Source of the DNA: Candidatus Micrarchaeota archaeon
Lineage (GTDB): Archaea; Micrarchaeota; Micrarchaeia; Norongarragalinales; Norongarragalinaceae
Length of the DNA stretch: 37,316 bases
Assembly (NCBI GenBank): GCA_018304285.1
Contig: JAGVWL010000002.1
Span: 1-37,316 of the forward strand
Direction: 5' to 3'
The notes below the pieces were generated by a model that did not search any database, was not told the origin of the DNA, and saw nothing but the letters and a program-made list of their open reading frames with translations. Of the stretch, positions 1 to 37,316 are shown in pieces. Numbering within the stretch: the stretch's first letter is position 1; every line of letters starts with the position of its first letter. Made by a program: the position numbers and the translations under genes.

Positions 1-349
1 GGCGCGTTGACGTTTATGGCGAAAGCCAAGAGCGTTCCAACGCTGCTTGTAATGTAATTTATGGCCATGAGGACTTCCTCGACCACGCCAGTGGGGAATT
101 GCTTGGTCTTCTTCCAGTCCTCGACGATTTTCTTCCTTTCCTTCTCGTCCGCATCGGCCCTGACCACGCCTTGAATGTGCATTTTGGCGAACTTGTCCCT
201 GTAGTCGGTGCCGTGGTCGAAGTATATTTCCAGCCCCTTGTCGACTTCCTTCACGTCTGTAATCTTAATGCTCACGTCGAATCCTTCGAACTTTCCTTGG
301 TCGAGCCTTTCCGCGCTTACGGAAATGACTCTCCCGCCGTTAATTTTCA
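1..349 (-). CDS. hypothetical protein (N-terminal part only; the gene runs off the left edge)
   Basis: Absent from the ORF track because no stop codon lies in the window. Hand translation of the minus strand from the ATG at 349-347 stays open to position 1 (MKINGGRVISVSAERLDQGKFEGFDVSIKITDVKEVDKGLEIYFDHGTDYRDKF...). A GGAGGT Shine-Dalgarno-like motif (plus-strand ACCTCC, 359-364) lies 9 nt upstream. No family recognised. Confidence 0.55.
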
Positions 350-438
350 TGAAACCCGACCTCCGTTTTTCAAGCTAAAGAACTTGGCTTTGAAAGCATC
401 AGTTGCTCTTGTGATTATTACTTGGGTTGAAAGCGTTT

Positions 439-1113
439 TTATAACGTGACGGTGTCGCCCACTTTCATTACCACCGGCTCGGTTTTGGTGGAAGCGGAAA
501 CGCGCTTGGCGAACTCGTCGGCGTTCGCGCGAATCTTGTCGAACGTGTTGTAGTGCATGGGAATCGCGTTTTTCGCGCGCATTCTCTTGAGGGAAGCTAC
601 TGCTCCTATGATGTCCATGGTGAAAGTGCCTCCGATGGGCACCAACGCCGTTTTCACCTCTACGCTCGCGAGGTCGTAAAAGTCGTAAGTGTCGCCCGCG
701 TGGTAGAGCGTTTCGCCTCCCGCGGAAACGATATAGCCGACCGGGTAGGTGGATTGCGGGTGTTTCGCGGGCGTGACGCGAACCTGCACGCCCATGAGGT
801 TGAACGTGTCGCCTTCTTCGACCGGAACGCGCGAGCGCGCCGGAACGTCCAACAGCGCGAGGGTTTCTTCCGGCGCGACGACCTGCGCGAGCGTGCGCGA
901 TTGTATTACGCCCACGCTGTAAGGGTCGCAGTGGTCGAAATGCTCGTGGGTGATGAGGATCAAATCGCATTTCGTGATTTGGTTCGGTGCGAGGGCTGGA
1001 GGCACAAGCCGCTCCAACTGCCGCGGGCGCGGGTCCAGCCACGGATCGATGAGGACGGTGCGCCCGCCCATTTGCGCCAAAAACCCGGAGTGCCCGAGCC
1101 ACGTTACATTCAT
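439..1113 (-). CDS. metallo-beta-lactamase-fold metal-dependent hydrolase (UPF0173-like)
   Basis: 224 aa. N-terminus MNVTWLGHSGF and the HxHxDH metal motif (ITHEHFDHCD) are typical of small MBL-fold hydrolases. The ATG overlaps the stop of the upstream PIN gene (ATGA at 1110-1113). Confidence 0.8.
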   Translation of the reverse strand: MNVTWLGHSGFLAQMGGRTVLIDPWLDPRPRQLERLVPPALAPNQITKCDLILITHEHFDHCDPYSVGVIQSRTLAQVVAPEETLALLDVPARSRVPVEEGDTFNLMGVQVRVTPAKHPQSTYPVGYIVSAGGETLYHAGDTYDFYDLASVEVKTALVPIGGTFTMDIIGAVASLKRMRAKNAIPMHYNTFDKIRANADEFAKRVSASTKTEPVVMKVGDTVTL

Positions 1114-1478
1114 TTTACGAACTCCACGTTCGGCATCGAGCGGAACTGCTCGTCGCCGGTCAAAAACTTTATTCCCCTGTTTTCGGCAATAGTATATCCT
1201 ATGCAGTCTGCATAGGATAAATTCTTTTTCCTGTTTGAAAGCCTGAATTCCATGGCCTTTTGGATTTCTTCATCATCGATTTCCAAGAGGTTCTGCTTTA
1301 ATCTCTTAAAATGTTGGGTTGCTTCCTGCTTTCCAAAATCCCTGAGAATGATGTAATATAGTTCTATCAAATTCAGAAGGCTGGTTTTGCACTCGCATTC
1401 GGCATATTCGGCATAACTCTCGCCGCCCTTTATCGAGCCGATTAGGGCATAAGTGTCAAAAAAATAGGTTTTTACCAA
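1110..1478 (-). CDS. vapC: PIN-domain ribonuclease toxin (VapC-like)
   Basis: 122 aa. Conserved acidic positions are arranged as in PIN domains (FFDTYAL near the N-terminus, SYADCIGY, FLTGDEQF near the C-terminus). The gene overlaps the upstream small AbrB-like gene by 7 nt. It lies in an AT-rich island. Confidence 0.75.
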   Translation of the reverse strand: MVKTYFFDTYALIGSIKGGESYAEYAECECKTSLLNLIELYYIILRDFGKQEATQHFKRLKQNLLEIDDEEIQKAMEFRLSNRKKNLSYADCIGYTIAENRGIKFLTGDEQFRSMPNVEFVK

Positions 1479-1684
1479 CCCCGCCTCGCCTCGTCCTTAA
1501 GCTTTTGCGCGTCCGCTTTCCATTCCTTTAACGAGCCGAACACGTCCGAAAGAGTTGAAATTTTCTTAACTTCTATAATCACTTTTTCTTTTTCTTCAAG
1601 CTTTTCCTCTTCCACAAGCTCTGCCGGTATTACTACCCCTAGAGAACTCCCCCATTTTTTCAGCGATACGGTAGCAGAACCCAT
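1472..1684 (-). CDS. vapB: AbrB/SpoVT/MazE-type antitoxin (VapB-like)
   Basis: 70 aa. The N-terminal swapped-hairpin-like segment (VSLKKWGSSLGVVIPAELVEE) resembles AbrB/MazE antitoxins. The gene sits immediately upstream of, and overlaps, the PIN gene. A palindromic operator candidate lies upstream. Confidence 0.65.
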   Translation of the reverse strand: MGSATVSLKKWGSSLGVVIPAELVEEEKLEEKEKVIIEVKKISTLSDVFGSLKEWKADAQKLKDEARRGW

Positions 1685-1701
1685 GCAAAACCACCAAGAA
1701 G

Positions 1702-1726
1702 AATATAACTGGAGTTATATTTAAGC
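1702..1726 (-). promoter_or_regulatory. palindromic operator candidate overlapping a TATA-like box of the vapBC promoter
   Basis: AATATAACT-GG-AGTTATATT (1702-1721) is a perfect 9-bp inverted repeat 18 nt upstream of the vapB ATG. On the minus strand it overlaps TTAAATATAA. This is the typical layout for antitoxin autoregulation. Confidence 0.5.
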
Positions 1727-1753
1727 TTTTCTTTACAATGGAAAAAGCGTTTA

Positions 1754-2488
1754 CTAATTTTTCGCTTTTCGGAGGATTACGAAGTGGTCAGCGTTTCCGT
1801 AAGCGCCAGTGTATCCAAATTCGTTGTCTGTAAACATCGATTCTCCGACAAGACGATTCATCTTAAAGTCTTTATACGGTGTAGGCTCCTGGGTTTGCTT
1901 GCTGCTAGTCACCCAGAAGTGAAGCGAACTACTGGTGTATTTCTTTACTCCGTACTTGTCTAGTCTTAGCCCGCTTCCTTCCAGGAATTGCTTTATCCTC
2001 CTGACGTTTTCTTCAAAAGTTTCGGTTTGATTCGCTTGTACCGAACCCCTCTCTTTCAATTCAGGTAGGAAAGGGCTTGGGTTTTCATGCTGGAAAATGT
2101 GGTAAAACCGCCCGCCAGGCGCTAGCGATTCCTGGATTGCTTCAAGGACTTTAGGGTCGGTTGCCCATTTCGTATCGAGAGGCATGTGAAAATGTATTTC
2201 ATCTACCTGTTCCCCGCCCAATGCCGTTTTAAGCTGCTCCTTAAGTTTTTCAGGATTCCAGAATGTAAGATTCATTGTTAGCACTGTGCCTTTTACTCTT
2301 CCCCTGTCTTTTTCGTCTATTACTGCTCGGAAGCGGTGCCTGTCAATTCCGGTGTACTCCACTAGGATTGGCCTTGCATTCTTGTTTCCTTTTCGTCTAC
2401 TAAATTCGTGGCGGTTTAGTATTGCCCTGAGCGTTTTGCCATTTCCACAGCCCAAGTCTAAAACTCTTATAGATTTTTCAGCTTGCAT
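1754..2488 (-). CDS. class I SAM-dependent methyltransferase, substrate unknown
   Basis: 244 aa. Motif I is VLDLGCGNG, followed by an acidic post-I position (YTGID) and LAPGGRFY further on. The gene is AT-rich like the adjacent vapBC pair. Confidence 0.7.
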   Translation of the reverse strand: MQAEKSIRVLDLGCGNGKTLRAILNRHEFSRRKGNKNARPILVEYTGIDRHRFRAVIDEKDRGRVKGTVLTMNLTFWNPEKLKEQLKTALGGEQVDEIHFHMPLDTKWATDPKVLEAIQESLAPGGRFYHIFQHENPSPFLPELKERGSVQANQTETFEENVRRIKQFLEGSGLRLDKYGVKKYTSSSLHFWVTSSKQTQEPTPYKDFKMNRLVGESMFTDNEFGYTGAYGNADHFVILRKAKN

Positions 2489-2522
2489 AAACCAATTTTA
2501 AACGCCGTGCTTTTATTCTACC

Positions 2523-3362
2523 ATGTCTTGGGAAGTCGTTTTCGGGCCGGGGGGAATACCCATCCAGTGCAAGGGCAACAGCATGGCCGACGGAGTAAGA
2601 TGCGCTAAAGCCTTGGGATTGGGTGCAATCGAATGGGAGCTGGTGCACGGCGCTAAAGTAAAGCAGGAAAGCGCGGAAAAAGTAGGGCTTGCAATCAAGG
2701 AAACGGGCTTGCGCTTGAGCGCGCACGCGCCTTACTACATTTCCCTCATTTCCCACGAGCACCCAAAGCGAAAGAAGAGTTACGAGTACATACTGGATAC
2801 AGCGCGGGCGGTGCATTACGCGGGCGGGGGGCGAGTAATCTTTCACCCGGGTTTTTACGGAAAGTGGGACGAGAAAAAAGCGTTCGAGGAGATGAAGGGT
2901 GAAATGGAGTTTTTGGTCAAGGAAATCAAAGCCTTGAAGCTCAACGTTTCCCTGTGGCCCGAGGTTACGGGAAAATTTTCCGCCTGGGGCTCTTTGGAGG
3001 AATTGCTTGAAATGCGGAAGCAAGTGAAGGGCTTGAACGCCTGCATTGACTTTTCGCACGTGCACGCCCGCTCGCAGGGCGGGTTGGATTCGAAAAAGGA
3101 TTTCGAGCGGGTTTTCGACTTGATAGAAAGCTACGACAAAAAAATGCTGGAAGAATTGCACGTGCACTTCCAGGGTGTGCGTTACAGCGACAAGGGCGAA
3201 TTGTCGCATTTGGAGATTGCGGAGGACAGCCCGCCGTGGAAGCCGTTCGTAGAGCTGCTTGTCGAGCGAAAGTGCGGGGGGACGGTGATTTGCGAAAGCC
3301 CGGTGCTCGAGGCGGACGCGCTGCGGATGCAAAAGTACTACCGTTCGTTGACTGTTGAATAA
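2523..3362 (+). CDS. AP endonuclease family 2 / endonuclease IV-like TIM-barrel protein
   Basis: 279 aa. It has the ordered metal-ligand blocks of the endonuclease IV family: SAHAPYYISL, VIFHPGFY, LWPEVTG, IDFSHVHARSQGG, LHVHFQG, VICESP. Confidence 0.7.
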   Translation: MSWEVVFGPGGIPIQCKGNSMADGVRCAKALGLGAIEWELVHGAKVKQESAEKVGLAIKETGLRLSAHAPYYISLISHEHPKRKKSYEYILDTARAVHYAGGGRVIFHPGFYGKWDEKKAFEEMKGEMEFLVKEIKALKLNVSLWPEVTGKFSAWGSLEELLEMRKQVKGLNACIDFSHVHARSQGGLDSKKDFERVFDLIESYDKKMLEELHVHFQGVRYSDKGELSHLEIAEDSPPWKPFVELLVERKCGGTVICESPVLEADALRMQKYYRSLTVE

Positions 3363-3368
3363 AATTCA

Positions 3369-3402
3369 GTTGGAGGATACCTGCCTTCCAACCGCACTTT
3401 TT
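3369..3402 (+). terminator. hairpin plus T-tract downstream of the endonuclease IV-like gene
   Basis: GTTGGA (3369-3374) pairs with TCCAAC (3387-3392) and is followed by TTTTT (3398-3402), a few nt after the stop at 3362. Confidence 0.4.
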
Positions 3403-3488
3403 ATTCCCGGAAGCGCCCTCACGTTTAAATATTCCGTTTCAGTGGTGCTTGCACAAAAAATATTCGTAACGCCGCTGATTGATCTGAA

Positions 3489-4964
3489 ATGGTTGCAAGA
3501 ATCGCTCATGCTTTTCTGTTCTCATTATTCCTTGCCGGCTTGGCCGCCGCCGCTTGCACCGATTCGGATGGCGCTAACGCCGCAGTTCGCGGAAGCATTT
3601 CCTACGTGTTTGAAGGCACTCCCCAGACTCTTTACGACAGTTGCCTTGACAGCACGCAGGTTTTCGAGCGGACTTGCGTCGGGGATTCCGACAGCGTGCA
3701 GATAATAGACTGCAAGTCCTTGGGTCAGGATTACGTTTGCAGGGCGGGAGTGTGCTTGGTTCCTTCACCCACGCCAACCGCCTCAACTCCAACCCCTACG
3801 CCAGCGTCCAGCACTTCTTGCACTGTCACGGTCAGCCCTTCGGACGTGGATCCAGCGCGAGACAAGTATGACCCCAACTTAGGCAGGGTGACTGTATTCG
3901 GGTCGGCGCAAGGCTCGTTTTCTTCAGCTACCGGTGTGAAAGTAGAATGCAATTACGGGGACGCGCTTCCGCAGCCCGAAGAGTTCTCCACAAGCGCTCG
4001 CGTCACCCTCTCGGCGACCGAACTCTCATACACCGCGTACTGCAAATACCCGATTACGCAGCAAACGACCGATTACAAGCTTAGGGTTTTGGTTGACGGA
4101 AACGCGTGTGCGATAACAACTGTGAAAGTGTTGGGCAGCGAATCCGCTGGCGGAACTGCCGCGCCTTCAGCTTCCGTTGCGCCGACCGCGCCTCCGTCGA
4201 GGCTGCCGCCTGCCCTGCCGTCGGACGACGATTTTGAAGAGTTCACTCTTAAGCTCTATGCGGGCTGGAACCTCGTGGGCATGCCTTTCGGCGAGTACGA
4301 TGAATCCGACGGGTTCACCAGCTACTGCAGCGGTGACGAGTGGTACTCCCTTTCGGGAAGGGAATACTCCCAATTGCGGACTATCGGGATTGGGGCGTTT
4401 AGCCAGAATACCGGCAAGTCCTTCTGGGTGTACGTGCCGCGCGAGTGCAGCATGAGGTTCAAGGGAACTCTTTTCTCTTCCCAGAAGCTTTCGCTGGCCA
4501 AAGGCTGGAATATGGTGAGCGTGCAGACGAAGGCGTTCGAACAAAAACTGAACCTGCAGAGCAGCTGCACGATTAAAAGCATTTATTGGTACGACGCGTC
4601 CGCAGGCAAGTACGCGAAAGAACAATCGTTACGCCATGCCGTGGGCTATATGGTTAAAGTGAAGGACGCTTGCGAGATTTCCGCCGGGGACGGCGAGAGC
4701 GACATTCCGCCCGCGCCGCCGCGAAGGGATTCCCTTCCCCCTTCCGCACCCACCGCCTCCCTTCCCGCGCAAGAGCCTGTATATTCGACTGCCACTCCCA
4801 CGCCCCAGCCGACTGAAAACACCGGCGGGTGGCGTTCTCCATCGGTTGGCGAGGGTTACGTTTCCCCTGGTTCTGGAGGATTCACTGCTGTATCCAGAAC
4901 CACGGTAGTTGAAAAAGTGATTTATGGGATTTCCGAAGCCCTGAATGCAATCGGCAGGAAGTGA
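3489..4964 (+). CDS. secreted or cell-surface protein with lipobox-like signal peptide and Pro/Thr-rich linkers
   Basis: 491 aa. The N-terminus MVARIAHAFLFSLFLAGLAAAAC has a hydrophobic signal ending in Cys. Linkers include PSPTPTASTPTPTPASS, APTAPPSRLPPALPSDDD and PPAPPRRDSLPPSAP. Cys-rich globular modules lie between the linkers. No family recognised. Confidence 0.6.
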   Translation: MVARIAHAFLFSLFLAGLAAAACTDSDGANAAVRGSISYVFEGTPQTLYDSCLDSTQVFERTCVGDSDSVQIIDCKSLGQDYVCRAGVCLVPSPTPTASTPTPTPASSTSCTVTVSPSDVDPARDKYDPNLGRVTVFGSAQGSFSSATGVKVECNYGDALPQPEEFSTSARVTLSATELSYTAYCKYPITQQTTDYKLRVLVDGNACAITTVKVLGSESAGGTAAPSASVAPTAPPSRLPPALPSDDDFEEFTLKLYAGWNLVGMPFGEYDESDGFTSYCSGDEWYSLSGREYSQLRTIGIGAFSQNTGKSFWVYVPRECSMRFKGTLFSSQKLSLAKGWNMVSVQTKAFEQKLNLQSSCTIKSIYWYDASAGKYAKEQSLRHAVGYMVKVKDACEISAGDGESDIPPAPPRRDSLPPSAPTASLPAQEPVYSTATPTPQPTENTGGWRSPSVGEGYVSPGSGGFTAVSRTTVVEKVIYGISEALNAIGRK

Positions 4965-4970
4965 AACTAA

Positions 4971-5558
4971 ATGAATTTATTTAAGGGCGGGGTGCTGGTT
5001 TTTGCTTTAGTAATCCTGGCCGGTTGCGTGGCTCAGCCTTCCGGCACCCAAGCCGCAGGCGCATCGCAAAACTCGGTTAGCGGGGAGTTGGGTGTTTTCG
5101 AAGAGGATAACGACGCTCCTCCGGCGCCTCCCTCGCGCCAAGCTCCTGCTCTGCCGGAAGAAGGCGTTTCCGAATCGCAATCTTCAGCCAGCGCCTTCAC
5201 CGGATTGTGGAAAGTGTTTTCTTCAAGAATATTTTACGACGTCGGCGGGGCAGGAGGCATGACTGGAACCACCCGCCTTCTTGAAATCGACGCGGAGGGA
5301 AATTGGGCGTTCGGCTCCTCGAACGGAAAGTGGCACGTTGAGCCCATTGCAGAAACGGATTGGAATGATTGGGGAATAGACGCTTACGGCCCGACCAGAA
5401 AAATGGTTCTCGACGATTGGGGCGGCAAGGACGCTGAAGGGCCGATAGAAGAGAGCGGCGGCAGCGTGGACTTTTTCTGGGCAATCTACCGCGTCGAATC
5501 TCCTGAAGTAGAAAATGCCGGGACAATACAAACCAAATTCGGCCGTGCAGCCGGCTAG
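4971..5558 (+). CDS. putative lipoprotein, function unknown
   Basis: 195 aa. The signal peptide has a lipobox (LVILAGC). It is followed by a Pro-rich linker, APPAPPSRQAPALPEEG, related to the linker of the upstream gene. The gene starts 6 nt after the upstream stop. Confidence 0.6.
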   Translation: MNLFKGGVLVFALVILAGCVAQPSGTQAAGASQNSVSGELGVFEEDNDAPPAPPSRQAPALPEEGVSESQSSASAFTGLWKVFSSRIFYDVGGAGGMTGTTRLLEIDAEGNWAFGSSNGKWHVEPIAETDWNDWGIDAYGPTRKMVLDDWGGKDAEGPIEESGGSVDFFWAIYRVESPEVENAGTIQTKFGRAAG

Positions 5559-5643
5559 TGAACCCCCAGCTAGAATTCAACCTGCGAACGCTGTTTAAGC
5601 TTGCAGCCACCTAGCGCCCTCTAGTATGGTTTTTTGCAACCCG

Positions 5644-5654
5644 TTTTTAAATTT
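5644..5654 (+). promoter_or_regulatory. TATA-like box for the ADP-dependent kinase gene (leaderless spacing)
   Basis: TTTTTAAATTT is centred about 26 nt upstream of the ATG at 5675. Confidence 0.45.
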
Positions 5655-5674
5655 GCCTTGCGTTATTGTTGGTT

Positions 5675-7081
5675 ATGAACGTGAAAGCGTGGTCCGACCG
5701 GTTTGCGCTCAAGAGGGCGCCCAAGCTGGCTAAAGTGCTTACCGCATTCAACGCCAACGTGGATGCGATGGTGTTTGGCTTGCACCAGCCTGCGAAAGCG
5801 CTGGCTTTGCTTTCGCAAGCCGAGCTTGCGGAGATTGAAAAGAAGTGCGACTCGGAATTGAGGGAAATAAAAAGCCAGTCCGACTTTTTCTCTGCCCTGC
5901 TGCACTCCGTAAAGACGGGCAAGGCAATGCACTTGCACGCTTCGCAAGGAGTTTTCGATTGGATGGGCAGCGTTTTTACCGCTGACGAAACGCGAATCGG
6001 CGGCCAGGCGGGCATAATGGCCAACCAATTGTCCGCGTTCCATGATTTTGTCCTGACTTACTCGTCGTTGCTCTCGCCTTTGCAAGCGTCTTTTTTCGAC
6101 CAGAAAGTGTGTTTTCCTTCCACCAGCGGCAAGAAGCTCGTGTGCCATCCGGCCAAGAAAGTCGCGAGAAAGGGCGACGCGACGAAAGTCAATTGGATTT
6201 TCGAGTTCAAAACAGGCGAAAAGCTGAAGGCCAAGAGCGAATTCCACTCTCCCCGCGCCAACCGCTTGATTGTTTCTTCGCCGGCGCACTACACTCCAGT
6301 TTTCGAAAACGTCGACGTCAAGCAACTGGCCAAAAACGCGGACGTTGCGATGCTTTCGGGCTTCCAGCAGTTGCATTTGGACAAGAACCTGGGCGCAACG
6401 CTCAAGAAAATCTCTTCGCAAATCGCAGAACTCAAGAAGGCAAACCCGAAAATCGCAGTTCACTGGGAATTTGTTCCAATGGAAGACAAGAAGGCTGAAA
6501 AGCTGGTTTTGTCGAGCGTGGGCAAGGCGGTCGACAGCATGGGCATAAATGAAGTTGAAATCGTTGACGTGCTGAAGGCGCTGGGCGCGAAGAAAGAGGC
6601 GGACAAGATAGGCAAATTGGAAAACTCTTACTCTCTTTACTTGGGCGCGAGAAGGCTTTCGGAGCTGCTCAAGCTCGAGCGCGTGCACGTTCACAGTTTC
6701 GGATTCCAACTAGCCGTATTGCGCAAGCCTTACGTTGTTGCGCCCGACAAGGTTCGCGACGCGCTCGTCTTTTCTTCGATAATCGCGGCGCTCAAGGCGC
6801 TGAAGGGAAGCGCTTTCGTTTCCAGGAAAGAATTCGAGGCGCACGCGCTGGTGCCTTCCGAGACGGGCTTTAACCAGATTCGCGCCCTCGAGGGCGGGCT
6901 GGATGAAGAGCGCGTGAAAAGGTTTTCGTCAATGACCCGCCGGGCTCTGTTGGAAAGCGGCATTTTCGAATTGAACGACCACTACGTCGTAATCGTGCCT
7001 TCACCCATCGTACAGCCCAAGAGCACGGTGGGGTTGGGCGACGTGATTTCGTCGATGGCGTTGGCAGCAGAGAGAGGCTGA
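5675..7081 (+). CDS. ADP-dependent sugar kinase (ADP-dependent glucokinase/phosphofructokinase family)
   Basis: The ORF track starts at a TTG (5666); I prefer the ATG at 5675. Family blocks: AFNANVDAMV near the N-terminus, MGINEVEI (NExE) and the C-terminal TVGLGDVISS (GxGD catalytic loop). Confidence 0.75.
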   Translation: MNVKAWSDRFALKRAPKLAKVLTAFNANVDAMVFGLHQPAKALALLSQAELAEIEKKCDSELREIKSQSDFFSALLHSVKTGKAMHLHASQGVFDWMGSVFTADETRIGGQAGIMANQLSAFHDFVLTYSSLLSPLQASFFDQKVCFPSTSGKKLVCHPAKKVARKGDATKVNWIFEFKTGEKLKAKSEFHSPRANRLIVSSPAHYTPVFENVDVKQLAKNADVAMLSGFQQLHLDKNLGATLKKISSQIAELKKANPKIAVHWEFVPMEDKKAEKLVLSSVGKAVDSMGINEVEIVDVLKALGAKKEADKIGKLENSYSLYLGARRLSELLKLERVHVHSFGFQLAVLRKPYVVAPDKVRDALVFSSIIAALKALKGSAFVSRKEFEAHALVPSETGFNQIRALEGGLDEERVKRFSSMTRRALLESGIFELNDHYVVIVPSPIVQPKSTVGLGDVISSMALAAERG

Positions 7082-7088
7082 GCTCGAG

Positions 7089-8495
7089 ATGCTTAAGCTC
7101 TTCAACTCGCTTTCGTTGAGGAAAGAAGTTTTCAAGCCCCTAGACGATAAAGCCGTTAAGTGGTACGCTTGCGGGCCGACTTTGTATGATTATCCTCACA
7201 TAGGCAATTACCGCGCTTTCCTGTTTTACGACCTTTTGCAAAAATGGCTGGAGCATGAAGGTTACAAAGTAACGCTGGTAATGAACATCACGGACGTCGA
7301 CGATAAAACTATAAACAAATCGCGGGAAAGAAAAGAAACCTTGAGTGAACTTTACCAGTTCTATTCCAAAGCTTTTTTTGAAAGCCTCGATCAGCTGGGA
7401 ATAAAGCGCGCTGCCATTTACCCCCGCGCTACCGAACACGTTCCGCAAATGATTGCGCTTGTTGAAAAGCTTTTGACTAAGGGCATAGCGTACAAGGGCG
7501 AGGATGGAAGCATTTACTTCAAAATATCGTCCTTCAAAAACTACGGGAAGCTCTCCCATCTTGATTTGAAGGGCTTGAAGGCGGGCGCGAGCGGGCGTGT
7601 GGGTACCGATGAGTATGAGAAAGAAAGCGTAAGCGATTTTGCTTTGTGGAAGGCGTGGACTCCCGACGACGGCGAAGTGTTTTGGGAAGCGCCTTTCGGC
7701 AAGGGACGGCCGGGCTGGCATATTGAATGCAGCGCCATGTCCATGCACTACCTCGGCGAATCATTTGACGTTCACACGGGCGGGGTTGACTTGACGTTTC
7801 CCCACCACGAGAATGAAATAGCGCAGAGCGAGGGGGCGACCGGCGTTCGGTTCGCGAAATATTGGCTGCACAACGAGCATTTGCTTGTCGAGGGAAGGAA
7901 AATGTCCAAGCGGTTCAAGAATTTTTACACTTTGCGCGACGTCTTGGCGAAGGGATACTCGCCCAGGGCGTTGCGCTTGCTTTTGCTTTCCACGCACTAC
8001 CGTTCGCAGTTGAACTTCACTTTCGAAGCGCTGGATAATGCAGAGAACACTGTGAAAAAGCTGGGCGAATTCGCCTTCAGGCTCGGGCGCGCGAAAGGAA
8101 AAGGCGGCCGTAGCCTGGATTCGGTTTTGGCGAGCGCGAAAAAAAGTTTTGCCGGGGCGCTGGACGACGATTTGGACGTTGCAAGTGCGTTGGCCACAGT
8201 TTTCGATTTCGTGAAGGAATTCAACAAGGCGATCGATGACGAAAAAGTTTCAGTGGCTCAGGCCGCAGCAGCATTAGATTTCCTGAAGGAGTTCGACTCG
8301 GTTTTCGGGGTTGTCGATTGGAGCGCTTCGCGCGGGGTTTCGCTGGACGCGGCTATAGAAAAGCTCGTGGCTGAACGGGAAGAGGCAAGGCGAAACAAGG
8401 ATTTCAAGCGCGCTGACGAGATTCGCGCTTTGCTCAAGTCCAAGGGAATAATCCTGGAGGACACGCCCACGGGCGTCGTCTGGAAGAAAGCCTAA
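7089..8495 (+). CDS. cysS: cysteine--tRNA ligase
   Basis: 468 aa. Class I signatures HIGN (YPHIGNYRAF) and KMSKR are present, plus GWHIECSAM and FPHHENE, which are typical of CysRS. Confidence 0.93.
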   Translation: MLKLFNSLSLRKEVFKPLDDKAVKWYACGPTLYDYPHIGNYRAFLFYDLLQKWLEHEGYKVTLVMNITDVDDKTINKSRERKETLSELYQFYSKAFFESLDQLGIKRAAIYPRATEHVPQMIALVEKLLTKGIAYKGEDGSIYFKISSFKNYGKLSHLDLKGLKAGASGRVGTDEYEKESVSDFALWKAWTPDDGEVFWEAPFGKGRPGWHIECSAMSMHYLGESFDVHTGGVDLTFPHHENEIAQSEGATGVRFAKYWLHNEHLLVEGRKMSKRFKNFYTLRDVLAKGYSPRALRLLLLSTHYRSQLNFTFEALDNAENTVKKLGEFAFRLGRAKGKGGRSLDSVLASAKKSFAGALDDDLDVASALATVFDFVKEFNKAIDDEKVSVAQAAAALDFLKEFDSVFGVVDWSASRGVSLDAAIEKLVAEREEARRNKDFKRADEIRALLKSKGIILEDTPTGVVWKKA

Positions 8496-8513
8496 ACCGT
8501 TTTAGGGCGCAAG

Positions 8514-8520
8514 AAAAAAA
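8514..8520 (-). terminator. T7 tract immediately after the stop of the 8524-9477 gene
   Basis: The plus-strand A7 run at 8514-8520 reads as T7 on the minus strand, 3 nt after the TGA stop. This matches archaeal oligo-T termination signals. Confidence 0.4.
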
Positions 8521-8523
8521 GGC

Positions 8524-9477
8524 TCAAGAGCCGCGCTGTTTTTTTGCTATGCCCGCGATTTCTTCCAGGACTGCCGTCGGAATATTGTGGCTCAGGCTGT
8601 AAATGACGTTTCCGTGCTCGTCGGTCTTGCTGTAATTCAAAATTATTTTCGGCTCGCCGCCTTCCGCGTGCGGGTGAATTGCAACAGTATAACCTTCCAG
8701 CGGGGAAAAGCCCTTAGCGCCGATTTGGGCCATTAGCTCGTTTCTCGCAGCAACGCCTTCGAGTTTTTCCGTGAGCTTGAGTAGAAAGCTTTCCATGACC
8801 GGCTGGTGCGAGCCGAGGGTTCTCGGGATGAACGGCGGCGCTTTCGCCTTTACTTCATCCGGCTTTCCGCTGTAGATTCTCTGGAGGTTTTTGGCAGCTT
8901 GAACATAATCCAGTATTTCCCTGGCTATCCCGCCAGCTCCGCGCGTGTATGTTGAAGATTTCGTGTCCCCCAGTTCTGCCGCCAGGCGGTCGCTTTCCCC
9001 AACAATGAATGGAACCAGCCTCTTCTCTTTAATAGCTGCTCTGACCGCTTGCTTGTATGGGTCGCTTCCGTAACTGAAATTCAGGTTTTGCGAAATCCTG
9101 ACTTTCCCGCCGTACTTGTTTCCGAACATTCGCCTGGTTACGCTTTTGATTCTCTCTTCGATTTCCGGCCACGTTTCCCTGCCTGTCAACCCCAATTCCG
9201 GCGTTCTGAATGCAACGCTCTGCAGCGTTCTTACCTTTTCAGTGCCTACCAGGAGGCCATAACGGAAGGAAACGCCTTTGAACGGCGGCCCGCTCCTTAC
9301 TGCTTTGATTCCGCCGCGGTTTGTAAGCTCGGCGTCCTTGTCCGCCTGGCGGCCTTTGAGCCTAGGCAGTTTTTGCCCTGCCGCCGCAGTCCTTCTCCTG
9401 CGAATAGCCCTCTTGTCGCCGTGCCTCCCGAATGCGAGGTAGTAGGGTGGTGCGGTCGGTTTGATTGCCATGGCCAT
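8524..9477 (-). CDS. hypothetical protein, possibly a very divergent histidine-phosphatase-superfamily member
   Basis: 317 aa. LAFGRHGDK (an RHG motif near the N-terminus), ELTNRGGIKA (LTxxGxxxA) and LGSHQPVMES (a late SH motif) occur in the order seen in phosphoglycerate-mutase-like phosphatases. Spacing is atypical and the call is weak. Confidence 0.3.
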   Translation of the reverse strand: MAMAIKPTAPPYYLAFGRHGDKRAIRRRRTAAAGQKLPRLKGRQADKDAELTNRGGIKAVRSGPPFKGVSFRYGLLVGTEKVRTLQSVAFRTPELGLTGRETWPEIEERIKSVTRRMFGNKYGGKVRISQNLNFSYGSDPYKQAVRAAIKEKRLVPFIVGESDRLAAELGDTKSSTYTRGAGGIAREILDYVQAAKNLQRIYSGKPDEVKAKAPPFIPRTLGSHQPVMESFLLKLTEKLEGVAARNELMAQIGAKGFSPLEGYTVAIHPHAEGGEPKIILNYSKTDEHGNVIYSLSHNIPTAVLEEIAGIAKKQRGS

Positions 9478-9538
9478 TTTTAGATTACCGAATAAATGCG
9501 GCTACGCGCGTTAAAAAAGCTTGTGCGGCGTTTTGCCG

Positions 9539-9793
9539 TTAGATTTTGTAAACAGTGTTTCCGTTGTGGACTTTCTGCAGGACTTTCAGCCCCACCGACA
9601 CGCCCGCCTTTGCTTCCGCGATCTTGTCGTGCCCGATTTGCAGCGAGTCCGCAATTTGCTCCAAAATCCTTTGCCCGACCGAGTTTTCCACCGCAATCTT
9701 GTCTCCCTCGGTCAAGGGTGCGGTCAGCTTCACTACAGCCACTCCCAAGCGGTTGTAGTAATGCTCGACGCTGCCTATTTTCTTTTTCTCCAT
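9539..9793 (-). CDS. small beta-barrel protein resembling translation-factor domain 2 (EF-Tu D2-like)
   Basis: I chose the start at MEKKKIG (9793) because GAGGTG lies about 10 nt upstream; the ORF-track start is 9817. The sequence IGSVEHYYNRLGVAVVKLTAPLTEGDKI...AKAGVSVGLKV...GNTVYKI resembles stand-alone EF-Tu domain-2-like proteins. Confidence 0.5.
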   Translation of the reverse strand: MEKKKIGSVEHYYNRLGVAVVKLTAPLTEGDKIAVENSVGQRILEQIADSLQIGHDKIAEAKAGVSVGLKVLQKVHNGNTVYKI

Positions 9794-9880
9794 TTTGCCC
9801 CCACCTCTGAAAAGCATCTATGCATTGGGGCGTTTAAACCCGCCGGGCGGTTTAAAAGATTTAAAAATGCCCACGGGAAT

Positions 9881-10705
9881 TCAGAGGATTCCGCTTTGCT
9901 GGAGGACCATCATTTCCTCGCGCGAGATTTTCTCCCCCGCCTTCAGCCTGCCGTAAATCGCGCGCGCCTTGTCCTCGATTTTCCTTTGCTGCGCCTGCAT
10001 CCTTCGCGCTTCGTCACGCATTTCCCTCTGCCTTTCTTCCATTTCGTGAAGCTTGCGTTCTCCCACCACTTTCACGAGCTCTCCGTGCTTTTCCACTGCC
10101 GCGCCTTCCTTCGCCTTCAAGAGTTCCATGGTCTGGGAAAGGCTTTGCTGCAGCGCGCTGATTTTCTTGCTTTCCGCAATGAGGGCGTCATGCGAAGCCT
10201 GCGCTTTCTTCGAATGCTCGAACGTTTTCTCGTGAAACCCCTTTTCCTGCTCTATGAGCTTTTTGAGCTTGTCGCGCTCGGCGGAGTATTCCTTCAGAAG
10301 CTGTTGGAAGCCTTGCGCCTGCGGCATTTGCTTGAGCAGTTCTTTTATTTTCTTGGACAATTCCTTTTCTTCCTTGGCGTTCAGGTCTTCGGTCTGCTGG
10401 AACCATTCCATGCGCTCGATTTCCTCTTGAATGGCTGCGGGATTGCGCCCTGAACCTTCGGAGCGCATTTTACCGCGCATTTCGGATAGCTTCTGTTTTG
10501 AAGAAACGATCTGGTCTTTGAGCGAATCGCGTTTTTTGCGGAATTCGTTTGCAAGCGAGTTTTCCTTGTCGCGCAATGCTTTGAGTTCGCTCGCTTTGGC
10601 GAAGTGCGTGCGCAGCTGGCTTATTTTATCGCGGTTGTCCACGGAAATAGTCCGGACTTCCTTCCTTGCGGAATCGCGTTCTTGCTTGAGCTTGGAAACG
10701 TCCAT
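9881..10705 (-). CDS. archaeal coiled-coil protein (COG1340-like)
   Basis: 274 aa, almost entirely heptad-like K/E/L/R-rich helix. Size and composition match the uncharacterised archaeal coiled-coil family. Confidence 0.55.
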   Translation of the reverse strand: MDVSKLKQERDSARKEVRTISVDNRDKISQLRTHFAKASELKALRDKENSLANEFRKKRDSLKDQIVSSKQKLSEMRGKMRSEGSGRNPAAIQEEIERMEWFQQTEDLNAKEEKELSKKIKELLKQMPQAQGFQQLLKEYSAERDKLKKLIEQEKGFHEKTFEHSKKAQASHDALIAESKKISALQQSLSQTMELLKAKEGAAVEKHGELVKVVGERKLHEMEERQREMRDEARRMQAQQRKIEDKARAIYGRLKAGEKISREEMMVLQQSGIL

Positions 10706-10723
10706 TTTCTACCACGCCTTGCC

Positions 10724-10746
10724 CCTTTCTTTTGCGAAAAGAAAGG
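10724..10746 (-). promoter_or_regulatory. perfect 10-bp hairpin between the histone-fold gene and the coiled-coil gene
   Basis: CCTTTCTTTT-GCG-AAAAGAAAGG lies 41 nt after the stop at 10787 and 19 nt before the ATG at 10705. The stem contains a T4 run on either strand. It may act as a terminator or attenuator. Confidence 0.35.
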
Positions 10747-10786
10747 TGCGCTGGCACCGCGCCAAAGAAAACATGCTTTCAACTTT

Positions 10787-11209
10787 TCAATATGTCGAAT
10801 TGGGCTTTTCGTCCGGCGGGAGTTCGAGCTCTATCTCGGTGATTATCTCGTCCAGCTCCGCCCGTTGTTTTTCCAGCACTTTCTTTATCCTGCGGATGCG
10901 CTTTTCGTTCAGCGCGATCTCGCGGTATTTTCTCGCGGCTTTGTTGAAGTGTTCTATGCTCAGGGTGAAGTATTCCTCTTCGTTCATGGTTTGGGCTATG
11001 CCACCGAGTATGGTTCCGAGAAGCATGTTCGCCTGGACTTTCACGTCGCGCTTTATTTGGTGAGGATTTTTCATGTTTTGCTTTATGATTTTCACTACGC
11101 GCGCGTTGGGGAACGGGAGGTTTTCGCTTTCCGCCTCTTCATCGCTCAGCTCTTCGCCTTCGATTTCTTCCGCGGGAACTTCTTCTTGTTTCAACTCTTC
11201 TTCAGCCAT
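10787..11209 (-). CDS. histone-fold (archaeal histone / CBF-NF-Y family)-like protein with acidic N-tail and C-terminal coiled coil
   Basis: 140 aa. The core LPFPNARVVKIIKQNM...IKRDVKVQANMLLGTILGGIAQTMNEEEYFTLSIEHFNKAARK aligns by eye to the helix-loop-helix-loop-helix of HMf-type histones (LPIAPIGRIIK...; TIKAEDIELA). It is flanked by a ~30-aa Glu-rich tail and a ~45-aa charged helix. AAGGTGG lies 8 nt upstream of the ATG. Confidence 0.5.
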   Translation of the reverse strand: MAEEELKQEEVPAEEIEGEELSDEEAESENLPFPNARVVKIIKQNMKNPHQIKRDVKVQANMLLGTILGGIAQTMNEEEYFTLSIEHFNKAARKYREIALNEKRIRRIKKVLEKQRAELDEIITEIELELPPDEKPNSTY

Positions 11210-11314
11210 TTAAAACCACCTTGGAACATCGCTTTTGAGAATAGGATTGTACAGCAAAACTAGCGAAAGAATTAGGTCGAAAGCAGTTAAAAACCCTTTT
11301 TGCGCCCCCTGTTT

Positions 11315-12322
11315 TTAGGGGAAGACGACGTCTTCGAAGCGCACGCCGAAGCGCTTGGGGATGTATATTCCCGGCTCTATTGTGAACACCATTCCCTTGG
11401 CGAGCGTGACATCTTCGAGGCGGAAGCCGTCGTGCACTTTCAGCCCCAAACTATGGCCAAGCGCGAGGCCGGCTTTCCTGAATGAGTGCTTTTCGAATCC
11501 GTATTCATTGATGACTTTCTCTGCCGCGTGCGCTAGTTTCTTGCCGTGCACGCCCGGTTTTGCGATGCGTTCCGCCGCTTTCTTTGCCTCGCGCACCGCT
11601 TCCACTGCATCATTGATTTCCTTGCTCTTGCCTTCGTAATGCGTGGTCGTAAAATCGCCGTGGTACTGCCAGCACGTGGCGCCGCAGTCGATTAAAATCA
11701 TGTCCTTGCACTTGGCCTGTGAGGGAATGGCGTGCGGTACGGCGTTTTTGGGCGCCGTTGCGACAATCGGGGGGAACGAGTCGAGGGCGAATCCTTTTTT
11801 TCTGCAGGCGTATTCGAGAAATCCGGCGATTTCGTTTTCCGTCCTTCCCTTCACCCCGCGTTCTACGGCCTCCTGCACGCATTCTTTCGTGATTTCCTGC
11901 GCCTTGCGGATGAGTTTTTTTTCCTGTTCGTCCTTAATTGCCCTCAGGCCTTCGAGTTCCGTGGAGCAGTCGGTCACGCGCACGCGTGCCTTTTTCTTCA
12001 AGAGCCTGAAGCCCACCCTGTTTGCGTCGGTCGAAAAGTCGAGGCCGACGCTCTTGATCTTGTTTTTTGGGAAAAACTTTTTGTAAAAGCCTTTGGCTTC
12101 CTTCCAGGGGCAAACCTCGTCGAACTGGGGGAACGTTTTTTCCTTCAAGTCTTCGTCGGTGAAAGCGACGCTTTTTTCTTTCGTGACGTACGCGAGGAAC
12201 GGCTCTTCGGTTCCGGAGTAATAGTAGGCGTTGGCTTCGGGGTTGGCGACTTGCGCTATGACCACGCAGTCCACACGCATTTTTTGCCGGAGTTTTTCCA
12301 CTCTTGCTTTGAAGTCGAACAT
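11315..12322 (-). CDS. M24-family Xaa-Pro aminopeptidase/dipeptidase
   Basis: Metal-ligand blocks of the pita-bread fold are present: ILIDCGATCWQYHGDFTTT, GHSLGLKVHDG, FTIEPGIYIP and GVRFEDVV. The ORF track begins at a GTG (12331). The ATG at 12322 fits better with a TATA-like AATAAAATAC about 21 nt upstream. Confidence 0.8.
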   Translation of the reverse strand: MFDFKARVEKLRQKMRVDCVVIAQVANPEANAYYYSGTEEPFLAYVTKEKSVAFTDEDLKEKTFPQFDEVCPWKEAKGFYKKFFPKNKIKSVGLDFSTDANRVGFRLLKKKARVRVTDCSTELEGLRAIKDEQEKKLIRKAQEITKECVQEAVERGVKGRTENEIAGFLEYACRKKGFALDSFPPIVATAPKNAVPHAIPSQAKCKDMILIDCGATCWQYHGDFTTTHYEGKSKEINDAVEAVREAKKAAERIAKPGVHGKKLAHAAEKVINEYGFEKHSFRKAGLALGHSLGLKVHDGFRLEDVTLAKGMVFTIEPGIYIPKRFGVRFEDVVFP

Positions 12323-12391
12323 TTCGCGCACCCAAAAGTATTTTATTCGCTTACAACCAACTCAATTGACTTTCAGGTATTTTGTATTTTG

Positions 12392-12400
12392 CTATTTAAG
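12392..12400 (+). promoter_or_regulatory. TATA-like box for the OB-fold SSB gene (leaderless spacing)
   Basis: CTATTTAAG is centred about 24 nt upstream of the ATG at 12420. Confidence 0.45.
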
Positions 12401-12419
12401 ATGTGGATGGTGTTATAGC

Positions 12420-12704
12420 ATGAAGATTTCGGAATTGACTCCCGGAACGGGAAACGTAGAGCTTGAGGCCGAGGTTGTGGGAATGGAAAAGCCGCGGGAA
12501 ATCAACAAGAACGGGCGGCTGCTGCGCGTTGCAAGCGCCACTCTCAAGGACGACACCGGCACGATTTCGTTGGTGTTGTGGAACGAGGCTATAGACAAAG
12601 TCCAGGAGGGAAGCAAAGTCCGCATTACTAACGGCTATGTCAACACCTGGCAGGACAAGCTGCAGTTGACTCTCGGGAAATTCGGGAAGATGGACGTATT
12701 GTAG
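12420..12704 (+). CDS. single OB-fold ssDNA-binding protein (short RPA/SSB-like)
   Basis: 94 aa from the internal ATG of ORF 12231-12704; the upstream extension has no coding look and covers the promoter. MKISELTPGTGNVELEAEVVGMEKPREINKNGRLLRVASATLKDDTGTISLVLWNE...ITNGYVNTWQDKLQLTLGKFG is the classic pattern of archaeal single-OB proteins. Confidence 0.7.
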   Translation: MKISELTPGTGNVELEAEVVGMEKPREINKNGRLLRVASATLKDDTGTISLVLWNEAIDKVQEGSKVRITNGYVNTWQDKLQLTLGKFGKMDVL

Positions 12705-12728
12705 GCTTTCCGGTTTTTCCCGCTTTTT

Positions 12729-13427
12729 TTATGCTTGTGATGCGGTGAACGTTACCGTAGCCGTCTTGGAGCCGGCTGATTCTCCTGTTGGCACGGTGAC
12801 TTGAATGTCTATCCTGGCGTAGTCGTTGCCGTCGGAAAAATTGAGGTTGCAGACCGCTCCGCTTGGAAAAATTAGCGGTGAACATTCCAAATCGTCGGAA
12901 TTTGGGATGTTGTACCACGTGCTTTGGTTGTAGTTGTTGCAGTTGCTCGGGACTGAAGTATTGCCGCTTGCGTTCGTCACGTTGAACCTAAAATGGCTTG
13001 CAACGCACACGCTGGTCCAAAGCCATGTTGTGGTTATCGTCACGTTTACCTTGACGCTCCCGTCGTTGCGCAGGAGGAATTGGCTTGCGTTGCTGTAATT
13101 GACCGAAGTGTCGTAAGACGCTCCGACTTGAACGGCGCCGAAGTTCACCGTAGCATTTTTCAGGAAAATGTCGATGGTGGATTGTACGCTTGCGGAAACA
13201 GTTCCCGTGGGGTTGGAAACCAGGCCTATCGTTTCAAAGCCGGCTTTCGAGGATAATATCCAGGCGCCGAACAATGCTATGGCGAGGGATAATAGAAAAA
13301 GCGTTGTTGCAAGTTTGTTTGAGCTTTCCAACACTCGTATTACCTTCCTGGTCCCCCTTGTTTTATTGCAAGAGCAAATTGATGAGTTTTGGTTTTTGAG
13401 CCGTTCTCTTCTTTTTTGCGGTGTCAC
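12729..13427 (-). CDS. membrane-anchored, sequon-rich cell-surface protein, function unknown
   Basis: 232 aa. It has a GTG start in a GTGA overlap with the UbiA gene stop. One N-terminal TM or signal anchor (LATTLFLLSLAIALFGAWIL) is followed by a beta-rich ectodomain with many N-x-S/T sequons (NATV, NYSN, NVTI, NVTN, NASG, NTSV, NQST, NFSD). Confidence 0.5.
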   Translation of the reverse strand: MTPQKRRERLKNQNSSICSCNKTRGTRKVIRVLESSNKLATTLFLLSLAIALFGAWILSSKAGFETIGLVSNPTGTVSASVQSTIDIFLKNATVNFGAVQVGASYDTSVNYSNASQFLLRNDGSVKVNVTITTTWLWTSVCVASHFRFNVTNASGNTSVPSNCNNYNQSTWYNIPNSDDLECSPLIFPSGAVCNLNFSDGNDYARIDIQVTVPTGESAGSKTATVTFTASQA

Positions 13428-14311
13428 GCGCCCAAAGCTGCGAACGCGATTACGCCCGCAAGCAGGGCGTAGAGGGTGTAATTCCTTATTTTATTTAACG
13501 CTCGCGGGCGTTGGTCGAGCGCCAAGCGCCAGGCGGAAATTAAAATCAGAACATCCGTGATTCCGATTAGAACGGCATATGCAACGCTTTGCGTTTGAGC
13601 GAAAGGCATCAGGCTCATTACAACCGCGACGTGGAACAAAGCTATTGCAAGCACTACAGTCGCCCGCGTGCCGAACGCCATGGGAAACGTCCTGGCGCCT
13701 ATCTTCACGTCGCCCTTGACGTCCCTCAGCGTCAAAACCAGCTCGCGCGCCAACCCCGCGGTGAATGAAACGATTGCGAAGAGCAGGACGAAATAGTTGA
13801 GTCCGCTTGCGATGGCGTAGTTTCCATAGACGAATGAAATGCTCATGGAGCTTGCGATGAATGCGTTGCCCAGCAAAGGCAATTTTTTGAGTACGGGGTC
13901 GTAGAGCATTGCCAGCGCTGCAAAAAGGGCTGCGATAGCAAACGCAGCTTGGTTTACTGCAGCGCTTGCGGCCAAGCCGAGCACGAACAGCGCGAGCGAC
14001 GCGTAAAAAGCGCTTTTCTTTCCGATTTTCCCGCTTACCAGCGGCCTTTCGACCCGCTTCAGCGCCTTGTCGGTTTTTATGCCGAAATAGTCGTTCCACG
14101 CGAACGCGCCTAGCGCAATCAGGGCTGGGCCCAAAGCGGGGTAAAGCATTTCAAACGCAAAGCGCTTCGCCACCACGAATTCGCTGGCGCAAACGGCGAT
14201 TGCCACTATCGCGGCGTGTTCGGCGCGGGTGAGGGCGATCCAATCGTTGAATCCCCCGAGCTTCCAAGCTTGCCGGGATTGAAAAGGCGTCATGGTAGTA
14301 GTTTGCTTCAC
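13424..14311 (-). CDS. UbiA-family prenyltransferase (DGGGP-synthase-like)
   Basis: 295 aa and polytopic. The first Asp-rich motif region is WNDYFGIKTDKALKRVERPLVSGKI, and the second motif is LRDVKGDVKIGARTFP. The start is either the GTG at 14311 (GTGA overlap with the upstream gene) or the ATG at 14293. Confidence 0.75.
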   Translation of the reverse strand: MKQTTTMTPFQSRQAWKLGGFNDWIALTRAEHAAIVAIAVCASEFVVAKRFAFEMLYPALGPALIALGAFAWNDYFGIKTDKALKRVERPLVSGKIGKKSAFYASLALFVLGLAASAAVNQAAFAIAALFAALAMLYDPVLKKLPLLGNAFIASSMSISFVYGNYAIASGLNYFVLLFAIVSFTAGLARELVLTLRDVKGDVKIGARTFPMAFGTRATVVLAIALFHVAVVMSLMPFAQTQSVAYAVLIGITDVLILISAWRLALDQRPRALNKIRNYTLYALLAGVIAFAALGA

Positions 14312-14850
14312 GTGGTATTTAAAGTTCCGCCGTTTTTCTGCGTCTGTTCGGCCGCCTGGATGATGCGCAGAGCGGGCGAATCGAAGACGACCGCGTCGAC
14401 TTCGCTGGTGTAGGAATTGAAGACTATCGTGGTATTCACCGCGCCCGTCTCGAACTCCGCGAGGTAACTGTACGCCTCAAACCCGCCTTCGGAGCCGTAA
14501 AAAGACGCGGGTTGCTTGGAAACGTATTTCCCGCTCGTTTGCTGCACTATGCCTGCGAGACTGCTGAAAACGCCTTCGGTGAAGTTCACCTTAAACCGCA
14601 GGGAAAAGTTTGCCGTAAACTGCGTGTAATTCTTGGCTGAAAGCGCTTGAAGCAAATTTTCCGTTATCGCATCCTCCTCCGGTGTTGGAGGTTGTGATTC
14701 AACAGAGGGGACTGGCAATAAAAACGAAGGGAAGGCTGCGGGCGAAGGGGATGGTGAAGGCGCTGTGGCGGGCGTTTGCCCCAGGCATCCTGCAGTCAGG
14801 ATAGCCGCAAGCGCGATGAATGCGATTTGCCCCGCAGAAGCCGGTTTCAT
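14308..14850 (-). CDS. putative lipoprotein, function unknown
   Basis: 180 aa. It has a signal peptide with a lipobox (AAILTAGC), then a Pro/Ser linker (TAPSPSPSPAAFPS). Confidence 0.55.
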   Translation of the reverse strand: MKPASAGQIAFIALAAILTAGCLGQTPATAPSPSPSPAAFPSFLLPVPSVESQPPTPEEDAITENLLQALSAKNYTQFTANFSLRFKVNFTEGVFSSLAGIVQQTSGKYVSKQPASFYGSEGGFEAYSYLAEFETGAVNTTIVFNSYTSEVDAVVFDSPALRIIQAAEQTQKNGGTLNTT

Positions 14851-14890
14851 GGTTCAAAACCCCCCCGAAAACAGTCTTTTGTGAAAAACG

Positions 14891-14900
14891 GTTAATAATT
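14891..14900 (+). promoter_or_regulatory. TATA-like box for orc1/cdc6 (leaderless spacing)
   Basis: GTTAATAATT is centred about 24 nt upstream of the ATG at 14920. It is embedded in the small dyad CGGTT-N8-AACCG. Confidence 0.4.
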
Positions 14901-14919
14901 CAACCGCTTTTTTTGTAGT

Positions 14920-15942
14920 ATGGTTTTCAAGAACGAGCTTGCACTGAACGCGGGTTTCCTTCCCGACTCGCTGCCGGGAAGGGAGGGAGAGCTCAACGAG
15001 CTTGTTTTCTCGCTGAAGCCGGCTTTCGAAGGCCGGAAGGCGAAAAACCTGTTTTTATTCGGGCCTCCGGGCACGGGCAAAACTTCCTGCGTGAAAAAAG
15101 TTTTTTCCGGCTTCAACGAGGAATCGCAAACCGCGAAAGCGGTTTTCGTCAACTGCTGGCAAAACCCGACCCGCAATTCCGTGCTGGCGCGCATTGCAGA
15201 AGCGGTGGGAGAGCCTTTGCCGCGAAGGGGGCTGGGGACGGATGAGGTTGTTTTGCGCATTACGCAGGAGTTTCACTTGCAGAAGGCGTCGTGCGTTGTT
15301 GCTTTGGACGAGTGCGACAGGCTTTTGCACAACCGCGAGGATGCGGTGATTTACGATTTGCTGCGAGGCGACTTCGTTTCGGCGATAATATGCATTACGA
15401 ACGACCGGGATTTTCTGGGCAAGATGGACGAGCGCACGCGCAGTTCCTTCCAGCCTTCGGTGCTCGGGTTTTCCCGCTATTCGCCGGTCGCGTTGAAAAA
15501 AATCCTTTCGGAACGCGCTCGCGCCGCATTCCGGCCGGACGCGTGCTCCGATGAAACGATTGCGTTGGTCGCCGCATACGCTTCGAAGCTCGGCGGGGAC
15601 GCGCGCGTGGCAATAGAGGCATTATGGCAGTGCGGGAAAAACGCCGAGGCGCGCGGCTCGCAGAAGATAGAAAAGCGGGATTTCGAGATGCTGAAGGAAA
15701 ACCCTTCGGTGCAAAAGCGGCTGCAGGGGTTGAATGAAACGGAAGAGAAAATAATTTCCGCGCTGAAGCAAAGCGGGGGCGCGGCGACTTCGGGGGAAGT
15801 CTACCGGATCCTCGAGGGCGAAGGGATGACCGACCGGACGCTGCGCAACCACATGAAGCTTTTGGAGAGCAAGAAAATAATCTCGGTCGAGCGAGTGCAG
15901 CTGAAGGAAGGGTGGACTAGCCGGATAACGCTGTTGGTTTGA
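14920..15942 (+). CDS. cdc6: Orc1/Cdc6 replication initiator
   Basis: 340 aa. It has LPGREGELNEL, Walker [11 protein letters not shown], Walker B VVALDECD, and a C-terminal winged-helix-like region (ISALKQSGGAATSGEVYRIL...). Confidence 0.9.
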   Translation: MVFKNELALNAGFLPDSLPGREGELNELVFSLKPAFEGRKAKNLFLFGPPGTGKTSCVKKVFSGFNEESQTAKAVFVNCWQNPTRNSVLARIAEAVGEPLPRRGLGTDEVVLRITQEFHLQKASCVVALDECDRLLHNREDAVIYDLLRGDFVSAIICITNDRDFLGKMDERTRSSFQPSVLGFSRYSPVALKKILSERARAAFRPDACSDETIALVAAYASKLGGDARVAIEALWQCGKNAEARGSQKIEKRDFEMLKENPSVQKRLQGLNETEEKIISALKQSGGAATSGEVYRILEGEGMTDRTLRNHMKLLESKKIISVERVQLKEGWTSRITLLV

Positions 15943-17136
15943 TTACTTTGCGAACGCGATTTCGATCGCATCCCTGTGCTTGAGCACGTGGTCTTTGCCG
16001 ACTAGCTGCTTCGTTTTCACGTCAATAGCCTTGATGAAATTGCTGCCGATGTCGCTGTGCAGTTTGAACGCAAAGTCCAGCGCAGTCGCATCCCCCGGCA
16101 AAAGGAAGCAGTCGGGCAGCACGTTTCCGTGCTGGTCTTCGAGCTTGTTCACTCCCGCGGGGAATATAGCCTTGTATTTCAGTATTCCGAACACCGTTTC
16201 GTCGAGAGCCTGCTGCACGCCGGTTGAGCTGAATTTCTTGAGTATGTTCTGGCGGATGAACTCCAGGCCCTTGCCTTGCGCTTCGCTCAATTCTTTCAAA
16301 ACCTTGAAGTCTGAATCGCCGGGGTAGTATTCTATCGCCCCGTCGCGCGCAGCCTTGCGCAACGCCATTTCGGCGACGCCCGAACAGGCGATGATTTTCA
16401 AGTGCGGGAATTCTTTCTTGAGCGCGGCGATGTTTTCGAAAGCGTGGGGCTTGTCGCACTTGTTGGCCGCGATGATGATTGGCTTGGTGTGCGCGCGAAG
16501 GAATTTCGCGAACGAGAGTATGTCCGCCTCGCCCCAGTCGCGCATCTGCCTTTCCGCCAGGCCCGTCTTGCGTATCGCCGTTTCTATATGAAAAGGAGTG
16601 ACGCCTATGCCGCTGAGTATTTGCGCTATTGCATCGTGCATTTCGCTCGTGCTTTTGTAGGGCGTTTTCGAGATTTTCCCCCAATTCCTCTGCACTATGC
16701 CGTAAAACCACAAATCCACTTCCTTCTCAAGAAATTCTACATCCACCGCAGGGTCGTGGTATCCCGCAGGCACTTCCTCCCCCTTTTCGTTCGTGCCGCC
16801 GCTTGCATCCACGACGTGTATCAGCGCATCCGCCTGCCTCAAGTCGTCCATGAACTTGTTTCCCATGCCCACGCCCTTGTGTGCGTCGGGCACGAGGCCC
16901 GCAACGTCCAGCAATTCGACGGGCACGTAGCGTACGCCGTTTTTGCAGAACCCGGTTCGCGGGTTGCACTGGACTCCCAATTCCTTGTCTATGCATTCCA
17001 CGCGCACGAAGCCCATTCCCTTGTTGGGCTCGATTGTCGTGAAAGGATAGTTTGCAATAGCCACGTCCACGAGCGTGGCTGCGCTGAAGAAAGTGCTCTT
17101 GCCCGCGCTCGGCTTTCCAACCAACCCGACTAGCAT
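15943..17136 (-). CDS. Obg-family GTPase, Ygr210-like, with C-terminal TGS domain
   Basis: 397 aa from the internal ATG at 17136. G1 is GKPSAGKST at residue 7. G3 plus the Gly-rich extension is DVAGLVPDAHKGVGMGNKF. G4 is NKCD. The C-terminal TGS-like end is ...KHRDAIEIAFAK. The 640-aa ORF in the track is an antisense read-through into rfcL. Confidence 0.8.
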   Translation of the reverse strand: MLVGLVGKPSAGKSTFFSAATLVDVAIANYPFTTIEPNKGMGFVRVECIDKELGVQCNPRTGFCKNGVRYVPVELLDVAGLVPDAHKGVGMGNKFMDDLRQADALIHVVDASGGTNEKGEEVPAGYHDPAVDVEFLEKEVDLWFYGIVQRNWGKISKTPYKSTSEMHDAIAQILSGIGVTPFHIETAIRKTGLAERQMRDWGEADILSFAKFLRAHTKPIIIAANKCDKPHAFENIAALKKEFPHLKIIACSGVAEMALRKAARDGAIEYYPGDSDFKVLKELSEAQGKGLEFIRQNILKKFSSTGVQQALDETVFGILKYKAIFPAGVNKLEDQHGNVLPDCFLLPGDATALDFAFKLHSDIGSNFIKAIDVKTKQLVGKDHVLKHRDAIEIAFAK

Positions 17137-17200
17137 GGTTTTAATTTGAGGCGGAAAGTAATTATTTCCTTTGCTTTTCAAGCGGCGGGTTTTTTTCGTG

Positions 17201-18331
17201 ATGTGGACTGTAAAGTACGCTCCCCGGAGCGTTGATGAAATCGCGGGCAACGACGAGCCCAAGGCTTTGGTGAAAAAATGGGCTTTGGAATGGAGCCGCG
17301 GCAAGAAACAAAAGCCTTTGCTTGTTTCAGGTCCGTCGGGCGTGGGGAAAACCGCGTTGGCGCATGCGATTGCGATTGAATTCGGGTGGATCCTGGTGGA
17401 ATCGGGCTCGTCGGACGTTCGGAACGAGAAAAGCCTGCAAAAACGCTTTGGGCTGGGGACGACGCAGGGGCTTGCCGGCGTAAGGCTTTTGCTTATAGAC
17501 GATTTGGATTCGGTTTTCGACAGGGGCGAGGTTCCCGCGCTGCTGGAACTGCTTTCTTCCGCCTCGCAGCCCACGCTTCTCTGCGCGAACGACGTTTGGG
17601 ACCCAAAGCTCTCGAAAATACGCGCCGAATGCTCGAAAGTAGAGTTGAAGAAAATCAACAACACCGCAATACGCAAGATCCTGAATGGCATAGCCGAAAA
17701 GGAAAAGCTTCCGCTTTCGCAGGATGCGATCGAGGAAATAATGCTTTCGAGCAAGGGCGACTTGCGGGCTGCGATAATTGACCTGCAAAGCGGGTTCCCT
17801 TCGCAACGCGAGCGCGAGGAAGACGTTTTCAAAATGCTTTCCTCGCTTTTCAAAAACTCGTTCAACGAGGGCTTGCGCCTGGAGCCGGGGGATTTCGACC
17901 TGTTCTACCGGTGGATCGAGGAAAACATTCCCGCGGAGTACGAGTCGAACGAGGAGATTGCAAAGGCTTACAACTGGCTTTCCCGCGCCGACGTTTTCAA
18001 GGGGCGCATTTCAAAGAGGCAGGATTGGGGCATGCTCAAGTTTGTGCGTGCGTTGGCGATGGGCGGGGTGGCGTCGGCGAAAAAATCTCCCTACCGCAAG
18101 TTTTCCCGCTATCAATTCCCGTCCATAGTGCGAATGCTTGGAAACAGCAAGGGCGACAGGCAGATGGTCAAATCGGTTTCCCTGAAAGCCGCCGCGAAAA
18201 TGCACTGCCCTTCGCGCGTTGCTTTCGGTTCGCTGCTGCTTTTGCCTTCAGAAACGCTGGATTCATTCGGGTTCAGCGACGAGGAGAAAATGTTTTTGAA
18301 GGAATTCCGGAAAGAACGCGCATCCGCCTAA
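17201..18331 (+). CDS. rfcL: replication factor C large subunit
   Basis: The ATG at 17201 gives MWTVKYAPRSVDEIAGND, the W-x-x-KY-x-P start typical of RFC. Walker A is SGPSGVGKTALA and Walker B is LLLIDDLD. At 376 aa it is shorter than most RfcL proteins. Confidence 0.8.
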   Translation: MWTVKYAPRSVDEIAGNDEPKALVKKWALEWSRGKKQKPLLVSGPSGVGKTALAHAIAIEFGWILVESGSSDVRNEKSLQKRFGLGTTQGLAGVRLLLIDDLDSVFDRGEVPALLELLSSASQPTLLCANDVWDPKLSKIRAECSKVELKKINNTAIRKILNGIAEKEKLPLSQDAIEEIMLSSKGDLRAAIIDLQSGFPSQREREEDVFKMLSSLFKNSFNEGLRLEPGDFDLFYRWIEENIPAEYESNEEIAKAYNWLSRADVFKGRISKRQDWGMLKFVRALAMGGVASAKKSPYRKFSRYQFPSIVRMLGNSKGDRQMVKSVSLKAAAKMHCPSRVAFGSLLLLPSETLDSFGFSDEEKMFLKEFRKERASA

Positions 18332-18356
18332 AGCGTGCGGCGCAATGAGCGCAGGC

Positions 18357-18456
18357 TTTATAGCGAAAAGCGGAAATAATCGAGAACTTTTGCAGCTTTT
18401 CGCTAGTTCGCAGAATGCAGGGAAAAAGTTCCAATAGTTTTTGCCTTCTGCTATTA
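18357..18456 (+). repeat. copy A of a ~98-nt twin-hairpin intergenic element
   Basis: TTTATAGCGAAAAGCGGAAATAATCGAGAACTTTTGCAGCTTTTCGCTAGTTCGCAGAATGCAGGGAAAAAGTTCCAATAGTTTTTGCCTTCTGCTATTA. The first 50 nt are identical to copy B. It lies between the convergent rfcL and 18454-19179 genes. Confidence 0.9.
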
Positions 18457-19179
18457 CTTTCCGTTTTCTTCCGGCTTCTGCATGAATTTCACTGCTACGA
18501 CCAATGCGAATCCCAGCAGCAAAACCCAAAAGTAGTTTTTCTGCAAATCTCCCACGCTTTTGGCGAAAAACTGGTTGACTTCGTCGCTCAAGCTCTTTTC
18601 GCGGGTGAATTCCACATCCCACTTTCCGTGGAGGGGACCTGTCCACGTTATCACGTTCTTCTCCCTGAGCACGCCCGGGTCGGGAGAGATTTTTATTTCC
18701 TGCGCGTCGCGGGGCACTTCGAGCGTGAAGCTCATGCTGTTCCCGAGGCTGATCTCGCCTTTCGAAGATATCAGCGCTATCAGCGGCGTGTTGAGCGTAT
18801 ATTTCGTGGCTCGCGCGGAAAACAGCTGCATCTGCATTATTTCCTCCGCGTCGTACTCGAGCGTCACGCTCGCGGCGTTCGGGTGCACGTCGAACTCGTG
18901 CTTCGCCACGATGCGCAAGGTCGAGACCTTGCCGGAAAAGTGGTAGCCTATGCTTTTCGAAAACCTCTTCCAATCCAGCAGCGTAGTCTGCCCCAGCCGC
19001 AGGTAGTAATCGAAAGCCTCTTTCTCTAGGTCGTTTTCCAGGAAGAACACGGTTTTTTCGGTTATGCGCGCGTTTCCGTCTTCAGCTACCTTCGCGTAGA
19101 TGGAGAACGACTGGTCCAAGTATGCGAGGGCGTAAGGCGCAAGGAAAGCCAAAACCGCAACCGCTGCAAAAATCCTCAT
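18454..19179 (-). CDS. secreted protein with C-terminal membrane anchor, function unknown
   Basis: 241 aa from the ATG at 19179; the track start at 19197 is a TTG. The signal peptide is MRIFAAVAVLAFLAPYALA, and the C-terminal TM plus basic tail is YFWVLLLGFALVVAVKFMQKPEENGK. Confidence 0.6.
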   Translation of the reverse strand: MRIFAAVAVLAFLAPYALAYLDQSFSIYAKVAEDGNARITEKTVFFLENDLEKEAFDYYLRLGQTTLLDWKRFSKSIGYHFSGKVSTLRIVAKHEFDVHPNAASVTLEYDAEEIMQMQLFSARATKYTLNTPLIALISSKGEISLGNSMSFTLEVPRDAQEIKISPDPGVLREKNVITWTGPLHGKWDVEFTREKSLSDEVNQFFAKSVGDLQKNYFWVLLLGFALVVAVKFMQKPEENGK

Positions 19180-19196
19180 GAAAAGCTTTAACCGCA

Positions 19197-19835
19197 ATGG
19201 AATTAAAAGACCTTTTTTCTAATGGATTAAAGAACGCAAGGATGAAATCATTCGTTTCGTTTCCGGCCGCACTGCTTTTCGTGCTTACTATCACAGTCTT
19301 GGCGTTGACCTTATCTAAAGCGTCGGCATCTTCCCTCGACTCATCTGCAGAGCTGGTTTCCCTCGAGCGCAAGCACTATGCCGATGCGGAGCTGAAGAAA
19401 GTTTTCTCGCAAGTGTTTTCGATGAGCAAGGGCTCGGATGAACTGCAGTCCAGCAGGGCGATTGCGGAAAACCTCGCGCTGTTTGAGGTGAAAGCGAAAG
19501 AGCGCTTTGCGAGGGAAGGCGTAAGCGTGGAGTTGTGGTTCGGGGAATTCGATTCTTCCGAAGAGCGGGGAATTTTGGAAAAAACGCTTTCGCAAAAAAA
19601 GCCCGCGCGTTGCGCGCACTGTTACTCCCTTGCAGCGCACACTCTCGACTGGGACTGCAGGCCAGTGCGAAAGTCGATGGAATTAATTTTTGACAGGCAG
19701 ATTTCGAAATCGGGAATGGCGCACACGCTTTCCTCGGCCGAGTGGGTCGGGAAAAACATCGCTTTGGGCGCGACCTTTTATTCGCGGGGCGATGGGATGG
19801 CGTGGGTTTCGGTAATTCGGGAGGGGTTCGGGTGA
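19197..19835 (+). CDS. pilin-like protein with class III (type IV prepilin-like) N-terminus
   Basis: 212 aa. The likely true start is the second ATG at 19242, giving MKS/FVSFPAALLFVLTITVLALTL. It is the first gene of a four-gene chain joined by GTGA/ATGA overlaps. Confidence 0.55.
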   Translation: MELKDLFSNGLKNARMKSFVSFPAALLFVLTITVLALTLSKASASSLDSSAELVSLERKHYADAELKKVFSQVFSMSKGSDELQSSRAIAENLALFEVKAKERFAREGVSVELWFGEFDSSEERGILEKTLSQKKPARCAHCYSLAAHTLDWDCRPVRKSMELIFDRQISKSGMAHTLSSAEWVGKNIALGATFYSRGDGMAWVSVIREGFG

Positions 19836-20200
19836 GCGGCTGCAAAAGCAGGGGAAGGGAATGCGTCCGCAAGAGCCAGTTTTCAACCGAGTTTCTCGTT
19901 TTGCTTGCAGCGCTTCTCGCTTTCCTCGCCCTGTTCGCAAGCGTAGCGCGGGCGGGATTGGAGAAAAGCGTTTTGCTTTCCAAAGAAATCGCGGACGAGC
20001 AAAAGCTTGCAAACGCCTGCGCCTACGTCCGCTTTTTCTCGCTTGACGGCCTGCACGCCCTCTCCAGCAGGACTTTCGAGGGTTTTTCCTCGCGCGGAGT
20101 AAAGCTGGTTTTAGGGAACCGTTCTTTGGATTGCCCCGCCCGCTTTCGCTTCGAGGGAGGGGTTTTGAAGGTCGAGCCGAAGGCTCTGGAGGTGCGGTGA
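19832..20200 (+). CDS. pilin-like protein with class III signal peptide (QxSxEF motif)
   Basis: GTG start in a GTGA overlap with the upstream stop. The N-terminus ...VRKS/QFSTEFLVLLAALLAFLALF matches the Q-x-S-x-E-x-x-x-L pattern of euryarchaeal DUF361-type prepilins. It is in frame within track ORF 19742-20200. Confidence 0.6.
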   Translation: MSGCKSRGRECVRKSQFSTEFLVLLAALLAFLALFASVARAGLEKSVLLSKEIADEQKLANACAYVRFFSLDGLHALSSRTFEGFSSRGVKLVLGNRSLDCPARFRFEGGVLKVEPKALEVR

Positions 20201-20520
20201 TCGTGAGTTTTTCCTGGGATTTCGTTGCGGCAATCGTCTTGTTTCTCGCGCTATGCTCTTCATTCCTCGTCGTTTTCACTTCCTCCTCGACAGCATTGCG
20301 CGAGGGAATCGCGCAGGGTGAAGAACAGCGGGCTTCGCTCTTGCAGGCGGACTTGCTTTTGAAAACGTGCTTTCCCGAGGGCGTGGCGTACTGTGAAAAC
20401 GGCTTTTTGCATTCGCACGTTGCGCACCCGCAAGCTAATTTGTCTTTCGAAAGCGGGTTTTGCGCAAAGCGCGTGGTTTTGCAGAACGGCGGGTTGGAGG
20501 TGTTCGGCGCATGCGCTTGA
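20197..20520 (+). CDS. pilin-like protein with class III-like N-terminus
   Basis: GTG start in a GTGA overlap with the upstream stop. The N-terminus is VIVS/FSWDFVAAIVLFLALCSSFLVVF. It is in frame within track ORF 20131-20520. Confidence 0.5.
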   Translation: MIVSFSWDFVAAIVLFLALCSSFLVVFTSSSTALREGIAQGEEQRASLLQADLLLKTCFPEGVAYCENGFLHSHVAHPQANLSFESGFCAKRVVLQNGGLEVFGACA

Positions 20521-20921
20521 AATCCAAGTCTTTCGCTTCTTTCGAAGCTTTGCTGTCGCTGCTTTTCGCAGTCGCAGCTTTTTCTTTAATCTTGCCGTCG
20601 TTTTCCTCGCGCCCTTCCTATTCGCATTTGAATGCGTTCCAGCTTGCGCAGGATTTCGCGGAAGCTTCCCTCGCAAGCCCGCGTTTGCGCGGGGAAATAA
20701 TCTCTTTCAAGAACGGCGTGGCGGGCGCTGAAGAAAGTTTGGCCGGCGAATATGCCGGCGTATTGGAAAAGTTGGGGGATTATTGCCTGGAAATGCGGGT
20801 TGAGGGAAAGCGGCTGGAGGCGAACTGCGTTTTGGCGCATTCGCAGCGCGTTTCCGCGAGGCGGATGGCTTTCGACGGCGAAGATTTCTTCGAAATCGAG
20901 TTTTCGCTTTATTTTTCCTGA
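20511..20921 (+). CDS. pilin-like protein with class III signal peptide
   Basis: The ATG at 20511 overlaps the end of the upstream gene by 10 nt. The N-terminus is MRLKSKS/FASFEALLSLLFAVAAFSLIL. Its 3' end overlaps the convergent gene 20909-21373 by 13 nt. Confidence 0.6.
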   Translation: MRLKSKSFASFEALLSLLFAVAAFSLILPSFSSRPSYSHLNAFQLAQDFAEASLASPRLRGEIISFKNGVAGAEESLAGEYAGVLEKLGDYCLEMRVEGKRLEANCVLAHSQRVSARRMAFDGEDFFEIEFSLYFS

Positions 20922-21373
20922 TTGCGCGCGGGCGTGATGGCGATTTCGATTGCGCCTTGGTTCGAAATGTGCACTTCGTGCTTTCCCCTGCCGAAAACTT
21001 TGCCCGCAACAACGGCATCGAAAGCGGTTTTTTCCGCCAGCGTCTTGTTTTTCCCGCTGTTTTCGTATTCCATGCGCAACTCGCGCGTTTGGCCATTGAA
21101 GGAAAAAACCGTTTGCCGCGCGGGAAGGAAAACTTCCGTTGTAAGCAAAGCGTTCCTTCCCAGCGTATGCGCCTCCCGCGCCTGCGCCGTTATCGCGTTG
21201 AATGCCATCTCCTGCGTTTGGTCTACGATTTTTTCGTTTGCCTTGGCCTGCGCCTGCGAGTAGACGGGCAGAAGGGCAAGCAGGAACGATGCTGACGCGG
21301 CTAGCACGAGCATGAACTCGAGCGAAAGCTGGCTTCTTTGTTTTTGCCCCATTCGCTTTTGCAAAGGCTTCAT
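20909..21373 (-). CDS. pilin-like protein with class III signal peptide (QxSxEF motif)
   Basis: 154 aa. The N-terminus is ...GQKQRS/QLSLEFMLVLAASASFLLALL. The start is in an ATGA overlap with the stop of the upstream 68-aa pilin gene. Confidence 0.65.
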   Translation of the reverse strand: MKPLQKRMGQKQRSQLSLEFMLVLAASASFLLALLPVYSQAQAKANEKIVDQTQEMAFNAITAQAREAHTLGRNALLTTEVFLPARQTVFSFNGQTRELRMEYENSGKNKTLAEKTAFDAVVAGKVFGRGKHEVHISNQGAIEIAITPARNQEK

Positions 21374-21576
21374 TTTATGCCTGCGATTTGGCCGAAAGCC
21401 TTGTCCGTGGCGTTCGCCAGCACTTTCTTTCCTTTTTCGGCAGTGTTTTGCAATTGCGTTATGAGCACGAGGGCGACTGCGACCAGCGCAGCTATGACTA
21501 TCAAAAGCTCTGCGGAAACTTGCGCTTCGTCGTCCATTCCGAGAAGCCCTTGTTTTTGTTCACGTCGTTTGCGCAT
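21370..21576 (-). CDS. small class III signal peptide protein (candidate major pilin, PF04021-like)
   Basis: 68 aa. The charged leader is followed by A/QVSAELLIVIAALVAVALVLITQL and a short C-terminal tail. Size and motif fit the archaeal 'class III signal peptide' small pilin family. Confidence 0.7.
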   Translation of the reverse strand: MRKRREQKQGLLGMDDEAQVSAELLIVIAALVAVALVLITQLQNTAEKGKKVLANATDKAFGQIAGIK

Positions 21577-21642
21577 TGAAAAGCAAACTGCGAAGGGCGT
21601 TAAATTCGTTCGGTTGATTTTTTGTAAACCGCGCGTTTATTT

Positions 21643-21740
21643 TTTATAGCGAAAAGCGGAAATAATCGAGAACTTTTGCAGCTTTTCGCTAGTCGCAGAA
21701 GGCAGGGAAAAAGTTCCAGTATTTTTGCCTTCTGCCATTA
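21643..21740 (+). repeat. copy B of the ~98-nt twin-hairpin intergenic element
   Basis: TTTATAGCGAAAAGCGGAAATAATCGAGAACTTTTGCAGCTTTTCGCTAGTCGCAGAAGGCAGGGAAAAAGTTCCAGTATTTTTGCCTTCTGCCATTA. Both 10-bp stems are perfect. The terminal TTA is the stop codon (TAA, minus strand) of the M50 protease gene. Confidence 0.9.
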
Positions 21741-22334
21741 GAATTCTACTGGAAACGGGTTGGTGAGCAATATTGCGACGAGGGCGATGAGCGTCGCGCC
21801 CCACACCACCTTGTTCCACGCGAACACCTTGCTTCCGTCGAGCGGGAAGATGGGAATGAGGTTGAACGCGCCGAGGAATGCGTTGATTGAAACGCCTATC
21901 GCGGCGAGCGTCTGCATTTCGGGGTAAGAAACGCCGATTGCAAGGAAAATCAGCGCGAGGAAGAGGTTTACGAGGGGGCCTGCCAAGGCGATTTTGCCGT
22001 TCTGCTCTTCGCTGACGCGCTTTCCGAAAATGTAGACTGCGCCGGGCGCTGCGAAAATGAATCCTCCGTCTGTAACGAACGCAAGAAACAGCGCTACGAA
22101 CAATCCCGTGGTCCAAGCGCGGTATTCGGCTTGCGCTCCATAGCGTATTGCGACGAACTTGTGCCCCAATTCGTGCAGCACGAAACCCGCGCCCAGCGTG
22201 AGGAATATGATTGTGAAGCGGGTGGCTGAAAAAGAGCCGACCGGAAAGAGCGTGAATGCCAGCGCTACGGTGATTACTGAAATGGCGATGTGGGCGGCCT
22301 CGATTTTGCCGATGGAAAAGTTCCTCGACGCCAT
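21738..22334 (-). CDS. site-2 protease family (M50) intramembrane zinc metalloprotease
   Basis: 198 aa and polytopic. It has the HExxH motif (VLHELGHKF) and the NxxPxxxLDG motif (NLIPIFPLDGSKV). Confidence 0.85.
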   Translation of the reverse strand: MASRNFSIGKIEAAHIAISVITVALAFTLFPVGSFSATRFTIIFLTLGAGFVLHELGHKFVAIRYGAQAEYRAWTTGLFVALFLAFVTDGGFIFAAPGAVYIFGKRVSEEQNGKIALAGPLVNLFLALIFLAIGVSYPEMQTLAAIGVSINAFLGAFNLIPIFPLDGSKVFAWNKVVWGATLIALVAILLTNPFPVEF

Positions 22335-22347
22335 TTTTTTTATAGCC

Positions 22348-24941
<2,594 letters not shown>

Positions 24942-25126
24942 TCACATGCATTATTACCTTCTTACGATTAGAGTGCTTAAAACCTGCAACCATTGCGCCG
25001 GCAGTTGTTTGCCTCAACTTTCTTTTTTGGGCTCCTGGTTTAAATTTCTTGCCTTTTGTTCACGCTGAAAGCGCCACCAAAAGCCTTTTTTTAAGGCTTC
25101 GGCAGAGTTTTGTTGGTGTGGGTTGG

Positions 25127-26101
25127 ATGGCTAACGAAGAAGTCATTGTTTTCATAGGGATTCTTGCTGTCGTGGCGCTTATTGTGGGAGCGGTTTTTAC
25201 CTCGCAGTTGCCTTTGCAGCTCGTTCTCGCCGCGTTTCTCGCAATAATCGGCATACTCCTGTTCCACCCCAACATCGTGGAATTGAGGGAGTACGAGCGC
25301 GGGGTTTTTTTCAGGCTCGGCAAATACGACCGCGTTTCGGGCCCGGGTTGGGTCGTCTACTTTTCGACTATAGACACTTTCATTAAGGTCGACTTGCGAA
25401 CGCAGGTTTTGGACATCGACCCACAGGAAGTCATCACGCAGGACAACGTGAAAATCACCATAGATTCAGTCATCTACTTCCGCATTGCAGACCCGAAGAA
25501 AAGCATAGTGGAAATCCGCGATTTCAAGGGCGCCGTTTCCCACTTGATTCGAGCGCAGTTGAGGACCGTTATCGGAAGAATGCTTTTGGAGGAAGTGCTG
25601 GCAAAGACCGAGGAAGTGAATGCCGCGCTTTTCAACACAGTCAAAGATGTGGAAAACAAGTGGGGAATCATGACTTCGCGCGTCGAAATTTCGAGTATCG
25701 AGCTTCCCGCGGGGCTGCTTTCGGCAATGCAAAAGCGCAGGGAAGCGGGCGAGTACAAGGAAAAAATGGAGACGGAAGCGCGCGCGAAACAGGTTTCCCT
25801 GGAGATTCTCGACAAGGCCTTGCGTTCGATGAGCGACAGGACCATAGCATACTTGTATTTGGACGTGCTCAAGCGCGTGGCCGACGGCAAGAGCAACAAG
25901 ATCATCTTTCCGCTCGAGCTGACGCGCTTGGCTACCTACATTTCGGAGAAATCCGGCTGGACCGACAAGGTGGAGAAAAAAGACTTCGAGGAAATTGCTA
26001 AAACGCTTTTAGCTTCATACCACTTGCAGCAGAAGGAGTCGATGGACAAGAAAGCGGGCCTTGCCGACCAGAAGACTCTTGACAGCGCTGCCGGAAAGTA
26101 A
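25127..26101 (+). CDS. SPFH/band 7 (stomatin/prohibitin-like) membrane protein
   Basis: 324 aa from the ATG at 25127; the track ORF starts at a non-ATG codon at 25049. It has an N-terminal TM, then REYERGVFFRLGKY...VDLRTQVLDIDPQEVITQDNVKITIDSVIYFRI, typical of SPFH domains. Confidence 0.85.
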   Translation: MANEEVIVFIGILAVVALIVGAVFTSQLPLQLVLAAFLAIIGILLFHPNIVELREYERGVFFRLGKYDRVSGPGWVVYFSTIDTFIKVDLRTQVLDIDPQEVITQDNVKITIDSVIYFRIADPKKSIVEIRDFKGAVSHLIRAQLRTVIGRMLLEEVLAKTEEVNAALFNTVKDVENKWGIMTSRVEISSIELPAGLLSAMQKRREAGEYKEKMETEARAKQVSLEILDKALRSMSDRTIAYLYLDVLKRVADGKSNKIIFPLELTRLATYISEKSGWTDKVEKKDFEEIAKTLLASYHLQQKESMDKKAGLADQKTLDSAAGK

Positions 26102-26141
26102 GCGCATGCCCCTTATTGCAAAATGATTTTTTTTCCCGAAC

Positions 26142-26984
26142 TCACCCTAGCGGGTACGTTTCTATCAATGCGCCTACGGCCAGGAAAACGATTGCCCACG
26201 CCAATAGCTTTGTAATGTCGTAAACGATTATCGGGAACGACGGGGTTTTGAAGTCGCCGCGGATTATTGCCGCACTGAGAATGCCGCCCGCAAGCGCCGC
26301 AGCCAAATAAGAGAGAAGTTCGAAAACGCCGTGGGGCAGTATTCCCAAAAGCCCCACTCCCACGCCGGTAACTTGGCTCAAGGCTCCCCCTGCAGTGCTT
26401 CCCGCACTTAAGATGTACATCTTGCTGAATTCTCCCAGGAAAACGCCTATCACTGACGCGTTCCAAATGAGGATGAAGACTGCGCCTGCGCCATACACTA
26501 TGGAAAACACTACCACGAAAAACAAGACTTGCAAGTTGTGCGTGAAAATGGTTTCGAACGCGTCTGCAGTGCTTATTGCCTGCCCGAGTATGATGCCTTG
26601 GATGCTTTTCAGCTCCTGCTTTTGCGTCTGGAACAGCTGCGCGCTGTTGGACGGCGGGAGGAACAGGTACCAGAACGTGAACGCCAGCACCATGCCGAGG
26701 AAGAACGCGGCGAGAGTGCGGAACGCCGTGTAATGGCGTGCAAGCACGCTGCTTCCAAACACCTTGCCCTTCTTTTCCTCTATTTCCACTTCGCACTGGA
26801 AGACTTTGAGGATGAACGGGATTGCGGGAAGGCCTATGAGGAAAAGGAATGCTGTGGGCGCCTGGGAAAGCCCTATCATGTGCACTCCCGCGACGGCTAT
26901 GGAAACGAATATTACCGATTGGACGAAAATTTCCAGGGTGGTGGGTAAAACGCATTTTTGCTCGAACCAAAACTCCAAAACCAT
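26142..26984 (-). CDS. SpoIIM/DUF95-family integral membrane protein
   Basis: 280 aa and polytopic. FTHNLQVLFFVVVFSIVYGAGAVFILIWNASVIG and ILPHGVFELLSYL match the conserved stage II sporulation protein M-like blocks. Confidence 0.65.
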   Translation of the reverse strand: MVLEFWFEQKCVLPTTLEIFVQSVIFVSIAVAGVHMIGLSQAPTAFLFLIGLPAIPFILKVFQCEVEIEEKKGKVFGSSVLARHYTAFRTLAAFFLGMVLAFTFWYLFLPPSNSAQLFQTQKQELKSIQGIILGQAISTADAFETIFTHNLQVLFFVVVFSIVYGAGAVFILIWNASVIGVFLGEFSKMYILSAGSTAGGALSQVTGVGVGLLGILPHGVFELLSYLAAALAGGILSAAIIRGDFKTPSFPIIVYDITKLLAWAIVFLAVGALIETYPLG

Positions 26985-27155
26985 TTCCGGCCGTTTCCCC
27001 CCGAATGCTTTTCGGCGATTTGCTTTCTAAATAGGCTTTAGAAACAAAGGTTATTAAATGGAAACAATTCAATTTTCTTTCTCCTCCTTTAGCCGGGTTT
27101 TTATTCGCCGGGAGGATAGTATACTGTGCAAGCGCCGGGTTTTTTTTGAAGCGTT

Positions 27156-27500
27156 TTGGTGTATTGCTTAGGGTGGTTTTTCTTGAGTGAAGATGCGGCT
27201 GCGAGGGAAGCTTACTTGCGCGGCAGGCTGGAAGGGCTGAAGCAGCTCGTCGGCGTTTTGGACGAGGCGCTTGACCAGGGCGGCGGCGAGGCAATAGAAA
27301 AAAAGCTGGTCTCGCACGTTTCGGCCGAGATCGAGGAATTGATTTCAGAGCTCAAGGAAGGAATGCCCGAGCGGAAAATGCGGGAGTTCGAGGAAAAGCA
27401 CGAGGAGCTCAAGCAGGTCGCGGAAGAACAGCCGTTGAGCAAGACGCACGTGAAAAAGGCGGACGAGCTCATGCAAAGCCTTCTCGACATGCAAAAGTAA
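27156..27500 (+). CDS. small helical/coiled-coil protein, function unknown
   Basis: It has no ATG start; candidates are TTG 27156, GTG 27159 or TTG 27183 (GGGTGG lies 7 nt upstream of the last). Composition is charged and helical (EIEELISELKEGMPERKMREFEEKHEELK). Coding status is plausible but not certain. Confidence 0.4.
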   Translation: MVYCLGWFFLSEDAAAREAYLRGRLEGLKQLVGVLDEALDQGGGEAIEKKLVSHVSAEIEELISELKEGMPERKMREFEEKHEELKQVAEEQPLSKTHVKKADELMQSLLDMQK

Positions 27501-27551
27501 TTTTGGGTTTTTAGTTTTCAATTTGAGAATTTGAAAAAGTTTTGAAAAAGG

Positions 27552-28112
27552 ATGTTGGGCGATTTACCGTTGGCTGAATTGATTTTTCCGGGCAAGGAGA
27601 TTGCTGTCACTGAAGAAGCGCAGCCTTCGCGCGGAACCGTGGAAGAAAACGGCATGGTGTACGCGGCGGTCGTCGGCGAGCCCAAGCTTTACGGCGGCAT
27701 GGCGTCCATCGCGAACGCGAAAATGCCGCGCTTGCTTGCGAAAGGCGATTTGATTGTCGGGAAAATCGAGGATTTGTTCGACAACGTTGCGCTGGTAAGC
27801 TTCCAGCCTTTGGAGAAGAACATCGCTTCGCCGGCCGACCGGGCGTTCCTGCGCATTACCGAAATCAAGGGCAGGGCAGGCGGCTTCGTGGAGAATTTCA
27901 ACGAGTTCGTGCGCATCGGCGATTTGATCCGCGCGCGTGTGATTGAAGTCACCGACTTGGGCGTTTACCTTACTCTTACCGAGAGCGGCTTGGGCGTGCT
28001 GAAGGCGTTCTGCACGACTTGCAGGCTGGAGTTGAACGAAAATTTGGAGTGCAAGCATTGCATGCACAAGGAAAGGAGGAAGATGGCATATGAGCGAAAA
28101 GAAAGAGAATGA
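27552..28112 (+). CDS. csl4: exosome complex RNA-binding subunit Csl4
   Basis: 186 aa. It has an N-terminal domain, an S1-like barrel (GDLIVGKIEDLFDNVALVSF...IGDLIRARVIEV) and a C-terminal zinc ribbon (CTTC...CKHC). It lies next to rpoL, a gene pairing I recall from other archaeal genomes (from memory, not checked here). Confidence 0.8.
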   Translation: MLGDLPLAELIFPGKEIAVTEEAQPSRGTVEENGMVYAAVVGEPKLYGGMASIANAKMPRLLAKGDLIVGKIEDLFDNVALVSFQPLEKNIASPADRAFLRITEIKGRAGGFVENFNEFVRIGDLIRARVIEVTDLGVYLTLTESGLGVLKAFCTTCRLELNENLECKHCMHKERRKMAYERKERE

Positions 28113-28380
28113 CGTTCCTAAAGAAGGGCTTGAGTTCCTGACCGACGAGAAAGGCGAGATAGCTGTCATGCTGGAAGGCTACGACCTGGGATTCGCCAAC
28201 CTGCTCGTGGAAAAACTTTTGCAGGACAAGGACGTGGGCTTCGCCGCCGTAGAATACGCGCATCCCACGCGCCGCACTCCCGTCCTTCGCGTGAAGGCGA
28301 AAAGCCCCAAGAAGGCCGTTGTAGCCGCGCTCGAGGAATTGGGAAAAGAACTTTCCTCCCTAAAACTCTCAAAACGCTGA
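28090..28380 (+). CDS. rpoL: DNA-directed RNA polymerase subunit L (Rpo11)
   Basis: 96 aa. EGYDLGFANLLVEKLLQDKDVGFAAVEYAHPTRRTPVLRVKAK matches the RpoL/Rpb11 dimerisation motif. It overlaps the csl4 end by 23 nt. Confidence 0.85.
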   Translation: MSEKKENDVPKEGLEFLTDEKGEIAVMLEGYDLGFANLLVEKLLQDKDVGFAAVEYAHPTRRTPVLRVKAKSPKKAVVAALEELGKELSSLKLSKR

Positions 28381-28387
28381 TTGCAAA

Positions 28388-29161
28388 ATGAGCGGAAACC
28401 GCAGGCAGCGAAATTTCCTTTCCACGCCAGCCTCGCTGTCGCACATACTGCTGGCTTTGCTTGCGTTGTGCATAGGCGGGTACGTGCTGACGCAAAACGT
28501 GTTGTTCGCTTTTGCGTCGTTCGCGCTGATCATCGCCTTGTTTTTCTCGGACTTTTCGCTAAAGCAAGGGCTGAGGCAGAACTTTCTCGAGCTGGCGTAC
28601 GCAATCGGCTTTGCCGTCGCAGCGTGGTTTCTGCTGGGTTTTGTTTTGCATACGGATTCGCCCATCAACGTTGTTACGTCGTGTTCGATGCTTCCCAACC
28701 TGCAGCGCGGGGATTTGGTTTTCATCCGCGGGGGAGTGGAAAACGCACCTGCCGTGCAGGCTTCGACCGCAGATTTGGCCGGCGTGAAAGTGCGAAAGGC
28801 GGTTTGCTATTTGAATTCCGTTCCCGTGCCTTGCACCGACCAGGTTTTGGTTTCCAACGAGAGCGTCGACTATGATTTGAATAATGACATCATCGTTTTC
28901 GACCCCAAGCCCACGGGACCGGGCTTGCTCATCCACCGGGTTTTCGCGAAAATCGTTACGGAACAAGGGGCTTTTTACTTGACCAAGGGCGACAACAATG
29001 CCGTGCTCGACCAGGAGACCGGGCGTTTCGCCTTTGTCGCGGAGAAAGACGTCAAGGGACGGGTGGCATTGCGCATTCCTTACGTCGGATACTTGAAGTT
29101 ATTCCTGTTCCTGCAATTCGAAGTGCCGCAGGGCTGCGACTCTGTTTTGACGAGGCCGTGA
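28388..29161 (+). CDS. signal peptidase I, Sec11/archaeal type (S26B), with extended multi-TM N-terminus
   Basis: 257 aa. The catalytic Ser box is TSCSMLPNLQRGD, the His box is LLIHRV, and TKGDNN is conserved. About 100 aa of hydrophobic segments precede the catalytic domain. Confidence 0.8.
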   Translation: MSGNRRQRNFLSTPASLSHILLALLALCIGGYVLTQNVLFAFASFALIIALFFSDFSLKQGLRQNFLELAYAIGFAVAAWFLLGFVLHTDSPINVVTSCSMLPNLQRGDLVFIRGGVENAPAVQASTADLAGVKVRKAVCYLNSVPVPCTDQVLVSNESVDYDLNNDIIVFDPKPTGPGLLIHRVFAKIVTEQGAFYLTKGDNNAVLDQETGRFAFVAEKDVKGRVALRIPYVGYLKLFLFLQFEVPQGCDSVLTRP

Positions 29162-29250
29162 GCGCTTCGCGGGAAAAGTGGAAGAAAAAGTATTTTTAAG
29201 TCTTTCCTACGCTAGTTATACGCTTTGTTTTTTCTTTTCCGCAGGGAGGG

Positions 29251-30003
29251 ATGGTGGCACGCATGGAATTAGTGATTTCCGACGCTTCTTTCTTCAAAAA
29301 ATGCATTGATGCGATAGTCAACCTCGTGGACGAAGGCACTTTCATCGTTTCTTCCGACGGATTGCACCTGCGCACCATGGACCCGTCGCAAATCGCCATG
29401 GTCGATTTCACTTTGCCGAAAACGGCTTTCTCGAAAATCGACGTCGAGGAGAAAATGAACGTGGGCGTCAACCTTTCTGACTTGAGCAAAATCCTCGCCC
29501 GCACGCGCGCAGGCGAAAAGCTGACGATGAGCGTGGACGAGAAGGATTCGAAGCTGCTTCTGGAATTCTCGGGAGGCTCGCGCAGGCACTTCAAACTCCC
29601 GTTGCTTGAATCCACTTCCATTCTTCCAAAAGAGCCGAAGGTGGAGTTCGACGCGAACGTGAAAATCAAGGGAAGGCACTTCAAGGACATCCTGCACGAC
29701 GCAGGGCTTTTGTCCAGCCACGTGATACTTCAGGCGGAAGATTCGGAGTTCGTCGTGGAAGCTCACGGCGACAGCGGAGATTTGCACATTCAGACTAAGA
29801 AGGAAGGGCTTTCGGGAATGAACACCAAGGGGAAAAGCAGGGCAATGTTTCCCTTCCAGTATTTGGACGACATCACGCGCGCCTGTCCAGACGAGGTCGA
29901 CGTTAACGTTGACATGAAGAGCGACTCTCCCATAAAGATTTCCTACGACATCAGCGACGCGAAAATCTCCTACTACCTGGCGCCCCGCGTGGAAAGCATT
30001 TAA
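29251..30003 (+). CDS. pcn: DNA polymerase sliding clamp PCNA
   Basis: 250 aa. FFKKCIDAIVNLVDEGTFIVSSDGLHLRTMDPSQIAMVDFTL and a two-domain repeat pattern are typical of archaeal PCNA. The second ATG at 29263 has better spacing to the GGGAGGG motif, so the true start may be there. Confidence 0.9.
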   Translation: MVARMELVISDASFFKKCIDAIVNLVDEGTFIVSSDGLHLRTMDPSQIAMVDFTLPKTAFSKIDVEEKMNVGVNLSDLSKILARTRAGEKLTMSVDEKDSKLLLEFSGGSRRHFKLPLLESTSILPKEPKVEFDANVKIKGRHFKDILHDAGLLSSHVILQAEDSEFVVEAHGDSGDLHIQTKKEGLSGMNTKGKSRAMFPFQYLDDITRACPDEVDVNVDMKSDSPIKISYDISDAKISYYLAPRVESI

Positions 30004-30054
30004 GCCGTTTTTTCCAGCGGCGCTTTTTTATTCTAGCTTTACCCGCTTTTATTC

Positions 30055-31161
30055 ATGCCGAACAGTGCCGAACTCAATTATTACCTGAAAAGAATAAATG
30101 GTGCTTATTTTGAGCACTTTGACCGGCCTATGACTGGAAAGTCTGCACGGCGGGCCAGGCGATTTTTGATGAATGCCTTCAGGTTTGCAGCGCCCCACAT
30201 GACCGGCACGCGGAAAGACGGTTCTTCAGAGTTTTCGCATTGCGCGGGCGTTGCCTTGCTTGCGGCGCAGGCTGGCCACCGTATTGAGACTATAGCGGCA
30301 GGCTTGTTTCACGAACTTTGCGAAGACCACGATGTCATGGTTTCAAAGATTGGCGACAAGTTCGGCGAGAGCGTCGCGGAGTCCGTGGACATGCTGTCCG
30401 ACCCCCGCTTGCGCGTGGATGCCAGCGGCGAGCCGATTTTGGATTCAAACAGAGATTTCCAGTGGGTTTGGGCCAAAGACCCTGCTTATTACGAGCTTCC
30501 CGCTACCCCCGCGAAATATTTCAGGGAAAAAAATAATACGAAGTACGACCGCATGTGGGCAGAAGGCAAGGTAATACACTGGCTCTTGAAGGGGTACGAC
30601 TGGGAAATGAATCTTCCGAGCCTTGCTCATCTAGCGCCCGACAGGCAGCACGAATATACGAAAGTTATTCGCGAGAGAATGCCGCCTATTTTTGCGCGAT
30701 TGGACCCTATTATGGTGGAGTACTATGCCAAACGCTGGTTTCCGGGAGAGAAAATCAAGCTGCCGGAGTTGCCGATGCCTAAAGAAAAAGTGTTGTTCTT
30801 CCTCCCGCGGCCCCAAGTAATCGCTTCAACCCTCCCGTCGGCGAAGGCGAAATCCATTAAGGTTTATTCGGGAATGGTTGGCCAGCCGCATGATAATTTC
30901 GTGGTAGAAATCCCGCCGAAGTACAGCTTTGAAGTTACTCAAGAACTGCTTGCCAAACTCAAGCCAGCGTCAATCCGGCGCGCGCGCTCCATGCTAGGGA
31001 AACCTGGGGCGCGCAGTGCCGGAAATATTTTTCGCGTAAAGCTTGAAGACGAGTCGAAATGGCGTGGTTTCATGACGAACCTGGAATTGTTTCATGACCT
31101 CTACATATCCCGGACGCCCCGCGAACACGCGTCTCGCGTTTCCCGCTCTTGGCGGTATTGA
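30055..31161 (+). CDS. RelA/SpoT-type HD-domain (HD_4-like) protein with ~230-aa C-terminal region of unknown function
   Basis: 368 aa. Residues ~40-115 (AFRFAAPHMTGTRKDGSSEFSHCAGVALLAAQAGHRIETIAAGLFHELCEDHDVMVSKIGDKFGESVAESVDMLSD) align by eye with the (p)ppGpp-hydrolase HD domain consensus (A..fA..H.gQ.Rk...PY..H...VA.iL.....D...i.AaLLHDvvEDt....i...FG..Va.lV..vT). HE stands in place of the HD dyad. A TATA-like T-rich box lies about 26 nt upstream. Confidence 0.55.
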   Translation: MPNSAELNYYLKRINGAYFEHFDRPMTGKSARRARRFLMNAFRFAAPHMTGTRKDGSSEFSHCAGVALLAAQAGHRIETIAAGLFHELCEDHDVMVSKIGDKFGESVAESVDMLSDPRLRVDASGEPILDSNRDFQWVWAKDPAYYELPATPAKYFREKNNTKYDRMWAEGKVIHWLLKGYDWEMNLPSLAHLAPDRQHEYTKVIRERMPPIFARLDPIMVEYYAKRWFPGEKIKLPELPMPKEKVLFFLPRPQVIASTLPSAKAKSIKVYSGMVGQPHDNFVVEIPPKYSFEVTQELLAKLKPASIRRARSMLGKPGARSAGNIFRVKLEDESKWRGFMTNLELFHDLYISRTPREHASRVSRSWRY

Positions 31162-31210
31162 AACAATCATTAAATATGCGTTTTCTCGATAGTCTTTCCG
31201 GTGGGTTTCG

Positions 31211-32056
31211 GTGGAGCAAAAGCTTATTGCAAAGTATCCGTTTTTGTCTTTCTCGAAGGATTTCGTGGGCGAAGGAGTTTCGGAGACGGACTTGAAGGAC
31301 GCGATAACGTTTGCAAGCGAGTGCTTCCAGCACGACGAGCACATTGCGCGCGACGCGGCACGCGAGTCGAAAAACCTTTTGCTCTCCCGCCTCATGCTTT
31401 ATTCGATGAGCGCGAATTTCCTGCGCAAATTCGCCTTTTTCAAAGCCCGCGAGTACGCGAGGGGGTTGGAAAAGGAAAACGAAAAGGTTTTGTTTGAAGT
31501 TGCAAAGGATTTCTTCCCTTCGCTGGAGAATGCGGATGGAGGATTCAAGGTTTCGCTCATTGATTACCTGCAGTACGGCCGGAGCCTGCCGCAGGCGAAC
31601 GTTTCGAAAGGAATGGTTTTTTTCATCGGCGACGATTTGCGCGCTTGCCTGCGCGAAGCAATCCAAGAGCGCATTTCCGATTCGGAAAAGCTTTCGGCAA
31701 AGCTGCCGGAAAACATTGCCGCCGCGGCGCTGCGGTTGAAGGAATTCATCCCCCGCGATTTCACCCCCCAGTTCAAGGGAAAGCTCTTGCAGCGAAGCGA
31801 ACTGCAGAATATCCTGAAAGGCGTGGGCGAAGGCAAGCGCTATTACGGCTCGATGGCCCTTGCAATCGCATGCGTGAAAGACGGGCTTACGCGCGAGGAA
31901 GCGGGCGACGTGATGAATTCTTACGTGACGAATTGCCCGAAAGGCGCGCATCCGTTCACCCCGCGCGAGGGGGAGGCGGTTTTGGATTGGGTTTACGCCC
32001 ACCCCACGATCGGGTTTTCCTTCAACGTTTTGAAGTCGCAGGGGCTTGTAGATTGA
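31211..32056 (+). CDS. priL: DNA primase large (regulatory) subunit PriL, short form
   Basis: 281 aa with a GTG start. It sits directly upstream of priS. It has an N-terminal YPFL motif, a helical N-domain and a C-terminal helical region (GKRYYGSMALAIACVKDGLTREEAGDVM) resembling the PriL C-terminal domain. Confidence 0.65.
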   Translation: MEQKLIAKYPFLSFSKDFVGEGVSETDLKDAITFASECFQHDEHIARDAARESKNLLLSRLMLYSMSANFLRKFAFFKAREYARGLEKENEKVLFEVAKDFFPSLENADGGFKVSLIDYLQYGRSLPQANVSKGMVFFIGDDLRACLREAIQERISDSEKLSAKLPENIAAAALRLKEFIPRDFTPQFKGKLLQRSELQNILKGVGEGKRYYGSMALAIACVKDGLTREEAGDVMNSYVTNCPKGAHPFTPREGEAVLDWVYAHPTIGFSFNVLKSQGLVD

Positions 32057-32060
32057 ATCG

Positions 32061-33194
32061 GTGTTGGCAGTGGAACATGCTGAATCTCTGGCTTTCGTGC
32101 AGGAAAAGTTCTCCGTTTTCTACGCAAACCACGATTTGAGCGTTCCAGACGTGCATAGGCGCGAGTTCGGCTTTGGCTTGCACAAGAAAATCGACTTCCG
32201 CCACAAGGCGTTCCGCACCAACGCAGAGCTGAACGCCTACTTCCGCCAGAACGCGCCCTTGTTCGCTTCATATTCGACCGCGTTGTACGAGTTTCCCGAC
32301 GCGCGGCCCATGGAAAAGAAAGTTTTCATGGGAAGCGACTTGGTTTTCGATATTGACAAGCCCACGCGCGATTTCGCCCACGAGCACAACGAAATTTTTT
32401 GCGTCGAATGCTTCGGGCGCGTGAAGAAAGATTCGATGAAGATAGTGGATTACTTGCAGGACGACTTCGGGTTCAAGGGCGTGGCAGTCAACTTTTCCGG
32501 AAACAAAGGATTCCACTTCCACTTGCGCTCGCAGGAAATAAGGGGCTTGTCGCAAGACTCGCGCAGGCAGCTTACCGAGTATTTGACGGGGCCCGAAAGC
32601 ATTTTCATCGCAGGCGAGGAGAAGGGGCGGGATACGGATTTGCGCGGGCCTTCGGAAAAAACGCGCGGCTGGGGCAAAAAGTTTTTCGATTACGCCTTCG
32701 CGTTCATAGAATTGGCTTCGGTCGGGGAGCTGAAGGAAAAGGGCTTGCGCGGGCGGAATGCGGAAGAGTTTTTCCTGCGCAAGAAGGGCGTTTTGGAGCT
32801 GATGCGGGAGGGAAAGTGGCGTTTCGCGCCGAAGAAGTTTTGGGACGCGATTTACGCGGAATTCAAGAACGAGAACGGCGTGGGCGTCGACGCGCACGTT
32901 ACGCTGGATTTGGCGCGGTTGATCCGCATTCCGGGTTCGCTGCACGGGGAGACGGGGTTGGCGGCGAGGGTGGTGGAACCGGGTAGGCTTCCGGAATTCG
33001 CCCTGCGCGACGCGGTGGTTTTTTCAGCCGGCGAAAAGACTATTAACGTACTTCCGCAAATCGATATAGCGCTTGACTTTCCCGAGCGGCTGTTTTTGAA
33101 GAAAAACGAGCCTTGCGAGGTTTCCCTCGCTTCGGGATTGTTTTTGATGTGCAAGGGCAAGGCGACGCTCTTGCTTCGCGAGAAAAACTGGTGA
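32061..33194 (+). CDS. priS: DNA primase small (catalytic) subunit PriS
   Basis: 377 aa with a GTG start. It has the catalytic DxD (LVFDIDKP), SGNKGFHFHL, the Zn knuckle region CVEC, and VTLDLARLIRIPGSLHGETG. Confidence 0.9.
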   Translation: MLAVEHAESLAFVQEKFSVFYANHDLSVPDVHRREFGFGLHKKIDFRHKAFRTNAELNAYFRQNAPLFASYSTALYEFPDARPMEKKVFMGSDLVFDIDKPTRDFAHEHNEIFCVECFGRVKKDSMKIVDYLQDDFGFKGVAVNFSGNKGFHFHLRSQEIRGLSQDSRRQLTEYLTGPESIFIAGEEKGRDTDLRGPSEKTRGWGKKFFDYAFAFIELASVGELKEKGLRGRNAEEFFLRKKGVLELMREGKWRFAPKKFWDAIYAEFKNENGVGVDAHVTLDLARLIRIPGSLHGETGLAARVVEPGRLPEFALRDAVVFSAGEKTINVLPQIDIALDFPERLFLKKNEPCEVSLASGLFLMCKGKATLLLREKNW

Positions 33195-33730
33195 AGGGTG
33201 GATTAGCTGTGGAGGTTGTGGAAGCGAATTACGTGAATTACGACTTCCTGCGCAATCTCCTATCCCTCGAGCGTTCGCAAAGCGGCCTAGAGCTGGTGAA
33301 GGAAGATTTCTTCCTGCACTGCGGCTCGTTCGTCGCCATTCAGGAAGGTGTTTTGAAGGAAAGCTTTTCGCTCGAACAGGCGAGGGTTCTGGAAAACTCG
33401 CGCAAAATCATGGGCGAGCTGAAGGATGTGCGGCTGCGCAAGATTTTGTTCAAGGCGTTCAGGGATTTGGAAGCCAACGCCGTAAATTCGTCCGGCCTCG
33501 CAAAGGAAGAAAAGGAATTCTACCGCTCGGTGCTTTCATTGCTGAGCCAGTACAAGCAAAAAGGTTCGCCGGCGGAAGAGAAAGTGAAAGTCAAGATTCT
33601 CGTGGACTTGCCTGAAATGCAGTCGCCCGACGGCGGCGCTTTCGGCCCGTTCCAGCGCGGCGCTGTTGCCGCGCTTTCCCCCGCGACTGCGGATTTGCTT
33701 GCACAGAAAAACGCGGCGGAAAAAATTTGA
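33191..33730 (+). CDS. gins51: GINS complex subunit, Gins51/Gins15 type (A-domain then B-domain)
   Basis: 179 aa from a GTG in a GTGA overlap with the priS stop. The N-terminal helical part is NYDFLRNLLSLERSQSGLELVKEDFF...RLRKILFKAF, then EEKEFYRSVL, then the C-terminal beta domain VKVKILVDLPEMQSPDGGAFGPFQRGAVAALSPATADLLAQKNAAEKI. Confidence 0.7.
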   Translation: MKGGLAVEVVEANYVNYDFLRNLLSLERSQSGLELVKEDFFLHCGSFVAIQEGVLKESFSLEQARVLENSRKIMGELKDVRLRKILFKAFRDLEANAVNSSGLAKEEKEFYRSVLSLLSQYKQKGSPAEEKVKVKILVDLPEMQSPDGGAFGPFQRGAVAALSPATADLLAQKNAAEKI

Positions 33731-33806
33731 TGTTGAAATCCGTTTTTAGGAAAAGCGGATGAAAAACGAAATTGAAAAAACATGCATGGAAAGGTGAGAA
33801 GAGAAA

Positions 33807-34094
33807 ATGATTGTTCCGAAAATTAAGAACGCGTACTGCCCGCACTGCAGGAAAAACACCTCGCATAAGGTCAAGGTTTCCACCAGCAAGTACAAGCCGG
33901 GCCGAACGATGGCGTGGGGCACGCGGAAGCACGAACGCAAGCTTGCGGGCTTTCACGGCAAAGTCAAGGGCAAGGCGAAAACCAAGAAGCAGGGCGTCCG
34001 CAACAAGATCATGCTTGAATGCACGGTTTGCAACAAGAAGCACGAGCGCGTGATAAGCGGGCGCATGAAGAAAAAAGCAGAGTTGGCAAAGTAA
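33807..34094 (+). CDS. rpl44e: 50S ribosomal protein L44e (eL42)
   Basis: 95 aa with a zinc ribbon: MIVPKIKNAYCPHCRKNTSHKV...GKVKGKAKTKKQG...LECTVCNKKH. AGGTGA lies about 10 nt upstream. Confidence 0.93.
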   Translation: MIVPKIKNAYCPHCRKNTSHKVKVSTSKYKPGRTMAWGTRKHERKLAGFHGKVKGKAKTKKQGVRNKIMLECTVCNKKHERVISGRMKKKAELAK

Positions 34095-34118
34095 TTTTGT
34101 GAAAAGGTGGTTTTGAAT

Positions 34119-34280
34119 ATGGGTTCTTTCTTGAATGTCAAGTGCGATTGCGGAGAGGAAAGCACGGTTTACGGCGATTCGAAGAGCGCAGTAAACTGCA
34201 AGAAATGCGGCAACGTTTTGGCGCAGCCGCGCGGCGGCCGGGCCAAGATTCACGCGCGCATACTCGAAGTCCTCCCCTGA
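34119..34280 (+). CDS. rps27e: 30S ribosomal protein S27e (eS27)
   Basis: 53 aa, below the ORF-track size cut-off and hand-translated: MGSFLNVKCDCGEESTVYGDSKSAVNCKKCGNVLAQPRGGRAKIHARILEVLP. It occupies the expected position between L44e and aIF2-alpha. Confidence 0.85.
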   Translation: MGSFLNVKCDCGEESTVYGDSKSAVNCKKCGNVLAQPRGGRAKIHARILEVLP

Positions 34281-34308
34281 GTTTTACGCTGGAGTTAGTG
34301 AAAGGAAA

Positions 34309-35058
34309 ATGATTTACCCGCAGCTGGACGAGTTCGTGATCGGAAAGGTAAAGAAAGTGCTGCCTTTCGGCGCGATCATCGGGCTAGAGGAGTACGGCGG
34401 GCTAGAGTCTTTCGTGCACATTTCCGAAGTTTCTTCCGGCTGGATCCGCAACATCCGCGAGCACCTGAAGGAAGGGCAAGTGATCGTGGGGAAAGTAGTC
34501 GCGCTCGACACTTCCAAAAACCAGGTAGACATTTCCATCAAGCGCATTTCAGAGGCGGAGAAAAAGCGCAAGCTGGAAGAGTGGCAGAATTCCAAGCGCG
34601 CGCAAAAGCTCCTGGAAATAACGCTTTCCAAATCCGGGAAAACGCTCAAGCAGGCCGAGGCGGAAGTCAAGGCGCTGGTGGACGAGTTCGGCTCGCTCTT
34701 CGACGTTTTTGATGCGCTGGCGAAGGGGACCGAAGTCCAGGCGAAAGTTTCGAAAACGCTGCTTTCTGCGCTGGAGGAAACTGCGAAGAAGGAAATCAAG
34801 CCCAAGCAGTTTTCAGTGCGCAGGATTTTGAAGCTCGCGTCTTACGCGCCGGACGGGGTAGAGCATGTGAAAAAGCTTCTTTCGGAAGTGCTGGAGTTCG
34901 GCGCGAAAGTGCATTACGTCGGCGCGCCCCGCTATTTCGTTGACATTACTTCCCTGGACCCGAAGACTGCGGAAAAGGCGATGCAGAAAATCGAGGCTTT
35001 CATAGAGAAAAGCGCGAAGGGCGCGGATATCGAGTGGAGTTTGGAAAAGGAAAAGTGA
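34309..35058 (+). CDS. eif2a: translation initiation factor 2 subunit alpha (aIF2-alpha)
   Basis: 249 aa. The S1 domain is YPQLDEFVIGKVKKVLPFGAIIGLEEYGGLESFVHISEVSSGWIRNIREHLKEGQ, followed by helical and alpha-beta domains. Confidence 0.92.
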   Translation: MIYPQLDEFVIGKVKKVLPFGAIIGLEEYGGLESFVHISEVSSGWIRNIREHLKEGQVIVGKVVALDTSKNQVDISIKRISEAEKKRKLEEWQNSKRAQKLLEITLSKSGKTLKQAEAEVKALVDEFGSLFDVFDALAKGTEVQAKVSKTLLSALEETAKKEIKPKQFSVRRILKLASYAPDGVEHVKKLLSEVLEFGAKVHYVGAPRYFVDITSLDPKTAEKAMQKIEAFIEKSAKGADIEWSLEKEK

Positions 35059-35065
35059 GTTTGCA

Positions 35066-35209
35066 GTGAAGCTTGCCAAGTGCGTTGTTTGCGGGGCGTT
35101 TAGCATGCGCGAAGAGCACTGTGGAAAGCGCACCGTTTCTGCGCATCCTGCGAAATTCTCGATTGCCGACAAGTACGCGGCGTACAGGCGCAAGGCCAAG
35201 TTCGGATGA
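35066..35209 (+). CDS. nop10: H/ACA RNP subunit Nop10
   Basis: 47 aa with a GTG start, hand-translated: VKLAKCVVCGAFSMREEHCGKRTVSAHPAKFSIADKYAAYRRKAKFG. The AHPxKFSxxDKYxxYR block is the Nop10 signature. It is in the expected position after aIF2-alpha. Confidence 0.8.
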   Translation: MKLAKCVVCGAFSMREEHCGKRTVSAHPAKFSIADKYAAYRRKAKFG

Positions 35210-35232
35210 CGGACAAATGCGAGCTATTTTAA

Positions 35233-35329
35233 TTTATAGCGAAAAGCGGAAATAATTGAACTTTTTACGGCTTTTCGCTAGTCGCAGAAGGCAGGGAAAA
35301 AGTTCCACTATTTTTGCCTTCTGCCATAG
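35233..35329 (+). repeat. copy C of the ~98-nt twin-hairpin intergenic element
   Basis: TTTATAGCGAAAAGCGGAAATAATTGAACTTTTTACGGCTTTTCGCTAGTCGCAGAAGGCAGGGAAAAAGTTCCACTATTTTTGCCTTCTGCCATAG. Both 10-bp stems are intact and the differences from copy B are concentrated in loop 1. It starts 24 nt after the nop10 stop. Confidence 0.9.
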
Positions 35330-35394
35330 CTTGCATGCCTGCGAGGGTTTTTATTGCCTCTTTCCGAAAGTGTATTGTAAAACGAGTTTTTTTT

Positions 35395-35404
35395 AGCTTT
35401 AATG
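35395..35404 (+). promoter_or_regulatory. TATA-like box for the PAC2-like gene (leaderless spacing)
   Basis: AGCTTTAATG, preceded by T8, lies about 20 nt upstream of the ATG at 35419. This supports the start at 35419 rather than the TTG at 35314, which sits inside the repeat. Confidence 0.4.
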
Positions 35405-35418
35405 GCGGGTTTCAACAA

Positions 35419-36204
35419 ATGGAACATCCTACTTTCACGGAGTCGTTCATCCGCGTCAAGAAAAAGCCGTCTTTGAAAAAGCCCCTGCTCATCGTTGGAT
35501 TGCCGGGCGTGGGCTTGGTTTCGAAACTGGCTGTAGACCACTTGGTCAAGGAATTCAAGGCAGAGAAAGTCGCCACGCTTTACTCGCCGCATTTTCCCAA
35601 CCAGGTTTTGGCGATGAAAAGCGGGCGCTTGCGCTCTTTCTCGATAGGCTTTTACGAAAAGAAATTCAAAAACCGCGACGTTCTGCTCGTTCGCGGGGAT
35701 TTGCAGCCTTTGACTGTCGAAGGGCAGTTTGAAGTCGCCGCGAAAATACTGGAGTACGCTAGGGTGGCCGGATGCGTGGATGCAATAGCCATGGCTGGCT
35801 ATGCGACTCCGGAAAAAAAGGCGAAGCCCGCGATTTACTGCGCTTGCACCGACAAGGGCTTGTTCAAGCGCATGAATTCGTTTGGGGCGACGAAGCCTGG
35901 AAAAATAGTGCCTATCGTAGGGATGGCGGGCGTGCTTCCGGCAATGGCAAAACTTTACGAGATGAACGGATGCTGCCTTCTTGTGGAAACGCCGGGAACG
36001 CCGATGGACGCGGCAGGCGCGAAGGCTTTGCTCGAGTTCATTTCTAAAATGACTGGCCAGAAAATGGCTTTCGCGACACTCGAAGCGCGGGTGAAGAAAG
36101 CGGAAAAACTTTTTGCTAGAATGCAGCCTCAGCAGACTCCCACGCTCCAGCCTCCGGCAATTCCCGAGGCGGTTTCGCGGGATGCCTTGCGTTACATTCG
36201 TTGA
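35419..36204 (+). CDS. PAC2-family (proteasome assembly chaperone-like, COG1938) protein
   Basis: 261 aa from MEHPTFTESF. PLLIVGLPGVGLVSKLAVDHLV is the characteristic N-terminal block of archaeal PAC2-like proteins. Confidence 0.7.
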   Translation: MEHPTFTESFIRVKKKPSLKKPLLIVGLPGVGLVSKLAVDHLVKEFKAEKVATLYSPHFPNQVLAMKSGRLRSFSIGFYEKKFKNRDVLLVRGDLQPLTVEGQFEVAAKILEYARVAGCVDAIAMAGYATPEKKAKPAIYCACTDKGLFKRMNSFGATKPGKIVPIVGMAGVLPAMAKLYEMNGCCLLVETPGTPMDAAGAKALLEFISKMTGQKMAFATLEARVKKAEKLFARMQPQQTPTLQPPAIPEAVSRDALRYIR

Positions 36205-36225
36205 AAAAACGGGGTGGAATGCGGA

Positions 36226-37188
36226 ATGCTTGAACTGGCTTTGTTGACGGGCAATTCAAATCCTGCGCTGGCAGAAAAAATAGCTTCGCAGCTGAAAGAA
36301 AAACTGGTTCCGTGCGAAGTAGGGTGTTTTTCCGACGGCGAAATCAGCATTTCAATCGACGAAAGCCTGCGGGGAAAGCACGTTTTCATTTTGCAGAGCA
36401 TTTGCAATTCCCTTTCCAAACAAGGAGAAAAGCTTTCGGTCAACGACACGCTCATGGAACTCCTGGTTTTGTGCGACGCTGCGAGGAGAGGCAATGCCGA
36501 GAAAATCACTGCGGTCGTCCCTTACTTGGGCTACGCGCGGCAAGACCGCAAGGCAAAGCCCCGCGAGCCTATTACCGCAAAGCTTGTCACCGACTTGATA
36601 GTGCGCGCCGGCGTGCACGATTTGATTGCGGTTGACTTGCACTCCGACCAAATCGAGGGTTTCGTGGACTGTTACTTCGGGAACGTTACCGTCGCCCAGC
36701 TTGTTCCTCCGACTATAAAGAAAATCGGGTTTGACGCGAAAGATACTGTGGTGGTCTCGACTGACAGCGGGGGCGCAAAGAAAGCCAAGCGCCTTGCAGA
36801 CCGTTTGAGCGGCGAGATGGCGATCGTGCACAAGCACCGGCCCAAGCCCAACGCTTCTTTCGTCACGCACGTGGTCGGAGACGTGAATGGAAAAAATGCC
36901 TTGCTTTTTGACGACATCGTGGATACTGGCGGTTCTCTCGTGAATGCCGCGCAGGCGTGCTTGGACAACGGGGCAAAGAAAGTAGCCGCTTTCGTTACGC
37001 ATCCCGTTCTTTCCGACGACGCGACAGAGAAAATCGAGGCTTCGAACTTGGAAAAGCTTTTCGTTACCGACACTATTCCGCTCAAGCGCGAGAGCAGCAA
37101 AATCGACGTGGTGAGCATAGCGCCGACGCTCGCGAGCGTCATCCATAGCGTTTACACCGGGGAAAGCGTGAGCGCACTGTTCAAGTGA
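36226..37188 (+). CDS. prs: ribose-phosphate pyrophosphokinase (PRPP synthetase)
   Basis: The ATG at 36226 gives MLELALLTGNSNPALAEKIA; the track start at 36214 is a GTG. It has GEISISIDESLRGKHVFILQS, YLGYARQDRK and the PRPP-binding loop LLFDDIVDTGGSL. Confidence 0.92.
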   Translation: MLELALLTGNSNPALAEKIASQLKEKLVPCEVGCFSDGEISISIDESLRGKHVFILQSICNSLSKQGEKLSVNDTLMELLVLCDAARRGNAEKITAVVPYLGYARQDRKAKPREPITAKLVTDLIVRAGVHDLIAVDLHSDQIEGFVDCYFGNVTVAQLVPPTIKKIGFDAKDTVVVSTDSGGAKKAKRLADRLSGEMAIVHKHRPKPNASFVTHVVGDVNGKNALLFDDIVDTGGSLVNAAQACLDNGAKKVAAFVTHPVLSDDATEKIEASNLEKLFVTDTIPLKRESSKIDVVSIAPTLASVIHSVYTGESVSALFK

Positions 37189-37316
37189 ACATGCTGTTTT
37201 TACGCTGCTCTTCCACCAGGAGCTTGCGATGCACGCCCACGACGACGTTTCCGGCGAGCGGCCTTTGCATTAACCCTTTTGTTTTTTATTCCTTCACGCA
37301 GAATTTTGTTCATGCT

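Follow-up and report, generated by a model that had tools for sequence, protein, structure and literature searches.

What is the roughly 90-nt sequence that stands three times between genes in this stretch of an archaeal genome, always in one orientation, and how did it come to be there? The window, by which I mean the whole stretch of 37,316 nt that was analysed, belongs to an archaeal host (Micrarchaeota, order Norongarragalinales), and close homologues of its genes bear the annotation Candidatus Norongarragalinales or Micrarchaeota. It encodes ribosomal proteins L44e and S27e, aIF2-alpha, Nop10, the PAC2 proteasome chaperone and CDC48, together with an RFC-like ATPase, Orc1/Cdc6 and pilins with class III signal peptides; no tRNA or tmRNA genes were found in the window. 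A sequence-only reading had proposed three explanations for the repeat: a MITE- or REP-like mobile element, a modular bidirectional terminator, or a structured small RNA.

The analysis presented here favours the first of these, and the repeat is probably a ~90-nt non-autonomous transposable element of the MITE class that is specific to Norongarragalinales. It is dispersed, present or absent at orthologous sites, built of inverted repeats and devoid of coding capacity. The MITE-like family that it forms is of a common type, newly observed in Norongarragalinales and Micrarchaeota, and is not a new RNA gene. The novelty that had been claimed for it stands in so far as no Rfam family matches it, and is tempered in so far as MITEs are already known in archaea, DPANN included (PMC11602168, PMC10969869), a 2024 census having reported a high MITE density in some DPANN genomes (PMC11602168).

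Copies in the window and element anatomy

Three copies (A, B and C), all on the plus strand, were recovered in the window by alignment and pattern matching, in agreement with the earlier reading, which had placed three same-strand copies at these positions; the copies align cleanly and similarity ends sharply at either edge of each. The stem-1 pattern, AGCGAAAAGC..GCTTTTCGCT, has exactly 3 matches (A, B and C) against 0 expected in shuffles. The stem-2 pattern, GCAGAAGGCA..TGCCTTCTGC, is exact in B and C and has one mismatch in A (GCAGAATGCA), which agrees with the 10-bp stems as they had been described, perfect in B and C and with a single stem-2 mismatch in A. Profile searches with nhmmer, using the whole element and the half-unit, returned no further whole or half copies in the window, and hence no fourth. 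A and B show no difference over their first 51 nt, where an identity of 50 nt had been reported. The copies, their parts and the adjoining stop codons are placed as follows:

Copy A, 18357-18456, plus strand: core TAGCG..GCTA at 18361-18453, with TTA at 18358-18360 and at 18454-18456
Copy A hairpin 1, 18362-18404, plus strand: arms 18362-18371 and 18395-18404, with a 23-nt loop
Copy A hairpin 2, 18410-18451, plus strand: arms 18410-18419 and 18442-18451, with one mismatch (T at 18416)
TAA stop codon of a membrane-protein gene (ORF 18454-19197), 18454-18456, minus strand: adjoins the core of copy A; TTA recurs at 18358-18360
Copy B, 21643-21740, plus strand: core at 21647-21737, with TTA at 21644-21646 and at 21738-21740
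Copy B hairpin 1, 21648-21690, plus strand: arms 21648-21657 and 21681-21690
Copy B hairpin 2, 21695-21735, plus strand: arms 21695-21704 and 21726-21735
TAA stop codon of the M50 (site-2) protease gene (21738-22334), 21738-21740, minus strand: adjoins the core of copy B
Copy C, 35233-35329, plus strand: core at 35237-35326, with TTA before and TAG after it
Copy C hairpin 1, 35238-35279, plus strand: arms 35238-35247 and 35270-35279
Copy C hairpin 2, 35284-35324, plus strand: arms 35284-35293 and 35315-35324

Copy A lies between convergent genes. The 3' edge of both A and B is the TAA stop codon of a minus-strand gene (TTA on the plus strand), and copy B is found directly 3' of the M50 protease gene, which is encoded on the minus strand. 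Copy C starts 24 nt past the stop codon of nop10 (35066-35209), and the ATG of PAC2 at 35419 follows ~90 nt beyond the copy. The gene context as described from the sequence, including copies that abut gene 3' ends, was thereby confirmed.

Several further sequences in the window were recorded alongside the copies. Upstream of PAC2, GGGTTTTTATTGCC (35345-35358) is identical in three lineages despite the diverged spacer around it, and is probably the BRE/TATA promoter of the PAC2 gene; the insertion of copy C lies just upstream of this box, which was left intact. Beside copy B, GGTTGATTTTTT(G/T)TAAACC (21612-21630) is kept in the relatives L157 and L158; it probably acts as a signal, for instance a promoter, for the small gene that follows the M50 protease gene on the minus strand. 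The Orc1/Cdc6 gene is encoded on the plus strand at 14920-15942 (Pfam Cdc6_lid and AAA_22), and because of this gene a replication origin may lie close by; the three copies all lie to the same side of this gene, in a common orientation. The element itself was also considered as an origin recognition box, given that GTTCCAGTA in loop 2 resembles archaeal ORB cores, and this reading was dropped, CCAGT not being conserved among the copies. A 152-nt direct repeat in the CDC48 gene (23317-23468 and 24136-24287, 70% identity) is not a mobile repeat and matches the two AAA domains of that gene.

A single ~48-nt unit, duplicated in inverted orientation, makes up the whole element, which thereby amounts to a pair of long terminal inverted repeats and no intervening sequence. 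In the half-unit profile search, half 2 aligned in reverse complement to half 1 over the full ~48 nt with ~65-70% identity, which bears out the earlier description of the halves as approximate reverse complements, and each ~48-nt unit holds a perfect 10-11-bp palindrome of its own. The outer ends read (T)ATAGC..GCTAT(A), with the terminal sequences TAGCGAAAAGC.. and ..GCCTTCTGCTA. Terminal inverted repeats of at least 10-15 bp were sought as a mark of a MITE, and such repeats are present: the ends ATAGCGAAAAGC and GCCTTCTGCTAT form 9 Watson-Crick pairs and 1 G-T pair over 12 positions. Across sites the core measures 85-93 nt and no ORF lies inside the element, in keeping with the size of ~50-800 bp and the lack of coding capacity taken as typical of prokaryotic MITEs.

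Twin hairpins are the minimum-energy fold on both strands. Copy B folds as RNA at -36.1 kcal/mol (z = -4.85, and z = -5.6 for the minus strand) and as DNA at -24.2 kcal/mol (z = -5.9), while a single long hairpin, the other fold offered in the earlier reading, reaches only -23.3 kcal/mol when forced. Loop 1 GAACTTTT(T) is complementary to loop 2 (A)AAAAGTTC over 8-9 nt in A, B and C, because the same motif sits in both inverted halves. The complementary loops noted from the window are real in these three copies, but the complementarity is lost in 7 of the 18 family variants, and similarly the 5' TTTATA hexamer and the T5 runs are features of the window copies that are not conserved family-wide. 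The Rfam/Infernal check that had been suggested matched no family: Rfam at gathering thresholds gave zero matches over the whole window, and permissive searches around A and C gave only weak generic microRNA-precursor hairpin matches (E of at least 0.19).

Dispersed copies, empty sites and insertion junctions

Public data (the window, the MAG DATDSY01 and groundwater metagenome contigs) contain 33 copies of the element at ~21 independent intergenic sites. All copies are the full double unit and the flanks are unrelated between sites, as is expected of the dispersed copies of a MITE; no solo half-units were seen in any locus examined (~600 kb). DATDSY01, a MAG of the Norongarragalinales, has three true copies that are 90-96% identical to the window copies and have unrelated flanks. 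A hairpin-1 pattern scan of the genome collection returned at least 113 loci, nearly all of them chance bacterial hairpins, and yields no census because the pattern is too unspecific; among the hairpin-1 matches listed, only the three DATDSY01 loci are true copies. A tighter junction pattern led to 24 groundwater metagenome contigs. Viral contigs gave zero copies in three scans, that with the junction pattern included, and four matches to a hairpin-2 pattern in viral contigs were rejected as chance hairpins. Five hairpin-1 pattern matches in the Bacteroidales MAG CAISRB01 (L033, L041, L045, L053 and L104) were likewise rejected as copies, being chance (AGCGAA)n/(TTCGCT)n hexamer palindromes that form a separate simple-repeat family.

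Copies at four unrelated sites (L114, L115, L117b and L119) are 100% identical, and L010 and L118 are a second identical pair at unrelated sites; such identity speaks for an amplification in the recent past. Two contigs, L121 and L150, terminate inside the element, and such breaks are expected because it is a repeat. With respect to gene setting, at least 15 of the 21 sites adjoin a gene 3' end, five lie between convergent genes, and four lie between divergent starts.

Two loci showed unusual arrangements. At L117 (2332-2920), two inverted copies surround a 102-aa ORF, which was considered as a Y1 transposase and rejected, having no Pfam match and no such likeness; in the left copy, L117a, loop 1 is the reverse complement of the family consensus and the stems are unchanged. 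L137, when compared with L129 (8200-9010), shows 99% identity on one side of the element and ~76% on the other, and is either a chimeric assembly across the repeat or the product of recombination at it.

Syntenic relatives were retrieved via homologues of aIF2-alpha and the M50 protease, searches that returned the MAG DASYRB01 and not DATDSY01. The relatives (L138/L157, L139/L140/L158/L159, L143 and L154/L170) have a protein identity of 82-85% in aIF2-alpha, or 52-53% in the case of the more distant lineage, and of 79-83% in the M50 protease. The element is absent throughout their 33-41 kb syntenic stretches, and all three window sites were found empty, A and B in L157 and L158, and C in L138, L139, L143 and L154. 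At site A, the convergent genes of L157 and L158 are 7-11 nt apart, and the junction reads CCT-TTA-CTTTCCG in L157 versus GCT-TTA-[TAGCG..GCTA]-TTA-CTTTCCG in the window. Site B shows an analogous junction around the stop codon of the M50 protease gene, and at site C the spacer from the nop10 stop codon to GGGTTTTTATTGCC measures 10-20 nt in the relatives versus ~135 nt, element included, in the window. These empty sites, which are a hallmark of MITEs, separate species only: no presence/absence polymorphism was seen within the species of the window, of which every sampled strain has all three copies. The search of related assemblies that the sequence-only reading had recommended thus turned up both extra copies and empty orthologous sites, and its MITE/REP-like candidate is supported by these empty sites, by identical copies at unrelated loci, by the terminal inverted repeats and by the contig breaks.

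The strains of the window species do differ in a ~280-nt indel downstream of the PRPP synthetase gene (L145 12880-13284 versus L144 12880-13004). This indel lies just past the right end of the window, which has the short form, and is unrelated to the element. The 216-aa 'gene' called in L146/L148 in place of PRPP synthetase has no relation to the L028 gene and is an artefact, an ORF on the antisense strand.

The junctions were then compared across sites, with a duplication of 2-10 bp counted as the target-site duplication of a MITE. The 3-mer of the 5' flank equals that of the 3' flank at 7 of the 21 sites (permutation p = 0.005), the repeated 3-mers being TAA (four sites), TTA (two sites, A and B) and TGA (one site, L123). 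The 3' flank is something other than TA-N at five sites, and each of these repeats its own 5' flank, whereas 10 of the 21 sites read YTA..TAN, which is either a 2-bp TA duplication or merely a longer terminal palindrome. The left flank is loosely T-[T/A/G]-A, with position -3 variable. Open frames of at least 226 codons end in the flanking 3-mer, which serves as their stop codon, at seven independent sites. As judged from these sequences, the flank pattern fits, without being proof of, a cut-and-paste or copy-in element that makes a 2-4-bp duplication at TA/TNA targets and whose insertions are filtered by selection.

A plausible course of events for a MITE would be as follows. A putative transposase encoded elsewhere would recognise both ends and move or copy the element. 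The targets would be T-N-A or TA sequences in the short spacers between genes, very frequently the TAA or TGA stop codon itself, and the short duplication would regenerate the stop codon, leaving the gene intact; given the very compact genomes, the survivors would be such insertions only. After insertion, the element is probably transcribed together with the adjoining genes, the predicted fold being two hairpins, and if termination or mRNA stability were affected at all, this would be a secondary by-product. With regard to an autonomous partner, no transposase gene and no solo end were found in ~600 kb of locus sequence, and Pfam searches of 20 flanking or window proteins gave no transposase.

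Terminator and RNA readings

The frequent position behind genes may instead reflect a host-selected cis element, that is, a modular bidirectional terminator or a 3'-UTR stabiliser whose repeats are retained for their function. The setting agrees with this, at least 15 of the 21 sites adjoining a gene 3' end and five lying between convergent genes, and in the window copies a polymerase arriving from either side meets a stem arm and then GAACTTTT(T). Moreover, the three copies are fixed in every sampled strain, and the stems and an orthologous copy are strongly conserved. However, relatives with the same genes in the same order do without the element and have 7-11 nt between the convergent genes, and four of the sites lie between divergent gene starts. 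An intrinsic terminator was defined as a G+C-rich stem and a short loop with a T run directly after, and no match to such a hairpin-plus-T-run was found within any copy; the T runs are found in the loops and lack conservation, runs of at least five T being missing in subfamily II copies such as L010 (T3-T4). In addition, identical copies at unrelated sites require a copying mechanism anyway. I therefore hold selection for such a host function to be a very unlikely origin of the family, and the bidirectional terminator that had been put forward from the window lacks support as the primary nature of the element on three counts, the missing hairpin-then-T-run arrangement, the unconserved T5 runs and the divergent setting of 4 of the 21 sites.

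The SPRITE and terminator-like repeats of Streptococcus pneumoniae (PMC10969869) offer a comparison, as they too are dispersed, lie after genes and could fold terminator-like. The element differs from SPRITE in having no hairpin followed by a T run, and archaeal termination uses oligo-T, which is not conserved in the element family.

The copies were also considered as small structured RNA genes, with two hairpins, a kissing-loop contact and transcription from the TATA-like hexamer at the 5' edge. Folding is stable on both strands (z of -4.8 to -5.6), loop complementarity of 8-10 nt occurs in 11 of the 18 variants (a value reached by no more than 11 of 1000 shuffles), and correlated loop changes are found in two variants, GAACTTTC/GAAAGTTC in L010 and C>T with G>A in L129a. 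Correlated changes of this kind are expected of inverted repeats that have to be recognised by a single protein and need no RNA pairing, and the loop complementarity itself is a direct consequence of the inverted-repeat halves. It is gone in 7 of the 18 variants, and loop 1 of L117a is inverted. The hexamer is not conserved, GTAATAGCG, GGAATAGCG, ATGATAGCG and GAAATAGCG occurring as well, and a transcription start driven by it would fall inside loop 1. The 20 stem pairs are 98.6% paired and show no compensatory change among the 18 variants, so that the covariation proposed as a check never appears in the stems. Furthermore, there is no Rfam match and close relatives lack copies. An RNA gene is thus barely credible, and with no conserved promoter, no stem covariation and a loop pairing that is lost in 7 of 18 variants, the kissing-loop small RNA of the earlier reading likewise lacks support as the element's primary nature.

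Conservation and relation to known elements

The MITE reading leaves one set of observations that a decaying MITE does not predict. Stem arms deviate from the consensus in 1.0% of alignment cells versus 15.8% for loops, a ~16-fold difference. The convergent spacer between TFB and Trm1 is occupied in several lineages (L011 5370-5463, L129 8317-8410 and L137 1504-1596), and between the orthologous copies of L011 and L129 the element differs at 1 of 87 nt versus 29 of 264 nt in the flanks (Fisher p = 0.003, ~10-fold). The constraint on the stems and on the orthologous copy exceeds the expectation for a decaying neutral insertion, and possible causes are that only intact-stem copies get copied, gene conversion among copies, or host selection. 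DDE transposases have no need of perfect internal palindromes, which are better suited to the hairpin-recognising HUH enzymes. This conservation is the sole feature of the element that merits specialist attention.

The main rival to a DDE-type MITE is a REPIN-like mechanism, in which REP-like 48-nt units, tagged by ATAG and arranged as an inverted doublet, would be copied as single-stranded DNA by an HUH/Y1 enzyme (RAYT-like, or an IS200/IS605 TnpA) and retained in the lineage over the long term; I consider it unlikely. The element shares with REPINs (PMC3116915, PMC3733652) the inverted hairpin doublet of ~100 nt, made here of ~48-nt hairpin units with no solo units, and the intergenic position, often just after genes, as well as strongly conserved stems and an orthologous copy that persists across diverged lineages. 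The 10-bp stems are perfect and sequence-invariant with loops free to vary, and the flipped loop of L117a between unchanged stems fits hairpin recognition by an HUH/Y1 enzyme. The 4-nt outer tag, ATAG..CTAT, resembles the GTAG..CTAC tag of REP doublets (PMC3733652), and the ~10-fold better conservation of the orthologous copy than of its flanks fits the vertical persistence of REPINs (bioRxiv 10.1101/2021.07.10.451892). IS200/IS605 is the commonest IS family in Micrarchaeota and is present in >65% of their genomes (PMC13343696). Lastly, the three window copies lie on one common strand, and likewise both L129 copies.

On the other hand, the repeated flank 3-mers (p = 0.005) and the TTA..TTA of A and B point to a staggered-cut (DDE) insertion, whereas HUH enzymes leave no duplication; REPINs have no short direct repeats at their flanks, while in the element such repeats are more frequent than chance, though not universal. 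The tag is ATAG, invariant at alignment columns 4-7, and neither the GTAG nor the CGTC by which REPINs are recognised, and the geometry of 10-bp stems with 22-23-nt loops departs from that of REPs, whose loops are much shorter. The end hairpins are inverted in the element, while the two end hairpins of IS200/IS605 elements (as in IS608) stand in direct orientation. No Y1 transposase gene, RAYT genes included, was found beside any copy examined, and RAYT-type Y1 subclasses were absent from Archaea in a 2018 survey (PMC6006769). The fuller proposal that the element is an archaeal counterpart of REPIN-RAYT systems, copied as single-stranded DNA by a single-copy HUH transposase, inherited vertically and possibly co-opted by the host, is distinctly unlikely. 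If true, it would account for the invariant stems, the flipped loop and the ~10-fold better-conserved orthologous copy; no REPIN-RAYT-type system is known to have been described in Archaea.

The PATEs of Haloquadratum walsbyi (PMC3119063) resemble the element in being archaeal, gene-less and miniature, with a hairpin at either end, and their parent family, IS200/IS605, is common in Micrarchaeota (PMC13343696). An element derived from IS200/IS605 in this manner was expected to carry subterminal hairpins that point the same way at both ends, to insert 3' of a fixed 4-5-nt target and to lack inverted repeats, in line with the IS200/IS605 ends, which are not inverted repeats, have the fixed target 5' of the insertion and produce no duplication. 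In contrast, the halves of the element are inverted and its left flank is only T-[T/A/G]-A, or loosely T-W-A.

A MITE accordingly remains the preferred identification, and the element was compared with the prokaryotic MITEs, namely the Correia elements of Neisseria, SM1-SM4 of Sulfolobus, and archaeal and DPANN MITEs (PMC11602168). Like these, it is ~90-97 nt long, non-coding, multicopy and intergenic, has terminal inverted repeats and short A/T-rich flank repeats, occurs as near-identical copies at unrelated loci with presence or absence at orthologous sites, and would form stable hairpins if transcribed. Unlike them, the whole element is an inverted repeat with no internal region, each half contains its own palindrome, perfect over 10 bp around a 22-nt loop, the duplication is equivocal (2-4 bp, at TA or TNA), and no parent insertion sequence was found in ~600 kb. 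No sequence similarity to catalogued MITE families was found, in a comparison that did not include the supplementary catalogue of PMC11602168.

The element reveals no new RNA class and no new regulatory mechanism. Its main interest lies in the stop-codon-hugging insertion pattern, the double-palindrome build and the unexplained conservation. In practical terms, it is a repeat that breaks metagenome assemblies and may make chimeric contigs (L121, L150 and possibly L137), and it can serve as a marker to trace Norongarragalinales lineages in groundwater. For the Micrarchaeota, a DPANN group with tiny, packed genomes in which mobile DNA is little known, it adds a well-delimited MITE-like family, and it suggests a route by which such an element may survive in a genome with spacers of 7-11 nt, by landing on stop codons and regenerating them.
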